Sequence record: OQ067375.1
Reading direction: 5' to 3' (one strand)
Length of the DNA: 64,000 nucleotides
Origin: Escherichia phage a48
Part shown: piece by piece, positions 1-64,000 of the stretch
Numbering within the stretch: the first letter of the stretch is position 1
Layout: each line of letters opens with the position of its first letter
Made by a program: the position numbers and the translations under genes
The notes under the pieces: model-generated
Told to the model about the DNA's origin: nothing
The model's database searches: none
The model's input: the letters and a program-made list of their open reading frames with translations, nothing else

Positions 1-105
1 TTTTAATTGGAGGTTTTCTGGTAAATCAAAAAGTGTTTCTGTTGCAGAAAGATTATATTTTTCTTTAAGAGACGCCATGTATTCTTGTGGAGTTATAGCA
101 GTCAT
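1..105 (-). CDS. 5' end of an unidentified ORF running off the window edge (MTAITPQEYMASLKEKYNLSATETLFDLPENLQLK...)
   Basis: ATG at 103-105 (minus) 2 nt past the regA stop; open to position 1. Does not match the gp43 N-terminus (MKEF...) expected here in T4. Confidence 0.3.
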   Translation of the reverse strand, partial: MTAITPQEYMASLKEKYNLSATETLFDLPENLQLK

Positions 106-106
106 A

Positions 107-475
107 TTAATTACCAATCGTATATTTAGGAACGAGTTTCCATTCATGTTTTTGTTTAAAAGAAATAACTCGGAAGTTATTAGTTAAATCTTTCATAAAA
201 GTTCTTTGACCAGGAACGATTTCAATCAGCCCCCAATCTTCTAACAGCCATGCAATCGAATCACGACGAACTTCATCTTCTTCTGTCATTTCAACTTGAC
301 GGCCATCCATACGAAGCATTTCTTTAAAATGAACGATATAGTATAGTCCTTTTTTCTGAAGAATATGACAGGACTGATACAGAACTTTATCTTTATTATT
401 AGCAATTCCCATACGAGTCAAAGTTTCTTTTACTTTCAGAAAATCTTCAGGTTTTTTAAGAGTAATTTCAATCAT
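107..475 (-). CDS. regA: RegA translational repressor
   Basis: 122 aa; sequence matches T4 RegA as recalled; sits downstream of 62/44/45 as in T4. Confidence 0.93.
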   Translation of the reverse strand: MIEITLKKPEDFLKVKETLTRMGIANNKDKVLYQSCHILQKKGLYYIVHFKEMLRMDGRQVEMTEEDEVRRDSIAWLLEDWGLIEIVPGQRTFMKDLTNNFRVISFKQKHEWKLVPKYTIGN

Positions 476-476
476 T

Positions 477-1040
477 TTACCATTCCAATGCTAGTTTTTT
501 GAGTTGTTTCTGTTCTTTTACGTTCTTAGTCACTTCTTTCAAAAAATCATCCGTGACTAAACCTTTTAGTTCTTTTAATACTAAAGGAAGTTTTCCATTT
601 TTAGTAAGAATTGATTTATAGTTAATTGCATCATTTGTATTAACTTGATACCGCTTAGCAAGTAACTTAATAATCAATACTTCGGTGGAATCTTCAACCA
701 GTTTTGCCCATTTACCATATCTTTTACCACGAGGAACAGCAGCCATTAGATAATTAAAATGAGCTTCATCACTTAATCCAGAACCGATTAAATTCATTGC
801 ATATACAGCTGGCATGCACTCTGGAAATTGTGATAATGCATTTTCAACCATGAATTTTGAATAATCTTTTTGAGCAATAGAGCATTTAGTTTTATTATTA
901 ATAGCTCCAATTATTTCAAAAAACTCATTTTCAGCTTTTTCTTTAAAAGAATCAGCAGCGGATTGGACGGCTGTCCAATCTTTTGAATACCAAGCAACTT
1001 GATGCTCGTTTAATTGAATATCATCTTCAAATAAGCTCAT
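477..1040 (-). CDS. 62: clamp loader small subunit gp62
   Basis: 187 aa from the internal Met [14 protein letters not shown]...; start 2 nt downstream of the gene 44 stop; ORF-track start 1061 is an upstream extension. Confidence 0.9.
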
Positions 1041-1041
1041 A

Positions 1042-2001
1042 TCACTTCCACTGCATTTCACATGCTAACTGAATGAAAAGATAAGCTAGATGCAATTCAG
1101 TATTAGCTGCAATACCATGATACTGATTATTTTCGCCGACAATTTCGTACATACGAATAATACTCTGTGGAGTTACACGTGAATAGATTTCTTCGGCAAG
1201 TTTACCCACGAACCACGAATAATCGGCTGCATATTTTGGTGCTAAAGCTCTGAGTTGTTTAACATCTTTATTTTTGAGAGACTCAAGAACATCATCAATA
1301 GCACCACGATCGTTAGTAACCAGTGATAAAATACCAGCATCCAAAACACCTTTAGATGAATAACTATCGAGCTCGCCAATAGTTTTACGAAAATCAGGAA
1401 AATTCTTTTTAACCAAAGCTGCTACAACTTTCATATCAGCTATAGCAATTCCTTCATGCTTACAGATTTCAGTCAATCGACGAATCATCTGCTTCATCAT
1501 TTCAATTTTATCTTCATCGGTCGGTTGACCGAACGTAATAACTCGGCAGCGTGACTGAAGTGGTTTAATAATACCATCAATATTGTTAGCAGTAATAATA
1601 ATACTACAGTTTGAACTATAAGCTTCCATAAAGGAACGAAGATGTCGCTGAGATTCTGCTAAACCTGAACGGTCAAATTCATCAATAACGATTACTTTTT
1701 GACGACCATCAAATGAAGCTGCACTAGCAAAATTAGTCAAAGGACCACGAACGAAATCAATTTTACAGTCTGATCCATTCACAAACATCATATCAGCATT
1801 TACATCATGACACAATGCTTTTGCTACAGTTGTTTTACCTGTTCCTGGAGAAGGAGAATGAAGAATAATATGTGGAATCTTACCTTTACTTGTAATAGAT
1901 TTAAAGGTTTCTTTATCAAAGGCGGGAAGAATACATTCATCGATAGTAGATGGACGATATTTCTGTTCAAGAATGTGTTCTTTTTCATTTACGGTAATCA
2001 T
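1042..2001 (-). CDS. 44: clamp loader large subunit gp44 (AAA+ ATPase)
   Basis: 319 aa from MITVNEKEH...; Walker [11 protein letters not shown], Walker B VIVIDEFD; ATG verified at 1999-2001. Confidence 0.93.
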
Positions 2002-2034
2002 AATTTCCTCATTCAAGTTTTAGTGTAAATTATA

Positions 2035-2050
2035 AAGGGCCGAAGCCCTC
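2035..2050 (-). other. UUCG-tetraloop hairpin 3' of gene 45
   Basis: Minus-strand RNA GGGC-UUCG-GCCC between the gene 45 stop and the gene 44 start. Confidence 0.5.
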
Positions 2051-2052
2051 TA

Positions 2053-2739
2053 TTAAAAATCATGGGTAGAATCAGCTTCAAGAGCTACTACATAATTCGC
2101 ATGTTCACCTTCAAATTTAGCAGCGCCTTGTTTACCTTTTGCCCAAAGCAGAAGTTTATAATTTCCTGGTTGCATTTTCATATTTGCCATATTGATAATG
2201 AAATTAAATGTGTTTTCACCATCATAATCACCAAGAGTCAAAGAATATTTAACACGAGTCAAAGCAGAATCTTCTACTTTATTAAAACCGTTAATTACGA
2301 TTTTACCTTCTTTTACTGTGATAGCAATTGTATCAATCTGCAGACCGCGAGATACACGCAACAGCTGTTGAAGGTCTTCAGCTTTAATTTCGGTAACAAC
2401 AGATGCTACCGGGAATGGAATTGGTTTATTAGGAGCAACTACTGTACTCGGATCGGCTGCTGGCCAAAAAATTGTTGAACGGGCATCAGCAATTTTAATA
2501 TTTCCATCTTCTGACTGGGAAATTTCTGCATCATCATTAACTAGAGACAGAATACCGAGAAAACCGTTCAAATCGTAAATTGCTACATCAAAATCAATAG
2601 TGTCAGAAATATTTGCTTCCGCGTAAGTTGTACCATTAACTGCGCGAGTCATAATAAATTGACCGGATTTAAGCATAATACCAGAGTTAATAGTAGCGAA
2701 ATTTTTGAGCAGAGCAGTAGTATCTTTAGACAGTTTCAT
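2053..2739 (-). CDS. 45: sliding clamp gp45
   Basis: 228 aa; matches T4 gp45 in sequence and position. Confidence 0.93.
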   Translation of the reverse strand: MKLSKDTTALLKNFATINSGIMLKSGQFIMTRAVNGTTYAEANISDTIDFDVAIYDLNGFLGILSLVNDDAEISQSEDGNIKIADARSTIFWPAADPSTVVAPNKPIPFPVASVVTEIKAEDLQQLLRVSRGLQIDTIAITVKEGKIVINGFNKVEDSALTRVKYSLTLGDYDGENTFNFIINMANMKMQPGNYKLLLWAKGKQGAAKFEGEHANYVVALEADSTHDF

Positions 2740-2794
2740 GTAATTTCCTTCAATTCAAATGAGATTTAATTTTATAACTAATTTAATAAAGCAA

Positions 2795-3184
2795 TTAACG
2801 ATTAAAATCAGCCGCAATTGTTTCCGCAACAATTTGAGCAGCAACAATTAGACGTTCATCTGCATTACCGCAATAATCATCTTCAAGACGTTCACCACAT
2901 GAAGTCATAATAAATTTAGCACCGGCGTTTAGGGATTCTGTAGTATGTTTGCGCATTAGTTCAATCCATTTATTACTTACTTCACGATCGATAGCTTCAT
3001 AATACGCATGACGAGCAGGTGCAGATTTAATTTTGTTCTGAATAACTTCCATTGCGTTATCAGAAAGAGACAAAACCCATGCTCGACGAATTTTATTTTG
3101 GTTTTGTGGATTTGATTCAGAACGCACGTGTTTTGGCTGAATATCTTTTACATCAACAGTATAATTCACAGTAATTTTAGTCAT
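2795..3184 (-). CDS. rpbA: RNA polymerase-binding protein RpbA (by position and size)
   Basis: 129 aa ORF between 45 and 45.2/46, as in T4. Confidence 0.65.
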
Positions 3185-3193
3185 AATACACCT

Positions 3194-3382
3194 TTAGTCA
3201 TAATAATCAGTAACAGTCCAAGCTTCATTTCTATTGGACATTATTTTTGTATATTCTGCTTTAAATGCATTCCTAAGCATAGATTCAGTAACTATATGCT
3301 CTTCATTAGAAAAATTATTTCTCAGAATATATCGTTTTATTTCAGGAATAGTTAATAGATGCTGTCCAGTTGAATATTCCAT
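3194..3382 (-). CDS. small hypothetical protein (45.2 position)
   Basis: 62 aa ORF tightly packed between rpbA and 46. Confidence 0.5.
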   Translation of the reverse strand: MEYSTGQHLLTIPEIKRYILRNNFSNEEHIVTESMLRNAFKAEYTKIMSNRNEAWTVTDYYD

Positions 3383-3437
3383 GTTTTTCCTCCATAGAGA
3401 TTATACTCTAATAAATTAAAGCATAATCTCTTATAAA

Positions 3438-5120
3438 TTAAACCATTACAGTAAATCGACCAACTTTCTTCATTTGAAGATGCTGACCGTATGCTTGCGG
3501 GTCATGGTCTCTATGTGAAATAACAAAAACGTTAGTATTTTTTAAACTATCTAAAATAATTGAAATAGCTTTTACACCTTCAACGTCGGTCGCTGAATCA
3601 AAAACTTCGTCAAGAATTAACGTGTTTATTTTAACACCTGAAACTTTTTCAGCAATATCACGCCAAGTAAATAAAAGAGCAATATCAATTCGTGCTTTTT
3701 CACCTTGACTGAATGAAGCATAACTAAAATCTTCGCGACCACGGGATTTAATTGTCTCATTAAATTCTTCATCTAATGTAAACACATAATCCGCTTCCAT
3801 TATTTTAAGATAATGGTTAATCTGCTTATTAAATAATGGAATGTACTTTTTAATAATAGCACCTTTAATACCAGAATCTTTGAGCATATCAGTCAAAATT
3901 CCTCGGTGGTATTTTTCCATTACTAAATTAGTTTTTGTCTTAACAATTTTATCAAGTTCTTCTTGAAGCAGTGCTATTTCATCAGCATGGTCAATAAACT
4001 CAGAAGATGCTTTTTCTATAGCCGCTTTAACTTTTTTAGCTTTATCTACCGTCGTGATTAGAGATTGCTTTTTATTGCGGATATCATTTGCCAACGACTG
4101 TTGGGTTTTAATATTATCTCGGTATTCATCAACAAGAACTTTTAAATTATCACGATGCGTTGAAAGCTGTTCAAATGAATGTGTGCATTCAGAAACTTTA
4201 TCTTTAATTTTGGAAACAACTTTATCACCGGAACTCAATTGCGACAAACAGGTTGGACATAATCCACCTTCGTGATACATATTAATGACTTTATTATACG
4301 AGTCAATTTTTGATTTAATTAAAACTGCTTCTTGACCGATTTTATTAAATGCATCAGTCGGGTCTTCGTCTAAAACAATATTAACTAATCTTTCGTTAGC
4401 TTCTTCTATTTCCGATTTTAGCGTTCTAGCTTCTTTTGCCAAATCATCATACATATTTTGCAGACGAGTAAGGTTGTCACCAGTTAATTTTTTCTGGCGT
4501 TCAACATTATCATTATATATTTTAATTTGTTGGATAATACTATCTTTTTTAACATCAAGCACTTGGTTTTGTGAATTTAATTCACGTATTAGTGCTTTAT
4601 TAAGCTTATCCATTTCAGCTAATGTTCCTACCTCAAGCAGGTCTTCCACAAGCTTTCTTCGCGCAGGGGTCGACAAACCCATGAAAGGGGTATACCCTGC
4701 TGTACCAAGGACAACAATCTGCTTGAAACTGGCATATGACATTCCGATAAGCTGTTCAAATTCTGCTTGGAAATCTTTACTGCTGGCAGATTCATTAAGA
4801 CGTGTACCGTTAACGGTGATTTCGAAAACGTTTGGTTTTTGTCCTCTTTTGATATAGTACTTTTTCTCATCATATTCCATCCACAGTTCAACTAAAAGTT
4901 CTTTCTTATTTGTGCTGTTTATTAATTGACCTTTCTTTACATCACGAAATGGCTTGCCAAAAAGCCCAAACGTGATGGCTTCTAGCATAGTAGACTTACC
5001 ACCGCCATTTCGTCCAGTAATAAGAGTTTTTTGAACCTTATCTAATTGAATGTCAATAGGATTTCCACCTACTGACATTATATTTTGATACCTAACTCGG
5101 TTTAGTTTAAAATTCTTCAC
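3438..5120 (-). CDS. 46: recombination endonuclease subunit gp46 (Rad50/SbcC-like ATPase)
   Basis: 560 aa; N-terminal P-loop GRNGGGKST, long coiled-coil middle, CxxC zinc hook, C-terminal ABC signature/D-loop. Confidence 0.92.
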   Translation of the reverse strand: MKNFKLNRVRYQNIMSVGGNPIDIQLDKVQKTLITGRNGGGKSTMLEAITFGLFGKPFRDVKKGQLINSTNKKELLVELWMEYDEKKYYIKRGQKPNVFEITVNGTRLNESASSKDFQAEFEQLIGMSYASFKQIVVLGTAGYTPFMGLSTPARRKLVEDLLEVGTLAEMDKLNKALIRELNSQNQVLDVKKDSIIQQIKIYNDNVERQKKLTGDNLTRLQNMYDDLAKEARTLKSEIEEANERLVNIVLDEDPTDAFNKIGQEAVLIKSKIDSYNKVINMYHEGGLCPTCLSQLSSGDKVVSKIKDKVSECTHSFEQLSTHRDNLKVLVDEYRDNIKTQQSLANDIRNKKQSLITTVDKAKKVKAAIEKASSEFIDHADEIALLQEELDKIVKTKTNLVMEKYHRGILTDMLKDSGIKGAIIKKYIPLFNKQINHYLKIMEADYVFTLDEEFNETIKSRGREDFSYASFSQGEKARIDIALLFTWRDIAEKVSGVKINTLILDEVFDSATDVEGVKAISIILDSLKNTNVFVISHRDHDPQAYGQHLQMKKVGRFTVMV

Positions 5121-5332
5121 AAAAGATTCCTTTTAATGTATCTTTTAGACCATTCTATCATATCATCATAATCTAAAAAGTATTCATCAAATTCAGCCAT
5201 GCAAACAACGCCTTGTGCTGTTTTTGATGTAATATAAATTATTCCAACATATCTAGAATCTTCTTCGGTATAATCAATGTTTGCTATGAATTCATCATTA
5301 ATGTCAAATGTCGAAAACTTCACAGTATGCAT
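5117..5332 (-). CDS. small hypothetical protein (46.1 position)
   Basis: ORF 5117-5380 trimmed to the internal ATG at 5330-5332; 4-nt overlap with the gene 46 start. Confidence 0.45.
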   Translation of the reverse strand: MHTVKFSTFDINDEFIANIDYTEEDSRYVGIIYITSKTAQGVVCMAEFDEYFLDYDDMIEWSKRYIKRNLL

Positions 5333-5567
5333 CCTTAATACAAGATACAGCCATATCTCGCAATGATTTAGGTGTGTCATTATCTAAAATGTTGAAGTTA
5401 AAAGATACAGCCCAGTCAGTGCAGACCGTAACCTTTTTAATACAATTATCTTCAACTTCTAGCGGTTCAAACCAGTATTCAATAATTTCTTTATGACCAA
5501 TATCATCTTTTACTTCACATTCAAAATGCTGACTCATCATAACATTTTTAAATTCATCAAAAGTCAT
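5304..5567 (-). CDS. small hypothetical protein (46.2 position)
   Basis: 87 aa ORF; ATGA-type overlap with the gene 47 stop. Confidence 0.45.
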   Translation of the reverse strand: MTFDEFKNVMMSQHFECEVKDDIGHKEIIEYWFEPLEVEDNCIKKVTVCTDWAVSFNFNILDNDTPKSLRDMAVSCIKDAYCEVFDI

Positions 5568-6583
5568 TGTGTTGCCTCTACATATAGCTGGTTTGCATAT
5601 TGAATAAGTGCTTCACGGTCAGAATCAGTGATGTCTGGAATTGCATTAATATACTCTTCCATTAATGTCTGAAGCGATTGAACTTCAACTTCTTCACTGT
5701 CATCTGACTCTACAGAGTTATCAATCTTTGACACAACTCGTAATGAATGCACAACTTTTTCTAATTCAGATTCGAACTTCGTCAGATTTTTGTCTACTTC
5801 AGTTACTATAACACGTACTGATAGATTTGTAAAATCTTTATAGTCAATTTTTCCTTTAAATGGATAATGAATTCTACGATGCCAGGTAGTATTGTTTGGA
5901 ATAAATTCCATTCGTTCTGTTTCTGTATCAAACATCCAGAATCCGCGAGGGTCATTCTCGTCACCTGCAGTTAGTGTCCATGGTGTCCCAATATATCTGA
6001 CGTTAGCAGCCTCAGAGATAGTATGGAAGTGACCAGACCACACTTCTTTATAAGTCTTAAGGAAATCAGGTTCAAGACCGTGAGATTTCATTCCTTTATA
6101 AAAATAAAATCCATTCAGTTCCCAGTGACCAACACAAAAAGAAGCAGATGAAGTTTTGATGTGCTCAAGAATTTCACCAGTATTTTCTTCGCACATCCAA
6201 GGAATTAAATCAATCAAACATCCGTCAAAATCTACTGTAGTAGGCTTATCATATACTTTAACATTAGGATATTTAGCCAAAAGCTCAGTAGAGGCATTTG
6301 GAGTTAAAGTATTTTTAAAGTGCATATCATGGTTTCCTACAATAGTATGTAGGGTAATACCAGCATCATCAAGCATTTGAACTATTTCACGAGCGAACTC
6401 CATAGTTTTATGCGTGATTGCTTTTCGCACATCAAAAATATCGCCGTATTGAATCCAGGTAGTAATTCCATTTTTCTTAGAATATTCTATCGCTTGCTTA
6501 ATTCCATCCAACTGAATGGATTGAACCCACTCATCATCGGCTTTAACGCCTAAATGCCAATCACCTAAATTTAAAATTTTCAT
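5564..6583 (-). CDS. 47: recombination endonuclease subunit gp47 (Mre11/SbcD-like phosphoesterase)
   Basis: 339 aa; phosphoesterase motifs GDWHLG, GDIFD, GNHD, GHFH. Confidence 0.92.
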   Translation of the reverse strand: MKILNLGDWHLGVKADDEWVQSIQLDGIKQAIEYSKKNGITTWIQYGDIFDVRKAITHKTMEFAREIVQMLDDAGITLHTIVGNHDMHFKNTLTPNASTELLAKYPNVKVYDKPTTVDFDGCLIDLIPWMCEENTGEILEHIKTSSASFCVGHWELNGFYFYKGMKSHGLEPDFLKTYKEVWSGHFHTISEAANVRYIGTPWTLTAGDENDPRGFWMFDTETERMEFIPNNTTWHRRIHYPFKGKIDYKDFTNLSVRVIVTEVDKNLTKFESELEKVVHSLRVVSKIDNSVESDDSEEVEVQSLQTLMEEYINAIPDITDSDREALIQYANQLYVEATQ

Positions 6584-6720
6584 ATATCAAGAACCGTCAT
6601 TGAAATGTAAAATAAAATTATTGAAATAAATCCATCTGGAGTGCTAAAGAACCCAATCCAACATGCTCTAGTGAATAGATAAAATGCAAGAAAAAGTATC
6701 ACATATCCAAGAAATATCAT
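6580..6720 (-). CDS. 46-aa hydrophobic peptide (47.1 position)
   Basis: Hand-translated MIFLGYVILFLAFYLFTRACWIGFFSTPDGFISIILFYISMTVLDI; stop overlaps the gene 47 ATG; below the ORF-track length cutoff. Confidence 0.4.
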   Translation of the reverse strand: MIFLGYVILFLAFYLFTRACWIGFFSTPDGFISIILFYISMTVLDI

Positions 6721-6744
6721 TATATCAAACTCCGTATAAAGCTA

Positions 6745-6761
6745 AAGGGCCGAAGCCCTTT
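6745..6761 (-). other. UUCG-tetraloop hairpin at the a-gt stop
   Basis: AAAGGGC-UUCG-GCCCUUU on the minus-strand RNA, overlapping the a-gt stop codon. Confidence 0.5.
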
Positions 6762-7962
6762 ATTTTGTAATAATGTCAAACTGTTCTTTAAAGCAGAAGC
6801 TTGAATCTTGATGCTGATACAAAAATTCATATGCTTTTTCTCGCTCACGGTCATAAAGAGCTCGATCAGATGACAATTCTTTAATACGTTCAAATGTTGA
6901 TTCCATGTCATTTTCATCAAACCAAATGATACCGCTATCATGCGAGGTCAAAGGAGTATTATCAACGCGGAATTTCAAATTATCACCCGTTGATTTCCAA
7001 AATACCGGAATTGTTCCACATGCACCAAGCTCGAGATGAGTATATTCTAAAGAACGCTGTAGATATTTTTTATCCAACTTACTCAACTGATAACCAAATC
7101 CGGATTTACTCATACGCTCAAGCATTTCGCTATTTACATAACGGTCAAGAATTTGCGTTGGCAAATTAGGAGCAATTTTAATTTGGTCTACTTGATGAAG
7201 ACGATAATACTCATATGGAATTCCTTTTTCTTTAATAGGAATGAACGCTGGAGAACGTTCCAGACCTTCCATAATAGTACTTAGTCCTGCAGGTTTAAGA
7301 TGTTTTTCATGAAAATCAAACATCTGATAAAAACCTTTCCATGTAGTCGTACGACCAATCCAGCGGTTGATATTCATGTTAATTTCAGAAACATCTTTCC
7401 AGTAGGTTGACCGAACCCTCGCAATATCCATAGGAGGCTGAAAGTTGTATACGGTCGGTGCTTCTTCAATATCATCAAACAGAGAAACAGTTTCTGGATA
7501 CCATTCTTTCATCAGAACTTTATTAAAATCACCATTATCAGAATGACTAAAAATAACATCAGCTCGACGAACAGTTTCTTCTAATCCCAAATTTCGACGC
7601 AAAGAAAGAGAAGAATGGTCATGTTGATAAACTACAACACGAACAGAAGGTTTAATGTTATCAATAATTTTTTTATAGTTATTAATAGTGTCTTCTTCAA
7701 CTGAAGTAGCAGGAACTGAATTGATAATTAGAATATCACAATCATTTACCAGCTTAAGTGTTTTATCGTATTCTTTTGCCAATAAAACCGGAATTGAAAA
7801 TGATTTATAATCATGCGCGCAATTACGAGTAAATGATTTATCTTTAGCATAAACCAAAGTTACTTCATGACCATTTTTAATAAACCAATCACGTTGCTCA
7901 AGAGAAAATTTAGTTACACCACAACCTTCAAGACCTCGAGCCATAAAAATACATACTTTCAT
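6760..7962 (-). CDS. a-gt: DNA alpha-glucosyltransferase
   Basis: 400 aa; sequence matches T4 alpha-glucosyltransferase as recalled; position after 47. Confidence 0.85.
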   Translation of the reverse strand: MKVCIFMARGLEGCGVTKFSLEQRDWFIKNGHEVTLVYAKDKSFTRNCAHDYKSFSIPVLLAKEYDKTLKLVNDCDILIINSVPATSVEEDTINNYKKIIDNIKPSVRVVVYQHDHSSLSLRRNLGLEETVRRADVIFSHSDNGDFNKVLMKEWYPETVSLFDDIEEAPTVYNFQPPMDIARVRSTYWKDVSEINMNINRWIGRTTTWKGFYQMFDFHEKHLKPAGLSTIMEGLERSPAFIPIKEKGIPYEYYRLHQVDQIKIAPNLPTQILDRYVNSEMLERMSKSGFGYQLSKLDKKYLQRSLEYTHLELGACGTIPVFWKSTGDNLKFRVDNTPLTSHDSGIIWFDENDMESTFERIKELSSDRALYDREREKAYEFLYQHQDSSFCFKEQFDIITK

Positions 7963-8014
7963 TTAATATCCTCATTGTTTTGGTTTATTTTACCAAAAAT
8001 TTATAAAGCAATAT

Positions 8015-8030
8015 AGGAGCCGAAGCTCCT
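8015..8030 (-). other. UUCG-tetraloop hairpin
   Basis: GGAGC-UUCG-GCUCC on the minus-strand RNA. Confidence 0.45.
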
Positions 8031-8202
8031 ATCCGCATAATACGCCATACAAAGGCTCATTAGAGCTTCTAAATTTTATGCGCTTATATGTTATAGTTCC
8101 TTCTGCTTTAGCTTTATCATGAGACTCTTTAAAGCGTCTCATCATTTCCTCTTTAGAGGAACGAATTTTATTATAATCTATTTCAGAAGTCTGGGTGTTC
8201 AT
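8029..8202 (-). CDS. small hypothetical protein
   Basis: 57-aa hand-found ORF (MNTQTSEIDYNKIRSS...) whose stop lies inside a stem-loop. Confidence 0.3.
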   Translation of the reverse strand: MNTQTSEIDYNKIRSSKEEMMRRFKESHDKAKAEGTITYKRIKFRSSNEPLYGVLCG

Positions 8203-8205
8203 CTT

Positions 8206-8412
8206 TCATAACTGCCACCATTTTTTAACTTGATAAGAATCAACCCACACTTTCATATTAGGGTCTGCTCTTACAATAGGAGGATTAACTTCTTTAATTG
8301 AACTATCACGGTATTCTTTTTCAGAAATTTTCACACAAAGATGACCATTCAAAGATTCAGTAAATCCTGCATTAATTTTAAGACGCTTGAATTTTACGTG
8401 TGTAAGCATCAA
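8206..8412 (-). CDS. small hypothetical protein (a-gt.x)
   Basis: 68 aa ORF; overlaps the stop of the upstream ORF. Confidence 0.4.
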   Translation of the reverse strand: MMLTHVKFKRLKINAGFTESLNGHLCVKISEKEYRDSSIKEVNPPIVRADPNMKVWVDSYQVKKWWQL

Positions 8413-8695
8413 TCATATCCTCAATCTGCGATCTAGTAGTCTTCCAAAGAATACTAATGAGTTCATCGTTATATGGCTGTTTTAGAATATCCCGACTTTT
8501 CTTGATAGCATATTCGTATTGAGCAAAATTATTATTTTCAGCTGCAATCTGAGCGTGCTTATAAAGACGATTCAGTTCGCGTTTGTTTTTAGACAATAAC
8601 TTATTTGCTTTTCTTTCTGCTTCAAGACGGTTCTTTTCTTCAATAGAAGAAATAAGCTTTTCCACTTCATCATTAATTTCGGGTTTATCAGTCAT
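8378..8695 (-). CDS. hypothetical protein (a-gt.x)
   Basis: 105 aa ORF, charged/helical composition. Confidence 0.5.
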   Translation of the reverse strand: MTDKPEINDEVEKLISSIEEKNRLEAERKANKLLSKNKRELNRLYKHAQIAAENNNFAQYEYAIKKSRDILKQPYNDELISILWKTTRSQIEDMIDAYTRKIQAS

Positions 8696-8696
8696 A

Positions 8697-8915
8697 TTAT
8701 TTCTCTAATATAAAATAAAAATCATCATCTGTTAAATGATACCGATAGTTTAATTCTACACCATTAGATTTAAAAGCGGTATCATACGGATTTTCTGGAT
8801 CAATATCAATGTCAAGAGCTAAAACTTCCCTGAGATACATTTTAAGTAAATAGGGAATAGCTTCAACTTCGGGTATTTCTTCCAAGAATCCGGAGAGGTT
8901 AATCGTTAGCCTCAT
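8697..8915 (-). CDS. small hypothetical protein
   Basis: 72 aa ORF immediately downstream of gene 55. Confidence 0.5.
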
Positions 8916-9456
8916 ATAAAAAATCCAAACTAGGAGAATCGTCTACAACACTTTTCTTTTCAGCCCCCGGTGTTCTATAGGTTGATTCTTCGTAATGCGT
9001 CATTTTATCGTAGATGTCTTGAATAAAAGTTTCATCTACTAACGCAACCATATCGTCGTCACGGCTGTCATAGACATTGTGAACGAAGTAACTATATTTC
9101 TTTGCAACTTCCTTACGTTCTTTTTTAATACGTTGGACGAATGCATTAAAACAAGCTTGAGTTATATACGCATGTGGGTTTTTATATTTCGTTTCATCAA
9201 AATTGTGAAGCCCCTTAATAGAAGCTTCTATACCATCTGCAATCATTTCTTGTTTCCAAGACTGGGTGTATCCTGAAAAGTTGAAACGTTTAGATAAGCC
9301 TTCTGCAATAAGCATAATGGCTAATCCGATAGTATCATTCTGACGAACTACTTTATTTGGGTCTTTATTATTTGCTAATTCTGTTTTCCAATCAATAATA
9401 GCTTGTAAAAGCTCTTTATTGTTTACGTAATTATATTTAGGCTTAGTTTCTGACAT
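8899..9456 (-). CDS. 55: late-transcription sigma factor gp55
   Basis: 185 aa from [20 protein letters not shown]...; ATG verified at 9454-9456 (the track's first codon is GTG). Confidence 0.9.
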
Positions 9457-9485
9457 TTTCACCTCTTAGCTCAATTCATAGATCT

Positions 9486-9521
9486 ATTATATCATAATAT
9501 TTGAAGATCTATCTTAAAGCA
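9486..9521 (-). promoter_or_regulatory. candidate middle (MotA-type) promoter upstream of gene 55
   Basis: TGCTTTA MotA-box-like element and a TATAAT/TATGAT -10 on the minus strand; spacing is not ideal. Confidence 0.25.
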
Positions 9522-9538
9522 CAGAGGATGAATCAATT

Positions 9539-9754
9539 TCAAGCATTCATCAGCTTAGCCGCTCCAAGAGCTGTATCTAGTGAATCAAATTGGTCAACAT
9601 ATTCAATCAATTCGCCGTAATTAGCATATAACCACCATTGGCTAAATTCATACTCAAGGATGAATCCGTTTCCTTCAATTTGAGTTAAACCAATGCCATT
9701 TGTATTTACTTCATATCCAGCAAGACGCAAATCGTTAATAAGAGCTTCGTTCAT
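9539..9754 (-). CDS. small hypothetical protein (55.1 position)
   Basis: 71 aa ORF. Confidence 0.5.
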   Translation of the reverse strand: MNEALINDLRLAGYEVNTNGIGLTQIEGNGFILEYEFSQWWLYANYGELIEYVDQFDSLDTALGAAKLMNA

Positions 9755-9756
9755 AA

Positions 9757-10083
9757 TTATACCTTAGTAATTTTCAGGTCTGCAAATTTTTTCTTGCGTT
9801 GATTTTTCATACGACGAATAGTCTTATCGGAAATTTCATGCTTTTGATAAGCTTTAGATTCTACACCAAAAGCTTTAACATCAAATTCTGACAAGATATA
9901 TTGAACCAACAATTCACGGATAGTATTGCGTCCAATCTTCTGATCATTCTGTTTCATCATCTGATGAAGCTCTTTTTCCCATTTATCCAAAATTTGAGGA
10001 GTTACAATATCGCCTTTTTCTAGCAAAGAAACTACTTTATCATATGCGTAAGAATTGATGGCGTTTTTAATTTGAATAGTCAT
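9757..10083 (-). CDS. hypothetical protein (55.2 position)
   Basis: 108 aa ORF, basic C-terminus. Confidence 0.5.
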   Translation of the reverse strand: MTIQIKNAINSYAYDKVVSLLEKGDIVTPQILDKWEKELHQMMKQNDQKIGRNTIRELLVQYILSEFDVKAFGVESKAYQKHEISDKTIRRMKNQRKKKFADLKITKV

Positions 10084-10122
10084 ACATTATCCTCAATTAC
10101 GTTAAAATTTTATTATCCAAAA

Positions 10123-10136
10123 AGGGCCGAAGCCCT
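10123..10136 (-). other. UUCG-tetraloop hairpin
   Basis: AGGGC-UUCG-GCCCU on the minus-strand RNA, directly after the stop of the 10136-10336 ORF. Confidence 0.45.
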
Positions 10137-10336
10137 TAGCTAAACTTTTTGGCACCCTTCCAGCCTTCATACATCATTGCGGCTGATATTAATATTGCTC
10201 CTGAGCAACTTGAATATTTGTGATTCCAAAACCAGTTCAGAAAAACTTCGTCATCAATACCTTGGGCTATCATATTTTCAAAGAACTGACGACGAGCTTC
10301 GGCAATTCGCTGCGATAATTTAGATTCAGGATTCAT
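10136..10336 (-). CDS. small hypothetical protein
   Basis: 66 aa ORF with a CGAA-loop hairpin directly after its stop. Confidence 0.45.
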   Translation of the reverse strand: MNPESKLSQRIAEARRQFFENMIAQGIDDEVFLNWFWNHKYSSCSGAILISAAMMYEGWKGAKKFS

Positions 10337-10468
10337 TTAAATTTCCCAATTACCATTTTCATCAATAAATTTAATCCAGTCATTTACTGACCACTTAGTT
10401 GTATCGCCTTTTGGAGCAACATTTAAAGTATATAGCCCTTGCTTAAAAAGCATTCGTTTGATATTCAT
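10337..10468 (-). CDS. small hypothetical protein
   Basis: Trimmed to the internal ATG at 10466-10468, which is preceded by GAGGAAA; the longer track ORF would overlap the upstream gene. Confidence 0.3.
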   Translation of the reverse strand: MNIKRMLFKQGLYTLNVAPKGDTTKWSVNDWIKFIDENGNWEI

Positions 10469-10475
10469 ATTTTCC

Positions 10476-10769
10476 TCAGCTATAACGATAACACTCGTTT
10501 GATTTACGTTTAGCAACTCGTTGAGAAGTATTATAATCAAAATCATCGTCAATGTAAACTGATTTTTTCAACTTTCTTACTTCACCACGTAATTGACGAT
10601 TTAGCTCATCTTTAACTTCTGAATCAATGCCTTTCATTCTACGCCATTTATCTGAGCGAAAAATGTTTTCAACCATATCTTTATGACTTACACCATCAGG
10701 AGCTTTACGCTTTCCGAAATAGTCATAATCACGCACTTTTAAGTCTTTACGACGATACGTTTTACCCAT
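10476..10769 (-). CDS. basic hypothetical protein
   Basis: Trimmed to the ATG at 10767-10769; Lys/Arg-rich. Confidence 0.4.
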   Translation of the reverse strand: MGKTYRRKDLKVRDYDYFGKRKAPDGVSHKDMVENIFRSDKWRRMKGIDSEVKDELNRQLRGEVRKLKKSVYIDDDFDYNTSQRVAKRKSNECYRYS

Positions 10770-10944
10770 GGAGTTTAATTTCCTTAGCAATTGAACTAAA
10801 TACAGCACGGTCACAAATCATGTGTTTATGTAACTTAAGTATAAGATAATAAACATCATAACCATTTACGTAAGTAACGCGAACAGCATTACCATTAATA
10901 AGATAATACTGCCCCTTTTTAATTTCTTTATCAATCATAACCAT
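10762..10944 (-). CDS. small hypothetical protein
   Basis: 60 aa ORF just downstream of an early-type promoter. Confidence 0.4.
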   Translation of the reverse strand: MVMIDKEIKKGQYYLINGNAVRVTYVNGYDVYYLILKLHKHMICDRAVFSSIAKEIKLHG

Positions 10945-10974
10945 ATCAATTCCTCAAAGGCAATTCATGTGTTA

Positions 10975-11004
10975 ATAATACCACAGTTTGAGCTCGTTGT
11001 AAAC
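10975..11004 (-). promoter_or_regulatory. early sigma70-type promoter (-35 GTTTACA, -10 TATTAT)
   Basis: Read on the minus strand with a 17-bp spacer and A/T-rich upstream block; upstream of the ORF starting at 10944. Confidence 0.6.
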
Positions 11005-11085
11005 AACTTTGTGAAAAATATTTTAGGGAATGATAAGAAAGGAACGATAGCTTAGAATGGTAATATACAGAATGTGAGAAAGAAA

Positions 11086-11100
11086 GGCCCAGAGGGCCCG
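11086..11100 (-). other. stem-loop 3' of nrdH
   Basis: GGGCC-CUCU-GGGCC on the minus-strand RNA, directly after the nrdH stop. Confidence 0.45.
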
Positions 11101-11102
11101 TC

Positions 11103-11411
11103 TTAATCTTCTATGATATCTCTATCATATCCAAGTGAAATGAGAGTTTCTTTGAAGTGTTTAATGTTCTTTTGTCTAGAATCATTAATGAAAATGACTG
11201 GATAACGAATGTTAAGAGATGTGAATCCAGCTCGTTTAGCAAGAGATACAATCAGTGGACGATCATACTCAATCTTACCATTATTTGTAAGAACTTTATA
11301 GAAAGTAAAAGGAGCATTGAGCTCCTTTAGAAGTTTTGTAACTGATTGACATCCAGGACAACGACCTACTTCATCTGGAATTCCATAGACTTCAATCTTA
11401 TTTTGTTTCAC
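11103..11411 (-). CDS. nrdH: glutaredoxin-like protein NrdH
   Basis: 102 aa; CPGC redox motif; adjacent to nrdG/nrdD. Confidence 0.8.
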   Translation of the reverse strand: MKQNKIEVYGIPDEVGRCPGCQSVTKLLKELNAPFTFYKVLTNNGKIEYDRPLIVSLAKRAGFTSLNIRYPVIFINDSRQKNIKHFKETLISLGYDRDIIED

Positions 11412-11413
11412 AA

Positions 11414-11626
11414 CTATTCCTTACTAAGAGCAGCATTCAGCTTGTTAGTAATTTTATCCAGGCGCTCATTGAACTCACTGGAAGATAAGCCCTTTTCTGG
11501 AGAAATTAAACTAATCACGAAAAATATAGCAATAAAAGGAATAAGGAAAATAGCTCCAACTGCCATAAACAGAAAGAATGTTACAGTTGTAAGAAAATCA
11601 GCTAAACCTTTACGAAATTTATACAT
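11414..11626 (-). CDS. small membrane protein
   Basis: 70 aa with a central hydrophobic helix (FFLFMAVGAIFLIPFIAIFFVISLI). Confidence 0.5.
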   Translation of the reverse strand: MYKFRKGLADFLTTVTFFLFMAVGAIFLIPFIAIFFVISLISPEKGLSSSEFNERLDKITNKLNAALSKE

Positions 11627-11744
11627 TTACATTTACCTTTAATTGATTAACCAAGCATTGATAAGCACTAAACTATATTGGGAATAAAATTCTGGACCAA
11701 AATGAAAAATCATATCATTTATAGTATCCATAATGTAATTCAAT

Positions 11745-12215
11745 TTAATCATGTTTCCACACCCCATCGGTATTTGACCAAAGTCGCTGATTATCTGATC
11801 CTCGCCACAGCTTTTTAGTCGGAAGATTTTTCTCATACTTCCCATCAATAATAACATCAACATATTTAAGCATTTCTAGTTGTTTAATATCTTCAAACTT
11901 ATATCCTGTCCACAACCAAATGCTTTTATTGGGATAAAGATTTTTAATAGTTTGAACAATGCAATGAATAACATCTCGATTGTCAGGATAGAGAGGGTCT
12001 CCTCCAGTTATAGTCAATCCTTCTATATAATCATTATTCAAACATTCAATTAATTGTTCTAGTGTTTCACCAGTGAATGGAATACCATTTCTAGCATTCC
12101 ATGTTGATTTATTATAACACCCTTCACATTTATGCAAACAACCTGTAACGAAAAGAACGACCCTGCAACCAGGGCCATTAACAAAATCGCAAGGATAAAA
12201 TCTATCATAATTCAT
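11745..12215 (-). CDS. nrdG: anaerobic ribonucleotide reductase activating protein (radical SAM)
   Basis: 156 aa; Cys cluster CLHKCEGCYN; overlaps the nrdD stop by 4 nt. Confidence 0.88.
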   Translation of the reverse strand: MNYDRFYPCDFVNGPGCRVVLFVTGCLHKCEGCYNKSTWNARNGIPFTGETLEQLIECLNNDYIEGLTITGGDPLYPDNRDVIHCIVQTIKNLYPNKSIWLWTGYKFEDIKQLEMLKYVDVIIDGKYEKNLPTKKLWRGSDNQRLWSNTDGVWKHD

Positions 12216-14029
12216 TGGTGTTTAACCCTATGCATGATTTCTTTATTTTTACCGAGATTAAATCCGCGTTCGTTCGGATTTCCCAAATAACCACATGTTC
12301 TTCTTATGGTATTCATCTTTTTAGGATCAGTTTCTCCACAAATAGAACAAACAAATCCGTTTTCAGTAGGAGTCATTTCATGAGTACTTCCGCATGTAAA
12401 ACATTTATCTACTGGCATGTTAACGCCAAAATAATCTAAATGTTGTGCAGCATAATCCCATACGGCCTCAAGACCTTTTAAGTTATTTTTCATATCAGGA
12501 AGTTCAACATAAGAAATGTGACCACCTGTCGCAATGAAATGATATGGTGCTTCGCGGGAAATCTTTTCAAACGGAGTAATATTTTCTTCTACTGAAACAT
12601 GGAAACTGTTAGTGTACCAACCTTTATCGGTAACATCTTTTACACTTCCATATTTTTCTGTATCGAGTTTACAGAAGCGATAACAAAGGTTTTCAGCAGG
12701 AGTAGAATATAAACTAAAAGCGAATCCGGTTCTTTCAGTCCACTGTTTAAGATGAGCATTCATTTTAGTTAAAATTTCTCGTCCAATATCACGACCGACA
12801 AGAATATTCAATTCGTGAATACCAATGTATCCCAAAGACACTGAACTTCTACCGTTTTTAAATAACTCAATTATGTCGTCATCAGGTTTAAGACGAACCC
12901 CGAATGCACCTTCTTGGTAAAGAATAGGAGCAACAGTAGCTTTAACTCCTTTTAAGGAACTAATTCTACACATCAAAGCTTCAAAACACAAATCCATTCG
13001 TTCATTGAATAATTCAACAAATTTCTGTTCATTGAACTGTGTTCCAATATAAGAATCTAACGCGATGCGAGGAAGATTCAGTGTTACAACACCAAGATTA
13101 TTACGTCCATCAAGAATTTCATTACCAGTCGAATCTTTCCATACGCTCAAGAAACTACGGCAACCCATTGGAGAAACAGGAACAGATGAACCAGTGATAG
13201 CTTTATTGTTCTTAGCTGAAATAATATCAGGATACATCCTTTTGCTTGCACACTCTAGAGCAAGCTGCTTAATATCATAGTTCGGATCGTCTTTATAAAG
13301 ATTAACACCTTCTTCAACGAACATAACAAGCTTAGGGAAAATAGGAGTTATCCCATCACGACCAAGACCTTTAATACGATTTTTCAGAATTGCTTTCTGA
13401 ATCATTCGTTCAGTCCAGTCAGTTCCCGTACCAAATGTAATTGTTACAAAAGGCGTTTGTCCGTTTGAACTAAAGAGAGTATTTACTTCATATTCATAAG
13501 CTTGGAATGCATCGTATACGTCTTTTTCTGTTTTAGATTGAGCATAATTTAACGCATCAGCGATTTGCCATTTTTCTGCATCCTCAATATGTTTTGCATA
13601 GGTGCGTTTAACATAAGGAGAAAGTACTTTATCTACATTAGCAAAAGTCGTTCCGCCGTATTGGTGAGAAGCAACCTGTGCAGTAATTTGTGCCATAATT
13701 GCAGTAGCAACGCCAATTGATTTAGGAGTTTCAATCTGCGCATTACCTAGCTTAAATCCGTTCTCAAGCATTCCTTTTAAATCTACTAAACAGCAATTAG
13801 TAAATGGAAGAGCAGGGGAATAATCAATATCGTGGAAATGGATAATTCCGCTTTCATGCGCTTTCATAATAAAAGACGGGACCATATTTTTGGCAATGTG
13901 TTTAGACACAATACCAGCCATAAGGTCCCGTTGAGTTGGAAAAACACGAGAATCTTTATTAGCATTCTCGTTTAAAAGGTCTTTATTAGTTTTATGAATC
14001 AATCCTTCAATTTCTTTTTCAATTGTCAT
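12212..14029 (-). CDS. nrdD: anaerobic ribonucleoside-triphosphate reductase (glycyl radical enzyme), uninterrupted
   Basis: 605 aa continuous ORF; C-terminal Cys cluster and glycyl-radical region; no intron interruption. Confidence 0.92.
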   Translation of the reverse strand: MTIEKEIEGLIHKTNKDLLNENANKDSRVFPTQRDLMAGIVSKHIAKNMVPSFIMKAHESGIIHFHDIDYSPALPFTNCCLVDLKGMLENGFKLGNAQIETPKSIGVATAIMAQITAQVASHQYGGTTFANVDKVLSPYVKRTYAKHIEDAEKWQIADALNYAQSKTEKDVYDAFQAYEYEVNTLFSSNGQTPFVTITFGTGTDWTERMIQKAILKNRIKGLGRDGITPIFPKLVMFVEEGVNLYKDDPNYDIKQLALECASKRMYPDIISAKNNKAITGSSVPVSPMGCRSFLSVWKDSTGNEILDGRNNLGVVTLNLPRIALDSYIGTQFNEQKFVELFNERMDLCFEALMCRISSLKGVKATVAPILYQEGAFGVRLKPDDDIIELFKNGRSSVSLGYIGIHELNILVGRDIGREILTKMNAHLKQWTERTGFAFSLYSTPAENLCYRFCKLDTEKYGSVKDVTDKGWYTNSFHVSVEENITPFEKISREAPYHFIATGGHISYVELPDMKNNLKGLEAVWDYAAQHLDYFGVNMPVDKCFTCGSTHEMTPTENGFVCSICGETDPKKMNTIRRTCGYLGNPNERGFNLGKNKEIMHRVKHQ

Positions 14030-14499
14030 TTTAAACTCTTTCTAAGCTGCTTCTTAAATGAAGCTATTAACTGTGTTTTGGTGTCAGATTCATTATATTC
14101 AAATCCTCTTTGAAGCATCTCGGCCATCATTTCCTCTTTTCCTAAACGAGAAAATTCCTTTGATTTATCTCCAACAAAGTTAGGGTGAATATTATTTTGG
14201 GTGTAATCGGATTTTAAATAAGTAAGTAAATTTTCTAACCATTCAAGATAATCAACACCTTGACCCTTTAAGCCAGAACGATTAAATTTGTGCTTCATTT
14301 GACCTTCTGCAGCATTGCAGAGATTACAAAGCAATCCACGTACCTTTCCTGCTTTTAGTCCATTTAATTCATGGTCATGATCGAGGTGATTAGATTGAAC
14401 ATCAGGATTTAATTCTCGTTGGCAAATTAAGCATTTACCGTTTTGTGCATCATAAAATTTCTGTTTTTCTTCTTTGTATAATTTGCCAGTCAATAACAT
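14026..14499 (-). CDS. 49: endonuclease VII (Holliday junction resolvase) gp49
   Basis: 157 aa; zinc-binding CxxC...HLDHDH...CNLC motifs. Confidence 0.9.
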   Translation of the reverse strand: MLLTGKLYKEEKQKFYDAQNGKCLICQRELNPDVQSNHLDHDHELNGLKAGKVRGLLCNLCNAAEGQMKHKFNRSGLKGQGVDYLEWLENLLTYLKSDYTQNNIHPNFVGDKSKEFSRLGKEEMMAEMLQRGFEYNESDTKTQLIASFKKQLRKSLK

Positions 14500-14539
14500 A
14501 ATAAAACCCTTACCTTAAATAGATAAGGGTATTTATTAT

Positions 14540-14716
14540 TTAAGTATTGTAAAACATTCGATGCAATCGTTTATACTGTCGAATCATCTTTTTAGTAGGA
14601 CGAGAATAGGTTCCTACGCAAGTGGTCATATGAGGGTCCGTAGAATGTCCTTTAATAAAAAGTTTCCAAACCTTACCGCCATTTAACTTTTCAGTATAAA
14701 CCAATTCGGTTTTCAT
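14540..14716 (-). CDS. 58-aa ORF whose C-terminus is encoded by a duplicated segment
   Basis: Hand-translated MKTELVYTEKLNGGKVWKLF...KKMIRQYKRLHRMFYNT; its last ~15 codons are a copy of the pin 3' end. Confidence 0.3.
   Translation of the reverse strand: MKTELVYTEKLNGGKVWKLFIKGHSTDPHMTTCVGTYSRPTKKMIRQYKRLHRMFYNT
14542..14588. repeat. direct repeat copy 1 (~46 bp) of the pin 3' end
   Basis: aagtattgtaaaacattcgatgcaatcgtttatactgtcgaatcat recurs at 14757-14803 with 4 mismatches. Confidence 0.7.
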
Positions 14717-14752
14717 TAAAATGTCCTGTCAGAAAAAGAATTTTGAGTTTTT

Positions 14753-15238
14753 TCAAGTATTGTAAAACATTTGATGCAATCGCTTATATTGCCGAATCAT
14801 TTGGTCAGAAAAAGAAATTTGAGTTTCAAGCCATTCAATGTACTCTGCGGCAGCTTGCATTAAATTTCCTTCATAACCATCGTTATTTTCTTGTGCAGCT
14901 AATTTAGCTAATGCGTATGAAATACGTTCACCCTGAAATCCAGCTTTAGGTTTATGAATAACTTGATCAACTCGTTCTACGACCTCTTCAATTTCGCCAT
15001 TTTCTACTGATTCAGTATTCCACAAGCACCAATACGTAATTGGCTTATCGTAGATGTTAATAATCTTTCCATCAGAAAGTTCAATTTCAATAATTCCAGT
15101 ATCAGGTTCTATATCATCTTCGCATTCTTTTGCAAGTTCACGAACTTTAAAGACAGTACCTGCACTAAGTTCCGGCCAGTAATTACACAGCCCTTTATCA
15201 GCACGATTAATTCTAAACCACTTATCTACTGCAATCAT
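14753..15238 (-). CDS. pin: Pin-like protein (protease inhibitor position)
   Basis: 161 aa from the ATG at 15236-15238 (MIAVDKWF...); position between 49 and nrdC as in T4. Confidence 0.55.
   Translation of the reverse strand: MIAVDKWFRINRADKGLCNYWPELSAGTVFKVRELAKECEDDIEPDTGIIEIELSDGKIINIYDKPITYWCLWNTESVENGEIEEVVERVDQVIHKPKAGFQGERISYALAKLAAQENNDGYEGNLMQAAAEYIEWLETQISFSDQMIRQYKRLHQMFYNT
14757..14803. repeat. direct repeat copy 2 (pin C-terminal coding)
   Basis: Copy of 14542-14588; flanked on both sides by a second repeat unit cagaaaaagaa(t/a)tttgagttt at 14729-14751 and 14805-14827. Confidence 0.7.
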
Positions 15239-15361
15239 ATCCCATCTCCATATCAATTAAGTCATTTATCGTCGGTTCATTATATACTGTTTCTTCATCA
15301 GTGTAAACCGGTTCTTCCGGCTCTGGCTCTACAGTTTCCCATCTAGCCGCCCACCAAGGTT

Positions 15362-15682
15362 TTATAGCGTAATCCATTCTCGTACTGTCTGAGTTACTAC
15401 ACGTTCACGGGGCTCGACTAGTTCAACAGTCGGAACTGCATAATACCAGTCAGAATGATAAGAACCTGAGCGAGATTCATTTACAGCCACATGTACATTA
15501 TGTTTTGGACTAAAATAAACACACTGACGATATTGGCATTTACCATCTTGCACCCAGTCTTCTATTTCGACAGGTTTAAGATAATCGGAAAAATCGAAAT
15601 CATAGTTTTCCGAAAATGCATCATGGTCTTCAATGATTTCGCTCAGAACTGCATCAACATCTAATTTATTTTCAATAGTCAT
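15362..15682 (-). CDS. hypothetical protein (49.x)
   Basis: 106 aa acidic ORF. Confidence 0.5.
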   Translation of the reverse strand: MTIENKLDVDAVLSEIIEDHDAFSENYDFDFSDYLKPVEIEDWVQDGKCQYRQCVYFSPKHNVHVAVNESRSGSYHSDWYYAVPTVELVEPRERVVTQTVREWITL

Positions 15683-15692
15683 TTTTCACCAA

Positions 15693-15863
15693 TTAATTTC
15701 GCAATTTATTAAGTTCTTCATCATCAATCCAGGATTCTAGTCCTGATGGCAGGTCACATTCAATTTCCCAAAGAAGTTCTTCAATTTTCTGAAGACGATC
15801 TAGTTCTTCGGCTGGAATAGTAACCATTGACGAAGCTCGTGATACATTAATATCGTAAATCAT
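15693..15863 (-). CDS. small hypothetical protein
   Basis: 55-aa hand-found ORF MIYDINVSRASSMVTIPAEELDRLQKIEEL... Confidence 0.3.
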   Translation of the reverse strand: MIYDINVSRASSMVTIPAEELDRLQKIEELLWEIECDLPSGLESWIDDEELNKLRN

Positions 15864-15865
15864 AT

Positions 15866-16081
15866 TTACCCCAATTTAACCATACAATCGCCGTATTTCC
15901 ACTTAGAAATAGACTTTTCACCATTAGAATAATAAACTTCGAGTTTAGCACGATTATTTTTAATTTGAATAACCTTGGCTGTCATCAAAGTTCCATACCC
16001 ATAATAAACTGCAACTTCATCACCTACATATACCGCGCTTCCGCGGTAATCATGAATATAGTCAGTTCCTTCGAGCATCAT
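15866..16081 (-). CDS. small hypothetical protein
   Basis: 71 aa ORF overlapping the nrdC stop by 4 nt. Confidence 0.5.
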   Translation of the reverse strand: MMLEGTDYIHDYRGSAVYVGDEVAVYYGYGTLMTAKVIQIKNNRAKLEVYYSNGEKSISKWKYGDCMVKLG

Positions 16082-16341
16082 TTAAAATATTCTCGCAGTT
16101 GGTCAAATCCACCAATATGACTTCCATCAGGAGCAAATACCTGGGGCATTGTCAAGCCGATTTGAGTATCACGACCTAGTTTAGTCAGAAGCTCAGCGAT
16201 TTTCTCATCATCAAAAACACCTTTTTCCGGCATAATGTTGATAAATTCAAACGGCTGTTTCTTCACGGTCAAAAGACGTTTTGCATTATCGCAATACACA
16301 CATTTATGAATGTTGCTATCATAACCATATACTTTAAACAT
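16078..16341 (-). CDS. nrdC: thioredoxin/glutaredoxin NrdC
   Basis: 87 aa; CVYC active site; matches T4 thioredoxin as recalled. Confidence 0.88.
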   Translation of the reverse strand: MFKVYGYDSNIHKCVYCDNAKRLLTVKKQPFEFINIMPEKGVFDDEKIAELLTKLGRDTQIGLTMPQVFAPDGSHIGGFDQLREYFK

Positions 16342-16342
16342 A

Positions 16343-16585
16343 TTATTCCTTAATTCCTAGTACTTGTTTAAAAGTCTCGTCGTAATCAAGACTTTGGCCC
16401 GTTTGTTCTTTATGTTTGTATATAATATCACTTACTTCTGATAGCATATTTTTATATGAACGAGTTAAAGCAGATTTAAGCACGCTGTATCTATCAGGAA
16501 ATTTACCATGTTCATTATAATAAGCTATTGCTAATTCACGGACTGCCTTTTCAGCAGCCTCCATATATTCTTTACGCTTGGTCAT
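16343..16585 (-). CDS. hypothetical protein (nrdC.x)
   Basis: Trimmed to the ATG at 16583-16585 ([13 protein letters not shown]...); the longer track ORF overlaps the upstream gene. Confidence 0.4.
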
Positions 16586-16886
16586 TTTCTTCTCGGTCAA
16601 ATCGGTGTTTACAATGACGACATTTATAACGAAGATTACTAGTCTGCCAATGGACCAATTGCACCTGTTCAGTTCCACATTCAGGGCAATTAGGAACGTT
16701 TTTAGAAGCCCTTTCACGACGTTCAACCATGACCATTACAGAATCCCAATTAACAGGAGGGCTATAATCATCACAACCATGAATCTTTCCACGCATTTCC
16801 AGATCGTCTTCTTCACCAGCCATAATAATTTTAATTACACTAGAATTACTTGAAGCTGCAATGTCTTCTAATAGACGATTTTTCAT
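16572..16886 (-). CDS. zinc-ribbon-like small protein
   Basis: 104 aa; CPECG...CRHCKH four-Cys arrangement. Confidence 0.5.
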
Positions 16887-17809
16887 TTCAATACCTCAAT
16901 AGCATTGCGTAAACCATTTGCTTTGGCGGTTAAAGCCTTAAGAACTTTAGTATGCTCTTCAATTTGTTTTTCAACTTCAATCAAACGAGCATTGAGATAT
17001 TCGCGTTCTTCTTTCATAGTATCATTCCCATGATTGGATTTTGGTGTAGGTTTAAATTCACTAGGGTCCTTTAATTTAATAACAAATTTAGTTTCAAACA
17101 GCGAAAGACCATAATTCGTATTATCATCAAAGGATTTGACTACATCCATATCAGATAATAACACGCGTAAATTATAAGCCAAAGAACTAATAGTTTCATT
17201 GTGTTTATTAGCTTCGCGTGGTTTCATATACGGAAGATTTTTATATATCTCGTGCGGAGCACAAATGATAATTGACAATTCAAATTGCCCATTCTGGGAC
17301 GATGGAGTGAATTTAGCCGTAACCCAGTCTTTTACATTCACATTAATAGTACGGTTATCACCATGACAAAACAGTCTACGAGAATGCTTAAAAAGCATAT
17401 TCACGTTATTATTGAATTCGTGTGAAAATTCACTAGCAAATTTTTCTTTACTATCTTTAGAAAACCATTCTTCTAAATAAGTTCTTTTCACGTCGTTAAT
17501 AATATTAAATGTAACAACACTAGCATTTGATACATTAGTCTCAATGTAGCTTGGATACATAAATTTTTTAACATTATTAACAGCTATCACAGAAGATAGT
17601 AATCGGGAACGTTTGAACCACTCGAGCAAAGAACCAAGAGAATGTGAATACGCATTTTGTGTATCTTTACAAATATGGTTTTCCCATCCAATATAGTCTA
17701 AAAAATCACGAAGAATATTATTGATTACTGCTCTGTGTCCTATCTGATAATTACGATGTTTAGTAATAAGACTGTCAAAATAATCAATATAATGTTTACG
17801 AGTTTTCAT
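16883..17809 (-). CDS. paralog family member A (C-terminal coiled coil)
   Basis: 308 aa; N-terminus MKTRK...; C-terminal heptad-rich tail; similar to the three neighbouring ORFs. Confidence 0.6.
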   Translation of the reverse strand: MKTRKHYIDYFDSLITKHRNYQIGHRAVINNILRDFLDYIGWENHICKDTQNAYSHSLGSLLEWFKRSRLLSSVIAVNNVKKFMYPSYIETNVSNASVVTFNIINDVKRTYLEEWFSKDSKEKFASEFSHEFNNNVNMLFKHSRRLFCHGDNRTINVNVKDWVTAKFTPSSQNGQFELSIIICAPHEIYKNLPYMKPREANKHNETISSLAYNLRVLLSDMDVVKSFDDNTNYGLSLFETKFVIKLKDPSEFKPTPKSNHGNDTMKEEREYLNARLIEVEKQIEEHTKVLKALTAKANGLRNAIEVLK

Positions 17810-17861
17810 GTTCTTCTCACTTGGTTAATGATTTATACTCCGAGCCATCCTTGGCTTTAAA

Positions 17862-18859
17862 TTACTTAATTAACTGTAAAGCTTGTTCCAGACGATCAAG
17901 ACGATTAACAGATTCTTCCCAAATCCTTTTAGCCTGCTCATATTCTTTCTGCGCTTTATTAGAAATTTCTAGAACTTCTTTATAAGCTTTTTCTAGTGCA
18001 ATAACTTCTGGACGAATTTCTATCGGTTCAGGTGAATCATCAAGACATTCCATTAGTTCCTCAAGGGTAGTTTCTTCTTTAGGAGTATTCACAATTTCAT
18101 CACATTTTTGTTGGTAAATTTCTTTATCAGTAGGTGAATAAGCACATTTCACTTCACGAAGGCTAATTACGAGTTTATATCCTTCCCAACCGCATATATT
18201 CTTAAAAGGATATGTATGAATATTTTCTACTGTTTCCATACAAAGTAATGCGGTCTCTAATTGACGAGTTATAGTGCTAGCAATTGAGAAAAATTTATTA
18301 ATATTCTTTTGGTTAGTTTCTGGTGTAAAAAATCTGTAATTAATAAAAATAGCTACTTTGTTTTTATCAAGCTCATATTCTTCTGCTATAATCATATCAT
18401 CAGCTAAGGGATGAATTGTACGATAATCACCATAACATAATTTAGAAGCTGATTTTAGAATTTGCTTCGTAAAACTCCTAAATTCACTAACCCAACGACG
18501 AGTAAAAATATTCTCAGGGTCTTCTTTAGTATTAAGATGATAAGTATTAACATCACCGAACCAATTGTATCCTACTACATCTTTAGTTCGTTTAATTTCT
18601 TTCCCAAATTTACCAAGAATATCTTGATTAACTAAATATGAAAGAAGACGAGACCCTTTAAAGGTTTTCTTAATATCATCTTTATCCGTGCGGCTAGAAA
18701 TTTCATGAGCTTCATGAATAAATTTACTGGAAGAAACAATACTTACATCAATATTATTGAGCCATTGATAATAGAAATAACATCGTTCTGACTAGACACA
18801 GGTTTAACTTTATCATCAATAACGCTATTGAATGATTTGATATATTCGTTACGAGTCAT
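17862..18859 (-). pseudogene. paralog family member B, interrupted by a frameshift
   Basis: ATG 18857-18859 opens a 38-codon frame ending at 18743-18745; a second frame is open 17862-18791 but has no ATG until 18395; joining them requires a -1 shift within 18746-18791. Confidence 0.5.
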
Positions 18860-18887
18860 AATAATCTCCTCAGTAGAAAGTAAGAAC

Positions 18888-18917
18888 ATTATACCACATC
18901 CTTGTGGCAAAGTAAAC
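18888..18917 (-). promoter_or_regulatory. early sigma70-type promoter (-35 GTTTACT, -10 TATAAT)
   Basis: 17-bp spacer contains the palindrome CCACAAGGATGTGG; upstream of the ATG at 18859. Confidence 0.6.
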
Positions 18918-19930
18918 TAGTTCAGTGCATTGTTCAGTTTAGAACGTTGCTTTATCAGATTTTGAACCCTTGACTGAGCTTGTTCTAACGCCTTTTCAGC
19001 TTCTAGCACTTCATTGGTCGCTTTAACGAGTTCATCATCTACTGCCTTAAGAGACTTCTCAATCGCGTCAGCGTGCCATTTTTCAACAGGTTTAAGACTC
19101 GGATTTTCAATAGGAAGAAAATTCACTTTATTGAATTTCCATGCATCTTTATTACCTGAACTATACATCCAAAATTTAGGATCGTTTGATGAGTAATTAG
19201 ATGAATTTAAGGTATCTTGCACTTCTTGCTTTTTCTCTTGCGGGACTTCGTCCTTTCTCAAAAAATCGTATTTAAATGAAACGATCATATCAAGTTCATA
19301 TGTTGTTGTATGTTCCCAATTTCGCTCAAAACGAGGTAAAATCTTAGATTGAACAGCAGCAACAACATCCATATACTTAAATGCTTCTGTCAACTGTGAT
19401 TTAAGGCATTCGCAAATTGAAAGAGAATTTTTTGTATTAGGTTTAAAGCTAATTCGTGCAGTTCTATTATTTTCTTTTAACGGTCTTACTTCCATCTGAA
19501 GAGTATAACCATCAAATTTCAGATTCTTTAAGTTAATATCAGAGCCTTTTAATCGACTAGCAGTAGACAAAATTTGCTTTAATTGTTTACGGAACAGAGC
19601 AATAAATCTCCATTCAAGACGATAATGATTTGGATTAAAAAATCCAGTTGATAGATCAGTCTTACTTTGACCAACGCCTCGAACAAATAGAGGATTTTTA
19701 TAATCAATAGTTTTACAGAAATCGGTGAGCTGCTCGCGAGCAGTCATTTGTGTAATATACCCTGCTTTACTAAAATTACGCACCCATTCACTGCTATTCG
19801 TATACTTAAAGTGATGAATAACACGATTAACTTTATCAGGGTCTAAATTATTTTCACACAAAAATGTCATAACATCACGAGTATAACTGGCATTACGAAC
19901 CATATCTTCAATTTGAGAACGAGTTTTCAT
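18917..19930 (-). CDS. paralog family member C (C-terminal coiled coil)
   Basis: 337 aa; N-terminus MKTRSQIED...; C-terminal coiled coil. Confidence 0.6.
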   Translation of the reverse strand: MKTRSQIEDMVRNASYTRDVMTFLCENNLDPDKVNRVIHHFKYTNSSEWVRNFSKAGYITQMTAREQLTDFCKTIDYKNPLFVRGVGQSKTDLSTGFFNPNHYRLEWRFIALFRKQLKQILSTASRLKGSDINLKNLKFDGYTLQMEVRPLKENNRTARISFKPNTKNSLSICECLKSQLTEAFKYMDVVAAVQSKILPRFERNWEHTTTYELDMIVSFKYDFLRKDEVPQEKKQEVQDTLNSSNYSSNDPKFWMYSSGNKDAWKFNKVNFLPIENPSLKPVEKWHADAIEKSLKAVDDELVKATNEVLEAEKALEQAQSRVQNLIKQRSKLNNALN

Positions 19931-19938
19931 GGTGTTCC

Positions 19939-20847
19939 TTAAGATTTAAGTAAATCAACAATTTTAATTAATTTTTCACGTTCAGATTTAGCTTTACTAC
20001 TCAATCCAGATAGTCTGAAAATTTCATCGTCATATTGTTGAATAGAAATATTCAGCTCTTCAATTTGCTTATTAAAATAATCAATTTGTTCAGAATGTTT
20101 TTCGTTACTACGAACTGGTGCAGGTTTTGTAGGCAATTTAGTTGAACTGGATTCATCCGGGCGATAAATTAAAATACAATTTGAACCAATAGGGCATTTT
20201 GCACCAGACACATATTCTAATGTTCCGGCTTCTTTTAAAACTTCAAAAGCTAAACAGAGATGATGACCCATATTGGCATAATCTGTAGAGTGAGCTCTGA
20301 TATAATAATCATCTCCACGAGTACTAAATTTAAAACATTTAAGGTCTTCTGTATTATTGGTCTTAAAAATCATTTGTTTATCTAGACCTTTAGCTAATCG
20401 AGCACCTAATGCTAATAATCGTCGTTGATTTTCCCACAAATCTGCGATCATTTGGTCAAATGATAATTTCGGCATTAGTCGACCATAAAGGTCATATCCT
20501 TTATTATAATTGCGAAGAATTTCACTCGCGTTAATGCGAGACAACGCTCCAATTTTATTAAGGGCTTTCATGATGCGATTAGATAAAAGCATTCCAGACC
20601 CGTTTGTTCGTTGTAAATGTTTTTCTAATCCAAATCCAATATCAACTTTAAACTTATCTAAAATTTCGGCGTGAACATCTTTATCGATAACATTTAAATT
20701 TAGTACTGGGTTAAATTTATGAAAAAATTTATCTGACTCGTCGCGTTGAAGTACAGTCCATTCATTTGATTTTTTATTAACTAAAGATTTAATTACTGCA
20801 TTGACATTATTAATTGCTACTGACATATTTTCCTCACTCAATTTCAA
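19939..20847 (-). CDS. paralog family member D (C-terminal coiled coil)
   Basis: 302 aa; C-terminal coiled coil (IDYFNKQIEELNISIQQYDDEIFRL...). Confidence 0.55.
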   Translation of the reverse strand: MKLSEENMSVAINNVNAVIKSLVNKKSNEWTVLQRDESDKFFHKFNPVLNLNVIDKDVHAEILDKFKVDIGFGLEKHLQRTNGSGMLLSNRIMKALNKIGALSRINASEILRNYNKGYDLYGRLMPKLSFDQMIADLWENQRRLLALGARLAKGLDKQMIFKTNNTEDLKCFKFSTRGDDYYIRAHSTDYANMGHHLCLAFEVLKEAGTLEYVSGAKCPIGSNCILIYRPDESSSTKLPTKPAPVRSNEKHSEQIDYFNKQIEELNISIQQYDDEIFRLSGLSSKAKSEREKLIKIVDLLKS

Positions 20848-21241
20848 TTTTACTAAATATACAGAATAAGATAGAACAGACTATATAAGCACCACACACA
20901 GATTGAACTAATACCATTCCAAAGAACCAAACAATATTATCAAACAGTGTCTGTTTTACGTCGAAAGGACGTAAACTTACAGTAATATTATCACCTTTTT
21001 CTATTGAAGAATACATCTCTGGGGAAATATATTCACTAAATCTATAACCGTCTTTGAGTTCATATACGGCAATAAACGATAAACTAGACCCCTTTCCTTG
21101 TGTTCCTGTAATAGTATTAACTACAGTAACATCATAATCTTTATAATGCATATAATCATTAATTGCGTAATAACCATATGCAACTACTACACATAAACAA
21201 CATATCAATAAATTCAATCTTTTAATTATCAACTGTTTCAT
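20834..21241 (-). CDS. membrane protein
   Basis: 135 aa with N- and C-terminal hydrophobic helices. Confidence 0.5.
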   Translation of the reverse strand: MKQLIIKRLNLLICCLCVVVAYGYYAINDYMHYKDYDVTVVNTITGTQGKGSSLSFIAVYELKDGYRFSEYISPEMYSSIEKGDNITVSLRPFDVKQTLFDNIVWFFGMVLVQSVCGAYIVCSILFCIFSKIEIE

Positions 21242-21296
21242 AATAATCTCAGTTAAAAGGGCTTAGAACCATTATACCATCCTTGGTATAAAGCGG

Positions 21297-21824
21297 TTAT
21301 GCGAGTACCGTCTTTAACCGTTCTTCAAACTTCCGAAGAGTATTCTGGCGTTCAGCTCTTTGCTTTTTGTAAGTTTCAATACGCTCTGAAATGAGAGTGT
21401 ATCGTTCATTTACTGATTCTTTCATAAAATCAGGAATTTCACGAGAAGCTTTAATCTCATCAAATTTATCAATAACAGCTTGCTCTTCAGCAATTAAGTT
21501 ATCATACATTAAAATATCTTTCTTGATAAACTCAATATCTTCTTGAGTTACACGAGATAATTTAGATGCTTTATCCTTTTTGTACTGTTCGTTAGTATCA
21601 CGAGACCAGTGTAATGTACGATTTTTATTCGTATTCTTGTAAATTTCTACAATACCGATCTCATCGATAATAACGATCCAATTCCAACGGGATTTGTAAA
21701 TTTGTCCTCCGTCAACTGTGATTTCACCTCCGATTGAGATGTCATTAAAGAACTTACTTTGTGCTTCAGATTTAAATTTACCATCGTTGTAATTTACCAA
21801 GTTGAAAATATCTTTAGCGTTCAT
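21297..21824 (-). CDS. hypothetical protein
   Basis: 175 aa ORF directly downstream of an early-type promoter. Confidence 0.55.
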   Translation of the reverse strand: MNAKDIFNLVNYNDGKFKSEAQSKFFNDISIGGEITVDGGQIYKSRWNWIVIIDEIGIVEIYKNTNKNRTLHWSRDTNEQYKKDKASKLSRVTQEDIEFIKKDILMYDNLIAEEQAVIDKFDEIKASREIPDFMKESVNERYTLISERIETYKKQRAERQNTLRKFEERLKTVLA

Positions 21825-21852
21825 TTTCTGTTCCTCCGTAGTTGATAGTTGT

Positions 21853-21882
21853 ATAGTACCACAGAGGAACAGTCTTGTAAAC
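21853..21882 (-). promoter_or_regulatory. early sigma70-type promoter (-35 GTTTACA, -10 TACTAT)
   Basis: Shares the conserved GTGGTACTATACAACTATC core with four other sites; upstream of the ORF starting at 21824. Confidence 0.6.
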
Positions 21883-21884
21883 CA

Positions 21885-22190
21885 CTAAAAGAAACTTCTT
21901 TCACAATTTTTTCCACTGAACCAAGCACTTACCACTTTCTTAGTCTCAGGAGCAGTGTTATCCATAAACCATTCAAAGGCAGCCTTTTTATGATTCTGGA
22001 GGGCTTCTCGGGCTTTAATCTGCTCACGGTCTATTAACACTAACATATGAGCCTTTCTTGTCACCATGGGCTTCTTATGATTTTTTGAATACTCCCAATC
22101 ATTTGTCCATCGCATTGTTGTTGCGAACTGAAATACTGCTTCTTTAATCTTAGTTTCGTAAATTTCACGAGCCTTTGAGTATAACATCAC
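21885..22190 (-). CDS. hypothetical protein
   Basis: 101 aa ORF. Confidence 0.5.
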   Translation of the reverse strand: MMLYSKAREIYETKIKEAVFQFATTMRWTNDWEYSKNHKKPMVTRKAHMLVLIDREQIKAREALQNHKKAAFEWFMDNTAPETKKVVSAWFSGKNCERSFF

Positions 22191-22288
22191 TACCTCCGTT
22201 TACCAGTTTAATTCTAGTCATCTTTTTAATGGCAGTCCATATAATCTATTTCTGAACTGCCTTTTTGTCATAGAAGTCCTCTTATGAA

Positions 22289-23269
22289 TTATTTCAGAAG
22301 AGTAACCTCAGCAATTTCTTCCCAACCGTTTTTGTCGGTCATAATAAAGTCAGCAAGATAAAGAGCAGTACGCAGTGAAACATTGCGTAAACGATTAACA
22401 TTAACTTTCATCCATGATAATGCTTTATAAGTTTCTTCATCAGAAAGACCACGCTTTTGCATCATGTCGGTTGAAAGAATAACATCTTCAACCCTGACCA
22501 TAATTTCTTCATTAGTGTGAACACCCAAATCCAAATAAACCGAGCGGGACACTAATGCTTGTAAATGTGGAGCAAGTTTAGTACCACGGTCTAATTCGCG
22601 GTCAATGTCAACGTTTGTGATAAAAACAATCGTTCCTTTAAATTCAAACTCACGCTCAATGCCTTTTTCTTCTAAGTAAGAAGACGCAGTGCTCCAGCAG
22701 ACTTTACGGGTCTCTCCAGTGTCCAGAGCAGCTTTCAGAAGATTAAGAATGTCCATATCAGAGAAAACATCCACATCATCAATCAAAAGGACAGAATTCT
22801 CTTCACGATTATTCCAGAGCTGTTCATAAAGACCGATACCAGAGATTTTACCGTTAATGCTTTTATATTCAATGTATCCAATATCATTTGCTTTATTTAA
22901 AGCTTTATCTAAAGAATATGTTTTACCTATACCTGCCGCGCCAGAGATAATTAATGAACGAATATTTCCATTAATAATACCATTCGTCATCATTCCCATA
23001 ACATTAAATCTTTTATTAATGCGGGTTTTCATATCTTCATATGATTCTTTAACTTCTTCAACTTTTACACCATCATATGAAATGTCTGATTTGTAAACCC
23101 AAACACCGCGACGCTTACCGTCAATTTCAACAAAAACTTTACCATCTCCTTGTGCATCTACCGGAGCATTATCTGGGAACCATTCACCTAAGAGCTCAAA
23201 AGTTCCAGAGATTTCTTTACCGAAGTAGATACCCTTATTGATAGTTACAGTTTTCATTTTATTCTCCAA
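22289..23269 (-). CDS. P-loop NTPase (AAA-like ATPase)
   Basis: 326 aa; Walker A GAAGIGKT and Walker B VLLIDDVD; preceded by an early-type promoter. Confidence 0.65.
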   Translation of the reverse strand: MENKMKTVTINKGIYFGKEISGTFELLGEWFPDNAPVDAQGDGKVFVEIDGKRRGVWVYKSDISYDGVKVEEVKESYEDMKTRINKRFNVMGMMTNGIINGNIRSLIISGAAGIGKTYSLDKALNKANDIGYIEYKSINGKISGIGLYEQLWNNREENSVLLIDDVDVFSDMDILNLLKAALDTGETRKVCWSTASSYLEEKGIEREFEFKGTIVFITNVDIDRELDRGTKLAPHLQALVSRSVYLDLGVHTNEEIMVRVEDVILSTDMMQKRGLSDEETYKALSWMKVNVNRLRNVSLRTALYLADFIMTDKNGWEEIAEVTLLK

Positions 23270-23291
23270 ATCCGTATCAGTTGATAGTTGT

Positions 23292-23321
23292 ATAGTACCA
23301 TAAAGCTTTATGCTTGTAAAC
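23292..23321 (-). promoter_or_regulatory. early sigma70-type promoter
   Basis: Same conserved core; upstream of the P-loop ATPase gene (start 23269). Confidence 0.6.
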
Positions 23322-23350
23322 AGTTTTGTGAAAAATTTTTGAAATAAAAA

Positions 23351-23370
23351 AGGGAGCCCGAAGGCTCCCT
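23351..23370 (-). other. UUCG-tetraloop hairpin 3' of the nucleotidyltransferase-like gene
   Basis: GGGAGCC-UUCG-GGCUCCC on the minus-strand RNA. Confidence 0.5.
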
Positions 23371-23371
23371 A

Positions 23372-24385
23372 TCATTTATAATAACTTCGGTGGTTTTCAA
23401 GATAGACCTTCTCAAGGAAGTCATCCCAGAAACTCATGTCTACTGTTTTAGGCATACCGTTCTTAGAAGCTTCAGTAGATGCTGCTTCTACTTGATCGAC
23501 CACATCTTCCAAAAACTCTTGAACGGTTTTAAATGGATGTTTACCCAACTTCACGTCGAGAATAAATGGAGCATCTTGAAGTGGATAAATCAAGTCGCCA
23601 GTTTTGTAAATTTCCAATAGTTGAAGTCCACCACGACAAGCATGACTCAAAGCTTTCCAGTCAATACCTTCATTGGCTTCAGCCTTACGAGCACGTTCAC
23701 CATATTCAGCATCTAATTTGTTCAGTGACTGCTTAAGCTCAATAAGAGAAAGAGTTGTCTGATATTTACGACCCAACACTGTGTAAAACGTCTGTGGGCC
23801 TGTTTTCTCATGATTATGGAACACCCATTCACAGAATTCGTTTTCTGGAAGACGATGCTTAATATCTTCAACTTTAGTGCGACGCTGCTTAATAGAACCA
23901 TCTTCTTGGTAATCAACCCATTGCTCGGGGATTTGATTAACTACTTTCAATACATCACGTAATGCAGCCAAACGAGAACCCTTGACACCGTATTTAGAAG
24001 CTTGCTTGCGGACATATCCTAAATATGATTTCATGTTAGTCGTATAAAAACGAGAACGGTTGTCTTGAATAAACTTCCACACATCAGGCAAATCAGATTT
24101 AACCACTAGTTCAGGTGGAGTGTGAAGCATATCCAATGCTACAGTTTCACCATCTGCCGCTAATTTAAAGAAATATTTAAGACTGTATAGTTCATGGTCA
24201 ATATCATCTTTAGTGTTTTTAGATGATGTGTTGTTAGTGTTTTTACTCATGTGCTCTTTGACATTTCCGATAAGAATATCGCGAGCAGGAGGAACAAAGA
24301 TTTCTTTAAAATCTACATCAGATTCTGGGGTAGAAGTTCCATAAAGATGACTACCAAAATAGCTTTTCATTACTGTTTTCATCAT
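23372..24385 (-). CDS. nucleotidyltransferase-like protein (Pol-beta superfamily motif)
   Basis: 337 aa; N-terminal GSHLYGTSTPESDVDF fits the GS-x(9-13)-DxD nucleotidyltransferase signature; stem-loop after the stop. Confidence 0.55.
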   Translation of the reverse strand: MMKTVMKSYFGSHLYGTSTPESDVDFKEIFVPPARDILIGNVKEHMSKNTNNTSSKNTKDDIDHELYSLKYFFKLAADGETVALDMLHTPPELVVKSDLPDVWKFIQDNRSRFYTTNMKSYLGYVRKQASKYGVKGSRLAALRDVLKVVNQIPEQWVDYQEDGSIKQRRTKVEDIKHRLPENEFCEWVFHNHEKTGPQTFYTVLGRKYQTTLSLIELKQSLNKLDAEYGERARKAEANEGIDWKALSHACRGGLQLLEIYKTGDLIYPLQDAPFILDVKLGKHPFKTVQEFLEDVVDQVEAASTEASKNGMPKTVDMSFWDDFLEKVYLENHRSYYK

Positions 24386-24843
24386 TCAGCCTTATATTCA
24401 ATAACAGGACACACTTTAGCTTTACGAGCTTTTAAAAATTCAACGATAATCGATTTCTTAGGTTGAATAGGAGGTAAACCTTTATACGCCCTATCAATAT
24501 TTTCTACGTGTAAAGCATAATCCTTTTTCCATTTATAATCTTTATATTTTTCACGCAAATGTGCAGGAATAACAAATGAACCGATAATAAGTAAAACAAC
24601 CAAAAGCGCAAGTATAAATGCTGATGGAAGCAAAGTCCATAAACTACCAAAAATAAGCCAACGCTGTAGGCTTTCTGCACAAATAATTGTTAGCCCTACG
24701 AGTATAGCACATCCAAAAATAGAAACGAAAAATGTAGGAATGGCAATAGACCAAAAATATGCGCATAGTGTCTTAGGTCGTTGCCATTCATCGTTAAACA
24801 ATTTGAATAATTTATAGTGCCAAGAGTTTTCATTAATAATCAT
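24382..24843 (-). CDS. multi-pass membrane protein
   Basis: 153 aa with three hydrophobic segments. Confidence 0.5.
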   Translation of the reverse strand: MIINENSWHYKLFKLFNDEWQRPKTLCAYFWSIAIPTFFVSIFGCAILVGLTIICAESLQRWLIFGSLWTLLPSAFILALLVVLLIIGSFVIPAHLREKYKDYKWKKDYALHVENIDRAYKGLPPIQPKKSIIVEFLKARKAKVCPVIEYKAE

Positions 24844-24845
24844 AA

Positions 24846-25367
24846 TTATCCTTTCATTGAAGGCGTAACGGTTGTTAAATACTTAATCATAGCTTCAGCT
24901 TCTGATTTTGATAATGAAATTTCTTCATTGTTTTGACGAATAGAAATAAAATCCGGATGACGGTCACCACCAGCTTTTAAAACACACATATAAGTATCAG
25001 TTTCATCTTCAATATCTGAAATGATTGAAGCAGTTCCACATGAATGTGGTTTTTGATAAATCAATACAGCTTTTCTTCCACCGTTTGACTGTTCATAAAC
25101 TTTTAACACATCAAACAAATCGCTTCTTTTATCAATAGCTAAGATGTTGTTTTCATCTTCAATATTAAATCCTTCGGATACTTCATAAAGTGTCACCCAT
25201 AAATCACCAATATCAATAACAGCGTTCACTTTTCCATGACTTTCAAGAGCATGACAAATTTTCTTGATTTCGTCATAACTCATTTTAATAATATCATCTC
25301 CTTGAATAAGAAAGATGTCATTTTTAAATTCAACACGAATTAAACCACTTCCACTTGAAATAAACAT
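24846..25367 (-). CDS. hypothetical protein (tandem paralog 1)
   Basis: 173 aa; shares internal FNIEDE and C-terminal ...YLTTVTPSMKG motifs with the upstream neighbour. Confidence 0.5.
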   Translation of the reverse strand: MFISSGSGLIRVEFKNDIFLIQGDDIIKMSYDEIKKICHALESHGKVNAVIDIGDLWVTLYEVSEGFNIEDENNILAIDKRSDLFDVLKVYEQSNGGRKAVLIYQKPHSCGTASIISDIEDETDTYMCVLKAGGDRHPDFISIRQNNEEISLSKSEAEAMIKYLTTVTPSMKG

Positions 25368-25373
25368 ATTTCC

Positions 25374-25931
25374 TCACTTTGAAATCATAGTTGGAATGAC
25401 AGAATCAAGATAAGTCTTTAGCGCAATAGCTTCGTCTTTGGTAAATGTGACAATATGTGATCGAAAATCGTCAATTTGGCGAATAGTTAAGACATCTCCA
25501 TCTTCATAACATTTTGATACGTTTAAAACAGTTTCATCATTCTGACTGCAAGCGTTAGTAATAATAGCATTGCAATTTTTAAACCATTTTAAACTATGTT
25601 TTCTTTCATTAGAATAATAAAAATATTTAATCTTATCTATAAAACTATCCCAATGGATAACTGATAAACACATTGACTCGCTTTCAATATTAAATCCTGG
25701 GCATGAAGAATAAAAATGAACTTTATTCTCATCATTGATGCTTACAATTTTATCAGTATAAGGATTTTCAATTTGGGTTAAATGAATGATTTCACTAGGC
25801 GTAAAATATAGCATATCGTCTTCTTGTGTCAAACGATACATATTATTTACTTTTTCTATAGCTAATTCACCAAAAAGCGGACTAACTTCTAATACTAATC
25901 GTTTCATATTGATTCTCTTCGACTCACTCAC
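25374..25931 (-). CDS. hypothetical protein (tandem paralog 2)
   Basis: 185 aa; FNIESES and C-terminal ...YLDSVIPTMISK resemble the downstream neighbour. Confidence 0.5.
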   Translation of the reverse strand: MSESKRINMKRLVLEVSPLFGELAIEKVNNMYRLTQEDDMLYFTPSEIIHLTQIENPYTDKIVSINDENKVHFYSSCPGFNIESESMCLSVIHWDSFIDKIKYFYYSNERKHSLKWFKNCNAIITNACSQNDETVLNVSKCYEDGDVLTIRQIDDFRSHIVTFTKDEAIALKTYLDSVIPTMISK

Positions 25932-26066
25932 AATTACATACTCCTTTGAATAATATCAATAATGTTGTTCACCAGATTATAAGTAAACATTGGGTAATTA
26001 TATTGAATCATCACATACACAACAAACAAAACTTTCATTCTCTTCTCCTTGGCAATTGACAAGATT

Positions 26067-26096
26067 ACTATACCATAACCTTGCCAACTTGTAAAC
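26067..26096 (-). promoter_or_regulatory. early sigma70-type promoter (-35 TTTACA, -10 TATAGT)
   Basis: 17-bp spacer; upstream of the 25374-25931 gene. Confidence 0.5.
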
Positions 26097-26098
26097 CA

Positions 26099-26272
26099 TT
26101 AAATGACGTTTTCAATAAAATTCTGAAGCTTTGTATGAGCATCAACCATGATTTTCAATTCTTCTTTAGCGAAAGCTGTACCTCTTTCACGAGAAGAACA
26201 TTCATAGTCAGAAACTGCATTAGCATATTCTTCAATTAGCTTCATTAAAAACATCTGCTTTTCAGTTTTCAT
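26099..26272 (-). CDS. small hypothetical protein
   Basis: 57-aa hand-found ORF MKTEKQMFLMKLIEEYANAVSDYECS... Confidence 0.3.
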   Translation of the reverse strand: MKTEKQMFLMKLIEEYANAVSDYECSSRERGTAFAKEELKIMVDAHTKLQNFIENVI

Positions 26273-26456
26273 TATTCCACCTAATCATTTCAAGATATTG
26301 AACTAACTTAGCTTTAGATTTATCCAAATCCCTTTTAGCTGCTTCTATACCGTCGTATGAATATCCTTCACAATGCTCAACTGCTAATTGATATGAATCT
26401 ATTTCAATATCATGCGCTAATTTAATGATTTTTTCAAACTGTTCGCGTGTTAGCAT
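26262..26456 (-). CDS. small hypothetical protein
   Basis: 64 aa ORF. Confidence 0.45.
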   Translation of the reverse strand: MLTREQFEKIIKLAHDIEIDSYQLAVEHCEGYSYDGIEAAKRDLDKSKAKLVQYLEMIRWNNEN

Positions 26457-26458
26457 AC

Positions 26459-26677
26459 TTACACTCTCGTATTATGATCGATAATTTCATCAAGAAACAT
26501 ATCTAACGCTTCTACAGCATTATCAACTTTAGCTTCAAATTCTTCAATACCTGATAAGGCAAAGTTAATGCGTTCCTCATCTGCTTTACGAATTAAAGCT
26601 ATCAATTCCTTAATTTTATCCACTTGTTCGATACTAATCATTATTCCACCACATATGAAAGAGAGAATATTGCACAC
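26459..26677 (-). CDS. small hypothetical protein
   Basis: 72 aa ORF. Confidence 0.45.
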
Positions 26678-26829
26678 GCCATGTGAGTTGCAACTTCATC
26701 ACACATATTATAACGTTTCTTAAGAAGTTCTACAAGTTCTTCACTAGTAACTTCATCCATGTCGACGAAAAAATCACCATTAATGATGACGTAGATATTT
26801 CCTTCTTGATTGAGTGCTTCAATTTTCAT
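26641..26829 (-). CDS. small hypothetical protein
   Basis: Trimmed to the ATG at 26827-26829 (RBS AGGAG); the track start at 26874 lies inside the promoter. Confidence 0.4.
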
Positions 26830-26857
26830 GATGTTCTCCTCTTTATCCGATAGTTGT

Positions 26858-26887
26858 ATAGTACCACAGCTCAAACGGAAAGTAAAC
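26858..26887 (-). promoter_or_regulatory. early sigma70-type promoter
   Basis: Same conserved core (GTTTACT ... TACTAT); upstream of the ATG at 26829. Confidence 0.6.
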
Positions 26888-26902
26888 CGGTAAAATGAAA
26901 AA

Positions 26903-26920
26903 AGTCTCCCGAAGGAGACT
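26903..26920 (-). other. UUCG-tetraloop hairpin 3' of the rI.-1 ORF
   Basis: AGUCUCC-UUCG-GGAGACU on the minus-strand RNA. Confidence 0.5.
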
Positions 26921-26924
26921 AATG

Positions 26925-27311
26925 TTATTCGAGGGAAAGAAGATACTTACTTTGGTAAAACATTCCAGTAATATCATCTATCGTGCTTTGGATGGCTGGA
27001 GGCATTTCTTTATAAATGCTGTTAGATTGGTCTAGTATACGATCAATCATTTTAATTGTGTCGGTAGGAAGTTTACTGGCATCTGGAATTGAAGGCGTGT
27101 ATTTTCTACCAGAATACCCCAAATATTGCTCACCAAATTTATCAATCAAATCTGGCAACTCGGAGAAAATAAAATCGTATGCTTTGTGTCTAGCATAACT
27201 TTTAGTTTCAAAATGTGCAGAATGAAAATAAGCTTGTGCAGCCATTAATAAACCTAAATATTCATCTGCCTTTGAAGGTTTTCCACTTTGTGAAAAGTCG
27301 CTGAATTTCAT
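26925..27311 (-). CDS. hypothetical protein (rI.-1 position)
   Basis: 128 aa ORF immediately downstream of rI. Confidence 0.55.
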
Positions 27312-27601
27312 TCAGTCTCCAATTTAATGTTCATAATTCTAGCGTATGATTGTGCCATCTCCGCGCCTCGCTCTATACATTCAAAATCAGAAGAGCACGG
27401 GTCATTTTTATAGGTCGTTCTCATAAAACTATAGAATTGTTCAGACGATTCTACGCTTTTATTTTCAAAAAGCATATAAACGTGCCTAATACCAGATTCC
27501 ATAAATTTATCAAAATGAGGATCGACATTCGCTTCAATCGGTGGAGATAAAACAAATGACAATCCTAGCATGGCAAATAGTGCCGTTGCTTTTAAGGCCA
27601 T
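27308..27601 (-). CDS. rI: lysis-inhibition regulator RI (periplasmic, signal peptide)
   Basis: 97 aa; N-terminal signal peptide MALKATALFAMLGLSFVLSPPIEA; next to tk as in T4. Confidence 0.78.
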   Translation of the reverse strand: MALKATALFAMLGLSFVLSPPIEANVDPHFDKFMESGIRHVYMLFENKSVESSEQFYSFMRTTYKNDPCSSDFECIERGAEMAQSYARIMNIKLETE

Positions 27602-27613
27602 AAAGGCCTCCTA

Positions 27614-27826
27614 TCATTTTTGTCCTGTATTTACTTTATGCCGATGCACGGCCTTAACTTTATCAAGGTATTTTTCAAAATTTCGCAATCTAGCATAGTC
27701 TGCCAGAGATTGGTTGAGTGATACTTCTCGACGCAAAGCTGAAATGATATTTCCAACTTCCCTACGAATTTCATCTAATTGAAGCACAGTAAGATTGCGA
27801 AGTTGCTTTTCAGTTAATTGTAGCAT
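27614..27826 (-). CDS. small hypothetical protein (rI.1 position)
   Basis: 70 aa ORF between tk and rI. Confidence 0.5.
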
Positions 27827-27868
27827 ATATACCCCTTTAGTTAGATAAACCTATTTATAACTTTTGCA

Positions 27869-28450
27869 CTAACCGAGCTTTTTAGTTAATTCATTCCAAT
27901 GTTTTCTACACAAAGAAACATAAATTTCATCACCAATACAGATTTGATTACCTTCTTTAACTGGTGTTCCATCTTCCATTAATCGAGCTGTCATAATCGC
28001 TTTTTTGCCGCAATGACAAACTGCCTTTAGTTCAATAAGTTTATCTGCAATCGCTAAAAGTTCTTTAGAACCTTCAAACAATTTTCCAGCGAAATCAGTC
28101 CTTAATCCATAAGCCATAACAGGAACATTATATGTATCAACAATTCGACTTAATTGATGCACCTGTTCAGTTTTTAAAAACTGAGCTTCATCTACAAATA
28201 CGCAATGAATATCTTTTTGTGCTTCAGCCCATTTATAGAACTCGAAAATATCCATATCATCTGTAATAATATTCGCTTCCTGCTTAATTCCAATGCGAGA
28301 AACGACTTCACAGACAGAATCGCGAGTATCAATAGCAGGCTTAAGAACTAATACACTCATTCCACGTTCTTTATAATTATGTGCAGCAGTCAAAAGAGAA
28401 GCAGATTTTCCAGCATTCATTGCTGCATAAGTAAAAATTAAACTCGCCAT
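27869..28450 (-). CDS. tk: thymidine kinase
   Basis: 193 aa; P-loop AMNAGKSAS and C-terminal zinc-binding Cys pairs typical of type II thymidine kinase. Confidence 0.92.
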   Translation of the reverse strand: MASLIFTYAAMNAGKSASLLTAAHNYKERGMSVLVLKPAIDTRDSVCEVVSRIGIKQEANIITDDMDIFEFYKWAEAQKDIHCVFVDEAQFLKTEQVHQLSRIVDTYNVPVMAYGLRTDFAGKLFEGSKELLAIADKLIELKAVCHCGKKAIMTARLMEDGTPVKEGNQICIGDEIYVSLCRKHWNELTKKLG

Positions 28451-28459
28451 ATCACCTTC

Positions 28460-28645
28460 TTAAAGCGTATTCACATAAGCTATTAATTCGTTTTCTTTCT
28501 TATCAAACCGATCAGCAAATTCTTCTTGCTGATCGGGAGATAGCGGGCCATATTCATCATAAAAGGTGTTTGCTTCTGTATGCTCATCTAGAAGTTCATG
28601 GATAAGCTCAAACAATTTATCTTTTTGTTCTTTACTCAGACTCAT
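28460..28645 (-). CDS. small acidic hypothetical protein (tk.1 position)
   Basis: 61 aa ORF. Confidence 0.45.
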   Translation of the reverse strand: MSLSKEQKDKLFELIHELLDEHTEANTFYDEYGPLSPDQQEEFADRFDKKENELIAYVNTL

Positions 28646-28815
28646 ATATTAATTTCCAGGAGTTTTAAAATAATTCGCTTTTGCTTAAATATTTCCATAG
28701 TTAAATGACCAGTATCTTTTTGACCGATTCCAATGGCAAAACCTTTATTGACAGCGAGTTCAATTAAATTATCAAGCTCACGTAACACTTCATATTGTAA
28801 CTCAAAACTATTCAT
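28644..28815 (-). CDS. small hypothetical protein
   Basis: ~56-aa hand-found ORF (MNSFELQYEVLRELDNL...) with ATGA-type overlaps at both ends; boundaries approximate. Confidence 0.3.
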
Positions 28816-29018
28816 TTTGGTTTACCTTCTTTAACGAAATCGGGATAAGGATAAAATCCTGAATAAAATCCTTCACCTTTATGATTGATGCATCCTTTAT
28901 TAGAACAATAGCACCAATAATCGAAATCACAAGCCATTTCATCATTACATAAAGCAAAAACAACAGGCCATTTACACTTTTCACAATGTGCATTTTTAAG
29001 AATACTAGTTTGGCTCAT
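28812..29018 (-). CDS. small Cys-rich protein
   Basis: ~68 aa from MSQTSILKNAHCEKCKW...; nine Cys; start overlaps the upstream stop. Confidence 0.45.
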   Translation of the reverse strand: MSQTSILKNAHCEKCKWPVVFALCNDEMACDFDYWCYCSNKGCINHKGEGFYSGFYPYPDFVKEGKPK

Positions 29019-29227
29019 AACCATGTAACCTTTAAGCAATATTCTTCTACGTGCTGTTTACGACCTTTCTTATCAATAAAGGTATATTCAACGAATGTTC
29101 CAATATAGTCTTTATCTACATCATGCGGACTATTAATTGGGCATTTAGTACGGCAAATGCGTTCCCATTGACGAATAATTTCCGCTTTGTTTTTAGGGTC
29201 AAACGGATGCGGGTAATGTGCTTTCAT
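29015..29227 (-). CDS. small hypothetical protein
   Basis: 70 aa ORF. Confidence 0.45.
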   Translation of the reverse strand: MKAHYPHPFDPKNKAEIIRQWERICRTKCPINSPHDVDKDYIGTFVEYTFIDKKGRKQHVEEYCLKVTWL

Positions 29228-29678
29228 AATCCACCACTATTAAATCAATATCAGGAGTAAACATGTCGATTAATTTAGAAACCTTATCCCAATCACCGCC
29301 AGCAATACCGCAACCTATGCGTGGAATATAAATTACAGGTTTAAACAAAAGGGTTTCTGCCTGTAGATTTAATTCTATCATGCAGTTTACTAAAGCACCA
29401 TAATCAAGATTAGGACCCGGTTCGTATTGTGTATACAGGTTATAGCATATACCAAATCCTGTAGGATTATGTTTAAAAACAATAGACATATCGCCTAATT
29501 TATCACGAGAACCGTACTCGGTAGTGGTTTTATCTATTTCTAAAATTTTGGGATAGGCTCTTGCTAATTGACCTGCTACGCCAGAGCCCATTGTGTGGAA
29601 GCAATTACACCCGTGCGCAATAATATTACCTTGAAGAAATAGGGCGACAATATCGCCCTTGATATATTTTACAATCAT
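29199..29678 (-). CDS. macrodomain protein, TARG1/OARD1/DarG-like (ADP-ribose hydrolase candidate)
   Basis: 159 aa; N-terminal KGD...AHGCNCFHTMGSGVAGQ and C-terminal IPRIGCGIAGGDW match both conserved macrodomain boxes. Confidence 0.7.
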   Translation of the reverse strand: MIVKYIKGDIVALFLQGNIIAHGCNCFHTMGSGVAGQLARAYPKILEIDKTTTEYGSRDKLGDMSIVFKHNPTGFGICYNLYTQYEPGPNLDYGALVNCMIELNLQAETLLFKPVIYIPRIGCGIAGGDWDKVSKLIDMFTPDIDLIVVDYESTLPASV

Positions 29679-30016
29679 CTAGTACTCAATCCTCGATTAT
29701 AAGAATCTACTAAACGGTCAACCATTGAATGACAAGCGGCTTTGTCTTTCTCCTCCGCAACTGAACATTCTAAGGTATTCCACTTTTTAGCATATCGTTT
29801 TAACAATGTATCATTTTTATATCTGCTTGATTTATCTCTTTCTCCGTCTTTATATGCATATATTAATTTCTGCGCAAATTCAGCTTGACATGCTTTATTT
29901 TTCCCGCAATAATCCGCGGCAGTACGGTTTACATACTCTCTAATTTCAGTATATGATGTATTTGCTAACGCAGAAAATGAAATTAATCCTACACATAAAA
30001 CCAAAATTTTAGTCAT
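29675..30016 (-). CDS. secreted small protein (vs position in the T4 order)
   Basis: 113 aa; N-terminal signal peptide MTKILVLCVGLISFSALA; four Cys. Confidence 0.5.
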   Translation of the reverse strand: MTKILVLCVGLISFSALANTSYTEIREYVNRTAADYCGKNKACQAEFAQKLIYAYKDGERDKSSRYKNDTLLKRYAKKWNTLECSVAEEKDKAACHSMVDRLVDSYNRGLSTR

Positions 30017-30554
30017 TTACTATTTCCAAAAGTTTATTATTTTTAAGGTAATTAGCCTTTTCTAGGACTTCAGAAGCATATTTAGAACCAGCTTTAACAT
30101 TCCATCCCGAATTATAAGAGGATATTGCTTTTCTTATATCGCCCTTATGTATATTTAACCAATAAGAAAGTTCAATGTACGCCCAGGAAGCTGAATTGGA
30201 TCGTTTATTCAACATTCTTTTTATTTCAGCATCAGTCATATTATAACCAAGTTCCTTAACTCTCGCTCGCATAGTAGGCAAATAATTTTGGAACATTCCG
30301 TAGGCGTGATGCTTTGGTTTAGATTTTAAATTAACTCCGCCAGAGCTTTCTTGCCATAAAATGGCTGCCATTATATGACCTAATCCACTCTTGTGGATGT
30401 TTTTGTGTGTTTTATATTTTCCATCCTTAGAAAATTGTTCCCCGAATTGATACGCGTAACGCATGTTATCGAGTTGGACATTACTGAAAGTATGCTCGGA
30501 GCTATGTGCCATCATTGAAATGGCCAATAGACCAGCGAGTAGTGCTTTTCTCAT
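30009..30554 (-). CDS. periplasmic lytic-transglycosylase-like protein (vs.1 position)
   Basis: 181 aa; signal peptide plus an ILWQESSGG motif reminiscent of a soluble lytic transglycosylase catalytic Glu-Ser region. Confidence 0.55.
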   Translation of the reverse strand: MRKALLAGLLAISMMAHSSEHTFSNVQLDNMRYAYQFGEQFSKDGKYKTHKNIHKSGLGHIMAAILWQESSGGVNLKSKPKHHAYGMFQNYLPTMRARVKELGYNMTDAEIKRMLNKRSNSASWAYIELSYWLNIHKGDIRKAISSYNSGWNVKAGSKYASEVLEKANYLKNNKLLEIVND

Positions 30555-30561
30555 GCTTACC

Positions 30562-31023
30562 TCATTGAGTTTTAATTACTGCTTTAGAAGCCTTTCCTGG
30601 TAAACGACGACTGTTAATAATTGCCATTCTACATTGAAGTGACGGGTCTTTGAACTTCTCATTAGGTTTACAAACTGTAAATCCAAGCCAAAGATTTCCA
30701 TCTGTGATTTCTAAACGTCCAGGACGATATTCAACCCCATCAATAAAATCCTCATCGATGTCAGGACGCGGAGGCATACTCAGGAATTCATTAACTTCTA
30801 AAACATGGTCTTTTATTTTGTGGAATAATTCAAAAACATATGTCTCATCAATCTCCCGTTGAATTGCACGATCAAGAAGATGCTGAGAATATTTTAGATG
30901 AAACGATGAGACTCCTGCTGCTTTTGATGCCTCACGAATCTCATTGTTAATTTGACGAAACTCCGACTCAAAGTGACGACGAAGCTTATTTCGACGGATA
31001 AAAACTTCAGTGTTGATAGTCAT
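30562..31023 (-). CDS. regB: RegB site-specific endoribonuclease
   Basis: 153 aa; sequence matches T4 RegB as recalled; strong early promoter immediately upstream. Confidence 0.88.
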   Translation of the reverse strand: MTINTEVFIRRNKLRRHFESEFRQINNEIREASKAAGVSSFHLKYSQHLLDRAIQREIDETYVFELFHKIKDHVLEVNEFLSMPPRPDIDEDFIDGVEYRPGRLEITDGNLWLGFTVCKPNEKFKDPSLQCRMAIINSRRLPGKASKAVIKTQ

Positions 31024-31050
31024 GTTATTCTCCTCTTAACTGATAGAAAA

Positions 31051-31080
31051 ATTATACCACAGTCAAGAGGAAAAGTAAAC
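31051..31080 (-). promoter_or_regulatory. early promoter of regB (-35 GTTTACT, 17 bp, -10 TATAAT)
   Basis: Consensus-quality hexamers 27 bp upstream of the regB ATG. Confidence 0.7.
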
Positions 31081-31082
31081 AG

Positions 31083-31361
31083 TTATTCTTTAAATCTAAT
31101 CAATTTATTCATAGACTTTGAAACTTCTGCACGAACCTCATGTAGATTTTTGAGCTGTTCAAGACGCTGCGTATAGTAAGCAATTTCATCTTCTTCGAGA
31201 CAGTCCTGCGAATCTTCTTTAAGATACCGTGCATAGTCCTGGAAAGCGTTACGGACTACTTCCTGGAAGTCATCAAGACTTTGAATTTTCTTAGGAGCAA
31301 CAGATACACGACGAGGGGCAGTATAATACTCATAACCAAACCCTGCGCTTAATTGAGCCAT
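31083..31361 (-). CDS. hypothetical protein (vs.3 position)
   Basis: Trimmed to the ATG at 31359-31361, which overlaps the upstream stop (TAATG). Confidence 0.45.
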
Positions 31362-31627
31362 TAGTATTTTTCCTCTGGTTGGAACACTGCACGACAAGCC
31401 CACATACTGGCTTCTTTGAGTTTCGTTTTAGCAATAGTTAACTGATCGAGGCTTTCAGCATAATTCTTCGCGAATTCACAGTCTTCACAATTATCTAGTG
31501 CTTCCCAGAATTCATCGTATAAAGCGTCAAAGATAAGTCCTAAACGAACTTCAGCGTCTTTGATTGCATTCACTTTACCGATTTTCTCTTCAGTATGTGG
31601 TTTATAACCTTTAATGTCTTCAATCAT
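31361..31627 (-). CDS. probable Acb2 (vs.4) anti-CBASS cyclic-oligonucleotide sponge
   Basis: 88 aa from [17 protein letters not shown]...; position and size correspond to T4 vs.4; identity by recollection only. Confidence 0.5.
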
Positions 31628-31841
31628 ATTTGACTTCCTCGCCAGTACCCAAATCATATTCAACTAAACGAATAGGTTCATGAATGCCATATCCCTGAAC
31701 AGAAATTTCTGTCGTAGGATAAATTCCATCAATATCACCCATATTCCACGCTTCATTAAATTGCTGTTCACCTGAATTACTAAACCACTCGGCGAAAGCA
31801 TTTAACACATCTTCAGAACCTTCAATAATTATCTTTGCCAT
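31620..31841 (-). CDS. small acidic hypothetical protein (vs.5 position)
   Basis: 73 aa ORF. Confidence 0.5.
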   Translation of the reverse strand: MAKIIIEGSEDVLNAFAEWFSNSGEQQFNEAWNMGDIDGIYPTTEISVQGYGIHEPIRLVEYDLGTGEEVKYD

Positions 31842-32203
31842 TACAAACTTTCAGTAAAGGTACGAGCGATAACGTCGCGCTGCTGTTCCGGAGTCAGAGA
31901 GTTAAAGCGAACTGCATAACCGGATACACGGATGGTCAGCTGCGGATATTTTTCCGGATGCTTAACTGCATCTTCCAGAGTTTCACGACGCAGAACGTTA
32001 ACGTTCAGGTGTTGACCACCTTCAATTTTAACTGTAGGTTGTGGCTCAATTTCAATTTCACGGGCATGCAAACCATAGAAAATTTCTGGGTCTACAAAAG
32101 AGTCCTCTTTAAAGGTTTTAGAGACAATAATTCGTGCTTGAATACCATCTTCAAAATAAATAGTACCTTTATGTGTGCCTTCAAGAATTTGATATGCTTT
32201 CAT
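31841..32203 (-). CDS. autonomous glycyl-radical cofactor (GrcA/YfiD-like)
   Basis: 120 aa; C-terminus ...[29 protein letters not shown] carries the glycyl-radical motif. Confidence 0.8.
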
Positions 32204-32210
32204 ATAAACC

Positions 32211-32591
32211 TCAATTAGAAAATAAATTTATCCAAGATTGTTCTTTAATTAAAAATGGCTCAGAATCATATGCCATTAAACTTTGGGTAATTAACCCTTT
32301 AAAAGGTCCATCAATAAATTCCATGGTAAAATATGGAATTTTATTCATTAGCCGTGCATTAGGAGCAGTGCACAAAACTCTGCATCCTTTGAATACACCT
32401 TTTTGTAATTTGTATTGCTTGGGATAAAATTCGCTTAAAATGTTGTTATTTGCCAAAATTTCAAAATGATTCACCAATTTATTTTTAATAGTTTTTGGCG
32501 AAAAATAAAGATATTCGAAAAGCTGTGTGTCTGTCATCATTGCATTCCGATTACGAAAAACTGCGGACGAGTAATACCACCAATGCAACAT
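32211..32591 (-). CDS. hypothetical protein
   Basis: 126 aa ORF. Confidence 0.45.
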
Positions 32592-33124
32592 TTACTATTA
32601 CAGCAGTGTTGCACAGTTTCAATATGAATATCGTAAATTTTATCCATATCAGGAGATTTAACAGGCTCATCGATTATATACAAAATTCGCGAAAGAGATA
32701 AACCTCTGAACTTGCTTCCTTTATTACCGATAAAACTACGGACAGAATCAGTAAATAAGCGGAATCGAATATCATCACTAGAATAACGAGAAAATTCTTT
32801 TTTAATGTGGCCTGCAGAAATTTTAGCGTAAGCTGAAGTATTAGAAAGAACAATAACTGTTCCACCGTCATACAGCCAATTAGCAGCAAAGTTAGTCACA
32901 GCAGTTGATTTACCAGATTGGCGTCCACCATCTAGTCGAAGTGTACAATATTGTTTAAGCAAGTCTTCAAATGGTGGGATATAATCGTTTTTACAAATTT
33001 CTTCTACTCTAGCATCAGAATGGTGTGTAAAAGCATTCATCAGGGATAGATAAGGACCAGTTAAAAATGTTCTCATTTTATTCTCTCTAAATTTGGGCCA
33101 TTCCATGGCACATGAATTGTCCAT
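32537..33124 (-). CDS. P-loop-containing hypothetical protein
   Basis: 195 aa; Walker A-like GRQSGKST; C-terminal Cys cluster. Confidence 0.5.
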   Translation of the reverse strand: MDNSCAMEWPKFRENKMRTFLTGPYLSLMNAFTHHSDARVEEICKNDYIPPFEDLLKQYCTLRLDGGRQSGKSTAVTNFAANWLYDGGTVIVLSNTSAYAKISAGHIKKEFSRYSSDDIRFRLFTDSVRSFIGNKGSKFRGLSLSRILYIIDEPVKSPDMDKIYDIHIETVQHCCNSKCCIGGITRPQFFVIGMQ

Positions 33125-33229
33125 TTCTGTATTTACCCATTACCGCACTTGGGCTCGACCTTATTACAGGTTGGCGGGAATCCCTCATAGAATCATGAGG
33201 TCCAGCTTGTTCCCATATTTCTTATTTGC

Positions 33230-33703
33230 TTATTTGAATGATTTGACGTACTGAATAGAGCCTTTGCTATTCACGAAAGCGATTTTACCATTTTTATTAT
33301 ACATGGTAGCAGTACGCTGATAACCATAAGTTTGTTTACCAGATTGATAACCAACTAATGCAAAATTATCTTCGCCCATTTTATTCTGTTTGGCGCGGAT
33401 ACGTTCATGACCGTGTGCCATAAGAACCTTAGCGTCGCCAGTTGCAATGGATCTACGAGTTTTTTCATCTTCAACCGTATTAACAAAGTCGTCAAATGAA
33501 TCAAATTTAGCATGAGATTTATTATACAGTTTTCCATCTACTGCATAATTATATCCCTGTACATCCATCTCAACTTCTGTACCATCATCCAATACAGCAG
33601 TGATTTTTTGACCTTTTTTAAATTTCAAAAGATCAGTAAAAGATTCAGCGATAATTTGAGAATTAATAGCTGCTTCAGTAATAAATTCTTGATATGTTTT
33701 CAT
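33230..33703 (-). CDS. internal-protein-like capsid-targeted protein
   Basis: 157 aa; N-terminus MKTYQEFITEAA matches the T4 internal-protein capsid targeting sequence. Confidence 0.6.
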   Translation of the reverse strand: MKTYQEFITEAAINSQIIAESFTDLLKFKKGQKITAVLDDGTEVEMDVQGYNYAVDGKLYNKSHAKFDSFDDFVNTVEDEKTRRSIATGDAKVLMAHGHERIRAKQNKMGEDNFALVGYQSGKQTYGYQRTATMYNKNGKIAFVNSKGSIQYVKSFK

Positions 33704-33712
33704 GTGTTTCCT

Positions 33713-34129
33713 TTAAATGTAAATATTTTTGCCGTAGTATTTATACCAGTGTGGCTTCATTAAAATTTTTTCATCGAGTCGTTGTTGACTCAATTTAATA
33801 GCCGATTTGCATGGGTTATAATCATTTTTCCATTCTGCTGGAATATCGCTGATGTCAGGAACTTCAGTATCTTTTATACTAAACCCGCGTTTTAAGCATT
33901 CCGTTATAATGTCTGATTGACGCTTTCGCAAAAATTCTAACTTATCATAAAAGAACGTAACATGACCAGAACCTAAAATAAACTCGGAAGATATTTTAAA
34001 ATCTTTAACCCGCTTACCATTTGCCACATGTTTACGAACTATACCAAAAACACGTGGCAATTCACGGTATTCTGCGATTAAATGTTGATCAACAAGTTCA
34101 GATACTAAAGTCAAATTAATACGAGTCAT
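33713..34129 (-). CDS. denV: endonuclease V (pyrimidine dimer DNA glycosylase)
   Basis: 138 aa; sequence closely matches T4 endonuclease V as recalled. Confidence 0.92.
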
Positions 34130-34154
34130 TTTATCCCTCCAAGTAATTGTGAAT

Positions 34155-34184
34155 ATACTATCACAATTCTAGGAGAAAGTAAAC
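34155..34184 (-). promoter_or_regulatory. early sigma70-type promoter upstream of denV
   Basis: -35 GTTTACT, -10 TAGTAT; between e and denV. Confidence 0.55.
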
Positions 34185-34188
34185 AACT

Positions 34189-34719
<531 letters not shown>

Positions 34720-35175
34720 TTAAAAGAGGCTGTTCATTATTCGGTAAAGTGAAGGGCCCATCACATATTGCCACTGAGTACGAGGAATAAGAGCAAAAGC
34801 ATCCATCTCTGGAATCATAACGCCATCTTTATTTTCAAAATAAGACTCGCAATGGCAATTTCTAAACATCTCATGCTCTACTGGAATCGTATAATAAAAT
34901 AACTGTAAGTCTTTATTACTAGAATATTTAAATACACCTAGGTCTTCTAGAAGGTCTGGATTATAATTGCTAAAACCAGTCTCTTCTAAGCATTCTCTTC
35001 GTGCTGCATCTAGTGCGCTTAAATCAGAATTTTCTACGCGGCCCTTTGGAATATCCCAACGATGTGCCATCATTCCAGGCTTACGAGAACCAGTAACCCG
35101 ACCCATAAATAAATCTTTATCTTCTGTCATAAAGATAATACCAGCTGATAATGTTTTCATTTTAATTTCCTGCAT
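34720..35175 (-). CDS. nudE: Nudix hydrolase NudE (e.1)
   Basis: 151 aa; Nudix box GRVENSDLSALDAARRECLEETGF. Confidence 0.82.
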   Translation of the reverse strand: MQEIKMKTLSAGIIFMTEDKDLFMGRVTGSRKPGMMAHRWDIPKGRVENSDLSALDAARRECLEETGFSNYNPDLLEDLGVFKYSSNKDLQLFYYTIPVEHEMFRNCHCESYFENKDGVMIPEMDAFALIPRTQWQYVMGPSLYRIMNSLF

Positions 35176-35645
35176 TCAGTGATAAAGTTATTTAAATTTT
35201 GAGCATATTTCTTTTCATCAAAAATCTTTTGTTGTCTGCGTAACCGCCATGGCATTTCAATGAACACACACCATATTCCGGATAATATTGCTGCAGTAAA
35301 AATATTAACAAATATAGTACAAAGAGACCAATCTCCTATTCTGTCCATTGGATTTTTTCCAAAGAAGTAAAATACGAATGATGACGCAGGAAGACTAATG
35401 ATATACCACAGAAGCATATTCTTATCCGTAAACCATTCAGCGTTCGTTAACTTAGCACGACCGTTTTGAATACAAACGAATTTATCATCTGTTACAGTAG
35501 ATGGCTTAACTGCTTGATATCCCATTCTAAACTCCCTAATTAATCGTTTCTTTGTATCTTCAGAACAGCCACTCCAATCAACTCTATCAACTGAAATGCC
35601 ATCGTCCCCATCATCTAAATCATACCAGCGAGTTTTTAAAATCAT
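35157..35645 (-). CDS. membrane protein (e.x)
   Basis: 162 aa with two hydrophobic helices. Confidence 0.5.
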   Translation of the reverse strand: MILKTRWYDLDDGDDGISVDRVDWSGCSEDTKKRLIREFRMGYQAVKPSTVTDDKFVCIQNGRAKLTNAEWFTDKNMLLWYIISLPASSFVFYFFGKNPMDRIGDWSLCTIFVNIFTAAILSGIWCVFIEMPWRLRRQQKIFDEKKYAQNLNNFITECRKLK

Positions 35646-36004
35646 CTGATTTTCCTACAATCACTCACAAACTCTTTCATTGATTCATTTTCAATATAAG
35701 ACATGTAGCTATTATATTCTTTTAATTGTATTTTGTAATCTTTTTTTCTTTGCCAATTTATTTTAAAATTATCATAATGAAAATATAACATGGTACCAAA
35801 GAATGAAAACAATGAAATAATTTTAGTATAACAAAGCTCACTCCAAACTTCTGTTATATTTACTGTGCCGTCGATGTTTAAAATAAGACAGTCAATTAAC
35901 AATCCAAAAAGACTACCCGCAAGAGCTGCAGCCAACGCCACAGCAAAAATTAAAAATGACTCAGGAAACGAATATTTGACTTTATTTAGTTTTGGCTTTT
36001 GCAT
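35642..36004 (-). CDS. membrane protein (e.x)
   Basis: 120 aa with hydrophobic segments. Confidence 0.5.
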   Translation of the reverse strand: MQKPKLNKVKYSFPESFLIFAVALAAALAGSLFGLLIDCLILNIDGTVNITEVWSELCYTKIISLFSFFGTMLYFHYDNFKINWQRKKDYKIQLKEYNSYMSYIENESMKEFVSDCRKIR

Positions 36005-36399
36005 CGTGATTCCTTAACAAATTTCATAATTTCATCAAATTCATACGCAGCAAGTTTAAGCTGATGTTCCTTTTTAATCTTTTTACATTGGGCTTTCCAA
36101 TCACGCACGCGTTTACGATAGTGTCTTTCTTGATACCAGTATCCTATCCAATTTACGGGTACTAATAAAAATGGAACTACCAATGGAAGAGTTAGCATTA
36201 ACATAATTATTACACCAGATTCAATATCAGTCATAACATCTAAAACACCTCCAATAATTAATAGAATTACAAATGATATAAGTATAACAGGACCTATTAA
36301 TACATCAGTAGAAATTATCTGACGCTTTAATTCATACTTCAACGGTTTACTTGGAAGGTATAGTGATGGCTTTGACATATTCTCTACATTTCTTAACAA
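35986..36399 (-). CDS. membrane protein (e.x)
   Basis: 137 aa with two to three transmembrane helices. Confidence 0.5.
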   Translation of the reverse strand: MLRNVENMSKPSLYLPSKPLKYELKRQIISTDVLIGPVILISFVILLIIGGVLDVMTDIESGVIIMLMLTLPLVVPFLLVPVNWIGYWYQERHYRKRVRDWKAQCKKIKKEHQLKLAAYEFDEIMKFVKESRCKSQN

Positions 36400-36955
36400 A
36401 TTTTTCTAGTAATAAATCACTTTCAAAATTAGGATTTTCCACTAATTTATCAAAAAGATCATCAACAATATTCAAGATATTTCTTTTACTAAGAATACGT
36501 TTATTTTCATGCTTCGTTTCAGAATCAACTATAAGAGTAAAGAAATATTTCTTTCCCTGAAATTTTACTGTAGTATCAATATAGAATAAATTTGACTTTT
36601 GTAAGTTACGTTTAAACCGTGCGTCACTTAAACTATAAACACCGAGATAATCAAAATCGTCGTTTAAATAACAAACTGTCCATTCAGGAGAAATGAAATC
36701 AGTAAATTCAACATCAAAATCGCATGTCAATGAATAAATTGATTCAATACTGTTAATAAGTATTCCAGGACGTATTAAAGACTTTTTACCTCTGGAAAAT
36801 CTTCCAGAAAGACTTTCATCAGTTTCATATGAAGAACCCCAATAATAATTACGTCCTTCTGCCATACGTTTAAGAGCATTTAATAATTGGTCTGGAACAT
36901 CAACCTGTCTTTGAAACTCTTCAAACATTGAATTGAAATCACTTTGCATTTTCAT
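36347..36955 (-). CDS. hypothetical protein (e.x)
   Basis: 202 aa ORF. Confidence 0.5.
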   Translation of the reverse strand: MKMQSDFNSMFEEFQRQVDVPDQLLNALKRMAEGRNYYWGSSYETDESLSGRFSRGKKSLIRPGILINSIESIYSLTCDFDVEFTDFISPEWTVCYLNDDFDYLGVYSLSDARFKRNLQKSNLFYIDTTVKFQGKKYFFTLIVDSETKHENKRILSKRNILNIVDDLFDKLVENPNFESDLLLEKFVKKCREYVKAITIPSK

Positions 36956-36976
36956 TCCTATTTACTCCAAGTAATA

Positions 36977-36990
36977 GGGGCCGAAGCCCC
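36977..36990 (-). other. UUCG-tetraloop hairpin
   Basis: GGGGC-UUCG-GCCCC on the minus-strand RNA, directly after the stop of the 36997-37590 ORF. Confidence 0.5.
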
Positions 36991-36996
36991 TTATCA

Positions 36997-37590
36997 TTAT
37001 TTCAGAGAATTAATATATTCCTGAACATCGGCAGAGGTAGTTTCAACCCCAGAAATATTGCCATTAAATGTTTCAACTCGGGCAAGAGTATCTTCAATAT
37101 CAACCTTAGTCAGTGCTGCAATTTCAACTACATCATCAGCAGTACTAATTCCAAGGGCATTCGCGGCGCGAGTTTCACGGATATATTCCAATTTAACTGC
37201 AAGTTCTTGGCGAGCATCATCTAACTCAACTACTTTCTTGGCGATTTCAATTCGCATTTCAGCATAACCATCAGCTTTAGTAGTCAGCTGTTCAGCTGTT
37301 CGACGATATAGCAAACCAAGTTTAGCATGCATTGTTACATCTTGACCTTCGGAAAGAAGCTTGCGAATTTCACGCTCTTTTGATTCAGCCTGTTTATTCT
37401 TTTCAACAATAAGTTCACGAATACGTTTTTCTTCATTAATAGATTTAACAGAAGCAGTTTTTAGGTCTTTAATTTTATCAAGCAGTTTTGCTGCTGCAGC
37501 AGTATACTGTTCTTCAACAGATAGATTTTTAGCCATAGCAGAACCAAGTTTAGTGCGAATAAACTCAACAATTTTCTTCAGTGTGTTCAT
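36997..37590 (-). CDS. coiled-coil hypothetical protein
   Basis: 197 aa, strongly helical heptad-rich sequence; stem-loop after the stop. Confidence 0.55.
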
Positions 37591-37635
37591 AGTATTTCCT
37601 TAGGTTAATTAAGATTTAAAATCCATGAGAGTATT

Positions 37636-37812
37636 ATACTCCGGATAGTTTGTAAACTATTTCAACATCGCCTTTTGCTGCTTTATAACCTTCAGCCCAA
37701 GATACAACCGAGTTTTTATCTGAAGATTCAAATTCTGGCATTGGGCTTTCGCCAATGTTCACGCAGTATGTTTCTTCATTTTCGTCAAACCAAATAATTA
37801 AAGTAGTCATTT
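37636..37812 (-). CDS. small hypothetical protein
   Basis: 58-aa hand-found ORF MTTLIIWFDENEETYCVNIGESPM... Confidence 0.3.
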
Positions 37813-37878
37813 ATTTCTCCGTTTCTGTATTTGTTTTGATAAGTCTATAATAACACCGTCCTTGGTGTTTGTACACAA

Positions 37879-38154
37879 TTATTTCATATTATTGAAATAT
37901 TCTTCTGCGATTTCGTCGTTATCATGGTAAACTTTAGAAGACAGTTTAACATAACCTTCAGCAGTGAACATGTTAATCACAACCTTTACAGTATACCACT
38001 GACCATCTTCATTACCCATTACTGCGTAAGTTTCAAACATCGGATGGTCAGGACCGATAACTTTAATATCATTCACCGTACGACCGAAATCTTCTGAAAC
38101 ACATTTCATAAAGAAGTTGAACAGTTCGCCGTAATTATCCATTTCGTTCTCCAA
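37879..38154 (-). CDS. hypothetical protein
   Basis: 91 aa ORF downstream of an early-type promoter. Confidence 0.5.
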   Translation of the reverse strand: MENEMDNYGELFNFFMKCVSEDFGRTVNDIKVIGPDHPMFETYAVMGNEDGQWYTVKVVINMFTAEGYVKLSSKVYHDNDEIAEEYFNNMK

Positions 38155-38185
38155 GTTGTTTTCTGTATCAGTAGTTGATAGTTGT

Positions 38186-38215
38186 ATAGTACCATGGAAG
38201 AACAGGGATGTAAAC
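38186..38215 (-). promoter_or_regulatory. early sigma70-type promoter
   Basis: Conserved core plus TTTCACAAAACTGTTTACA; upstream of the ORF starting at 38154. Confidence 0.6.
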
Positions 38216-38348
38216 AGTTTTGTGAAAAAATTTTTAAAAAATTTTAGGGAATTCTAGGGCAGGGAGGGGAAATCAAAGGATAGGATAATATATTATAAAG
38301 GGTATAAACTAAATGATGCCTAGAGAGGCCCGGAAAGGCCTAGATACC

Positions 38349-38376
38349 AAAAAGCCCCAGCCGAAAGGTTGGGGCT
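38349..38376 (-). terminator. intrinsic terminator after the internal-protein-like gene
   Basis: Minus-strand RNA forms a GCCCCA...UGGGGC hairpin followed by UUUUU; a second hairpin (GGCC...GGCC) lies at 38326-38341. Confidence 0.65.
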
Positions 38377-38383
38377 AAGAATG

Positions 38384-38845
38384 TTATTTGATTTGTTTAG
38401 CAGACCAAATGCGGTCTTTAATAATTTTTTGGATGTCTTCAACATACTCTAGGTCATGAGCATGTGGATTATCTTTAAAACTATAAGCTCGCGCAAGTTT
38501 CTGGCCTTCGGTCTTAATTACCAAAAGTTCTTTAAGAATTGCTTCATACCTAGAGATAATTCCTTTAGCAATATTTTTTTCTTGTGCTGCTTTAGGGTCA
38601 GCCTTAGGAGCAGGTTTACCAGAAGGTTTTTCGAAAGCCGCACCAGTAGCAACTAGGCTTTTCCAGGCGGTAGTAACATAGTTACCCACAAAGCCTTCAG
38701 CTCTCATATCGTCGTAGAACTTGTACCGAGATTCGTCAGAAGCATCTTTATAAGAATATTTACCAGCTTTAATAGCAGCAGTTGCTACAGCGCGAACATC
38801 TGAAGCGGATGCTTCGGTCATTAAAAATTGAGCATAAGTTTTCAT
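38384..38845 (-). CDS. internal-protein-like capsid-targeted protein
   Basis: 153 aa; N-terminus MKTYAQFLMTEA resembles the capsid targeting sequence; followed by two terminator hairpins. Confidence 0.55.
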   Translation of the reverse strand: MKTYAQFLMTEASASDVRAVATAAIKAGKYSYKDASDESRYKFYDDMRAEGFVGNYVTTAWKSLVATGAAFEKPSGKPAPKADPKAAQEKNIAKGIISRYEAILKELLVIKTEGQKLARAYSFKDNPHAHDLEYVEDIQKIIKDRIWSAKQIK

Positions 38846-38891
38846 CTTATTTCCTGTTTTAATTCGTGGATTTAATATACTAATTTATACT

Positions 38892-38919
38892 AAAAAGCCC
38901 CGACCTTTTGGTCGGGGCT
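38892..38919 (-). terminator. intrinsic terminator at the end of the stable-RNA/tRNA transcription unit
   Basis: Minus-strand RNA AGCCCCGACC-AAAA-GGUCGGGGC followed by UUUUU. Confidence 0.7.
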
Positions 38920-38924
38920 AAGCC

Positions 38925-39235
38925 TTGCGGCAACCTTGTCGGGGTTCCACCTGCTAAGGCAAGTGTTTGTACGAAACGCCGGGATTCGAACCCGGTTATT
39001 AAGTAGTTGACGCTACTCAATATTTTTAAAAGGCCATATCTCGACCATATCCGAACGTTCCGTCAAAAACGCTACTCGGCTTATGGCAAAGATATTTCCT
39101 CGAATCGATAATTCGGTGCGCCGTTTCTGCTGTGATATAAGGGGACATTAACAAAACATAAAGATTTATTAATGCCAGTCCTTAAACAGGGAACATCAGT
39201 CCGACGACTTGCCGGTAGCGACCCGGCTTCTTGTC
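38925..39235 (-). ncRNA. stable-RNA region with tRNA-like 3' domain (T4 species C/D-like)
   Basis: No ORF; contains CCGGGUUCGAAUCCCGG T-arm and a 7-bp acceptor-like pairing (CGGAACG/CGUUUCG); sits between tRNA-Arg and a terminator. Confidence 0.35.
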
Positions 39236-39311
39236 TGGTCGAGGCAGTAGGGATCGAACCTACGACCCAGGACTTAGAAGGTCCTTGCTCTTCCTTCTGA
39301 GCTATGCCCCG
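39236..39311 (-). tRNA. tRNA-Arg (anticodon UCU)
   Basis: 76 nt hand-folded: acceptor CGGGGCA/UGCCUCG, anticodon loop CUUCUAA, T-loop UUCGAUC, encoded CCA. Confidence 0.85.
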
Positions 39312-39314
39312 TAA

Positions 39315-39980
39315 TTAAAATTTCATTTTTCGACCTTTAAACCATCCTTCTGGAATTGGGTCAGTTTTCTTAATACGTTTAGAAACTTTTTCATCTAATG
39401 AATGAATCCACATCATACCAAATTGGGAATTCTTTTCACCTTTCTGGTGATTATTTTTAGCGTGAATTTCTTTCATTTTATTAATAGTTTCAAGAGTATG
39501 ATGCTTATTTAAAAATCTGCTATTATTTAAAAATTTTTCCTTGTATTCAGGAGTTGACCATAAACGTTTAAATACATTTGAACCATTTTGACGATATTTT
39601 TCTTGAAGTAAAATATCATTTTTAAAACGTGACTTAAACGATTTAGCTCCTTTTAAACTAGCGTCTTTCTTCTGATTTAGCATCTCAGGAATATTTATAT
39701 GATCCCATCCACCTTCACCGCCAAGTTTTAAATTATACACATCTGGTCTATTTAAAAACTCTTCTGTGACAATATTTTTCTCGGCTTCAAGCATAGATTC
39801 TTTATCATCAAAATATTCTAATATTTCTTTAGAAAAATTTTCTATACCATACCGGTCTTGGGCTCTTTTTAATAATTTACCAGAACCCATATATCCATCA
39901 TCTAAATTTTCGGTAGAATGCACACCAATATAAATTTTATTATTAATTTTATTTGTTATTTTATAAAGATAAAAATGCAT
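39315..39980 (-). CDS. segB: GIY-YIG homing endonuclease SegB
   Basis: 221 aa from the ATG at 39978-39980; GIY-YIG motifs (FYLYKITN...KIYIGVH...YMGSG); embedded in the tRNA cluster as in T4. Confidence 0.8.
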   Translation of the reverse strand: MHFYLYKITNKINNKIYIGVHSTENLDDGYMGSGKLLKRAQDRYGIENFSKEILEYFDDKESMLEAEKNIVTEEFLNRPDVYNLKLGGEGGWDHINIPEMLNQKKDASLKGAKSFKSRFKNDILLQEKYRQNGSNVFKRLWSTPEYKEKFLNNSRFLNKHHTLETINKMKEIHAKNNHQKGEKNSQFGMMWIHSLDEKVSKRIKKTDPIPEGWFKGRKMKF

Positions 39981-40026
39981 ATCAGTCCTTAATAAAGAAC
40001 TGAGCGTCTCACGACGAGTCATAAAT

Positions 40027-40113
40027 TGGTGGGGAGTGGTGGAGTCGAACCACCCGAGTCGCAATGACAATGGATTTACAGTCCACACCGCTACCTCTAC
40101 GGGATAACTCCCC
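40027..40113 (-). tRNA. tRNA-Tyr (anticodon GUA), class II
   Basis: 87 nt: perfect acceptor GGGGAGU/ACUCCCC, anticodon loop CUGUAAA, long variable arm, T-loop UUCGACU, encoded CCA. Confidence 0.8.
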
Positions 40114-40122
40114 TAATTAATT

Positions 40123-40199
40123 TGGTGACCCAGACCAGATTTGAACTGGTAACCTTTCCCTTATGAGGGGACTGCTGCTAACCATTGAGCTACAGGGCC
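40123..40199 (-). tRNA. tRNA-Ile (anticodon CAU)
   Basis: 77 nt; anticodon loop CUCAUAA; T-loop UUCAAAU; encoded CCA; acceptor stem has one mismatch. Confidence 0.7.
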
Positions 40200-40200
40200 T

Positions 40201-40276
40201 TGGTGCTGATTGACGGAATCGAACCGCCGACGTCCTCATTACAAGTGAGGTGCTCTACCTACTGAGCTAAATCAGC
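40201..40276 (-). tRNA. tRNA-Thr (anticodon UGU)
   Basis: 76 nt; acceptor GCUGAUU/AAUCAGC; anticodon loop CUUGUAA; encoded CCA. Confidence 0.85.
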
Positions 40277-40278
40277 AA

Positions 40279-40365
40279 CGGAGGCGATAGGATTTGAACC
40301 TATGAGTCGCCGGAGCGACTGCCGGTTTTCAAGACCGGTGCATTAAACCACTCTGCCACGCCTCC
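40279..40365 (-). tRNA. tRNA-Ser (anticodon UGA), class II
   Basis: 87 nt; acceptor GGAGGCG/CGCCUCC; anticodon loop CUUGAAA; long variable arm; CCA not encoded. Confidence 0.85.
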
Positions 40366-40367
40366 AG

Positions 40368-40441
40368 TCTCCGTGGCAGGATTTGAACCTACGACATTCT
40401 GCTCCCAAAGCAGACGCTCTACCAAACTGAGCTACACGGAG
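40368..40441 (-). tRNA. tRNA-Pro (anticodon UGG)
   Basis: 74 nt; acceptor CUCCGUG/CACGGAG; anticodon loop UUUGGGA; CCA not encoded. Confidence 0.85.
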
Positions 40442-40451
40442 TAAATTAAAT

Positions 40452-40525
<74 letters not shown>

Positions 40526-40530
40526 AAATT

Positions 40531-40617
40531 TGGTGCGAGAAGTGGGACTCGAACCCACAAGGAAATCATTCCGCAGCATTTTAAGTGCTGTGCCTTTACC
40601 AATTTGACCATTCTCGC
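40531..40617 (-). tRNA. tRNA-Leu (anticodon UAA), class II
   Basis: 87 nt; acceptor GCGAGAA; anticodon loop CUUAAAA; long variable arm; encoded CCA. Confidence 0.85.
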
Positions 40618-40618
40618 G

Positions 40619-40691
40619 CTGGGAATAAAGGACTCGAACCTTTGCATCTAGCAGTCAAAGCGCTATGCCTTACCAACTTGGCTAATTCCCA
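40619..40691 (-). tRNA. tRNA-Gln (anticodon UUG)
   Basis: 73 nt; acceptor UGGGAAU/AUUCCCA; anticodon loop CUUUGAC; CCA not encoded. Confidence 0.85.
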
Positions 40692-40788
40692 ATTATTAAC
40701 AAAGGCTCTCAAACAAGAACCCTTGATGATAGAGGGTATTAATCAGTGCGGTATGAGTTAATAATAACAAATAATTCTTAAAGCATAT

Positions 40789-41076
40789 TTACCATTTATG
40801 ATGATACGTATTTACGATACATTCAAGACACAAAGGATTCTTGAAAATATCATATTCAAGAGGACCTTTTTCTGTTTCAATAAAGAAATCAAAATTTACT
40901 GTATTAAATTTACGGTCTTCCTTCACTAATTTAACTTGAGAAGATGAACGGTCAATGTAAACCTTTTCAACTTCAAAACATGTTAAAATGCCATAATCAT
41001 CAATCAAGGCTTTAGCTGCTTCTTGATCATATTTATATCCATTTTCAATGGATGATACTTTCGCATAAAGAATCAT
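40789..41076 (-). CDS. hypothetical protein
   Basis: 95 aa ORF. Confidence 0.45.
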   Translation of the reverse strand: MILYAKVSSIENGYKYDQEAAKALIDDYGILTCFEVEKVYIDRSSSQVKLVKEDRKFNTVNFDFFIETEKGPLEYDIFKNPLCLECIVNTYHHKW

Positions 41077-41078
41077 TA

Positions 41079-41477
41079 TCAGCCTTCATCAACAATAGTG
41101 TGAGTATTAGCATTTACGATTTGCCACCAATCAAAGCGATTAGAATCCATCGGTTTGTTTTCATTTTCTTTGATAATGTCACGGAGTTCATCTTCAGAGA
41201 ATGCTTTAGCGATTAAATCGGTATACCCACCACGTGGATAATAATTATCACCTGCAAACAAAAGGAAATTTACCTTCCCGGAAGGAACATACGCTTCCTT
41301 AGGATACTTGTTTCCTGCGTGGTCAACCACTTCAATATAACGGTAAGGAATATCGGTTCTTTCAACCCATTGCCATGCCGCTGCAGGGGAATCGAAAGCA
41401 TCTACACCTAAACGATTATCTTCATCTTTAGACGGATTATTTTCGTAATCCGCATATACATAATATTCAACGTTCAT
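41079..41477 (-). CDS. hypothetical protein
   Basis: 132 aa acidic ORF. Confidence 0.5.
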   Translation of the reverse strand: MNVEYYVYADYENNPSKDEDNRLGVDAFDSPAAAWQWVERTDIPYRYIEVVDHAGNKYPKEAYVPSGKVNFLLFAGDNYYPRGGYTDLIAKAFSEDELRDIIKENENKPMDSNRFDWWQIVNANTHTIVDEG

Positions 41478-41662
41478 TATTCACCTTTAGAAATTTTATC
41501 CATAACAATAGCAATTAAACCAATTAAAAATGCTACTACAAGTGAAAACACATTTTCTGCTGTAGTCAATAATCCACATATAAATCCAACAAACATTGAA
41601 AAACTAAAAGCGGAAGCAGAAATTGCAATAGCAACATTTCGAATTAATTCACAACGTTTCAT
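41477..41662 (-). CDS. small membrane protein
   Basis: 61 aa, mostly hydrophobic; own early-type promoter upstream. Confidence 0.45.
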   Translation of the reverse strand: MKRCELIRNVAIAISASAFSFSMFVGFICGLLTTAENVFSLVVAFLIGLIAIVMDKISKGE

Positions 41663-41690
41663 TTTATTCTCCTCAGTAGTAGATAGGGTA

Positions 41691-41720
41691 ATAGTATCAC
41701 TACCCTATCTAAAAGTAAAC
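41691..41720 (-). promoter_or_regulatory. early sigma70-type promoter, -10 inside an inverted repeat
   Basis: GTTTACT ... GTGATACTATTA; flanking inverted repeat AGATAGGGTA/TACCCTATCT; upstream of the 41477-41662 gene. Confidence 0.55.
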
Positions 41721-41954
41721 TTATTTTTTACGAAAAATTGATTTATTTTCTGCTGCCCATTTTTCAATAACTGCAGCAGGACCAGTAACAACAATTTTAT
41801 CACCGTAATCTTCTGCGGCGAGTTGACCGAAATTATCTAATGCATCACGAAGAACTCCATGAGGCATTTCACCCATTTTATCTTTCTTGCCAGTGTAAAT
41901 AAACTCAACTTTTACATCAGCAGTTTCAGCAATAAATTCTTGGTAAGTTTTCAT
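41721..41954 (-). CDS. internal-protein-like capsid-targeted protein
   Basis: 77 aa from MKTYQEFIAETAD...; capsid-targeting-sequence N-terminus; own promoter upstream. Confidence 0.55.
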   Translation of the reverse strand: MKTYQEFIAETADVKVEFIYTGKKDKMGEMPHGVLRDALDNFGQLAAEDYGDKIVVTGPAAVIEKWAAENKSIFRKK

Positions 41955-41988
41955 TTTGATTTCCATTTGGTTTTGTTTTGATAGGGTA

Positions 41989-42018
41989 ATAGTATCACAA
42001 CTAAAACCCTATGTAAAC
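41989..42018 (-). promoter_or_regulatory. early sigma70-type promoter, -10 inside an inverted repeat
   Basis: GTTTACA ... GTGATACTATTA; flanked by GATAGGGT/ACCCTAT; upstream of the 41721-41954 gene. Confidence 0.55.
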
Positions 42019-42030
42019 AACTTTGTGAAA

Positions 42031-42288
42031 TTATTTTAAATCTTCTAATCGTTTCTTCATCTTAGAACCATTTTTAGCAATTTCTCCTGCATCGGAGCAT
42101 AATGCTAAAAGTGCTTTAACTTTAGTTTGGTCTCCTTTAAAAGATGAAGGATCGACCGCAGCAGCAAGTTCTTTAATACGAGAGAAAAGACGCTCAGCTT
42201 CAGCTAAAGCCATTCCAAGCTTTACTTCCATACCGTGGGAAGATTCAGTGATAGTAGTTTTTGTAGCAAACTCTTTGAAAGTTTTCAT
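42031..42288 (-). CDS. internal-protein-like small protein
   Basis: 85 aa; N-terminus MKTFKEFATK resembles the capsid targeting sequence; own promoter upstream. Confidence 0.5.
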   Translation of the reverse strand: MKTFKEFATKTTITESSHGMEVKLGMALAEAERLFSRIKELAAAVDPSSFKGDQTKVKALLALCSDAGEIAKNGSKMKKRLEDLK

Positions 42289-42319
42289 TTTTATTTTCCT
42301 AATTAATTTTGATGAGGTA

Positions 42320-42350
42320 ATAGTATCACTACCTCATCAGTATGTAAACA
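42320..42350 (-). promoter_or_regulatory. early sigma70-type promoter, -10 inside an inverted repeat
   Basis: GTTTACA ... GTGATACTATTA; flanked by GATGAGGTA/TACCTCATC; upstream of the 42031-42288 gene. Confidence 0.55.
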
Positions 42351-42361
42351 ACTTTGTGAAA

Positions 42362-43046
<685 letters not shown>

Positions 43047-43047
<1 letters not shown>

Positions 43048-43772
43048 TATAGTACCTTTAGTGTATTTTTAATTTTAGAAAAAAGTTCTTCAAGAGAACC
43101 ATCGTTTGTAATTACTAAATCGCCATCACGAATTGGCAATCCAGCTTCTGTAATATGTGTATCATTGGATTTTTGACCAGGACGAACTACATGAATTACT
43201 GTAGCACCCATCGCCCTAGCCGCATCCATTTCATGATCTTGACGGGTATCAGGAACGATATAATAATCATAACCTGAGTTAAATTTATCAAGATAATCTA
43301 AAGCAAATAATTTTACCCAGTACATGCGGTCGAAGTTATTAACAATCAAATCCGTACCTAGGGCTTGCATCAGACGACGGACTGACCATTGATCTTCAAT
43401 ATTATTTATAACGTCAGTAATTTTGTTAAATGCTACGAAATTAACTGATTCTTTTCCTTCGTCATCAAAAACAAACACACCTTTAATTGGGCTTTTACCA
43501 TTAAGATAGCAAAATGCTTGTTCCATAATCGTGATTACTTCTAATTTAGTCAGATTTAAATTAGTCTCACGATCATAGTCAATTCCTTCAAACTCTTTAC
43601 GAGTTAAGCAAGGATAGTCAGTGTTTGCTGCAAATACACCCCATGCATAAGCCAATGCATCCTTAATAGGACCAGCAAGTTGGTATTTAACTGCAGAATA
43701 ATTACTCATGATAAAATCAGCAGTAGTATCTTTTCCACTACGCTTTACACCGCTTAAAAAGATTAGTTTCAT
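43047..43772 (-). CDS. 1: deoxynucleoside monophosphate kinase gp1
   Basis: 241 aa from MKLIFLSGVKRSGKDT... (P-loop); ATG verified at 43770-43772 with GAGGAG upstream. Confidence 0.92.
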
Positions 43773-43821
43773 GTGTTTCTCCTCAAATTTAATTAAGATT
43801 ATAACACACAAAACTGAAGCA

Positions 43822-44352
43822 TTAAACTTCTGCTATAATTTTACCATCTTTTTCTACTTGAAAATAGGTGTAAGGAATCGTTGCTGTACATACTAAAGCC
43901 GGGTCTGAATCTTCCGTGTAGCTAAATTCTACTTCAGATAGGTCAGAAACCCAAGGCTTATAAAAATTTATTGACATCACGATTTCAGTTTTACTATTAT
44001 CTAAAATGTAAAGCGTAATGTATTCAGGACCTGTTTTTTGGGCAGTATTTTCGCCTGTAAGATAGTTACTAGTTCCTAGCATCCATTCATACATTCCTAT
44101 CCACGACTTAAGCTCTTCGTCAACTATAAATCTCACGATGAGTGGATCGTACTCAAATGTAACACCTGGACGTTGTGCTCGACCAAGTCCAAACGGCCCA
44201 GTCACGGTATCAGTAACAGGTATTCTAATTCCTGGAATAGGAACTGACTGAGCATTTAAAGTAAAAGCAGATGTAGTATTACTATGTGGTATTGATACTA
44301 CAAAGTTAGTTGTATTTGCTTGGTTAAAAATTTGTTGCAGAGCTTGCGACAT
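43822..44352 (-). CDS. 3: tail tube terminator / sheath stabiliser gp3
   Basis: 176 aa from the ATG at 44350-44352 (MSQALQQIF...); position between genes 1 and 2. Confidence 0.8.
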   Translation of the reverse strand: MSQALQQIFNQANTTNFVVSIPHSNTTSAFTLNAQSVPIPGIRIPVTDTVTGPFGLGRAQRPGVTFEYDPLIVRFIVDEELKSWIGMYEWMLGTSNYLTGENTAQKTGPEYITLYILDNSKTEIVMSINFYKPWVSDLSEVEFSYTEDSDPALVCTATIPYTYFQVEKDGKIIAEV

Positions 44353-44458
44353 ATATTCCTCATAATGCTTTATAACTGTTGGTGGTATAATGGGTCTAAG
44401 TCCCTTCCATTCAATTCCATTTAGAACAAACAACAGAAAAGAATGGAAGATAATAGAA

Positions 44459-45283
44459 TTAAATATTTGACCAGACTTTGTTTGCAGAGAAACGTTTTCC
44501 TTTTGAAACGAACTGCTGAAGTGGCATTAACACAACGTTCGCCCAGTCTTTCGGGGCGATTTCAACAAGGCTACCCATAATATTACCAGGTATATATGCC
44601 TTAATCATTTGGTCTGCACCCCTAAATCCTTTCACTTGACTCCAATCAATTTTTAATTTCGTTTTATTAGTAATAGTAGGTGTATTTGAATATTGCTTTA
44701 AAAGCTCTTCTAGGAATTGCTGGCGAGCTTTAGGTGGAATATAGTGCAAGTTCAATCCGTACATTAAATTATGCTTACCTAAACCAAGGTAAATTATCAA
44801 AGGAAATTTATCCCAGTAAGGAAGAGTTTCCTTGTGTTTAGCATCATAAGCAAAAGCATATATTCGTCCCGGCTGCGGGCGAACAACTTTATGTCCTTTT
44901 ACTTGCTTAATAGTTTCAGCAAACCACTTTCTGGTTTTATTATTAATTGCTGCGCCTTCATTACGAATTTTATCGCGCAATGTTTGTCTGAATGAATTTA
45001 TCATAAGCAGTTGTCTTTCTTGCTTATTGAGTTTATTCATTGGTTTTGATTCAAGCTTTTGAATCTTTTCAGCCGTTTTAATTCCTGAAGCATATTTTGA
45101 CATTGCTGAAGTAAACGTAGAGTATTTGATTCCTCTTTCTTCAGCAAATTGCTTTCCGGTCATTCCTTTTGCTTTGGCCTTTTTATATTCAAGACCTATC
45201 TGAATCCATTTCTTTTCGTTTAATGATTGCTTAACCTTTGGAACTTGGGGAGTGCTTTCATTAATTATTTGAAAAATAGCCAT
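44459..45283 (-). CDS. 2: DNA end-protector gp2
   Basis: 274 aa basic protein; size and position match T4 gp2. Confidence 0.85.
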
Positions 45284-45735
45284 TATGCCCCCTTAAAGCC
45301 AAGAGCTCGTAATCCATCTTCTGTTAAAATTCTAAATTTTATTCCACGCTTTTCAGCTAAAGCTTGAGCTGCTTTCCATTTGTCAGTATTAACGGAATAT
45401 GTATAAATTTCATTCATAAATCTTTTCTTCGCTGCAGTTGTTAGATGTGCTGGTTTAACTGGTGGTTGTGTTTCTTTTTTAGGTTTTATTTCAATAAAAA
45501 ATTCTTGTCCAGAAGAATCTTTCATCCAAATATCCATGAAGTATCTACGTTTTTTCCCTTCTGCATTACAAAAATAAGGAATTACTGCTGTTTCACTACC
45601 CCATGCAATAATTTCTGGATTTTTATCTAACCATTCAAAAAAGAATTTTTCCCAATTTGATCTATACGTAATTTTTTTAGGGTCACCTCTATACTTTGAT
45701 ATATTTTTAGGAACCCATTTTCCAGAATATGCCAT
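45283..45735 (-). CDS. 4: head completion protein gp4
   Basis: 150 aa; size and position match T4 gp4; late promoter upstream. Confidence 0.85.
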
Positions 45736-45746
45736 TGGATTCTCCT

Positions 45747-45754
45747 TATAAATA
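45747..45754 (+). promoter_or_regulatory. late promoter TATAAATA (gene 53)
   Basis: Exact TATAAATA about 29 bp upstream of the gene 53 ATG. Confidence 0.65.
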
Positions 45755-45761
45755 GATAATA

Positions 45762-45769
45762 TATTTATA
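45762..45769 (-). promoter_or_regulatory. late promoter TATAAATA (gene 4, divergent)
   Basis: Exact TATAAATA on the minus strand about 27 bp upstream of the gene 4 ATG. Confidence 0.6.
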
Positions 45770-45782
45770 AACAGGAGGGCCC

Positions 45783-46373
45783 ATGCTCTTTACATTTTTT
45801 GATCCGATTGAATATGCGGCCAAAACGGTGAATAAAAACGCGCCGACTATTCCTATGACAGATATTTTTAGAAACTATAAAGACTATTTTAAACGCGCTC
45901 TTGCGGGATACCGCTTACGTACTTATTATATCAAAGGTTCACCACGCCCGGAAGAATTAGCAAATACTATATATGGAAATCCACAGTTGTATTGGGTTTT
46001 ATTGATGTGTAATGATAATTATGACCCGTATTATGGATGGATTACTTCACAAGAAGCAGCTTATCAAGCATCTATACAAAAATACAAAAATGTAGGTGGA
46101 GACCAAATAGTATATCATGTGAATGAGAACGGTGAAAAATTTTATAATTTAATATCATACGATGATAATCCATATGTTTGGTATGATAAAGGTGATAAAG
46201 CTAGAAAATATCCTCAATATGAAGGAGCACTTGCTGCTGTTAATACGTATGAAGATGCTGTTCTTGAAAATGAAAAACTTCGTCAAATAAAAATAATAGC
46301 AAAATCAGACATTAATTCATTTATGAACGACCTTATACGTATAATGGAGAAATCTTATGGAAATGATAAGTAA
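45783..46373 (+). CDS. 53: baseplate wedge protein gp53
   Basis: 196 aa; first plus-strand late gene; TATAAATA late promoter upstream. Confidence 0.88.
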   Translation: MLFTFFDPIEYAAKTVNKNAPTIPMTDIFRNYKDYFKRALAGYRLRTYYIKGSPRPEELANTIYGNPQLYWVLLMCNDNYDPYYGWITSQEAAYQASIQKYKNVGGDQIVYHVNENGEKFYNLISYDDNPYVWYDKGDKARKYPQYEGALAAVNTYEDAVLENEKLRQIKIIAKSDINSFMNDLIRIMEKSYGNDK

Positions 46374-48084
46374 TAACCTCAACTGGTTTGTTGGTGTTGT
46401 TGAAGATAGAATGGACCCATTAAAATTAGGTCGTGTTCGTGTTCGTGTGGTTGGTTTGCATCCACCTCAAAGAGCACAAGGTGATGTAATGGGTATTCCA
46501 ACTGATAAATTACCATGGATGTCAGTTATTCAACCTATAACTTCTGCAGCAATGTCTGGAATTGGAGGTTCTGTTACTGGACCGGTAGAAGGAACTAGAG
46601 TTTATGGTCATTTTTTAGACAAATGGAAAACTAATGGAATTGTCCTTGGCACGTATGGTGGAATAGTTCGCGAAAAACCGAATAGACTTGAAGGATTTTC
46701 TGACCCAACTGGGCAATATCCTAGACGTTTAGGAAATGATACTAATGTATTAAACCAAGGCGGAGAAGTAGGATATGATTCGTCTTCTAACATTATCCAA
46801 GATAGTAACTTAGACACTGCAATAAATCCCGATGATAGACCACTATCAGAGATTCCAACCGATGATAATCCAAATATGTCAATGGCTGACATGCTTCGCC
46901 GTGATGAAGGATTAAGACTAAAAGTTTATTGGGATACTGAAGGATATCCGACAATTGGTATTGGTCATCTTATCATGAAGCAGCCAGTTCGTGATATGGC
47001 TCAAATTAATAAAGTTTTATCAAAACAAGTTGGTCGTGAAATTACTGGAAACCCAGGTTCTATTACGATGGAAGAGGCGACGACTTTATTTGAACGTGAT
47101 TTGGCTGATATGCAACGGGACATTAAATCACATTCTAAAGTAGGACCAGTCTGGCAAGCTGTCAACCGTTCTCGTCAAATGGCGTTAGAAAATATGGCAT
47201 TTCAAATGGGTGTTGGCGGTGTAGCTAAATTTAACACAATGTTAACTGCTATGTTAGCCGGAGATTGGGAAAAAGCATATAAAGCCGGTCGTGATTCATT
47301 GTGGTATCAACAAACAAAAGGCCGTGCATCCCGTGTTACCATGATTATTCTTACGGGGAATTTGGAATCATATGGTGTTGAAGTGAAAACCCCAGCTAGG
47401 TCTCTATCAGCAATGGCTGCTACTGTAGCTAAATCTTCTGACCCGGCTGACCCTCCTATTCCAAATGACTCGAGAATTTTATTCAAAGAACCAGTTTCTT
47501 CATATAAAGGTGAATATCCTTATGTGCATACAATGGAAACTGAAAGCGGACATATTCAGGAATTTGATGATACTCCTGGGCAAGAACGATACAGATTAGT
47601 TCATCCGACTGGAACTTATGAAGAAGTATCACCGTCAGGAAGAAGAACAAGAAAAACTGTCGATAATTTGTATGATATAACCAACGCTGATGGTAATTTT
47701 TTGGTAGCCGGTGATAAAAAGACTAACGTCGGTGGATCAGAAATTTATTACAACATGGATAATCGTCTTCACCAAATAGATGGAAGCAATACAATATTTG
47801 TACGTGGCGATGAAACTAAGACAGTTGAAGGCAATGGAACTATCCTAGTTAAAGGTAATGTTACTATTGTAGTTGAAGGTAATGCTGACATTACAGTTAA
47901 AGGAGATGCTACCACTTTAGTTGAAGGAAATCAAACTAACACAGTAAATGGAAATCTTTCTTGGAAAGTTGCTGGGACAGTTGATTGGGACGTTGGTGGT
48001 GATTGGACAGAAAAAATGGCATCTATGAGTTCTATTTCATCTGGTCAATACACAATTGATGGATCGAGGATTGACATTGGCTAA
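46357..48084 (+). CDS. 5: baseplate hub/spike protein with lysozyme domain gp5
   Basis: 575 aa; central lysozyme domain (EGLRLKVYWDTEGYPTIGIGHL...) and C-terminal VxGxxxxx beta-helix repeats. Confidence 0.95.
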   Translation: MEMISNNLNWFVGVVEDRMDPLKLGRVRVRVVGLHPPQRAQGDVMGIPTDKLPWMSVIQPITSAAMSGIGGSVTGPVEGTRVYGHFLDKWKTNGIVLGTYGGIVREKPNRLEGFSDPTGQYPRRLGNDTNVLNQGGEVGYDSSSNIIQDSNLDTAINPDDRPLSEIPTDDNPNMSMADMLRRDEGLRLKVYWDTEGYPTIGIGHLIMKQPVRDMAQINKVLSKQVGREITGNPGSITMEEATTLFERDLADMQRDIKSHSKVGPVWQAVNRSRQMALENMAFQMGVGGVAKFNTMLTAMLAGDWEKAYKAGRDSLWYQQTKGRASRVTMIILTGNLESYGVEVKTPARSLSAMAATVAKSSDPADPPIPNDSRILFKEPVSSYKGEYPYVHTMETESGHIQEFDDTPGQERYRLVHPTGTYEEVSPSGRRTRKTVDNLYDITNADGNFLVAGDKKTNVGGSEIYYNMDNRLHQIDGSNTIFVRGDETKTVEGNGTILVKGNVTIVVEGNADITVKGDATTLVEGNQTNTVNGNLSWKVAGTVDWDVGGDWTEKMASMSSISSGQYTIDGSRIDIG

Positions 48085-48118
48085 TATACTTCCAATGAGC
48101 GCTGATTTAGGAGAATCC

Positions 48119-48613
48119 ATGGAAGGTTCTTCTATCGACGTCACCTTTACCGCTCAATTAGAAACAGGTGAAACGTTAGTATCTATAAATATAACTAGTT
48201 ACGAAGAAACTCCTGGGGTTTTAGTAGAAGAAAATCGCTTATACGGAACATATGAATCTGTGTTTGGATTTGGAAATGACGCGTTGAAATATCGTTTAGG
48301 CGATGAATTTAAAACTGCTGCTTCATGGGAAGAACTTCCTACTGATTCTGATACTCAGTTGTATTTGTGGAAAGCTCCTCAGAACCTCCAGAAGACATTC
48401 ACTTACGAAGTAACATTAATATATGACTACCAAGAACAAAGTGAATCTGGAGGTTCTGGCAGTAATTCTAGGTCATCCTCTGATACTACTGAACCGACGG
48501 ATCCTCCTGCTCCAGTAAGAAAAACTCTAGTTAAAAATTACACAAAAACTATAGTTGGAAATTGGAGTCGTTGGGCTAATAAATTAAGAAGCTATGTGTA
48601 TGAGAGGTCATAG
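48119..48613 (+). CDS. hypothetical protein (5.1 position)
   Basis: 164 aa from the ATG at 48119-48121, which has a strong AGGAGA RBS. Confidence 0.5.
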
Positions 48614-48907
48614 ATGTCAGGATTAAGTTATGATAAGTGTGTTACTGCTGGCCATGAAGCATGGCCTCCAACAGTTGTGAATGCCACACAAAGTAAAGTA
48701 TTCACTGGAGGAATTGCTGTTCTCGTAGCAGGTGATCCAATTACAGAACATACAGAAATTAAAAAGCCATATGAAACACATGGCGGAGTGACACAACCCA
48801 GAACTTCTAAGGTATATGTCACTGGAAAGAAAGCTGTTCAAATGGCTGATCCAATATCATGCGGTGATACTGTGGCTCAGGCATCATCTAAAGTATTCAT
48901 TAAATAG
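48614..48907 (+). CDS. 5.4: gp5.4 PAAR-like spike tip protein
   Basis: 97 aa; size and position after gene 5 match T4 gp5.4. Confidence 0.8.
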
Positions 48908-48915
48908 GATTTAAA

Positions 48916-50898
48916 ATGGCAAATACCCCTGTAAATTATCAATTAACAAGAACAGCAAATGCTATTCCCGAGATATTCGTCGGGGGTACGTTTGCTGAAA
49001 TAAAACAAAACCTCATTGAATGGCTTAATGGCCAAAATGAATTTTTGGATTATGATTTTGAAGGCTCAAGATTAAACGTTCTGTGTGACCTTTTGGCTTA
49101 TAATACATTGTACATTCAGCAGTTTGGTAATGCTGCTGTGTATGAAAGCTTTATGCGTACTGCTAACTTACGAAGTTCAGTTGTTCAAGCTGCACAAGAT
49201 AACGGATATTTACCTACTTCAAAATCCGCTGCGCAGACCGAAATTATGTTAACATGCACCGACGCATTGAATAGGAATTACATTACTATTCCTCGCGGAA
49301 CTCGCTTTTTAGCATATGCAAAAGATACTTCTGTTAATCCATATAACTTCGTTTCTACCGAAGACGTTATTGCTATTCGTGATAAAAATAACCAATATTT
49401 TCCGCGTTTAAAATTGGCCCAGGGACGTATAGTAAGAACTGAAATCATTTATGATAAATTAACACCTATTATCATTTATGATAAAAATATTGATAGAAAC
49501 CAGGTTAAATTATATGTTGATGGAGCGGAATGGATTAACTGGACGAGAAAGTCAATGGTTCATGCTGGTTCAACATCAACGATTTACTATATGCGTGAAA
49601 CTATTGATGGAAACACTGAATTCTATTTTGGTGAAGGTGAAATTTCTGTTAATGCTTCTGAAGGAGCTTTAACTGCCAATTATATCGGAGGTCTTAAACC
49701 TACTCAGAACTCTACGATTGTTATTGAGTACATCAGTACTAATGGTGCTGACGCGAACGGAGCAGTCGGATTTTCATACGCAGATACATTAACAAATATA
49801 ACTGTCATCAATATTAATGAAAATCCAAACGATGACCCAGATTTTGTTGGGGCAGATGGCGGCGGTGATCCAGAAGATATTGAGCGTATCCGCGAATTGG
49901 GTACTATTAAACGCGAAACCCAGCAACGCTGCGTAACTGCGACTGACTATGATACATTCGTTTCAGAGAGATTTGGTTCTATTATTCAAGCAGTTCAGAC
50001 TTTCACTGATTCTACTAAACCTGGTTATGCATTTATTGCTGCTAAACCTAAATCAGGTCTGTATTTAACTACTGTACAGCGTGAAGATATTAAAAATTAT
50101 CTCAAAGACTATAATTTAGCTCCTATTACGCCATCAATTATTTCTCCTAATTACCTTTTTATTAAGACTAATTTAAAAGTCACATATGCTTTAAATAAGC
50201 TGCAAGAATCCGAACAGTGGCTCGAAGGTCAAATAATTGATAAAATTGATCGTTATTATACCGAAGATGTAGAAATTTTTAACTCATCTTTCGCTAAATC
50301 TAAGATGTTGACATATGTAGATGATGCAGATCATTCTATCATTGGCTCATCCGCGACAATTCAAATTGTTCGTGAAGTACAAAACTTCTATAAAACGCCT
50401 GAAGCAGGTATTAAATACAATAATCAAATAAAAGACCGTTCTATGGAATCTAATACGTTTTCATTTAATTCTGGACGAAAGGTTGTAAATCCTGATACTG
50501 GTTTAGAAGAAGATGTATTATATGACGTTCGCATAGTATCAACAGACCGAAATTCTAAAGGAATTGGTAAAGTTATTATTGGTCCATTTGCTTCTGGCGA
50601 TGTTACAGAAAATAAAAACATTCGTCCATATACAGGAAACGATTTTAACAAATTAGCAAATTCTGATGGACGCGACAAATACTATGTTATCGGTGAAATA
50701 AATTATCCAGCTGATGTGATTTATTGGAATATCGCTAAAATTAATTTAACATCTGAAAAATTTGAAGTTCAGACCATTGAATTATATTCTGACCCAACCG
50801 ATGATGTTATCTTTACTCGCGATGGTTCACTGATTGTATTTGAAAATGACTTACGTCCACAATACTTAACTATCGATTTGGAGCCTATATCACAATGA
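48916..50898 (+). CDS. 6: baseplate wedge protein gp6
   Basis: 660 aa; size and order match T4. Confidence 0.9.
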   Translation: MANTPVNYQLTRTANAIPEIFVGGTFAEIKQNLIEWLNGQNEFLDYDFEGSRLNVLCDLLAYNTLYIQQFGNAAVYESFMRTANLRSSVVQAAQDNGYLPTSKSAAQTEIMLTCTDALNRNYITIPRGTRFLAYAKDTSVNPYNFVSTEDVIAIRDKNNQYFPRLKLAQGRIVRTEIIYDKLTPIIIYDKNIDRNQVKLYVDGAEWINWTRKSMVHAGSTSTIYYMRETIDGNTEFYFGEGEISVNASEGALTANYIGGLKPTQNSTIVIEYISTNGADANGAVGFSYADTLTNITVININENPNDDPDFVGADGGGDPEDIERIRELGTIKRETQQRCVTATDYDTFVSERFGSIIQAVQTFTDSTKPGYAFIAAKPKSGLYLTTVQREDIKNYLKDYNLAPITPSIISPNYLFIKTNLKVTYALNKLQESEQWLEGQIIDKIDRYYTEDVEIFNSSFAKSKMLTYVDDADHSIIGSSATIQIVREVQNFYKTPEAGIKYNNQIKDRSMESNTFSFNSGRKVVNPDTGLEEDVLYDVRIVSTDRNSKGIGKVIIGPFASGDVTENKNIRPYTGNDFNKLANSDGRDKYYVIGEINYPADVIYWNIAKINLTSEKFEVQTIELYSDPTDDVIFTRDGSLIVFENDLRPQYLTIDLEPISQ

Positions 50899-53800
50899 CA
50901 GTAAAAGCACCTTCAGTCACTAGTCTCAGAATTTCCAAGTTATCCGCAAATCAGGTGCAAGTACGCTGGGATGACGTTGGTGCTAATTTCTACTATTTTG
51001 TAGAAATCGCTGAGACAAAGACAGACTCGGGGGAAAATCTCCCGAGTAATCAATATAGATGGATTAACTTAGGATATACTGCAAATAACAGCTTCTTTTT
51101 TGACGATGCTGACCCATTGACATCATACATTATTAGAGTAGCTACAGCTGCACAAGATTTTGAGCAGTCTGATTGGATTTATACCGAAGAGTTTGAAACT
51201 TTTGCTACGAATGCTTACACATTTCAAAACATGATTGAAATGCAATTAGCCAATAAATTCATTCAGGAAAAATTTACTCTTAACAATTCTAATTATGTCA
51301 ATTTTAATAATGACACTATAATGGCTGCATTGATGAATGAATCGTTCCAATTCAGCCCATCATATGTTGATGTTTCATCAATCAGTAATTTTATTATTGG
51401 TGAAAATGAGTATCATGAAATACAAGGTTCCATTCAGCAAGTATGTAAGGATATTAACCGAGTTTATTTGATGGAATCAGAAGGGATTCTATATCTTTTT
51501 GAGCGTTATCAACCCGTGGTTAAAGTATCTAATGATAAAGGACAAACCTGGAAAGCTGTAAAGCTCTTCAATGACCGTGTAGGATATCCTTTATCTAAGA
51601 CAGTATATTACCAATCTGCGAACACAACATACGTTCTAGGATACGACAAGATTTTCTATGGCCGTAAATCGACTGACGTTAGATGGTCAGCAGATGATGT
51701 CAGATTCAGTTCGCAGGATATAACATTTGCTAAACTTGGCGACCAGTTACATTTAGGATTTGATGTAGAAATCTTTGGTACTTATGCGACTTTACCAGCG
51801 AATGTATATCGTATAGCTGAAGCCATTACTTGTACGGATGATTATATCTATGTTGTTGCCAGAGATAAAGTTAGATATATAAAAACGAGTAATGCACCTA
51901 TAGATTCTGACCCGTTATCACCAACATACTCGGAAAGACTTTTTGAACCTGATACAATGACTATAACTGGAAATCCTAAAGCAGTATGCTATAAAATGGA
52001 TTCTATCGGTGATAAAGTTTTTGCTCTTATTATTGGTGAAGTTGAAACATTAAATGCCAATCCGAGAACTTCAAAAATAATTGATTCTGCTGATAAAGGA
52101 ATATATGTTTTAAATCATGACGAAAAAACATGGAAAAGAGTTTTCGGTAATACCGAAGAAGAAAGAAGACGTATTCAACCTGGATACGCAAACATGTCAA
52201 CTGACGGTAAATTAGTTTCTCTGTCTTCGAGTAATTTTAAATTTTTAAGTGATAATGTTGTTAATGACCCTGAAACTATGGTGAAATATCAGTTAATCGG
52301 TGCTGTTAAATATGAATTTCCCCGTGAATGGTTAGCTGATAAGCATTATCATATGATGGCATTTATAGCGGATGAAAAATCTGATTGGGAGACTTTTACT
52401 CCTCAACCAATGAAATACTACGCAGAACCGTTCTTTAATTGGTCTAAAAAATCTAACACACGCTGTTGGATAAACAACTCTAATAGAGCTGTAGTAGTTT
52501 ATGCTGATTTAAAATACACTAAAGTTATAGAAAATATTCCGGAAACATCACCAGATAGATTAGTTCATGAATACTGGGATGATGGTGATTGTACGATAGT
52601 AATGCCAAATGTTAAATTCACGGGATTTAAAAAATATGCGTCTGGGATGCTTTTTTATAAATCTTCTGGTGAAATAATTTCTTACTATGATTTTAACTAT
52701 CGTGTGAGAGATACAGTAGAAATTATTTGGAAGCCGACTGGAGTATTTTTAAAAGCATTTTTACAAAACCAAGAGCATGAGACTCCTTGGTCACCAGAAG
52801 AAGAGCATGGATTAGCTGATCCTGATTTAAGACCATTAATTGGCACAATGATGCCTGATTCTTATTTGTTGCAGGATTCGAATTTTGAGGCATTTTGCGA
52901 AGCATATATTCAGTATCTTTCTGATGGATATGGAACTCAGTATAACAATTTACGAAATTTAATTCGTAACCAATATCCACGAGAAGAGCATGCGTGGGAA
53001 TATTTGTGGTCAGAGATATATAAAAGAAACATTTATTTAAATGCTGATAAACGTGATGCTGTTGCGAGATTCTTTGAATCACGTAGCTATGATTTTTATT
53101 CTACTAAAGGAATTGAAGCATCATACAAGTTTCTTTTTAAAGTTCTTTATAATGAAGAAGTTGAAATTGAAATTGAATCTGGGGCCGGTACTGAATATGA
53201 CATAATCGTTCAATCTGATTCTTTGACTGAAGATTTAGTAGGACAAACGATTTATACGGCAACAGGAAGATGTAATGTTACTTATATAGAAAGAAGTTAT
53301 TCTAATGGTAAATTGCAATGGACCGTAACTATTCATAATCTTTTGGGAAGATTAATTGCTGGTCAAGAAGTTAAAGCAGAAAGACTCCCTAGTTTTGAAG
53401 GCGAAATTATTCGTGGAGTTAAAGGAAAGGATTTGCTTCAAAACAATATAGACTATATTAATAGAAGTAGATCATACTATGTAATGAAAATTAAATCCAA
53501 TTTACCTTCTTCCCGCTGGAAATCTGACGTTATTCGTTTTGTTCATCCAGTAGGATTTGGATTTATAGCAATTACCCTTTTAACGATGTTTATTAATGTT
53601 GGTTTAACTCTTAAACATACAGAGACTATAATTAATAAATACAAAAACTATAAATGGGATTCTGGATTGCCTACTGAATATGCTGATAGAGTAGCTAAAT
53701 TAACTCCAACCGGTGAAATTGAGCATGATTCAGTAACAGGCGAAGCAATTTATGAGCCTGGCCCAATGGCTGGTGTAGAATATCCTCTTCCTGATGACTA

Positions 53801-53993
53801 TAATGCTGAAAATAATAATTCAATATTTCAAGGTCAATTGCCGTCTGAACGACGTAAATTAATGAGTCCCCTATTTGATGCTTCTGGAACAACATTTGCG
53901 CAATTTAGGGATTTAGTTAATAAACGTCTAAAAGATAATATAGGAAATCCAAGAGACCCTGAAAATCCAACACAGGTTAAAATAGATGAATGA
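50895..53993 (+). CDS. 7: baseplate wedge protein gp7
   Basis: 1032 aa; size and order match T4. Confidence 0.9.
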   Translation: MTVKAPSVTSLRISKLSANQVQVRWDDVGANFYYFVEIAETKTDSGENLPSNQYRWINLGYTANNSFFFDDADPLTSYIIRVATAAQDFEQSDWIYTEEFETFATNAYTFQNMIEMQLANKFIQEKFTLNNSNYVNFNNDTIMAALMNESFQFSPSYVDVSSISNFIIGENEYHEIQGSIQQVCKDINRVYLMESEGILYLFERYQPVVKVSNDKGQTWKAVKLFNDRVGYPLSKTVYYQSANTTYVLGYDKIFYGRKSTDVRWSADDVRFSSQDITFAKLGDQLHLGFDVEIFGTYATLPANVYRIAEAITCTDDYIYVVARDKVRYIKTSNAPIDSDPLSPTYSERLFEPDTMTITGNPKAVCYKMDSIGDKVFALIIGEVETLNANPRTSKIIDSADKGIYVLNHDEKTWKRVFGNTEEERRRIQPGYANMSTDGKLVSLSSSNFKFLSDNVVNDPETMVKYQLIGAVKYEFPREWLADKHYHMMAFIADEKSDWETFTPQPMKYYAEPFFNWSKKSNTRCWINNSNRAVVVYADLKYTKVIENIPETSPDRLVHEYWDDGDCTIVMPNVKFTGFKKYASGMLFYKSSGEIISYYDFNYRVRDTVEIIWKPTGVFLKAFLQNQEHETPWSPEEEHGLADPDLRPLIGTMMPDSYLLQDSNFEAFCEAYIQYLSDGYGTQYNNLRNLIRNQYPREEHAWEYLWSEIYKRNIYLNADKRDAVARFFESRSYDFYSTKGIEASYKFLFKVLYNEEVEIEIESGAGTEYDIIVQSDSLTEDLVGQTIYTATGRCNVTYIERSYSNGKLQWTVTIHNLLGRLIAGQEVKAERLPSFEGEIIRGVKGKDLLQNNIDYINRSRSYYVMKIKSNLPSSRWKSDVIRFVHPVGFGFIAITLLTMFINVGLTLKHTETIINKYKNYKWDSGLPTEYADRVAKLTPTGEIEHDSVTGEAIYEPGPMAGVEYPLPDDYNAENNNSIFQGQLPSERRKLMSPLFDASGTTFAQFRDLVNKRLKDNIGNPRDPENPTQVKIDE

Positions 53994-54990
53994 TTCAAGT
54001 GTTATCTATCGTGCGATAGTTACTTCAAAATTTAGAACAGAAAAAATGTTGAATTTTTATAATTCAATTGGAAGTGGTCCGGATAAAAACACTATCTTTA
54101 TTACATTTGGAAGATCAGAACCATGGTCATCAAACGAAAATGAGGTGGGATTTGCCCCACCTTATCCCACCGATTCTGTGTTAGGTGTAACTGACATGTG
54201 GACGCATATGATGGGAACAGTAAAGGTTCTTCCATCAATGCTTGATGCAGTTATTCCTCGTCGAGATTGGGGAGATACTAGATATCCGGATCCGTATACA
54301 TTTAGAATTAACGATATTGTAGTGTGTAACTCAGCTCCTTACAACGCTACTGAATCAGGCGCAGGCTGGTTAGTATATCGTTGTTTAGATGTTCCTGATA
54401 CTGGAATGTGTTCAATCGCATCTTTAACTGATAAGGATGAATGCCTTAAATTAGGCGGAAAATGGACACCTTCTGTTAGGTCAATGACTCCTCCTGAAGG
54501 TCGAGGAGATGCTGAAGGAACAATTGAACCTGGGGACGGGTATGTATGGGAATATCTTTTTGAGATTCCACCCGATGTATCTATAAATAGATGCACGAAT
54601 GAATATATTGTGGTTCCTTGGCCTGAGGAATTAAAAGAAGACCCGGCTAGATGGGGATATGAAGATAATCTCACTTGGCAGCAAGATGATTTTGGATTAA
54701 TTTACCGGGTTAAGGCAAATACTATCCGTTTTAAAGCATATTTAGATTCAGTTTATTTTCCTGATGCTGCATTGCCAGGAAATAAAGGATTTAGACAAAT
54801 ATCAATAATCACGAATCCTCTTGAAGCTAAAGCTCATCCAAATGACCCAAACGTTAAAGCTGAAAAGGATTATTATGACCCAGAAGATTTAATGAGGCAT
54901 TCGGGCGAAATGATTTATATGGAAAATAGGCCACCTATTATTATGGCAATGGATCAAACAGAAGAAATCAATATTCTGTTTACATTTTAA
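53986..54990 (+). CDS. 8: baseplate wedge protein gp8
   Basis: 334 aa; followed by a strong intrinsic terminator. Confidence 0.9.
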   Translation: MNDSSVIYRAIVTSKFRTEKMLNFYNSIGSGPDKNTIFITFGRSEPWSSNENEVGFAPPYPTDSVLGVTDMWTHMMGTVKVLPSMLDAVIPRRDWGDTRYPDPYTFRINDIVVCNSAPYNATESGAGWLVYRCLDVPDTGMCSIASLTDKDECLKLGGKWTPSVRSMTPPEGRGDAEGTIEPGDGYVWEYLFEIPPDVSINRCTNEYIVVPWPEELKEDPARWGYEDNLTWQQDDFGLIYRVKANTIRFKAYLDSVYFPDAALPGNKGFRQISIITNPLEAKAHPNDPNVKAEKDYYDPEDLMRHSGEMIYMENRPPIIMAMDQTEEINILFTF

Positions 54991-54995
54991 ATTAA

Positions 54996-55019
54996 GGGAG
55001 CCCATGGGCTCCCTTTTTT
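54996..55019 (+). terminator. intrinsic terminator after gene 8
   Basis: GGGAGCC-CATG-GGCTCCC stem-loop followed by TTTTTT. Confidence 0.75.
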
Positions 55020-55022
55020 CTT

Positions 55023-55030
55023 TATAAATA
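55023..55030 (+). promoter_or_regulatory. late promoter TATAAATA (gene 9)
   Basis: Exact TATAAATA 25 bp upstream of the gene 9 ATG, just after the gene 8 terminator. Confidence 0.65.
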
Positions 55031-55054
55031 TTATAAACTCATAAGGAAACCGCT

Positions 55055-55921
55055 ATGTTCATTCAAGAACCAAAGAAATTGATTGATACCGGCGAAATTG
55101 GTAACGCTTCTACTGGTGATATCTTATTCGACGGTGGTAATAAAATTAATAGTGATTTTAACGCAATTTATAATGCGTTTGGCGATCAGCGTAAAATGGC
55201 AGTAGCAAATGGCACTGGAGCAGATGGTCAAATTATCCATGCTACTGGGTATTATCAAAAACACTCTATTACAGAGTACGCAACTCCAGTGAAAGTTGGC
55301 ACTAGACATGATATTGATACCTCTACTGTAGGTGTTAAAGTTATTATTGAAAGAGGCGAACTCGGCGATTGTGTTGAATTCATTAACTCTAATGGATCAA
55401 TATCAGTTACTAATCCTTTAACAATTCAAGCTATTGATTCAATTAAAGGTGTTTCAGGTAATTTAGTAGTAACTAGCCCATATAGTAAAGTAACTTTACG
55501 CTGTATTTCATCTGATAATTCTACATCGGTTTGGAATTATTCTATTGAAAGTATGTTTGGACAAAAGGAATCACCAGCTGAAGGTACATGGAATATTTCT
55601 ACATCCGGATCAGTTGATATTCCACTATTTCATCGCACTGAATACAATATGGCTAAATTGCTAGTTACGTGCCAATCAGTAGATGGAAGAAAAATTAAAA
55701 CAGCAGAAATAAATATTCTTGTGGATACTGTTAATTCAGAAGTTATTTCTTCTGAGTATGCTGTCATGAGAGTTGGAAATGAAACAGAAGAAGACGAGAT
55801 TGCTAATATTGCATTTAGTATTAAAACCAACTATGTAACGGCGACTATAAGTTCTTCTACCGTTGGCATGAGAGCAGCAGTTAAAGTTATCGCTACGCAG
55901 AAAATCGGGGTGGCTCAATAA
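55055..55921 (+). CDS. 9: baseplate protein gp9 (long tail fibre attachment)
   Basis: 288 aa; TATAAATA late promoter upstream. Confidence 0.9.
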   Translation: MFIQEPKKLIDTGEIGNASTGDILFDGGNKINSDFNAIYNAFGDQRKMAVANGTGADGQIIHATGYYQKHSITEYATPVKVGTRHDIDTSTVGVKVIIERGELGDCVEFINSNGSISVTNPLTIQAIDSIKGVSGNLVVTSPYSKVTLRCISSDNSTSVWNYSIESMFGQKESPAEGTWNISTSGSVDIPLFHRTEYNMAKLLVTCQSVDGRKIKTAEINILVDTVNSEVISSEYAVMRVGNETEEDEIANIAFSIKTNYVTATISSSTVGMRAAVKVIATQKIGVAQ

Positions 55922-57726
55922 TGAAACAAAATATTAATATCGGTAATGTTGTTGATGATGGTACCGGTGACTACCTGCGTAAAGGTGGTATAAAAATAAA
56001 TGAAAACTTTGATGAACTTTATTATGAACTTGGCGATGGAGATGTTCCATATTCAGCCGGTGCCTGGAAAACTTATAATGCTTCATCTGGTCAAACATTA
56101 AAAGCTAAGTGGGGAAAATCATACGCTATTAATACCTCTTCTGGAAGAGTAACTTTACAACTTCCTAAAGGAACTGTTAATGATTATAATAAAGTAATTA
56201 GAGCTAGGGATGTATTTGCAACATGGAACATTAATCCAGTTACTTTAGTAGCTGCTTCTGGAGATACAATTAAAGGGTCGTCATCATCGGTTGAAATTAA
56301 TACTCAATTTAGTGATTTAGAGCTCGTTTATTGCGCTCCAGGACGTTGGGAGTATGTCAAAAACAAACAAATTGACAAAATTATTAGTTCAGATATTAGT
56401 AATGTAGCACGTAAAGAATTTTTAGTCGAAGTTCAAGGACAAACGGACTTTTTAGATGTTTTCCGCGGAACTAGCTATAATGTTAATAACATCCGAGTAA
56501 AACACCGTGGTAATGAATTATATTACGGCGATGTATTTAGTGAAAACAGTGACTTTGGCTCTCCTGGGGAAAATGAAGGAGAATTGATTCCTCTTGATGG
56601 ATTTAATATTAGGTTAAGACAGCCTTGTAATATTGGTGACACTGTTCAAATTGAAACATTTATGGATGGTATATCACAATGGAGAAGTTCATATACAAGA
56701 CGCCAAATAAAAGTATTAGATTCAAAATTAACGTCAAAAACTTCTTTAGAAGGAAGTATTTACGTTACTGATTTATCAACAATGAAATCAATTCCATTCT
56801 CTGCATTTGGATTAATTCCTGGAGAACCTATTAATCCTAATTCTCTTGAAGTTCGTTTTAATGGAATTTTACAACAACAAGCTGGAACAGCAGGATATCC
56901 TCTGTTTTTGTGTGAAGGTGCTAACTCAGATACGCAAGCAGGATGTATATCTCTTGGTGGTGAATGGAAAGAATCGAACACAGATTATTCTATAGAATAT
57001 GAAGATGGAAAACCTGTCAGTCTTTTATTTGATAGAAAATTTGAATCAGGTGATATAATCGTTATAACATGGTTTAATAATGATTTAGGAACTCTTTTAG
57101 AAAAAGATGACATTATTGAATTAACTGATGACCGTTATGTTAGTAAAGGATCATCTACTGAAGTTACTGGGGATGTAGCCTTAACAGATTTTGATAAAAT
57201 CGGTTGGCCAAATGTTGAAAAAGTTGATTCTTATACTAGAACGTATAATTCAATATCATCTATTTTCGACAGCATTTATCCTGTTGGTTCAATTTATGAA
57301 AATGCTATAAACCCAAATAATCCGGTGACTTATATGGGATTTGGTTCATGGAAATTATTTGGTAAAGGACAAGTTTTAGTAGGATGGAATGATGATGTTA
57401 CGGATCCAAACTTTGCTTTAAACAATAATGATTTAGATTCTAGCGGAAATCCTTCACATACTGCCGGTGGAACAGTTGGTACAACATCAGTAACGCTTGA
57501 AAACGCAAATCTTCCTGCGACTAAAACTGATGAAAGAGTTTTAATTGAAGACGAAAATGGATCAGTTATTATTGGAGGATGTCAATATGACCCAGACGAA
57601 ACTGGTCCTATATATACAAAATATCGTGAAGACTACGCAACAACAAACTCTTCACATACTCCTCCTACTAATATTAATAATATTCAACCGTCTATTACTG
57701 TATACCGTTGGATAAGGATTGCATAA
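55921..57726 (+). CDS. 10: baseplate wedge protein gp10
   Basis: 601 aa; order matches T4. Confidence 0.9.
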
Positions 57727-58385
57727 TGAGTTTACTTAATAATAAAGCGGGAGTTATTTCCCGCTTAGCAGATTTTCTTGGTTTTAGAACTAAGAAAAAT
57801 GATATTTCGGTTATGAATAATCAGCCAGTAGGCGCTGTAACAATTTCACAAATAGCAAAAGGTTTTTATGACCCAAATGTAGAATCTGCTATCAATGATG
57901 TTAGAAATATGGCAGAGCAACAGGTTGGAGCTGTATTAGTTAATATAAGCGGCGTATCTCCTACTGGCGTGCAACAAACAGACTATTGGTCATTTGAAGG
58001 AACCGTTACTGATACTTCAGCCAAACCAGGTGATCCAGTTATTGTTAACATGTTTGGTATTCCAGTTAAAGCTACTAATGGAATGACTTCAATTGAATTT
58101 ACTAGTGCTGTTAGAACAGCTCTACAGGAAATGGTTGTAAAATTTATTGCAATTGATTCATTTGAAGACCATCCTACTATAGGGAATAAAATACAAGTTA
58201 AGTATTTAGATAACCAAGAACATATCTTAGAGCAATACTCTGATAAAGGAATTACTTTCAAACAAGAAATAATTTCTCCTTCTAAACCCGGGTATGGAAC
58301 TTGGCAATTATTAGGTGCGCAAACTGTTACGCTAGATAGTCACACACAACCTACAGTATTTTATTATTTTGAGAGAATAGCATGA
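57726..58385 (+). CDS. 11: baseplate wedge protein gp11
   Basis: 219 aa from the ATG at 57726 (TAATG overlap with the gene 10 stop). Confidence 0.88.
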
Positions 58386-59932
58386 GTAACAATACATATC
58401 AGCACGTATCAAATGAATCAAAATATGTTAAATTCGATCCCACTGGATCGAATTTTCCTGGCACTGTTACGACAGTACAGTCTGCATTATCAAAAATAAG
58501 TAATATCGGCGTAAATGGTATTCCTGATGCAACTATGGAAGTTAAAGGAATAGCAATGATTGCATCAGAGCAAGAGGTTTTAGATGGAACAAATAATTCT
58601 AAAATCGTTACACCAGCTACATTAGCAACAAGATTATTGTATCCAAATGCTACTGAAACTAAATATGGTTTAACGCGCTATTCAACAAATGAAGAAACAT
58701 TAGAAGGCTCAGATAATAATTCATCAATAACGCCGCAAAAACTGAAATACCATACTGATGATGTGTTCCAAAATAGATATTCGTCTGAGTCATCAAACGG
58801 GGTTATTAAAATATCATCTACGCCTGCAGCTTTGGCTGGTGTCGATGATACTACGGCGATGACTCCGTTGAAAACCCAAAAACTTGCAATAAAATTAATT
58901 TCACAAATAGCTCCTTCAGAAGACACTGCAACAGAATCTGTGAGAGGAGTAGTTCAATTATCTACTGTTGCACAAACTCGTCAAGGAACTCTCCGCGAAG
59001 GATATGCAATTTCCCCGTATACCTTTATGAATTCTGTTGCAACGCAAGAATATAAGGGTGTTATACGTCTAGGAACACAATCGGAAATTAACAGTAATTT
59101 AGGAGATGTTGCAGTAACAGGTGAAACACTAAATGGTCGAGGAGCTACTGGTTCTATGCGTGGAGTAGTTAAATTAACGACGCAAGCCGGTATTGCCCCT
59201 GAAGGTGATAGTTCTGGAGCATTAGCGTGGAACGCAGATGTAATTAATACGCGTGGTGGACAAACTATTAATGGTTCTTTAAATTTAGACCATCTTACAG
59301 CAAACGGAATTTGGTCGCGCGGCGGAATGTGGAAAAATGGCGATCAACCTGTTGCCACTGAAAGATATGCGTCCGAACGAGTTCCGGTTGGAACTATTAT
59401 GATGTTTGCGGGTGATTCAGCACCTCCAGGTTGGATTATGTGTCATGGTGGAACCGTGTCAGGTGACCAATTTCCTGATTATAGAAACGTAGTTGGAACA
59501 AGATTTGGTGGCGATTGGAATAATCCTGGCGTTCCTGATATGCGGGGTCTTTTCGTCAGAGGAGCTGGCACAGGCGGTCATATTTTAAATCAACGAGGAC
59601 AAGATGGTTATGGAAAGGATAGACTTGGCGTAGGATGTGACGGAATGCATGTTGGTGGTGTTCAAGCACAACAAATGTCATACCATAAACACGCCGGTGG
59701 TTGGGGGGAATATAACAGAAGTGAAGGCCCATTTGGCGCGTCTGTTTATCAAGGATATCTTGGAACTAGAAAATATGCCGACTGGGATAATGCTTCATAC
59801 TTCACTAATGATGGATTTGAATTAGGCGGACCGAGAGATGCCCTTGGTACACTTAATCGTGAAGGATTAATTGGTTATGAAACTAGACCATGGAATATAT
59901 CATTAAACTATATTATTAAAGTTCATTACTAA
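58382..59932 (+). CDS. 12: short tail fibre protein gp12
   Basis: 516 aa; Gly-rich C-terminal receptor-binding region. Confidence 0.9.
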
Positions 59933-59941
59933 GGATTACAA

Positions 59942-61399
59942 ATGATTGAATTAAAAGATTTACCTTTTGTTGATAGCGTTCCTGACGAAGGTCAGGAACG
60001 TATTTCATGGATTAAAAATGGTGAAGAAATACTAGGAGCTAGCACTAAGTATGGAAACGATGGATCAATGAATAGACCAATTGTTTCCGTGTTTAAAAAC
60101 GTCGAGGTTCTTGACGAAAATATAGGAATTCTTAAAACTGCCATTGAAACATCGCAGAAAGATATTAAAACAATTCAAGGAGTTTTAGATGTATCAGGAG
60201 ATATAGAAGCACTATCGCAGATCAGTGTTAATAAAAATGACATATCAAATTTAAAGACACTTACTAATGAACACACTGATATATTAACTGGAACTAATAA
60301 TACAGTTGACAAAATTATTGCTGATATAGGTCCATTTAATGATGAAGAAAACTCTGTTTATAGAACAATTAGAAATGATTTATTGTGGATTAAACAAGAA
60401 CTAGGGCAATATTCTGGCCAAGACATTAACGGTCTTCCTGTTGTTGGTAATGCTAGCACAGGAATGAAACATAGAATAATAACAAATAGTACATTATTAT
60501 CTTCACAAGGCATTCGTTTAAGTGAATTAGAAAATAAATTTACTGAATCTGACGTAGGATCATTGACGGTTGAAGTTGGTAAATTACGCGATGAACTTGG
60601 TAATAAACCAGTAGATTTTGGACCAAATATTTATAATAGATTAAACACTATAGATGATAAACAAACTTTAATAAATTCTGATATAGCAGAAATTAAATCT
60701 TCTATTGGATACCCAGAAAATGTTTCTATAATAACAGAAATTAATAATAACAAAAGTAGCATTGAATCTATTAATAATGAATTAAATCAGAGTGAAGGTG
60801 TTAAACAGCGCTTAACGGCTATTGAAACTTCTATAGGTTCAGATGATATTCCTTCTAGTATTAAAGGAAAAATTAAAAATCACACAACTTCTATTGAGTC
60901 TTTAAACGGAATTGTTGGTGAAAACACTTCGTCTGGTTTAAGAGCGAATGTTTCGTGGTTAAATCAAATTGTTGGAACTGACTCCAGCGGAGGACAACCG
61001 TCTCCTTCTGGATCTCTATTAAATAAAGTTTCAGTGCTTGAAGGAGAAGTTTCAGTTTTAAACAATAATGTTCAAAATATACAAGTTGAAATAGGAAATA
61101 ATAGAACAGGAATTAAAGGTCAAGTTATTGAACTTACTTCACTTATAAATGGAAATAATCCTGACGGATCAACTGTTGAAGAACGAGGATTAACTAATTC
61201 TATAAAAACGAATGAAACTAACATTGCGGCAGTCACGCATGAAGTAAATACAGCTAAAGACAATATATCCTCTTTACAGAGCAGCGTTCAAGCTCTACAA
61301 GAAGCGGGTTATATTCCTGAAGCTCCAAAAGATGGCCAAGCTTACGTTCGTAAAGACGGCGAATGGGTACTACTTTCTACCTTTTTATCACCAGCATAA
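59942..61399 (+). CDS. wac: fibritin (whisker) wac
   Basis: 485 aa; long coiled-coil body and C-terminal foldon-like [27 protein letters not shown]. Confidence 0.92.
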
Positions 61400-61402
61400 C
61401 AT

Positions 61403-61418
61403 GGGGCCGCAAGGCCCC
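61403..61418 (+). terminator. stem-loop after wac (weak terminator or RNA-stabilising hairpin)
   Basis: GGGGCC-GCAA-GGCCCC hairpin directly after the wac stop; no clean U-tract. Confidence 0.4.
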
Positions 61419-61430
61419 AAAGGATTTTAA

Positions 61431-63132
<1,702 letters not shown>

Positions 63133-63173
63133 TAAATATTATAAACTAATTAAAGCCCAGATTAGGAGAAATC

Positions 63174-63992
63174 ATGTTTGGTTATTTTTATAATTCGTCT
63201 TTTAGACGATATGCTACCTTGATGGGCGATTTGTTTTCAAATATCCAAATCAAACGTCAGTTAGAATCTGGTGATAAGTTTATACGTGTTCCTATTACGT
63301 ATGCATCAAAGGAACACTTTATGATGAAATTGAATAAATGGACATCGATAAATTCACAAGAAGATGTGGCCAAGGTTGAAACTATTCTACCTCGTATAAA
63401 TTTGCATTTAGTTGATTTTAGCTATAACGCTCCATTTAAAACAAACATTTTAAATCAGAATTTACTGCAAAAAGGTGCAACTTCTGTAGTATCGCAGTAT
63501 AATCCATCTCCTATTAAAATGATTTATGAATTGAGTATCTTTACTCGCTACGAAGATGATATGTTTCAAATAGTTGAACAGATTCTTCCATATTTTCAAC
63601 CTCATTTTAATACAACTATGTACGAACAGTTCGGAAATGATATTCCATTTAAAAGGGATATCAAAATTGTATTAATGTCTGCTGCTATAGACGAAGCTAT
63701 AGATGGAGATAATTTATCTCGTCGTAGAATTGAATGGTCATTAACATTTGAAGTAAATGGATGGATGTATCCTCCGGTAGATGATGCAGAAGGATTAATT
63801 CGTACTACTTATACAGATTTTCACGCCAATACAAGAGATTTGCCTGATGGCGAAGGTGTTTTTGAATCTGTCGATAGCGAAGTTGTTCCTCGAGATATTG
63901 ACCCAGAAGACTGGGATGGAACAGTAAAACAAACTTTCACTAGTAATGTAAATAGACCAACACCGCCAGAACCTCCTGGCCCAAGAACATAG
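63174..63992 (+). CDS. 15: tail sheath stabiliser/terminator gp15
   Basis: 272 aa; order matches T4. Confidence 0.88.
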   Translation: MFGYFYNSSFRRYATLMGDLFSNIQIKRQLESGDKFIRVPITYASKEHFMMKLNKWTSINSQEDVAKVETILPRINLHLVDFSYNAPFKTNILNQNLLQKGATSVVSQYNPSPIKMIYELSIFTRYEDDMFQIVEQILPYFQPHFNTTMYEQFGNDIPFKRDIKIVLMSAAIDEAIDGDNLSRRRIEWSLTFEVNGWMYPPVDDAEGLIRTTYTDFHANTRDLPDGEGVFESVDSEVVPRDIDPEDWDGTVKQTFTSNVNRPTPPEPPGPRT

Positions 63993-64000
63993 AGGTTATT

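Follow-up and report, generated by a model that had tools for sequence, protein, structure and literature searches.

Repeats at the gene 49/pin junction of a T-even phage as the probable scar of two recombination events between pin and a DUF7279 gene

The direct repeats found at the gene 49/pin junction of Escherichia phage a48 (sequence record OQ067375.1; the 64,000-nucleotide stretch that was analyzed is referred to here as the window) are probably a scar left by two recombination events, one after the other, where pin meets a small neighboring gene of the DUF7279 family. Comparison with outgroup phages indicates that the 15 residues shared by the ends of the two proteins are ancestrally those of DUF7279, and that the T4-type Pin acquired them from that protein. 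The window allele itself is most likely a partial tandem duplication generated by unequal or illegitimate recombination. The arrangement (known from RB32 and RB33) has been present in public annotations for years, DUF7279 is an established Pfam family, and the mechanism, deletion and duplication at short homologies, is an ordinary one that earlier work has proposed for this region. What is new, as judged from the comparisons described below, is the derivation of the T4 PinA C-terminus from the neighboring gene and the composite nature of the RB32-type allele, which combines the fused and ancestral forms. We found no description in the literature of either of these points, or of a pin fusion.

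Repeats and genes at the gene 49/pin junction

A repeat search revealed two pairs of repeats on the minus strand: pair A (A1 at 14536-14587 and A2 at 14749-14800; 52 nt, 88% identity, offset 213) and pair B (B1 at 14728-14750 and B2 at 14804-14826; 23 nt, 1 mismatch, offset 76). Their ungapped scores (34 for A and 20 for B, with +1/-2 scoring) are both far above chance: 60 dinucleotide shuffles of positions 14000-15400 gave a mean score of 11.1, with a standard deviation of 1.0 and a maximum of 13. The core of each repeat is present in exactly two copies in the 64-kb window when up to 3 mismatches are allowed, with 0 expected. A third candidate pair (14641-14662 and 14717-14738, 82% identity, offset 76) scored 10, less than the average shuffle (11.1), and was dismissed as a chance match. 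The repeats themselves have no dedicated function.

The sequence-only reading that drew attention to this junction had reported a 46-bp and a 22-bp repeat, both of which are real. It placed the first copy of the longer one (14542-14588) correctly and the second copy 2 nt too far to the right, so that over 47 nt its offset of 215 gives 35 mismatches versus 5 at offset 213; its coordinates for the shorter repeat were off by 1 nt, giving 2 mismatches instead of 1. The 58-aa ORF that it described at 14540-14716 and the nearly identical peptide tails of that ORF and of Pin are present as it stated. The features of the junction, all of which lie on the minus strand, are as follows.

12212-14029, minus strand: nrdD, intronless, 605 aa
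14026-14499, minus strand: gene 49 (endonuclease VII, 157 aa), an ORF with the endonuclease VII annotation in all related records
14506-14530, minus strand: hairpin ACCCTTATCTATTTAAGGTAAGGGT, a conserved, terminator-like match directly upstream of the gene 49 ATG
14530-14537, minus strand: late-promoter-like AATAAATA, upstream of the gene 49 ATG
14540-14716, minus strand: ORF58 (58 aa), an intact DUF7279 gene of the RB32 ORF078c / RB69ORF087c family, assigned from profiles and homologs
14536-14587, minus strand: repeat A1, the last 15 codons and stop of ORF58 (14540-14587) plus 4 nt beyond
14588-14727, minus strand: unique segment U, containing ORF58 codons 1-43, its Shine-Dalgarno sequence and the relic pin148 stop TTTTAATG
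14728-14750, minus strand: repeat B1, a non-coding remnant of the 3' end of ancestral pin148 (ACTCAAAATTCTTTTTCTGAC), F25-type allele
14748-14753, minus strand: the novel A2/B1 junction, a six-A run on the coding strand (TGAAAAAACTC)
14749-14800, minus strand: repeat A2, the last 15 codons and stop of pin161 (14753-14800), the captured tail
14800-14801, minus strand: fusion point within pin, GAC CAA / ATG ATT
14804-14826, minus strand: repeat B2, the copy inside pin, where it encodes TQISFSD
14753-15238, minus strand: pin (T4-type PinA, 161 aa), matching PF10465 and phrog_2167

Read along the coding strand, the order is therefore pin with B2, A2 and the stop, then the A-run, B1, U, A1 with its stop, the hairpin and gene 49. 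The actual start of pin is the ATG at 15238 rather than the mechanically listed TTG at 15256, and upstream of it lie a 49.1-like gene and other small ORFs, as far as nrdC. Gene 49, the downstream neighbor, is the fixed right-hand anchor of every architecture described below. The hairpin and AATAAATA are identical in T4, T2, NBG2, F25, ev240, RB69, ST0 and two contigs discussed later (L013 and L014); the segment that they occupy (14506-14537) is unrepeated, and every deletion ends before reaching it. We presume that these two elements have a regulatory role, and the regulation of gene 49 has reportedly been studied before. An Rfam scan of positions 13500-16000 (E up to 1) returned nothing besides an ohsC match over the hairpin, which at 29.7 bits falls below the gathering score of 50 and was attributed to chance.

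The DUF7279 gene and the origin of the Pin tail

ORF58, which ends in MIRQYKRLHRMFYNT, matches the DUF7279 profile PF23945 with 62.7 bits (cutoff 24.5), its residues 7-56 covering profile positions 1-53 of 53, and matches phrog_3272 over positions 1-58 of 59 (E 3.4e-34). Both of these family profiles take in the basic C-terminal tail. Pairwise dN/dS values of 0.08-0.26, calculated against six alleles, indicate that ORF58 is a real gene under purifying selection. A Shine-Dalgarno sequence (AGGA, 14724-14727) is located 7 nt before its ATG (14716-14714), within U and just downstream of B1; in the window, ORF58 has thus kept its own AGGA and lost its stop-start coupling to pin.

Homologs of DUF7279 were found in 357 phage records by tblastn and are distributed across five genera of the Tevenvirinae: Tequatrovirus, Mosigvirus (RB69, ST0), Dhakavirus (JS98), Gaprivervirus (VR7) and Gelderlandvirus (S16). 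In the homologs read base by base (RB69, ST0, JS98, VR7, S16 and RB33), the gene lies directly upstream of gene 49 in all except S16, where other genes follow it. ST0 and S16 carry the gene without an adjacent pin, and ST0 has no pin at all. The tail consensus RPTK(K/R)xIRxxKRxHRxFYN is common to all of the homologs in the five genera. An AlphaFold (AF2) model of ORF58 displays three beta strands followed by a C-terminal helix (residues 42-56) that corresponds to the shared tail; the best of five models has a pLDDT of 81.7, and the others range from 52 to 63. A fold search of the PDB with this model gave no match below E 0.27 and no functional hint, and a literature search for DUF7279, ORF078c or ORF087c found nothing. 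In some records (H64 and H83, for example) ORF58 is labeled 'protease inhibitor', probably on account of the tail that it shares with Pin.

Pin from the window ends in MIRQYKRLHQMFYNT, and 14 of its 15 terminal residues are shared with ORF58. Its residues 4-141 match the PinA profile (PF10465, Inhibitor_I24) with 164.7 bits (cutoff 27), leaving the last 15 residues outside of that profile, and residues 146-161 of the 161-aa Pin match positions 43-58 of phrog_3272 (E 9e-4), a match that is missing from the 148-aa form. The Pin proteins of outgroup phages are never tailed: the RB69-type protein ends in ...EYLERRLS*, the mini-Pins of JS98 and VR7 in FSDEAF* and FSDEVF*, and distant homologs in SKSF* and DRGF*, ends that match the ...SFSDRAF* of the 148-aa Tequatrovirus Pin. 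Because the outgroup proteins lack the tail, the PinA profile stops at residue 141 and the tail matches phrog_3272, we conclude that the tail is, on this comparative evidence, foreign to Pin.

The T4 PinA protein is an inhibitor of the E. coli Lon protease (Skorupski et al. 1988; Hilliard et al. 1998), and the biochemistry of Lon inhibition is known for the T4 protein only, in its tailed 161-aa form. The window protein is a close ortholog (PF10465) of the same tailed length. In the comparison made here, residues 147-161 of T4 PinA, a well-studied protein, fall outside the PinA family domain, with a probable source in the neighboring DUF7279 gene.

Junction forms in Tequatrovirus and a proposed history of the window allele

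Comparison of this interval across T-even genomes distinguished four architectures within Tequatrovirus, with more in other genera:

(i) ancestral type: pin148 stop overlapping the ORF58 start (TAATG); NBG2, F25, UFV09; roughly 80 records
(ii) T4-type: pin161 alone; T4, T2, G4498, PhiZZ30, KK4; about 250 records
(iii) window type (RB32/RB33-type): pin161, relic B1 and ORF58; the window, RB33, PYps5T; 112 records
(iv) pin148 alone: T4_ev240, 11B; roughly 50 records

Junction-specific searches supplied the counts for (ii) and (iii), with (iii) defined by coverage of at least 80% of a 76-nt junction query; those for (i) and (iv) were estimated by subtraction and from a sample of records taken at even intervals, since the search joins nearby pieces and these two forms cannot be counted exactly with junction queries. 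The tailed Pin is thus the majority form (about 362 of about 493 Tequatrovirus records), and the untailed pin148 is found in roughly 130 records, again estimated by subtraction and sampling. The A2/B1 junction is identical in all three window-type genomes that were read (the window, RB33 and PYps5T), and the 112 records that match the junction query rule out an assembly artefact. The sequence-only reading had supposed that related phages may carry an insertion here; gene content does differ among relatives at this position, and the repeat is accordingly not an invariant element present in all of them.

The ancestral form consists of pin148 (ending ...SFSDRAF*), with its stop overlapping the start of DUF7279 (TAATG), followed by the hairpin and gene 49. 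In the first step, which comparison of extant genomes shows, a 137-nt deletion eliminated the last two codons and stop of pin together with DUF7279 codons 1-43. The alignment of NBG2 (GACCGA/GCATTTTAATG...AAAAAG/ATGATTCGG) with T4 (GACCGA/ATGATTCAG) displays a clean 137-nt gap, T2 being the same, and a five-way alignment identifies segment U as what T4-type genomes are missing. A deletion of this length cancels the frame offset between pin and ORF58, and placed the last 15 DUF7279 codons, which encode the C-terminal helix, in frame with pin to create the T4-type pin161. Within the window, the sequence to the left of the fusion point (14800-14801) corresponds to ancestral pin and that to the right to former ORF58 codons 44-58. 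The T4 tail differs from the NBG2 ORF58 tail at 2 nt, and T4-type tails are NBG2-like at synonymous sites (CGG CAA TAT AAG). No microhomology is visible at the deletion endpoints in present-day sequences.

A single change (CAT CGA to CAT CAA, R to Q) is common to the Pin161 tails (all eight of those read have CAT CAA, encoding HQ) and missing from every ORF58 tail, all of which have CAT CGA (HR). This shared change argues for a single origin of the fusion of pin with the DUF7279 tail. The event resembles the classical rII deletion r1589 of T4, which joins rIIA to rIIB, in that a deletion spanning a gene boundary takes out one gene's stop and the other's start, leaving the two frames joined in phase; it differs in that r1589 is a laboratory mutant, whereas the pin fusion has become fixed in the majority of natural Tequatrovirus genomes. 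Architecture (iv) is separated from (i) by a different deletion, between TTTTAAT and TTTTACAAT.

The second proposed step is an unequal crossover or template switch inside the A-run, near an imperfect CTTGAAA microhomology, between a T4-type genome, broken immediately past the pin161 stop, and an F25-type genome, broken immediately ahead of the 23-nt pin148 end. Its product would carry pin161, the A-run, the relic B1, the Shine-Dalgarno sequence, an intact DUF7279 gene and gene 49, with the 76-bp end of pin (B plus A) present twice and the body of DUF7279 located between B1 and A1. The window allele has a single junction, its repeats stand in the same order and orientation (B2-A2-B1-U-A1), and T4-type and F25-type parents are both extant. 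It is also a hybrid: B2-A2 carries T4/NBG2-type SNPs, A2 being an NBG2-type allele with the CAT CAA change of the fusion lineage, and B1-U-A1 carries F25-type SNPs (AAAATTC, GACAGG, CGA CAG TAT AAA), with A1 an F25-type allele (CGA CAG TAT AAA ... CAT CGA). We believe that the simplest history compatible with the hybrid SNPs and single junction is one unequal exchange between T4-type and F25-type genomes, and the earlier suggestion of an illegitimate-recombination footprint is in that respect borne out. Both parents have CTTGAAA at the breakpoints and the product has six A residues, not the three or four of a simple crossover, indicating an exchange out of register or later slippage.

The order of these events (the T4-type first, and then the window type by exchange with an F25-type genome) is the one that we somewhat favor, from parsimony and SNP patterns in 13 genomes read base by base. 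The alleles of the pin body (VERVDQVIHKPKA or VERTNQVVQKPKA) are distributed without regard to junction type, and flanking haplotypes are uninformative on parentage because T-even genomes recombine so freely.

Once formed, the direct repeats would make the window allele metastable. Recombination between A2 and A1 would remove 213 bp and regenerate a T4-type genome, and recombination between B2 and B1 would remove 76 bp and regenerate the ancestral type. KK4, a T4-type genome, combines the 5' SNPs of A2 with the A1-type 3' end of RB33 and PYps5T (TAA stop, GGGTTTT), and looks like the product of such an A2 x A1 collapse; its TAA could instead be explained by an ordinary exchange in which the partner was of the window type.

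The apparent collapse in KK4 also bears on an intragenomic route, which we regard as unlikely: a tandem duplication of B-U-A followed by a 137-nt deletion of the first U would produce the window type, and T4-type genomes would be later A2 x A1 collapses. A tandem duplication is plausible at this locus (compare the permuted, split pin of JS98). This route nevertheless needs three events, more than the exchange route, and its intermediate is not among the genomes read. T4, T2 and G4498 have a downstream TGA and AAATAAT as in the ancestral type, not the TAA of the window-type A1, and T4-type tails (CGA..CAG, CAA ATG, CAA AAG) are more diverse than the window-type tails that were read. The F25-like A1 and NBG2-like A2 represent different ORF58 alleles, which two parents explain more easily.

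Exchange between two genomes at short homologies, as we propose for the window allele, has a precedent nearby, having been invoked for g49.2/49.3 in phage PST (Comeau et al. 2014, PMC4122927, citing Albertini et al. 1982). That report does not describe the pin/DUF7279 interval. The deletions and duplications that it documents in hyperplastic regions are similar in involving gene gain and loss among close T4-like phages at very short or no homology, in the non-essential gene 49-nrdC region, with parental and product forms coexisting in nature. The present case differs in combining a partial tandem duplication across a gene boundary with an earlier in-frame gene fusion.

Instability of the locus and meaning of the shared tail

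The 49-pin locus is generally unstable, as judged from its relatives. In a Mosigvirus-like contig (L013), an RB69-type pin is fused to the last 9 codons of DUF7279 through a deletion between two ACGTTT sequences (a microhomology), and a second, intact DUF7279 gene is located upstream of pin; this tail capture is independent of the T4-type fusion. Two metagenome contigs (L014 and L015) encode a read-through DUF7279::Pin fusion of 191 aa, and in JS98 Pin is split into two genes in permuted order, with the C-domain preceding the N-domain.

The two captures, the full fusion in two metagenomes and the prevalence of the tailed form in Tequatrovirus might suggest selection, with the basic C-terminal helix acting as a functional module from which Pin gains, perhaps in stability or in binding to Lon, and with both its capture and its coexistence with DUF7279 being maintained. 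The PinA used in biochemical work is likewise the tailed protein. We nevertheless consider selection for the module quite unlikely. Changes in the Pin tail are mostly non-synonymous and cost it conserved arginines (two sites with R to Q, along with M to K and H to N), whereas those in the ORF58 tail are mostly synonymous, the numbers being small in both cases. The tail is modeled as a low-confidence extension of the last Pin161 helix (pLDDT 50-60, in a low-quality model with an overall pLDDT of 70), the estimated 130 or so records with pin148 manage without it, and one third of random deletions would be in frame.

The sequence-only reading had also raised the excision of a mobile element, and repeats left by the insertion or excision of such an element (a homing endonuclease or a PeSL cassette) are very improbable. 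Homing endonucleases do occur nearby in some relatives (I-TevII in T4 nrdD; a MobE-like HNH gene between 49.1 and 49.3 in VR7), but nrdD of the window has no intron, and no endonuclease gene lies between 49 and 49.1 in any of the four architectures. Across all forms examined, that interval contains pin, DUF7279, pin fragments or a single VR7 ORF without a Pfam match. PeSL-mediated shuffling is documented in T4-like phages, and a PeSL cassette consists of a sigma-70 early promoter and a stem-loop, about 70 bp in all, in many dispersed copies flanking variable ORFs (Arbiol et al. 2010, PMC2839356; Comeau et al. 2014, PMC4122927). The window shares with that system direct repeats around a small accessory gene, and recombination that deletes the gene. 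It differs in that the repeats are made of coding DNA from the genes on either side, each being present in two copies in 64 kb; no promoter-like site (sigma-70-like or other) or stem-loop was found within 14536-14587, 14728-14750, 14749-14800 or 14804-14826, the sole hairpin being that at 14506-14530, and a PeSL cassette was therefore rejected.

The claim that duplication of the 3' end of pin made a new, chimeric 58-aa ORF borrowing the Pin C-terminus would account for the duplicated DNA and the common terminal residues, but it is refuted by the outgroup comparison and can be set aside almost entirely: ORF58 belongs to an older, conserved gene family recognized by Pfam and PHROGs and under purifying selection, tailed homologs exist in five genera (some without an adjacent pin, as in ST0 and S16), outgroup Pins are untailed, and it is Pin that gained the tail, through the 137-nt deletion.

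Two successive recombination events remain our preferred account of the repeats, and the parental, fused, re-duplicated and collapsed forms all appear to survive in sequenced phages, with junctions that can be read base by base. The locus would therefore be convenient for measuring short-repeat recombination in T-even phages. DUF7279, a conserved and repeatedly lost small gene, is a candidate for an accessory function, and annotators should treat the 'protease inhibitor' label on ORF58 with caution.

A more speculative idea, which we think unlikely to hold, is that DUF7279 and PinA are functionally linked (for example through a common target, or through the action of both on host Lon), with the helix serving as a transferable module. 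If so, the two captures, the L014/L015 fusion and the retention of both genes in the window would reflect selection rather than accident, and part of the measured activity of T4 PinA would come from a helix that originated in another protein. Independently of that idea, the reading of T4 PinA is corrected: its last 15 residues are a relic of the C-terminal helix of a neighboring gene's product, and the 148-aa Pin without that tail is found in many natural relatives.

DUF7279 and Pin rearrangements in related phages

In the Mosigvirus-like contig L013 (Logan SRR20302901, 2329-2926), the DUF7279 gene is intact and lies upstream of a pin gene whose product ends in ...ERR-FHRDFYNVY. This pin is an RB69-type pin joined to the last 9 codons of a gene of the RB69ORF087c type (the DUF7279 family member of RB69) through a deletion between two copies of ACGTTT. 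The L013 fusion is a second tail capture, independent of the T4-type one.

Two ENA metagenomes contain a single 191-aa ORF (P0037) in which DUF7279 is joined in front of Pin. The stop between the two has been lost, the joint reads ...NFYRGYD-MNIS..., and the protein is identical in both samples.

L014, 2501-3076: P0037, first metagenome contig
L015, 1510-2085: P0037, second metagenome contig

In the Dhakavirus JS98 (L007, 1029-1504), the counterpart of the window's pin (14753-15238, (-) strand) is split over two genes in permuted order, each scoring barely over the Pfam cutoff for the PinA profile.

First JS98 gene, within 1029-1504: 57 aa, PinA profile positions 88-136
Second JS98 gene, following the first, within 1029-1504: 100 aa, PinA profile positions 3-74

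This permuted two-gene arrangement suggests an ancient tandem duplication of pin, both ends of which would since have been trimmed.

Annotation and flanking sequence of the DUF7279 gene

The 58-aa DUF7279 protein (ORF58) is labelled 'host protease inhibitor' or 'peptidase inhibitor domain-containing protein' in some phage records (H64, H83). This is likely a mis-annotation, probably arising from the 15-residue tail that the protein has in common with T4 PinA.

15279-15307, (-) strand: sigma-70-like promoter, strong match (11/12), TTTACA-17-TATAAT
14538-14545: sequence past the ORF58 stop
14498-14568, (-) strand: sub-threshold Rfam match to ohsC RNA

The sigma-70-like site sits within the 49.1-like ORF, immediately upstream of pin; it appears to be the counterpart of a promoter annotated within the 49.1-like gene of NBG2 (L002, 2380-2408), and is probably the early promoter of pin and ORF58. 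Downstream of the ORF58 stop codon, ACTTAAATAATAAA in the window stands in place of the ACTTAAAAATAATAAA of RB33 and PYps5T; the A-run, shorter by 2 nt in the window, directly precedes the late-promoter-like AATAAATA of gene 49. The ohsC-like match, which covers the hairpin of gene 49 as well as the end of ORF58, scores 29.7 bits (E 0.074), below the gathering score of 50, and is probably due to chance.

Gene content around the junction

The window's nrdD (12212-14029, (-) strand) is a single unbroken ORF of 605 aa, whereas that of the T4 record is interrupted by the I-TevII homing-endonuclease intron; the window phage is therefore without an nrdD intron.

15222-16081, (-) strand: small ORFs of the pin-nrdC interval (49.1, 49.2, 49.3-like)

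These small ORFs vary in number and size between Tequatrovirus genomes, as compared for the window, T4, NBG2, L003, L004 and RB33, which are 95% identical elsewhere. The variability reaches past the 49/pin junction and into the pin-nrdC interval.

Follow-up and report, generated by a model that had tools for sequence, protein, structure and literature searches.

Dsr1 is a SIR2 NADase defence that is neutralised by the T4 protein NrdC.5 (PMC9391042). With T4 nrdC.5 supplied in trans, a deletion mutant regains plating on E. coli that carries dsr1 (Srikant et al. 2022, PMC9391042). The trigger of Dsr1 was reported, for phage ZL19, to be the phage major capsid protein, sensed via a TPR domain (preprint PMC12803255). 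NARP (NAD+-restoring) pathways likewise counter Dsr1, and besides these we found no countermeasure to Dsr1 from a phage in the literature other than NrdC.5. DSAD1 of phage SPbeta, an inhibitor of DSR2, is also a phage blocker of a SIR2 NADase defence, but differs from NrdC.5 in host range and target. In published structures, DSAD1 and the structural-protein trigger compete for binding to the sensor region. By analogy, we propose such competition as a working model for NrdC.5 and Dsr1; similarity to DSAD1 was not detected, i.e., neither family profile matched a PDB chain at E values up to 1. Further counter-defence proteins are encoded in the same genomic island, with gp49.2 acting against OLD, NrdC.1 against Septu and the NrdC.8 orthologue Bas37_0203 against Druantia III.

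We analyzed a window of 64,000 nucleotides from Escherichia phage a48 (OQ067375.1), a T4-like Tequatrovirus with about 95% identity to RB32, RB33 and T4. It contains an array of four consecutive minus-strand ORFs, the orthologues of T4/RB32 nrdC.3, nrdC.4, nrdC.5 and nrdC.6. In T4-like phages, the slot of this array is between nrdC.11/RlaP and nrdC/pin. The genes and sites are the following:

16883..17809, minus strand: nrdC.3, 308 aa, intact (ORF, T4/RB32 orthology, phrog_1435)
17862..18858, minus strand: nrdC.4, disrupted, 333 aa when repaired (three-frame translation and DNA alignment)
18762..18769, minus strand: site of a 4-nt deletion in nrdC.4, ATCAATCAATGG to ATCAATGG (DNA alignment with relatives)
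18888..18917, minus strand: T4 early-type promoter-like site, GTTTAC/TTTACT-17-TATAAT with an upstream TG, the region's best minus-strand match
18917..19930, minus strand: nrdC.5, 337 aa (Pfam DUF7235, PF23882; phrog_2351; orthologue of T4 NrdC.5)
19939..20826, minus strand: nrdC.6, 295 aa from ATG, the most diverged member (PF26899, Phage_T4_Y05B, on relatives; phrog_2257)

The original prediction had the four ORFs and their coordinates right. It had also noted M(K)TR starts in three of them, which we find as MKTR in nrdC.3 and nrdC.5 and MTR in nrdC.4, with T3 and R4 invariant across the joint alignment. The patches SRLLS and KFASEF../RRWVSEFRSF, described as shared, indeed occupy homologous columns in profile alignments. 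Predicted lengths agreed for nrdC.3 and nrdC.5, and for nrdC.4 once repaired, but the 302 aa given for nrdC.6 need a TTG further upstream at 20847; the ATG annotated in T4/RB32 is at 20826, with GAGG 7 nt upstream. The array had moreover been placed behind its own early promoter. The promoter-like site exists, is invariant in five aligned relatives and contains the inverted repeat CCACA-AGGA-TGTGG in its spacer, but it lies mid-array between nrdC.5 and nrdC.4, not ahead of the array, and hence can serve only nrdC.4, nrdC.3 and genes downstream of these. nrdC.8 and nrdC.7 precede nrdC.6 and nrdC.5, with no promoter-like gap in between.

Many GenBank records name the array genes thioredoxin or glutaredoxin. 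None of the four had such a Pfam or NCBIfam match, and the label appears to be inherited from the gene name nrdC.x. Our analysis corrects a widespread "thioredoxin" annotation of nrdC.3–nrdC.6.

nrdC.5 matched PF23882 over its full length (E=8e-126, 420 bits at a cut-off of 30) and phrog_2351 with E=4e-165. It shares 94.6% amino-acid identity with the T4 protein, stops 3 residues short of the T4 NrdC.5 end and is flanked by nrdC.6 and nrdC.4, an arrangement also present in T4, RB32 and RB3. The earlier statement that no function could be assigned from sequence is, for this gene, outdated by the published anti-Dsr1 role. nrdC.3, nrdC.4 and nrdC.6 are below 25% identity to T4 NrdC.5 and fall into other Pfam and PHROG families, but are alike in architecture. 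nrdC.3 belongs to the NrdC.3/NrdC.4 subfamily (phrog_1435; PF26897 on relatives), matching phrog_1435 end to end with E=2e-101, and its protein is 100% identical to that of RB33. Its best DUF7235 score was E=0.15, in the tail region; nrdC.4 and nrdC.6 did not match the DUF7235 profile.

In nrdC.4, the reading frame opens with ATG at 18858, is lost at about 18762–18769 and meets a stop at 18743–18745, and another frame continues to the stop at 17862. The gene is thus split, with 37 codons in the N-terminal piece and the remainder in a C-terminal frame. The 4-nt deletion is slippage within a 4-nt tandem repeat. It was not found in five aligned relatives (T4T, RB32, RB3 and two from IMG/VR), in the eight best of 493 matching phage records, each of which spans 265 nt compared with 261 nt in the query, or in IMG/VR. 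We infer that nrdC.4 in the phage a48 genome is either inactivated or mis-sequenced, the former leaving three intact members. Repaired nrdC.4 matched phrog_1435 end to end (E=2e-163), and precomputed PF26897 assignments were present on all nrdC.4 relatives and on P0162, an nrdC.5–nrdC.3 chimera.

Profile comparisons linked three of the genes directly. nrdC.3 and nrdC.4 aligned in hhalign with 98% and E=7e-14, and the nrdC.4 profile found nrdC.3 at 1e-14 in hmmsearch; nrdC.4 and nrdC.5 aligned with 77% and E=2e-5, collinear and full-length over 227 columns. With the tails removed, the heads alone still gave E=5e-14 for nrdC.3–nrdC.4, 8e-5 for nrdC.4–nrdC.5 and 7e-4 for nrdC.4–nrdC.6, i.e., similarity extends to the N-terminal domains. 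Reversed-target controls yielded P values of at least 0.07 overall and at least 0.29 in the heads-only run. As a negative control we used the neighbouring NrdC.8, whose tail is similarly helical and which gave no signal in hhalign (P at least 0.06).

We consider it probable that the four tandem paralogues of the array, early and dispensable, are counter-defence factors, each with its own host immune target. For nrdC.5, the anti-defence role suspected in the original prediction is supported by published experiment with the T4 gene (PMC9391042); for nrdC.3, nrdC.4 and nrdC.6 it is inferred, and, speaking against it, the small part of the HIDEN-SEQ tables covered here showed no conditional phenotype for these three. 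As nrdC.5 is known to disarm Dsr1, its three siblings are good candidates against other defences. gp49.2, NrdC.1 and NrdC.8 resemble the array genes in being early, dispensable, small to medium-sized, clustered in the nrdC region and directed against one defence system apiece; unlike these, they are unrelated in sequence, single-copy and not expanded. Mechanistically, direct, stoichiometric binding of an immune protein by the head of each member would take place ahead of the late trigger, and the helical tail would make the inhibitor oligomeric. Members would be duplicated, deleted, fused or replaced by other alleles in step with the varying defence repertoire of the hosts. As to their biochemistry, our searches brought up no solved structure and no known domain.

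The distribution of the family bears on this proposal. It was found in T4-like phages only, with all four copies in several hundred Tequatrovirus records, three in Mosigvirus (without nrdC.4) and in JS98/VR-type phages (without nrdC.3), nrdC.6 alone in ACG-C40 and one copy at the syntenic position in distant T4-like contigs. Natural deletions and fusions occur, e.g., the chimera P0162. Local identity falls to 61–67% in the array, and nrdC.3 alleles form three very different classes. Gene-wide dN/dS values of the array genes were 0.12–0.34, compared with 0–0.14 for the neighbours nrdC, nrdC.8 and nrdC.10. The array had been called diversifying, which fits the several-fold higher dN/dS and the nrdC.3 allele classes, but gene-wide values below 1 indicate, at the sequence level, purifying selection overall and leave positive selection unproven.

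In fast-evolving viral gene families for host range or immune evasion, e.g., those of poxviruses, accessory genes facing host immunity duplicate in tandem and diverge, with frequent gain, loss and fusion. The array may be regarded as analogous to poxvirus host-range expansion in its tandem duplication and subsequent divergence of accessory genes; the array copies, however, are ancient (<25% identity) and not the product of recent amplification.

The family might instead have a general host-takeover or physiological role, e.g., in the metabolism of nucleotides or NAD or in handling the nucleoid, with the Dsr1 rescue by NrdC.5 being indirect. Purifying selection and the conservation of the family at one genomic position in many genera of T4-like phages would be in line with such a role, and we found no published mechanism for the rescue. 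We nevertheless consider it unlikely. According to T4 transposon mapping, all four genes are non-essential, and they are fully dispensable in laboratory hosts. Copy number and alleles differ strongly among close relatives, the genes around the array each encode a specific inhibitor of one defence system, and our searches of the array proteins detected no enzymatic domain or motif.

AlphaFold models were built independently for NrdC.5 (pLDDT 68, i.e., moderate, and from a mixed nrdC.5/nrdC.4/nrdC.3 alignment) and NrdC.6 (pLDDT 79.7). Each member of the array would begin with a variable N-terminal helical region, followed by a core that is conserved and comprises two helix pairs, a β-hairpin, a helix and a second β-hairpin. 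The helix pairs would carry the motifs F-x-K-x-[GR]-h-[LI]-[ST]...A...L..F and [IL]L..[AG][AS][RK]L..G[DN]. A presumably disordered linker rich in indels then leads to a C-terminal amphipathic element, which is conserved, would form a helix or a helical hairpin and ends in L..A[IL]..L[KN]. The C-terminal elements are the following, with heptad content measured by a simple score compared with shuffles:

16886..17023, minus strand: nrdC.3 helical, heptad-like tail, residues 263–308, ending LRNAIEVLK (z=2.6)
17865..18014, minus strand: nrdC.4 helical tail, last 50 residues, ending LEQALQLIK (alignments)
18920..19081, minus strand: nrdC.5 long helix, residues 284–337 (AlphaFold; z=3.8)
19942..20103, minus strand: nrdC.6 helical hairpin, residues 242–295, ending LLKS (AlphaFold; z=3.1)

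The heptad-rich tails of the original prediction thus reappear as long predicted helices in NrdC.5 and NrdC.6 and as heptad scores of z 2.6–3.8 in nrdC.3, nrdC.5 and nrdC.6, but the nrdC.4 score is weaker and not clearly above shuffles. In the NrdC.5 model, the helix spans residues 284–336 (53 residues, pLDDT 83–92), and in nrdC.6 the hairpin turn motif DDEIFRL is invariant. Conservation within the family was 0.85 in the nrdC.3 tail compared with 0.73 in the head, with a terminal motif common to the family, and 0.72 compared with 0.56 in nrdC.4.

These tails could also join the four proteins as subunits of one hetero-oligomer that acts on a single target. All four end in a similar motif, the tail is the best-conserved part in each subfamily, and the genes are adjacent and occur together in several hundred Tequatrovirus records. 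We regard this as quite improbable in view of independent losses, i.e., in Mosigvirus, JS98/VR-type phages, ACG-C40, single-copy distant relatives and, with the broken nrdC.4, in the window. Moreover, with nrdC.5 alone supplied in trans, the phage grows again on dsr1+ cells, although it may have kept other paralogues.

nrdC.6 is the outlier of the family. It matched phrog_2257 over its full length (E=1e-149), and precomputed PF26899 assignments were present on 105 of 105 nrdC.6 relatives and on the metagenomic protein P0234. Among 1.84 billion representative proteins, the nrdC.6 profile had only 14 matches; three of these, P0234, P0235 and P0237, also scored 20–34 bits on the nrdC.5 profile. 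In hhalign, these intermediates aligned with nrdC.6 (98.9%, E=3e-17), nrdC.5 (97.7%, E=1.4e-12) and nrdC.4 (78.5%, E=1.7e-5). nrdC.6 together with the intermediates aligned with the joint nrdC.3/4/5 profile (97.3%, E=1.9e-11) and with the heads of nrdC.4 (1.3e-6) and nrdC.5 (1.6e-5), reversed controls of this run being at least 0.2. Compared by the order of secondary-structure elements, the NrdC.5 and NrdC.6 models agree, with the motifs on equivalent helices, and both match the Tegunavirus protein A0A1V0DXL6 in Foldseek (2e-6 and 7e-4, respectively). That nrdC.3, nrdC.4 and nrdC.5 are the sole paralogues and nrdC.6 is unrelated, with convergent size and helical tail, is most improbable: nrdC.6 is a separate family in Pfam and PHROGs, pairwise BLASTP against the other three found nothing, HMMER profile–sequence E values exceeded 0.3 and direct hhalign was weak (P=0.14 with nrdC.5, 1e-3 with nrdC.4), but the matches of the intermediates to either side are strong and collinear and extend to the heads, the predicted topologies are alike with a Foldseek neighbour in common, and the coiled-coil control NrdC.8 gave no signal. 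Membership of nrdC.6 is supported by profile–profile scores, by the three metagenomic proteins and by the structure models; the pairs nrdC.3–nrdC.6 and nrdC.5–nrdC.6 are supported by transitivity only. The paralogy claimed in the original prediction is borne out by significant profile alignments, with intermediates and structure models needed in addition for nrdC.6, and these comparisons establish nrdC.3–nrdC.6 as true, very diverged copies of a single ancestral gene.

In a narrower version of the counter-defence proposal, which we hold to be doubtful, the whole family would be a battery of proteins that are made early and block immune sensors of late structural proteins, e.g., Dsr1/Avs7-like TPR sensors. 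The head of each paralogue would take a different sensor ahead of the capsid or tail trigger, and the β-hairpin/helix/β-hairpin core might mimic a virion protein without activating the sensor. The mimic is suggested by weak Foldseek matches of the NrdC.5 model to tail-completion, tail-terminator and head–tail connector proteins (E about 5e-3 to 3e-2).

The array reveals no new kind of system. It nominates nrdC.3, nrdC.4 and nrdC.6 against other, possibly unknown, defences, and if the sensor-blocker version were true, their binding partners would be a direct route to unknown E. coli sensors. The contrast of a conserved scaffold, i.e., the two helix-pair motifs, the β-α-β core and the tail, with the variable parts points to likely specificity sites. 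Finally, the natural copy-number series of one, three and four copies, together with chimeras and deletions, may be related to phage host range.

The 4.8 kb around the tandem array (16883-20847) shared 94-95% identity with RB32, RB33, T4 and several hundred other Tequatrovirus genomes. Set against the annotated records of T4T and RB32, the four open reading frames proved to be nrdC.3 to nrdC.6:

16883-17809, minus strand: nrdC.3, 308 aa
17862-18858, minus strand: nrdC.4, 333 aa once repaired, the same as in T4
18917-19930, minus strand: nrdC.5, 337 aa
19939-20826, minus strand: nrdC.6, 295 aa from the ATG used by T4 and RB32

The 302 aa originally predicted for nrdC.6 result from an upstream TTG start and are replaced here by the length from the T4/RB32 ATG. 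The NrdC.5 C-terminus is three residues shorter than the T4 form. Pfam, NCBIfam and PDB sequence searches with the array proteins found neither a functional domain nor a relative of solved structure, and none of the four genes had a thioredoxin-fold match. nrdC.3 to nrdC.8 carry the label "thioredoxin" in many GenBank records, and in the T6 RefSeq record NrdC.5 goes under "tail sheath stabilizer and completion protein"; both labels look like annotation carry-over errors.

Pairwise BLASTP linked nrdC.3 with nrdC.4 (8e-6) and nrdC.4 with nrdC.5 (2e-3) and gave nothing for the other pairs; nrdC.6 matched none of the other three. BLASTP was thus too weak, and we therefore used profile methods. PHROGs already groups nrdC.3 with nrdC.4; in PHROGs/Pfam, nrdC.5 (Pfam DUF7235) and nrdC.6 each have a family of their own. 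We built family alignments from database relatives and from neighbouring genes at related loci. A word-indexed protein search with nrdC.5 returned only relatives of at least 81% identity, and more distant nrdC.5-like genes were taken from neighbouring loci instead. The nrdC.4 profile matched nrdC.3 at 1e-14 to 1e-17. Profile-profile comparison joined nrdC.3 to nrdC.4 (98% probability, E=7e-14) and nrdC.4 to nrdC.5 (77%, 2e-5, 227 collinear columns). Direct comparisons with nrdC.6 were weak (nrdC.4-nrdC.6, P=1e-3; nrdC.5-nrdC.6, P=0.14), with reversed-target controls at 0.07 or above. Similarity among the N-terminal domains, whose absence would have told against the original prediction, was found: the globular heads, freed of their C-terminal helical tails, were similar by themselves (nrdC.3-nrdC.4, 5e-14; nrdC.4-nrdC.5, 8e-5; nrdC.4-nrdC.6, 7e-4).

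The link to nrdC.6 was strengthened by intermediate sequences. Searched against 1.84 billion representative proteins, the nrdC.6 profile gave 14 matches in all, three of them distant metagenomic proteins (P0234, P0235 and P0237; E 6e-7 to 7e-5). These reached 20-34 bits with the nrdC.5 profile as well, and a profile built jointly from nrdC.3/4/5 gave them 17-43 bits over nearly their whole length. Treated as a small family, the intermediates matched nrdC.6 (3e-17), nrdC.5 (1.4e-12) and nrdC.4 (1.7e-5) in profile-profile comparison. Combined with nrdC.6, they matched the joint nrdC.3/4/5 profile at 1.9e-11 (97%) and the heads of nrdC.4 and nrdC.5 at 1.3e-6 and 1.6e-5, respectively; reversed controls in this run were at least 0.2. 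As a negative control we used the neighbour NrdC.8, which has a similar heptad tail. It reached only P of 0.06 or above against every family and was no better than its reversed control on two of seven profiles. The family signal is therefore not an effect of coiled-coil composition. NrdC.8, a known anti-Druantia factor, was also rejected as a fifth member for want of a profile signal.

We obtained structure models of NrdC.6 (pLDDT 79.7, from a nrdC.6-only alignment) and NrdC.5 (pLDDT 68, from a mixed nrdC.5/nrdC.4/nrdC.3 alignment). Both are predicted to run through a helix pair, a second helix pair, a β-hairpin, a long helix, another β-hairpin and a low-confidence linker, after which the C-terminus is modelled as a long helix in NrdC.5 and a helical hairpin in NrdC.6. 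In a 130-sequence superfamily alignment, conserved motifs map to equivalent helices of the two models. Both matched uncharacterised proteins of 300-370 aa from other T4-like genera in BFVD, and both matched one Tegunavirus protein, A0A1V0DXL6 (2e-6 and 7e-4), which is gp111 of fHe-Yen9-01 and adjoins the NrdC.10 homologue. No solved structure resembling the globular part was found. NrdC.5 and NrdC.6 probably have one fold in common, a reading with good but not conclusive support. In Foldseek, the β-hairpin/helix/β-hairpin core of the NrdC.5 model, which is of moderate confidence, also matched tail-completion, tail-terminator and head-tail connector proteins, many times but weakly (E 5e-3 to 3e-2; target-normalised TM-scores mostly 0.3-0.5); this apparent likeness to virion proteins is only a lead.

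The tails of nrdC.3, nrdC.5 and nrdC.6 are helical and heptad-like beyond shuffled sequences (z 2.6-3.8); that of nrdC.4 is helical with a weaker heptad pattern. Every subfamily conserves its tail better than its head; in nrdC.3 and nrdC.5 conservation is lowest in the linker. All tails have an L..A[IL]..L[KN] ending in common. A loose form of this pattern matched just nrdC.3, nrdC.4 and nrdC.6 among the 88 ORFs of at least 80 aa in the window; nrdC.5, ending three residues before the T4 form, was not matched.

Copy number, proposed in the original prediction as a comparison across T-even genomes, was one in distant phages, three in Mosigvirus and JS98/VR-type phages and four in Tequatrovirus. 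Two distant T4-like metagenomic contigs have the single member in synteny, flanked by RlaP/NrdC.11 on one side and nrdC/pin/endonuclease VII on the other. Neighbours of 256-259 aa in distant loci were tested as extra members and are not members. Mosigvirus PhAPEC2 has nrdC.6-like, nrdC.5-like and nrdC.3-like genes, and JS98/VR-type phages have nrdC.6 with nrdC.5-like and nrdC.4-like genes. ACG-C40 kept nrdC.6 alone, with an out-of-frame remnant of the nrdC.5 start and nrdC.3 tail (L005, its locus, 5302-5713). A natural in-frame chimera (protein P0162) joins an N-terminal nrdC.5 part to a C-terminal nrdC.3 part at the microhomology FNKVN/FNNNVN. We also observed an internal tandem duplication of 82 aa in nrdC.6 of Sf25 and Sf22 (P0001), and some phages that keep just the nrdC.4 or nrdC.6 tail (records Manna, Pinarejo). 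Tegunavirus fHe-Yen9-01 carries two non-adjacent members, nrdC.6-like gp94 (L019 11459-12337) and nrdC.5-like gp111 (L019 18382-19323), about 6 kb and some 16 small genes apart.

By tblastn, nrdC.3, nrdC.4, nrdC.5 and nrdC.6 matched 653, 553, 602 and 741 phage records, respectively. The nrdC.3 alleles fall into three classes (at least 90%, about 60% and about 55% identity), and DNA identity drops locally to 61-67% within genomes otherwise 94-99% identical. dN/dS was 0.12-0.34 for the four array genes compared with 0-0.05 for nrdC and nrdC.8 and 0-0.14 for nrdC.10. The array genes evolve faster than their neighbours, but not demonstrably by positive selection.

In a48 the nrdC.4 reading frame is lost after codon 32. 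DNA alignment traced the break to about 18762-18769, where a short tandem repeat has lost 4 nt (ATCAATCAATGG to ATCAATGG). The deletion was absent from all five aligned relatives and from the best eight of 493 matching phage records, all eight of which have the four extra bases, and no IMG/VR sequence matched the deleted version exactly. As it occurs in no compared genome, the break is a mutation that arose recently in a48 alone, or else a sequencing error. Splits at other positions were seen in the T2 reference record (L020, NC_054931.1; nrdC.4 and nrdC.6, 579-1412 and 2560-3499) and in IMG/VR contig 2974742932 (nrdC.4; L006 7950-8982). They may reflect sequencing errors or genuine, repeated inactivation, and because errors are possible, the T2 splits were not counted as evidence for recurrent loss.

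The early promoter originally assigned to the array as its own is a good T4 early-type match (18888-18917; TTTACT-17-TATAAT with TG), invariant in relatives, but it sits between nrdC.5 and nrdC.4 rather than ahead of the array. The array as a whole is hence not transcribed as a single unit from a promoter of its own. nrdC.6 and nrdC.5 come after nrdC.8 and nrdC.7, separated by 7-55 nt, and are probably served by a similar promoter-like site at 21881-21853. An inverted repeat, CCACA-AGGA-TGTGG, lies in the nrdC.4 promoter spacer (18892-18909, minus strand) directly after the nrdC.5 stop codon; it was also flagged as terminator-like by a scan and may attenuate read-through from nrdC.5.

T4 NrdC.5 has been shown to counter Dsr1, a bacterial SIR2 NADase defence. 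A T4 deletion mutant fails to plate on ECOR17 and regains plating on dsr1 deletion; MG1655 with plasmid-borne dsr1 resists the mutant, and expression of T4 nrdC.5 restores infection (Srikant et al., eLife 2022, PMC9391042). In the literature since then we found no published NrdC.5 mechanism. According to a 2026 preprint (PMC12803255), a phage major capsid protein triggers E. coli Dsr1 at its TPR sensor. T4 transposon mapping classes all four array genes as non-essential. T-even gp49.2 and NrdC.1 inhibit OLD and Septu, respectively, and Bas37_0203 inhibits Druantia type III. By gene order and length in the Bas37 annotation table, Bas37_0203 is NrdC.8, a 528-nt gene immediately after the NrdC.7 orthologue. 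The following genes flank the array:

15362-15682, minus strand: gp49.2, 106 aa, orthologue of the reported OLD inhibitor
about 16343-16585, minus strand: NrdC.1, 80 aa from the T4 start, orthologue of the reported Septu inhibitor
16572-16886, minus strand: nrdC.2, 104 aa, C-terminal CxxC...CxxC zinc-ribbon signature
21297-21824, minus strand: nrdC.8, 175 aa, heptad-like tail, Bas37_0203 orthologue

With inhibitor orthologues in gp49.2, NrdC.1 and nrdC.8, the region between gene 49.2 and nrdC.8, both included, makes up a counter-defence island. The nrdC.2 zinc ribbon matched several Pfam zinc-ribbon families (E 1e-4 to 1e-2); a second allele occurs in the relative L009 (57% identity) and longer forms of 390 nt in Bas35, Bas37 and Bas38.

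A paralogous family of counter-defence proteins is the most likely explanation of the array, and we hold it with moderate confidence. NrdC.5 may bind Dsr1 directly before the late trigger builds up, by analogy with DSAD1, the inhibitor of DSR2, to which it has no sequence relationship. The products of nrdC.3, nrdC.4 and nrdC.6 would each act against a different host factor. The genes themselves and the NrdC.5 phenotype were already known, and the array does not represent a system of a new kind. In the literature we found no statement that nrdC.3 to nrdC.6 are paralogues and no documentation of the relationship of all four genes, of a single-copy ancestor state or of a division into conserved scaffold and variable part; a search on the Pfam names of the array families gave nothing. 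Paralogy turns three uncharacterised genes, nrdC.3, nrdC.4 and nrdC.6, into testable candidates.

What the first reader, a model, noticed from the sequence alone, without database searches (positions are those of the whole stretch)
17862..18859. One member of the paralog array is split by a -1 frameshift
A good ATG at 18857-18859, 25 bp downstream of an early promoter, opens a frame that stops after 38 codons at 18743-18745. A second frame is open from 18791 to 17862 but has no ATG until 18395, leaving about 130 codons unexplained. The two frames overlap across 18746-18791 and together would give a protein of about 330 aa, the size of its neighbours. This is either a recent inactivating indel, a sequencing error, or a ribosomal frameshift; no classical slippery heptamer is obvious in the overlap.
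Basis: seen in the sequence. Interest (0 to 1): 0.55.

Follow-up and report, generated by a model that had tools for sequence, protein, structure and literature searches.

The report
Frameshifted nrdC.4 gene in T4-like phage
A non-essential early gene (nrdC.4) of a T4-like phage has lost four bases from a short tandem repeat, which breaks its reading frame; this is an ordinary, recent gene-killing mutation (or possibly an assembly error), not a programmed frameshift.

Summary
ATG 18859-18857 opens a 38-codon frame that stops at 18745-18743. The -1 frame is open from 18791 to 17862 and has no start codon before ATG 18395.

The window is a Tequatrovirus (T4-like phage), and this locus is the ortholog of T4 nrdC.4 (333 aa). 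Intact orthologs read TCTATT-ATCA-ATCA-ATGG here. The window reads TCTATT-ATCA-ATGG, so one 4-nt repeat unit is missing (residual ATCAAT at 18769-18764). Putting the four bases back gives a full 333-aa protein that matches PHROG 1435 end to end.

- **Unique to this genome:** none of about 465 related phage genomes has the deletion, and neither does any IMG/VR contig.
- **No recoding signal:** the overlap has no slippery heptamer, no homopolymer run and no unusual RNA structure.
- **Recent:** the last 702 nt of the repaired gene differ at only 4 positions from an intact allele.
- **Gene is dispensable:** nrdC.4 is broken at other sites in phage T2 and in one IMG/VR genome, and nrdC.1-6 can be deleted from T4.

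Verdict: a slipped-strand deletion has made a pseudogene of an accessory early gene. An assembly error cannot be ruled out without reads. Interest is low.

The parts
18888..18916 (-). Early promoter: -35 TTTACT at 18916-18911, 17-nt spacer, TG-extended -10 TATAAT at 18893-18888. Ortholog of T4 'early promoter 50.0'.
   Evidence: The promoter scan finds it. The sequence is identical to T4. T4 record U76612.1 annotates the -35 and -10 signals as early promoter 50.0.
18866..18871 (-). Shine-Dalgarno GAGGAG, 6 nt upstream of the ATG.
   Evidence: Read directly from the sequence. Conserved in T4, SG1 and G29.
18743..18859 (-). 5' remnant of nrdC.4: 38 codons plus a TAA stop. Residues 1-32 are native NrdC.4. 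Residues 33-38 (GSIILM) are out of frame.
   Evidence: Translation; alignment to orthologs.
18764..18769 (-). Deletion site. The residual ATCAAT is what remains of ATCAATCAAT (2.5 units of ATCA) in intact orthologs. One 4-nt unit is missing. The exact breakpoint cannot be placed within the repeat.
   Evidence: DNA alignments. BLAST against G29 places a 4-nt deletion at window position 18770.
17862..18791 (-). 3' remnant of nrdC.4. The -1 frame is open for 309 codons plus the stop at 17864-17862. From 18763 on it encodes NrdC.4 residues 33-333. There is no start codon before 18395.
   Evidence: Translation, ORF list, start-codon scan. The repaired protein matches PHROG 1435 over 1-333 with E = 1.8e-163.
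18393..18395 (-). First in-frame ATG of the 3' remnant (Met156 of NrdC.4). It has no Shine-Dalgarno and is unlikely to be used.
   Evidence: The upstream 18 nt, CATCCCTTAGCTGATGAT, contain no GGAG, GAGG, AGGA or AAGG.
16883..17809 (-). Intact paralog nrdC.3 (308 aa), in the same family as nrdC.4.
   Evidence: PHROG 1435, E = 2.2e-101. Pfam PF26897 Phage_T4_Y04OP on both genes in RB33. BLASTP 28% over 102 aa, E = 8e-6.
18917..19930 (-). Intact nrdC.5 (337 aa, DUF7235), a weak and distant relative of nrdC.4. The T4 ortholog counteracts the Dsr1 defence system.
   Evidence: Pfam DUF7235, E = 8e-126. BLASTP 24% over 209 aa, E = 0.002. Anti-Dsr1 role from PMC9391042.

Best explanation
The locus is the ortholog of phage T4 early gene nrdC.4. 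It was inactivated by loss of one 4-nt unit (ATCA) from a short tandem repeat, ATCAATCAAT, which encodes Ile31-Asn32-Gln33. This is a classic replication-slippage (Streisinger-type) frameshift mutation.

Shown:
- Translation from the native start (early promoter, SD, ATG 18859) leaves the NrdC.4 frame after Asn32, adds six unrelated residues and stops at 18745-18743.
- The remaining 301 codons have no usable start codon.
- The deletion, its uniqueness to this genome, the absence of recoding signals, the lack of further decay, and the dispensability of the gene in relatives.

Inferred:
- The 3' part is not translated, so the phage lacks NrdC.4. The intact paralog nrdC.3 and the neighbour nrdC.5 remain.
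- The mutation is real rather than an assembly artefact.
- It is neutral or nearly so on the host used for propagation. NrdC.4 is a non-essential accessory protein, plausibly an anti-defence or host-range factor like its neighbour NrdC.5.
- About 880 nt of untranslated mRNA may also cause some Rho-dependent polarity on nrdC.3 and the genes downstream.
For: - **Identity of the locus.** The window is 94-95% identical across this locus to Tequatrovirus genomes. T4 annotates nrdC.5, nrdC.4 (333 aa) and nrdC.3 at this position.
- **The lesion.** Alignments to T4, SG1, G29, sutha, RB33 and five IMG/VR contigs show a single 4-nt gap in the window, inside ATCAATCAAT. One contig (L005) carries the same divergent 5' allele as the window but has the repeat intact. 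Re-inserting ATCA gives a 333-aa protein that matches PHROG 1435 over its full length, E = 1.8e-163.
- **Uniqueness.**
  - The 40 listed records span 184-185 nt against the window's 181.
  - A synthetic T4-allele junction lacking the 4 nt reaches at best 94.1% (64 of 68) in 464 records.
  - IMG/VR has no match.
  - Metagenome and genome scans gave only chance 21-mers.
  - Three contigs that encode an identical NrdC.3 all carry an intact nrdC.4.
- **Recency.**
  - Only 2 of 333 residues are private against 43 orthologs.
  - Nucleotides 301-1002 of the repaired gene differ at 4 positions from intact SG1.
  - pN/pS is 0.17-0.48, against 0.18-0.23 between intact orthologs.
- **No recoding signals.** No X XXY YYZ heptamer, no homopolymer run, fold z-score -0.10.
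- **Assembly quality.** This is the only uncompensated frame-breaking indel in a conserved ORF over 64 kb compared with G29.
- **Dispensability.** T2 carries -1 and -2 indels, and IMGVR_2974742932 carries a +1 indel, at other sites in nrdC.4. nrdC.1-6 is deletable in T4 (PMC9825161).
Against: - No read data are available, so an assembly or consensus error cannot be excluded. Nor can a mutation acquired during laboratory passage.
- pN/pS against the T4-type alleles (0.40-0.48) is somewhat above the ortholog-to-ortholog range. The gene is mosaic, though, so this comparison is confounded.
- The function of NrdC.4 is unknown. The predicted fold has no PDB relative, so 'neutral loss' is an inference.
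- Low-level non-canonical recoding cannot be ruled out from sequence alone.
Confidence: 0.8

Rival explanations
1. Sequencing or assembly artefact. The phage actually carries the intact ATCAATCAAT repeat, and the consensus sequence dropped one 4-nt unit.
For: The lesion occurs in no other public sequence. The rest of the gene is pristine, which is also what an artefact would look like. Short tandem repeats can be collapsed in long-read consensus sequences (general knowledge).
Against: - A 4-nt unit deletion is not the usual homopolymer-type error.
- Compared with G29, the 64-kb window shows no other isolated frame-breaking indel in a conserved ORF. That comparison includes 18 kb of structural genes with a single intergenic 1-nt indel, so the assembly does not look error-prone.
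- Real frameshifts in this same gene exist in T2 and in another genome.
Confidence: 0.15
2. Programmed recoding: a -1 or +2 ribosomal frameshift, a translational bypass like T4 gene 60, or transcriptional slippage. Any of these would join the two frames into a full-length NrdC.4.
For: The two frames overlap by 46 nt, and the 3' frame is fully open with no start codon. T4-like phages do use translational bypassing in gene 60 (general knowledge).
Against: - No X XXY YYZ heptamer in any frame, no A/T run of 5 or more, and no C/G run of 4 or more in the first 140 nt.
- The RNA fold of 18800-18660 is indistinguishable from shuffled sequence, z = -0.10.
- The -1 frame has no ATG or TTG codon that could serve as a landing site for the last 0-frame codons.
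- About 465 relatives encode a single uninterrupted frame. The shift is explained entirely by a 4-nt deletion private to this genome. A programmed site would be conserved.
Confidence: 0.02
3. A functional split gene. The 38-aa N-terminal peptide, together with a C-terminal product started internally (for example from ATG 18395, 177 aa), retains NrdC.4 activity.
For: T2 and G8-type genomes are annotated with two half-size CDSs at this locus. The internal ATG 18395 opens a 177-aa ORF.
Against: - ATG 18395 has no Shine-Dalgarno. Nothing with that exact product is on record elsewhere.
- The break points differ in every affected genome: codon 33 here, about codons 13 and 171 in T2, about codon 178 in IMGVR_2974742932. 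That is the pattern of random inactivation.
- In the AF2 model, Met156 lies just before strand E158-162, inside the alpha/beta core. A 177-aa product would lack the N-terminal helical bundle and the first three strands.
Confidence: 0.03

Closest known systems
Phage T4 gene nrdC.4 (UniProt Y04P_BPT4; Pfam PF26897 Phage_T4_Y04OP; PHROG 1435)
   Same: Same genomic position (between nrdC.5 and nrdC.3), same early promoter P50.0, same SD and start codon. About 94% nucleotide identity across the 1.5-kb locus, and the repaired protein is about 90% identical to T4 NrdC.4.
   Different: The window copy lacks 4 nt (one ATCA unit), so it encodes only a 38-aa truncated product. Its 5' 200 nt belong to a different, mosaic allele group, closest to IMG/VR contig L005 and phage sutha.
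Split nrdC.4 of phage T2 (NC_054931, CDS T2_089 and T2_088) and of IMGVR_UViG_2974742932 (a 158-aa fragment like that of vB_EcoM_G8)
   Same: The same gene, disrupted by small indels and annotated as two short ORFs. This shows that nrdC.4 is repeatedly lost in Tequatrovirus.
   Different: Independent events at other positions: T2 has -1 at nt 38 and -2 at nt 513, and the IMG/VR genome has +1 at nt 532. The window has -4 at nt 91-94.
Streisinger slipped-strand frameshift mutations at short tandem repeats (classically described in T4 rII and lysozyme genes)
   Same: Loss of exactly one unit of a short direct tandem repeat, with flanks unchanged. This follows from the alignments and from established knowledge of the model.
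   Different: The mechanism is inferred from the sequence signature only. No mutational intermediate or rate was measured.
Programmed -1 ribosomal frameshifting and T4 gene 60 translational bypassing
   Same: Two overlapping frames that together encode one protein.
   Different: There is no slippery heptamer, no stimulatory structure, no matching take-off and landing codons, and no conservation of the shift in relatives. It neither works like these systems nor belongs to them.

Membership tests
T4 NrdC.4 / Pfam PF26897 (Phage_T4_Y04OP) / PHROG 1435 | Full-length sequence homology to the family profile. | tested here: met
   The repaired 333-aa protein matches PHROG 1435 over residues 1-333 against profile positions 1-334, E = 1.8e-163. 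It is 85.9-94.3% identical to Tequatrovirus NrdC.4 proteins. PF26897 is recorded for those homologs and for both nrdC.4 and nrdC.3 in RB33.
T4 NrdC.4 / Pfam PF26897 (Phage_T4_Y04OP) / PHROG 1435 | Conserved synteny: downstream of nrdC.5 and upstream of nrdC.3, behind early promoter 50.0. | tested here: met
T4 NrdC.4 / Pfam PF26897 (Phage_T4_Y04OP) / PHROG 1435 | A single uninterrupted ORF of about 333 codons, i.e. a functional member. | tested here: not met
   The frame is broken after codon 32 by a 4-nt deletion. The 0 frame stops at codon 39. The locus is therefore a pseudogene of the family.
Programmed -1 ribosomal frameshift site | Slippery heptamer X XXY YYZ in the overlap, in the 0 frame. 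| tested here: not met
   None in any frame upstream of the 0-frame stop.
Programmed -1 ribosomal frameshift site | A stimulatory downstream RNA structure (hairpin or pseudoknot). | tested here: not met
   The minimum free energy of 18800-18660 is -22.6 kcal/mol, against a shuffle mean of -22.3; z = -0.10. Pseudoknots were not modelled.
Programmed -1 ribosomal frameshift site | The two-frame arrangement is conserved in orthologs. | tested here: not met
   The junction lacking the 4 nt is absent from 464-468 phage records and from IMG/VR. Almost all orthologs are a single ORF, and the few that are broken are broken at other sites.
Translational bypassing (T4 gene 60 type) | Matching take-off and landing codons that flank a stop codon and a hairpin. 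| tested here: not met
   The last 0-frame codons (TTG, ATG) have no matching codon in the -1 frame before 18395. No special structure is present.
Replication-slippage frameshift mutation at a tandem repeat | The indel equals a whole number of units of a pre-existing short tandem repeat, with flanks unchanged. | tested here: met
   Intact orthologs read ATCAATCAAT and the window reads ATCAAT. The flanks TCTATT and GGCTCAATA are conserved.
Replication-slippage frameshift mutation at a tandem repeat | The mutation is physically present in the phage DNA, i.e. it is not a consensus error. | not testable with these tools
   No reads are available. The only support is indirect: the assembly is otherwise clean compared with G29.

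The most novel reading that the evidence does not exclude
The 4-nt-deleted allele is expressed through low-efficiency, non-canonical recoding or reinitiation. The phage would then make a small, regulated amount of full-length or N-terminally truncated NrdC.4. This would amount to a new recoding site with no classical slippery motif in a T4-like phage.
Probability: 0.02. Interest if true: 0.6.

Novelty: already known. Interest (0 to 1): 0.1.

Why it matters
It matters little on its own. It is a useful annotation point: the locus should be labelled as an nrdC.4 pseudogene (frameshifted), not as two hypothetical genes or a recoding site.

In context it adds one more case of independent loss of nrdC.4 among T-even phages. 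That fits this early-gene cluster (nrdC.1-nrdC.11) being dispensable accessory cargo whose members, such as the anti-Dsr1 protein NrdC.5, matter only on particular hosts. If NrdC.4 turns out to be an anti-defence factor, this phage would be a natural knock-out for testing host-range effects.

Tried and rejected
- **Programmed frameshift, bypass or transcriptional slippage.** I scanned for slippery heptamers, homopolymers, alternative starts and RNA structure and found nothing.
- **The same junction elsewhere.**
  - An exact 36-mer and a degenerate 21-mer in IMG/VR gave 0 hits.
  - The degenerate 21-mer gave 3 hits each in the metagenome and genome collections. All were chance matches of 21-23 nt with no flanking homology.
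  - A synthetic T4-allele junction found no gap-free match in the phage collection.
- **Exact-product look-ups.** The 38-aa and 177-aa products and NrdC.5 are not on record. The source genome is apparently not in the collections.
- **Fold-based function for NrdC.4.** The AF2 model of an intact ortholog is good (pLDDT 82.3). Foldseek found nothing significant in the PDB (best E = 0.04). BFVD returned only uncharacterised T4-like phage proteins. Function stays unknown.
- **Pfam.** The local Pfam copy gave only a sub-threshold DUF3905 hit, which I disregard.
- **'Thioredoxin' labels.** Many GenBank records call NrdC.4 a thioredoxin. No Pfam hit supports this, so I treat it as an annotation carried over from nrdC.
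- **Tandem Repeats Finder.** It reports nothing in the locus, because the repeat is too short. This is not a contingency-type microsatellite.

Full report
**1. What is in the sequence**

On the minus strand, ATG 18859-18857 follows a GAGGAG Shine-Dalgarno (18871-18866) and a sigma-70-type promoter. The promoter is TTTACT 18916-18911, a 17-nt spacer, then a TG-extended TATAAT at 18893-18888.

This frame reads MTRNEYIKSFNSVIDDKVKPVSSQNDVISIINGSIILM and stops at TAA 18745-18743. The -1 (+2) frame has its last stop at 18794-18792. It is then open to the stop at 17864-17862, a run of 309 codons. It contains no ATG, GTG or TTG before ATG 18395.

**2. Identity of the locus**

The window is a T4-like phage of the genus Tequatrovirus. 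A 1.5-kb query around the locus matches 500 phage records at up to 95.3% identity. In T4 the matching stretch carries nrdC.5, nrdC.4 (333 aa, 49914-50915 of AF158101) and nrdC.3. Elsewhere the window is 96-99% identical to phages such as RB32/RB33, G29 and UPWr_E4, and no record is identical to it.

The promoter is identical in sequence to the 'early promoter 50.0' annotated in T4 record U76612.1. There the -10 box ends 28 nt before the nrdC.4 ATG.

**3. The lesion**

I aligned the window to T4, SG1, G29, sutha, RB33, T2 and five IMG/VR contigs. The window shows one gap: four bases are missing inside the tandem repeat ATCAATCAAT. Intact genes read TCTATT-ATCA-ATCA-ATGG (Ser-Ile-Ile-Asn-Gln-Trp). 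The window reads TCTATT-ATCA-ATGG, and the residual ATCAAT lies at 18769-18764.

The 30 nt just upstream of the deletion look unusually divergent from T4. That is allelic mosaicism and not decay. IMG/VR contig L005 and phage sutha carry nearly the same variant with the repeat intact.

Re-inserting ATCA yields a 333-aa protein that matches PHROG 1435 end to end (E = 1.8e-163). It is 85.9-94.3% identical to Tequatrovirus NrdC.4 proteins. The signature, loss of exactly one unit of a short direct repeat with unchanged flanks, is that of a replication-slippage (Streisinger-type) frameshift mutation. The mechanism is inferred from this signature.

**4. More than chance, and private to this genome**

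The start-less open frame is NrdC.4 residues 33-333, so it is not a chance ORF.

- In the phage collection, all 40 listed records span 184-185 nt where the window has 181.
- A synthetic junction built on the T4-type allele without the four bases reaches at most 94.1% (64 of 68) in 464 records. That figure means every one of them carries the extra four bases.
- Exact and degenerate junction patterns find nothing in IMG/VR.
- In the metagenome and genome collections they find only chance 21-mers.
- Three contigs that encode a protein identical to this window's NrdC.3 (RB33 and two Logan assemblies) all have an intact nrdC.4.

**5. Age of the lesion**

- Against 43 close orthologs, the repaired protein has only two private residues, S26D and V52A.
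- Nucleotides 301-1002 of the repaired gene differ at just four positions from the intact SG1 allele.
- pN/pS against orthologs is 0.17-0.48, compared with 0.18-0.23 between intact orthologs.
- There is no second stop or frameshift.

The inactivation is therefore very recent. Alternatively the gene is not inactivated at all and the deletion is a consensus error.

**6. Programmed recoding is not supported**

- The overlap has no X XXY YYZ heptamer in any frame.
- It has no homopolymer run that could support transcriptional slippage.
- It has no near-cognate landing codon for a bypass.
- The RNA from 18800 to 18660 folds no better than shuffled sequence, z = -0.10.
- The two-frame arrangement is absent from about 465 relatives.

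**7. Sequencing error cannot be excluded but is the less likely reading**

I compared the whole 64-kb window with phage G29. This 4-nt deletion is the only isolated, uncompensated frame-breaking indel inside a conserved ORF. The other indels not divisible by three are either intergenic or sit in divergent patches where the window still has intact ORFs. The 18-kb structural-gene block has a single intergenic 1-nt indel. The assembly does not look error-prone, and a 4-nt unit deletion is not a typical homopolymer error. Only reads can settle the point.

**8. Consequence and context**

From the native start, the phage would make a 38-residue peptide: 32 native residues plus GSIILM.

The first ATG in the 3' frame is Met156 at 18395. 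It has no Shine-Dalgarno. In an AlphaFold2 model of an intact ortholog (pLDDT 82.3, pTM 0.67) it lies inside the alpha/beta core. A 177-aa product would lack the N-terminal helical bundle and the first three strands. I infer a null allele.

NrdC.4 is a phage-specific protein of unknown function.
- Foldseek finds no PDB relative (best E = 0.04).
- BFVD returns only uncharacterised proteins of T4-like phages.

Pfam places NrdC.3 and NrdC.4 in one family, PF26897 Phage_T4_Y04OP. NrdC.5 (DUF7235) is at best a distant relative, 24% over 209 aa with E = 0.002. NrdC.6, NrdC.10 (P-loop NTPase-like) and NrdC.11 (nucleotidyltransferase) are unrelated. The 'paralog array' is therefore really a pair, or perhaps a trio.

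The literature shows that the cluster is dispensable.
- The nrdC.1-6 block can be deleted from T4 (PMC9825161).
- T4 NrdC.5 counteracts the Dsr1 defence system and is lost in some evolved clones at the cost of host range (PMC9391042).

In line with this, nrdC.4 is independently broken in phage T2 (a 1-nt deletion at nt 38 and a 2-nt deletion at nt 513, annotated as two CDSs). It is also broken in IMGVR_UViG_2974742932 (a 1-nt insertion at nt 532). BFVD holds a 158-aa fragment from vB_EcoM_G8, the same length as the 3' ORF of that contig.

A possible side effect is Rho-dependent polarity on nrdC.3 and downstream genes, because about 880 nt of the early transcript are no longer translated. This is inference only.

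**9. Verdict**

The refinement is that the lesion is a 4-nt repeat-unit deletion. The locus is a pseudogene of a known, non-essential T4 early gene, a kind of event already seen in T2. Novelty is nil and interest is low. The practical outcome is an annotation correction, plus a natural nrdC.4 knock-out should the gene's function ever be studied.

Noticed in passing
L009 (phage T2, NC_054931 46278-47217) and L008 1501-2503 (IMGVR_UViG_2974742932_000001): nrdC.4 is independently frameshifted in phage T2 (-1 at nt 38, -2 at nt 513, annotated as two CDSs). It is also frameshifted in an IMG/VR genome (+1 at nt 532, giving ORFs of 200 and 158 aa). BFVD holds a 158-aa fragment from vB_EcoM_G8. The gene is lost repeatedly in Tequatrovirus.
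   Followed up: partly
L011 1083-1580 (Shigella phage Sf25, MF327009): The nrdC.4 of Sf25 is 416 aa because of a perfect, 100% identical, in-frame 249-nt tandem duplication. This is either a very recent duplication or an assembly artefact.
   Followed up: partly
window 18887-18889 (minus strand): An in-frame ATG 30 nt upstream of the real start lies inside the -10 box (TATAATG). Many database entries annotate NrdC.4 as 342-343 aa starting there (MFLLSTEEI[IN]M...). It has no Shine-Dalgarno and would not be on the transcript from promoter 50.0, so these are probably mis-called starts.
   Followed up: partly
window 16883-24385 (the nrdC.3-nrdC.11 orthologs) and the corresponding GenBank records: Many phage records label nrdC.3, nrdC.4, nrdC.5 and other genes in this stretch 'thioredoxin'. 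Pfam gives no thioredoxin or glutaredoxin hit for the six proteins scanned (NrdC.3, .4, .5, .6, .10, .11). The label appears to have spread from the gene name nrdC.
   Followed up: partly
window 18892-18909 and 17840-17854: Two small hairpins with an AGGA loop sit just after the stop codons of nrdC.5 and nrdC.4: CCACA-AGGA-TGTGG and GCCA-AGGA-TGGC. The first overlaps the spacer of early promoter 50.0. Their role is unknown; possibilities include transcript 3'-end stability and RegB or RNase sites.
   Followed up: no
window 23269-23305 versus G29 (L012 25377-26513); also window 15362-15706, 37606-37879 and 39232-40023: These are breaks in the window-to-G29 alignment. G29 has about 1.1 kb between nrdC.10 and nrdC.11 that the window lacks. 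The other three window stretches do not align with G29, including one of about 0.8 kb in the tRNA region. This is typical mosaic or mobile-element variation of T-even phages.
   Followed up: no
window 18783-18785: A private dinucleotide-scale change next to the deletion: AAC GAT where relatives have AAT AGT or AAT AGC (S26D). It accounts for three of the five private nucleotides in the gene, clustered about 15 nt upstream of the deletion site.
   Followed up: no

What the first reader, a model, noticed from the sequence alone, without database searches (positions are those of the whole stretch)
29199..29678. TARG1/DarG-type macrodomain gene in the tk-regB early region
The 159-aa product carries both signature boxes of the TARG1/OARD1-type macrodomain: KGD...AHGCNCFHTMGSGVAGQ at the N-terminus and IPRIGCGIAGGDWDKV at the C-terminus. 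Enzymes of this family remove ADP-ribose from protein glutamate and, in DarG antitoxins, from ADP-ribosylated thymidine in DNA. A phage copy expressed early could neutralise a DarT-type ADP-ribosylating defence toxin or tune the phage's own ADP-ribosylation of host proteins. It sits in a run of tiny overlapping ORFs typical of anti-defence cargo.
Basis: partly seen in the sequence, partly recalled or inferred. Interest (0 to 1): 0.7.

Follow-up and report, generated by a model that had tools for sequence, protein, structure and literature searches.

The report
Phage T4 tk.4 (AdfM) macrodomain gene

Summary

The window is a T4-like phage (Tequatrovirus). The gene sits in the tk.4 slot between vs and tk.3. 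A November 2025 preprint (HIDEN-SEQ) showed that T4 tk.4 is the only T4 gene required on a DarTG2 host, and renamed it adfM.

Three details are new here:
- **Divergent allele:** the protein is only 58% identical to T4 Tk.4, although the flanking genes are 94-100% identical. This looks like a gene-sized allele replacement.
- **Active site:** the catalytic lysine of DarG and TARG1 is an invariant glutamine in this family (255 of 255 sequences). SCO6735, which also cleaves thymidine-linked ADP-ribose from DNA, has the same glutamine.
- **Not a DarG:** it scores far below the DarG family cut-off, has no DarT-binding domain and no adjacent darT.

No member of the Tk.4 family has been tested biochemically.

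The parts
29199..29678 (-). Macrodomain gene, 159 aa: an allele of T4 tk.4 (adfM).
29690..29694 (-). GAGGA ribosome-binding site, 11 nt upstream of the ATG. The ATG (29676-29678) overlaps the TGA stop of vs (29675-29677), giving an ATGA overlap.
   Evidence: Read directly from the sequence. The arrangement suggests translational coupling with vs; this is inferred.
29568..29618 (-). Loop 1, AHGCNCFHTMGSGVAGQ (residues 21-37). It contains H22, which aligns with Poa1p H23 and TARG1 H32, and N25, which aligns with SCO6735 N27, Taq DarG N22 and PhiKZ AdfM N23.
   Evidence: Alignments. N25 is present in 253 of 253 ungapped family members and H22 in 248 of 255. Mutating the equivalent Asn reduces activity in SCO6735 and in PhiKZ AdfM.
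29427..29441 (-). NLYTQ (residues 80-84). Q84 occupies the position of the catalytic Lys of TARG1 (K84), Taq DarG (K80) and PhiKZ AdfM (K78), and of Gln85 of SCO6735.
   Evidence: MAFFT and hhalign agree. Q84 is present in 255 of 255 family members. It lies at the end of strand E74-84 in the model. SCO6735 Q85A abolishes activity.
29280..29327 (-). Loop 2, IPRIGCGIAGGDWDKV (residues 118-133), the diphosphate-binding loop. G122 and G124 align with SCO6735 G126 and G128. A126 takes the place of TARG1 D125.
   Evidence: with SCO6735 numbering derived. The SCO6735 G128E mutant has reduced activity.
29199..29227 (-). 29-nt overlap with the start of tk.3. A 13-nt gap relative to T4 shifts the stop codon, so the protein ends ...VVDYESTLPASV.
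   Evidence: DNA alignment with T4, translation, and low model confidence for the last residues.
29641..29659 (-). GC-rich hairpin AGGGCGATATTGTCGCCCT followed by a U-rich stretch, inside codons 7-13 of the gene. It resembles a terminator.
   Evidence: Terminator scan. The same element is annotated as a rho-independent terminator in phage ECML-123-2. It is conserved in T4 and a Dhakavirus but not in Karamvirus, Jiaodavirus or a Serratia phage. The fold z-score is only -1.56.
29675..30016 (-). Upstream neighbour vs (valyl-tRNA synthetase modifier), 96% identical to T4.
29015..29227 (-). Downstream neighbour tk.3 (DUF7202), 94% identical to T4.

Best explanation
The gene is the orthologue, as a divergent allele, of phage T4 tk.4, recently renamed adfM (anti-DarT factor, macrodomain). 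It encodes a stand-alone macrodomain of 159 aa. It is transcribed leftwards with regB, vs.1, vs and the tk cluster, and is probably translationally coupled to vs. The host DarT2 toxin attaches ADP-ribose to thymidines in single-stranded phage DNA and so blocks replication. This protein most likely binds the ADP-ribose through its two glycine-rich loops and hydrolyses the thymine-ribose bond, restoring replicable DNA. In effect it acts as an orphan antitoxin. The active site is not the lysine type of DarG and TARG1. It is the glutamine type described for SCO6735: Gln84, held by Asn25, positions the distal ribose, and water does the chemistry. What is shown: the fold, the orthology, the conserved residues, and the DarTG2 phenotype of the T4 gene (from the literature). 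What is inferred: that this 58%-identical allele has the same role, that the protein acts by hydrolysis, and that the SCO6735 mechanism applies.
Against: No Tk.4-family protein has been assayed biochemically. The preprint itself says only that enzymatic removal 'seems likely'. This allele is just 58% identical to the tested T4 protein, so its specificity could differ. The long lysine-bearing mobile loop that SCO6735 is proposed to use for DNA binding is about six residues shorter here. SCO6735 Val25 is Gly23 here. The family has its own invariant residues, D49 and Y82, with no counterpart in SCO6735 or DarG. SCO6735 also removes ADP-ribose from proteins and inhibits DarT by binding, so hydrolysis of DNA adducts need not be the whole story.
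Confidence: 0.72

Rival explanations
1. The protein neutralises DarT2 mainly by binding and inhibiting the toxin, not by hydrolysing the DNA adduct.
For: Catalytically dead SCO6735 (Q85A), DarG (K80A) and TARG1 (K84A) all inhibit DarT in vitro, and SCO6735 is the strongest inhibitor. The T4 evidence is genetic only.
Against: The protein lacks the C-terminal DarT-binding domain of DarG: the DarG models match only their first 142-144 of 329-338 positions. The strict invariance of N25, Q84 and the glycine loops in 255 relatives points to selection for catalysis. PhiKZ AdfM, a stand-alone phage macrodomain, acts enzymatically.
Confidence: 0.07
2. Its main substrate is not DNA. It could remove ADP-ribose from glutamate or aspartate on proteins, whether host or phage ADP-ribosylation. 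Alternatively it could process small ADP-ribose derivatives such as ADP-ribose-1''-phosphate (as Poa1p does, hence the 'phosphatase' annotation), O-acetyl-ADP-ribose, or immune signalling nucleotides.
Against: The only phenotype found for T4 tk.4 is specific to DarTG2. From general knowledge, the T4 transferases Alt, ModA and ModB modify arginine, a linkage TARG1-type macrodomains are not known to cleave. The 'phosphatase' label comes from the old A1pp domain name and not from any assay.
Confidence: 0.12
3. It reverses ADP-ribosylation of RNA, for example on uracil or on RNA ends, protecting phage transcripts and not phage DNA.
For: TARG1, DarG and SCO6735 all reverse uracil-linked ADP-ribosylation of single-stranded RNA in vitro.
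Against: No bacterial defence that ADP-ribosylates uracil in RNA is known from the papers read here. The mRNA ADP-ribosylating system CmdTAC still defends strongly against T4, which carries tk.4. The DarTG2 phenotype is explained by DNA modification.
Confidence: 0.04

Closest known systems
T4 Tk.4 / AdfM (NP_049723; bioRxiv 10.1101/2025.11.20.689424)
   Same: It occupies the same genomic slot between vs and tk.3 and has the same length class (155 vs 159 aa). Identity is 58% and all family-invariant residues are shared: H22, N25, D49, N80, Y82, Q84, G122, G124 and W130. This is the protein with the genetic anti-DarTG2 phenotype.
   Different: It is a divergent allele. Nucleotide identity falls to 45-58% in the core of the gene while the flanks are 92-98% identical. 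Loop 2 reads GCGIAGGD here and GAGIGKGN in T4. The window protein has a four-residue longer C-terminus that runs into tk.3. This allele has not been tested.
SCO6735 (Streptomyces coelicolor, PDB 5E3B) and BT1257 (PDB 2AFC/2FG1)
   Different: Identity is only 25-28%. The mobile loop after the Gln is about six residues shorter and lacks Lys89. Val25 is Gly23 here. D49 and Y82 are specific to the phage family.
DarG antitoxin macrodomain (Thermus aquaticus 5M31/5M3E, M. tuberculosis 5M3I)
   Different: The catalytic Lys80 is Gln here. There is no C-terminal DarT-binding domain and no adjacent darT. The NCBIfam DarG score is 27.8 bits against a cut-off of 250.
PhiKZ gp104 'AdfM' (Cell Rep 2026, PMC13309987)
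   Same: It is a phage-encoded stand-alone macrodomain that counters DarTG2. Activity on DarT2-modified DNA has been shown biochemically.
   Different: It belongs to a different lineage. PhiKZ gp104 is a true DarG-type protein with Lys78: E 9.4e-25 to Mtb DarG and 132.9 bits on the PADLOC DarG model. The window protein scores 27.7 bits on that model and aligns to gp104 over only 33 residues in BLASTP. The two groups chose the same name independently.
Human TARG1/OARD1 (PDB 4J5S)
   Same: It is the best Foldseek hit, E 3e-10. H22 aligns with H32, and the PRIGCG motif is shared. TARG1 also reverses thymidine-ADP-ribose.
   Different: The Lys84/Asp125 catalytic pair is Gln84/Ala126 here. The TARG1 sequence used in that alignment was recalled from memory; the stretch covering D125 matches the PDB alignment printed, and the K84 position is independently supported by the three DarG-type sequences taken from tool outputs.

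Membership tests
Macrodomain (Pfam PF01661) | Sequence match above the curated threshold. | tested here: met
   33.1 bits against a cut-off of 22, covering positions 2-117 of the 118-position profile.
Macrodomain (Pfam PF01661) | Macrodomain fold. | tested here: met
Macrodomain (Pfam PF01661) | Binds ADP-ribose. | not testable with these tools
   Both glycine-rich binding loops are conserved. Binding itself needs an experiment.
TARG1-like / ALC1-like macrodomain class | Closest structural neighbours are TARG1, DarG, SCO6735/BT1257 or ALC1, not MacroD, PARG or viral X-domain types. | tested here: met
TARG1 / DarG lysine-type hydrolases | Catalytic lysine (TARG1 K84, Taq DarG K80). | tested here: not met
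   The position is Gln84 in MAFFT and hhalign alignments, and Gln in 255 of 255 relatives.
TARG1 | Asp125 of the Lys/Asp catalytic pair. | tested here: not met
   Ala126 in the window protein and Gly in T4 Tk.4.
DarG antitoxin (NCBIfam NF048014, PADLOC PDLC02990) | Whole-protein score above the curated cut-off, including the C-terminal DarT-binding domain. | tested here: not met
   27.8 bits against a cut-off of 250. Only positions 2-142 of the 338-position model are matched. PADLOC gives 27.7 bits over positions 3-144 of 329.
DarG antitoxin | Encoded next to a darT toxin gene. | tested here: not met
   The neighbours are vs and tk.3. A bacterial homologue is also stand-alone.
SCO6735/BT1257-like glutamine-type hydrolases | Gln at the catalytic position, held by the conserved Asn (SCO6735 Q85 and N27). 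| tested here: met
   Q84 and N25 align with Q85 and N27, and both are invariant in the family.
SCO6735/BT1257-like glutamine-type hydrolases | Val/Ile25 and the extended Lys-bearing mobile loop proposed for catalysis and DNA binding. | tested here: not met
   Val25 is Gly23 here. The loop after Q84 is about six residues shorter and has no Lys89 equivalent. The proposed role of Val25 is through its backbone, so the Gly need not be disabling.
SCO6735/BT1257-like glutamine-type hydrolases | Hydrolyses thymidine-linked ADP-ribose on single-stranded DNA. | not testable with these tools
   Requires an enzyme assay. The only support is the T4 DarTG2 phenotype.
AdfM of T4 (Tk.4) | Orthology: the same locus and significant full-length similarity. 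| tested here: met
   58% identity over 155 aa, E 1e-70. The gene lies between vs (96% identical) and tk.3 (94% identical).
AdfM of T4 (Tk.4) | Required for growth on DarTG2 hosts. | not testable with these tools
   Shown for T4 only. It is not known for this allele.
Poa1p-like ADP-ribose-1''-phosphate phosphatase | Catalytic His23 and Ser30 of Poa1p, and phosphatase activity. | tested here: inconclusive

The most novel reading that the evidence does not exclude
The gene-sized replacement of tk.4 by an allele only 58% identical, inside otherwise T4-identical flanks, may reflect arms-race diversification. The two allele types might neutralise different DarT2 variants or different ADP-ribosylated bases or nucleic acids, or one might escape a host factor that blocks the other. 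In addition, the Tk.4 family may use its own catalytic solution, different from both DarG and SCO6735. It has Gln84 and Asn25 plus the family-specific invariant residues Asp49 and Tyr82, and it lacks the long SCO6735 loop.
Probability: 0.15. Interest if true: 0.55.

Novelty: already known. Interest (0 to 1): 0.25.

Why it matters
The gene shows how a phage can carry an 'orphan antitoxin' enzyme that undoes a bacterial defence which chemically marks phage DNA. That principle has already been published for T4 tk.4 (genetically) and for PhiKZ gp104 (biochemically). The value of this window is therefore confirmatory. What remains useful is mechanistic. The T4-type family is predicted to use glutamine and not lysine chemistry, and nobody has tested this. 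The locus is also a hotspot of allele exchange, which could be used to ask whether allele type determines which DarT2 variants a phage can overcome.

Tried and rejected
- **Single-sequence structure prediction:** it failed (pLDDT 34). Only the alignment-based model was used.
- **T4 sequence in the structure job:** A database cluster representative of the same length and identity (P0015) was used in its place.
- **Filing the protein as a DarG:** rejected. It is far below the NCBIfam cut-off, lacks the C-terminal domain, has no darT neighbour, and has Gln in place of the catalytic Lys.
- **Treating it as the same family as PhiKZ 'AdfM':** rejected. That protein is a true DarG-type macrodomain.
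- **'Phosphatase' as a function:** this is an inherited label from the old A1pp domain name and is kept only as a low-probability rival.
- **Toxin-linked origin:** one bacterial homologue, from Pelagimonas, sits among housekeeping-looking genes with no DarT.
- **Conserved RNA element:** the hairpin in the 5' end of the gene is kept in Tequatrovirus and Dhakavirus only, and its folding z-score is unremarkable.
- **dN/dS between the two alleles:** not attempted, because nucleotide identity in the core of the gene (45-58%) suggests that synonymous sites are saturated.

Full report
An ATG-started ORF runs from 29678 down to 29199 on the minus strand and encodes 159 aa. The ATG overlaps the TGA of the upstream gene (ATGA), and a GAGGA lies 11 nt upstream. 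Thymidine kinase (27869..28450) and RegB (30562..31023) flank the region as stated. They are 99% and 100% identical to their T4 counterparts.

**It is a macrodomain of the TARG1/DarG neighbourhood.**
- Pfam Macro scores 33.1 bits against a cut-off of 22, covering nearly the whole profile.
- A single-sequence AlphaFold run failed (pLDDT 34). With a 52-sequence alignment the model reached pLDDT 95 and pTM 0.89.
- Foldseek against the PDB ranks TARG1 first (E 3e-10, TM 0.72-0.74), followed by BT1257, Poa1p and the DarG macrodomains.
- By sequence alone the order is BT1257 (1.6e-10), Poa1p (1.5e-9), SCO6735 (8.5e-8), Mtb DarG (4.8e-5) and TARG1 (about 0.01).

**The window is a T4-like phage and the gene is tk.4.** The DNA is 98.5% identical to many Tequatrovirus genomes. 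In T4 the slot between vs and tk.3 holds tk.4, a 155-aa protein annotated 'phosphatase; contains A1pp phosphatase motif'. The window protein aligns with it end to end at 58% identity, E 1e-70.

**The proposed function is already published for the T4 gene.**
- The HIDEN-SEQ preprint (bioRxiv 10.1101/2025.11.20.689424, November 2025) infected a DarTG2-expressing host with a T4 transposon library. tk.4 was the single significant hit.
- A clean knockout of tk.4 sensitised T4 to DarTG2.
- The authors noted structural similarity to the M. tuberculosis DarG macrodomain and renamed the gene adfM. They state only that enzymatic removal of ADP-ribose from DNA 'seems likely'.
- Earlier work had shown that T4 lacking adfA and adfN remains DarTG2-resistant, and had predicted a further factor.
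- Full-text searches for AdfM and for T4/phage macrodomain phrases found no other study of T4 Tk.4.
- A 2026 paper gave the same name, AdfM, to PhiKZ gp104 and proved its activity on DarT2-modified DNA in vitro.

**The active site is the glutamine type, not the DarG/TARG1 lysine type.** I recovered the DarG, BT1257 and SCO6735 sequences from PDB search alignments and PhiKZ gp104 from the paper. I then aligned them with the window protein.
- MAFFT and profile-profile alignment agree that Gln84 sits where TARG1 has Lys84, Taq DarG has Lys80 and PhiKZ AdfM has Lys78.
- TARG1 Asp125 corresponds to Ala126 here.
- SCO6735 and BT1257 have Gln at the same place as the window protein.
- Asn25 matches SCO6735 Asn27 and DarG Asn22.
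- Among 255 relatives, down to 38% identity, Gln84 is present in all 255 and Asn25 in all 253 ungapped sequences.
- SCO6735 hydrolyses thymidine-linked ADP-ribose made by DarT. Its Q85A mutant loses all activity and N27S almost all. The Gln is proposed to position the distal ribose while a backbone-held water acts (PMC9411070).
- The profile comparison slightly favours SCO6735/BT1257 (probability 99.2, E 1.6e-19) over DarG/PhiKZ gp104 (98.7, E 4.3e-16).

The best-supported mechanism is therefore SCO6735-like hydrolysis of DarT2 adducts. There are differences from SCO6735. Its lysine-bearing mobile loop is about six residues shorter here, and Val25 is Gly23. The phage family also has its own invariant residues, Asp49 and Tyr82, of unknown role.

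**It is not a DarG, and it is a different lineage from PhiKZ AdfM.**
- The NCBIfam DarG model gives 27.8 bits against a cut-off of 250 and matches only its N-terminal 142 positions.
- The PADLOC DarG model gives 27.7 bits for this protein and 132.9 bits for PhiKZ gp104.
- PhiKZ gp104 hits Mtb DarG at E 9.4e-25, against 4.8e-5 for the window protein.
- There is no darT next to the gene. A bacterial homologue, from Pelagimonas, is also stand-alone among unrelated genes.

**The locus is mosaic.** The identities to T4 are as follows.

| Feature | Identity to T4 |
|---|---|
| Tk (protein) | 99% |
| Tk.3 (protein) | 94% |
| Vs (protein) | 96% |
| Vs.1 (protein) | 100% |
| RegB (protein) | 100% |
| Macrodomain protein | 58% |
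| vs (nucleotide) | about 96% |
| First 60 nt of the macrodomain gene | about 85% |
| Core of the macrodomain gene (nucleotide) | 45-58% |
| Inside tk.3 (nucleotide) | 88-97% |

- A 13-nt gap at the 3' junction moves the stop codon. The ORF therefore overlaps tk.3 by 29 nt and gains a low-confidence tail.
- A second variable patch replaces T4 tk.1 and tk.2 with three other small ORFs.
- Phage ECML-123-2 appears to combine the T4-type macrodomain allele with the window-type run of small ORFs, judging by ORF sizes, so the two patches seem to assort independently.
- In the phage collection, 275 records carry an allele at least 95% identical to the window's, and there is a continuum of more distant alleles.
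- The family has 1579 cluster representatives at E<=1e-10.

**Rival explanations are less likely.**
- Inhibition of DarT2 by binding is possible, because dead SCO6735 does this. However, the strict conservation of catalytic-site residues argues for catalysis.
- A protein or small-molecule substrate, as in the old 'phosphatase' label, cannot be excluded without assays. The only known phenotype is specific to DarTG2.
- Reversal of RNA ADP-ribosylation is biochemically plausible for this class. However, CmdTAC, which ADP-ribosylates mRNA, still defends against T4.

**Verdict.** The allele in this window is common in sequenced phages and is already annotated there as a macro-domain protein. The residual interest lies in the untested glutamine-type mechanism and in the allele replacement. 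Interest is scored 0.25.

Noticed in passing
window 29199-29678 compared with L002:6923-7390 (T4): The gene is a cassette-like allele replacement. The macrodomain gene is 58% (protein) and 64% (nucleotide) identical to T4, while the flanking genes are 94-100% identical. The junctions lie about 40-100 nt inside the 5' end of the gene and at the tk.4/tk.3 boundary.
   Followed up: yes
window 28460-29018 (-): T4 tk.1 and tk.2 are replaced by three small ORFs joined by 4-nt overlaps: 28460..28645 (61 aa, DUF7438, 28% identical to Tk.1), 28642..28815 (57 aa, phrog_3452) and 28812..29018 (68 aa, cysteine-rich, Pfam Phage_zn_bind PF23895). Their functions are unknown.
   Followed up: partly
window 29641-29659 (-): A GC-rich hairpin followed by a U-rich stretch lies inside codons 7-13 of the macrodomain gene. 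The same element is annotated as a rho-independent terminator in phage ECML-123-2. It is conserved in T4 and a Dhakavirus but not in more distant T4-like phages. It might attenuate transcription entering tk.4 from vs.
   Followed up: partly
window 40027-40113 (-): ARAGORN calls an extra tRNA-Tyr (anticodon GTA) between the segB-like ORF and tRNA-Ile. T4 has no tRNA at this position. The Rfam tRNA score is only 30.3 bits against a gathering score of 29. The mechanical ORF 39315..40088 overlaps it, so the real segB start is probably further downstream.
   Followed up: partly
Literature: T4 Tk.4 and PhiKZ gp104: Two groups independently named different proteins 'AdfM'. T4 Tk.4 is a glutamine-type, SCO6735-like macrodomain. 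PhiKZ gp104 is a lysine-type, true DarG-like macrodomain. The two align over only 33 residues in BLASTP.
   Followed up: yes
window protein residues D49 (nt 29532-29534) and Y82: Asp49 and Tyr82 are invariant in all 255 family members examined. At these positions SCO6735 and DarG have Tyr (for D49) and Ile or Pro (for Y82). Their role is unknown, and their position relative to the active site could not be measured.
   Followed up: no
P0002 (Shigella phages SHFML-11 and SHFML-26): Some GenBank records annotate this gene as a 130-aa protein starting at Met30. That start would remove the first strand and the H22-N25 active-site loop, so it is probably mis-called.
   Followed up: no
L004 6001-6459 (Pelagimonas phthalicica chromosome): A bacterial homologue, 40% identical, is a stand-alone gene among housekeeping-looking neighbours, with no DarT or other transferase nearby.
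   Followed up: partly
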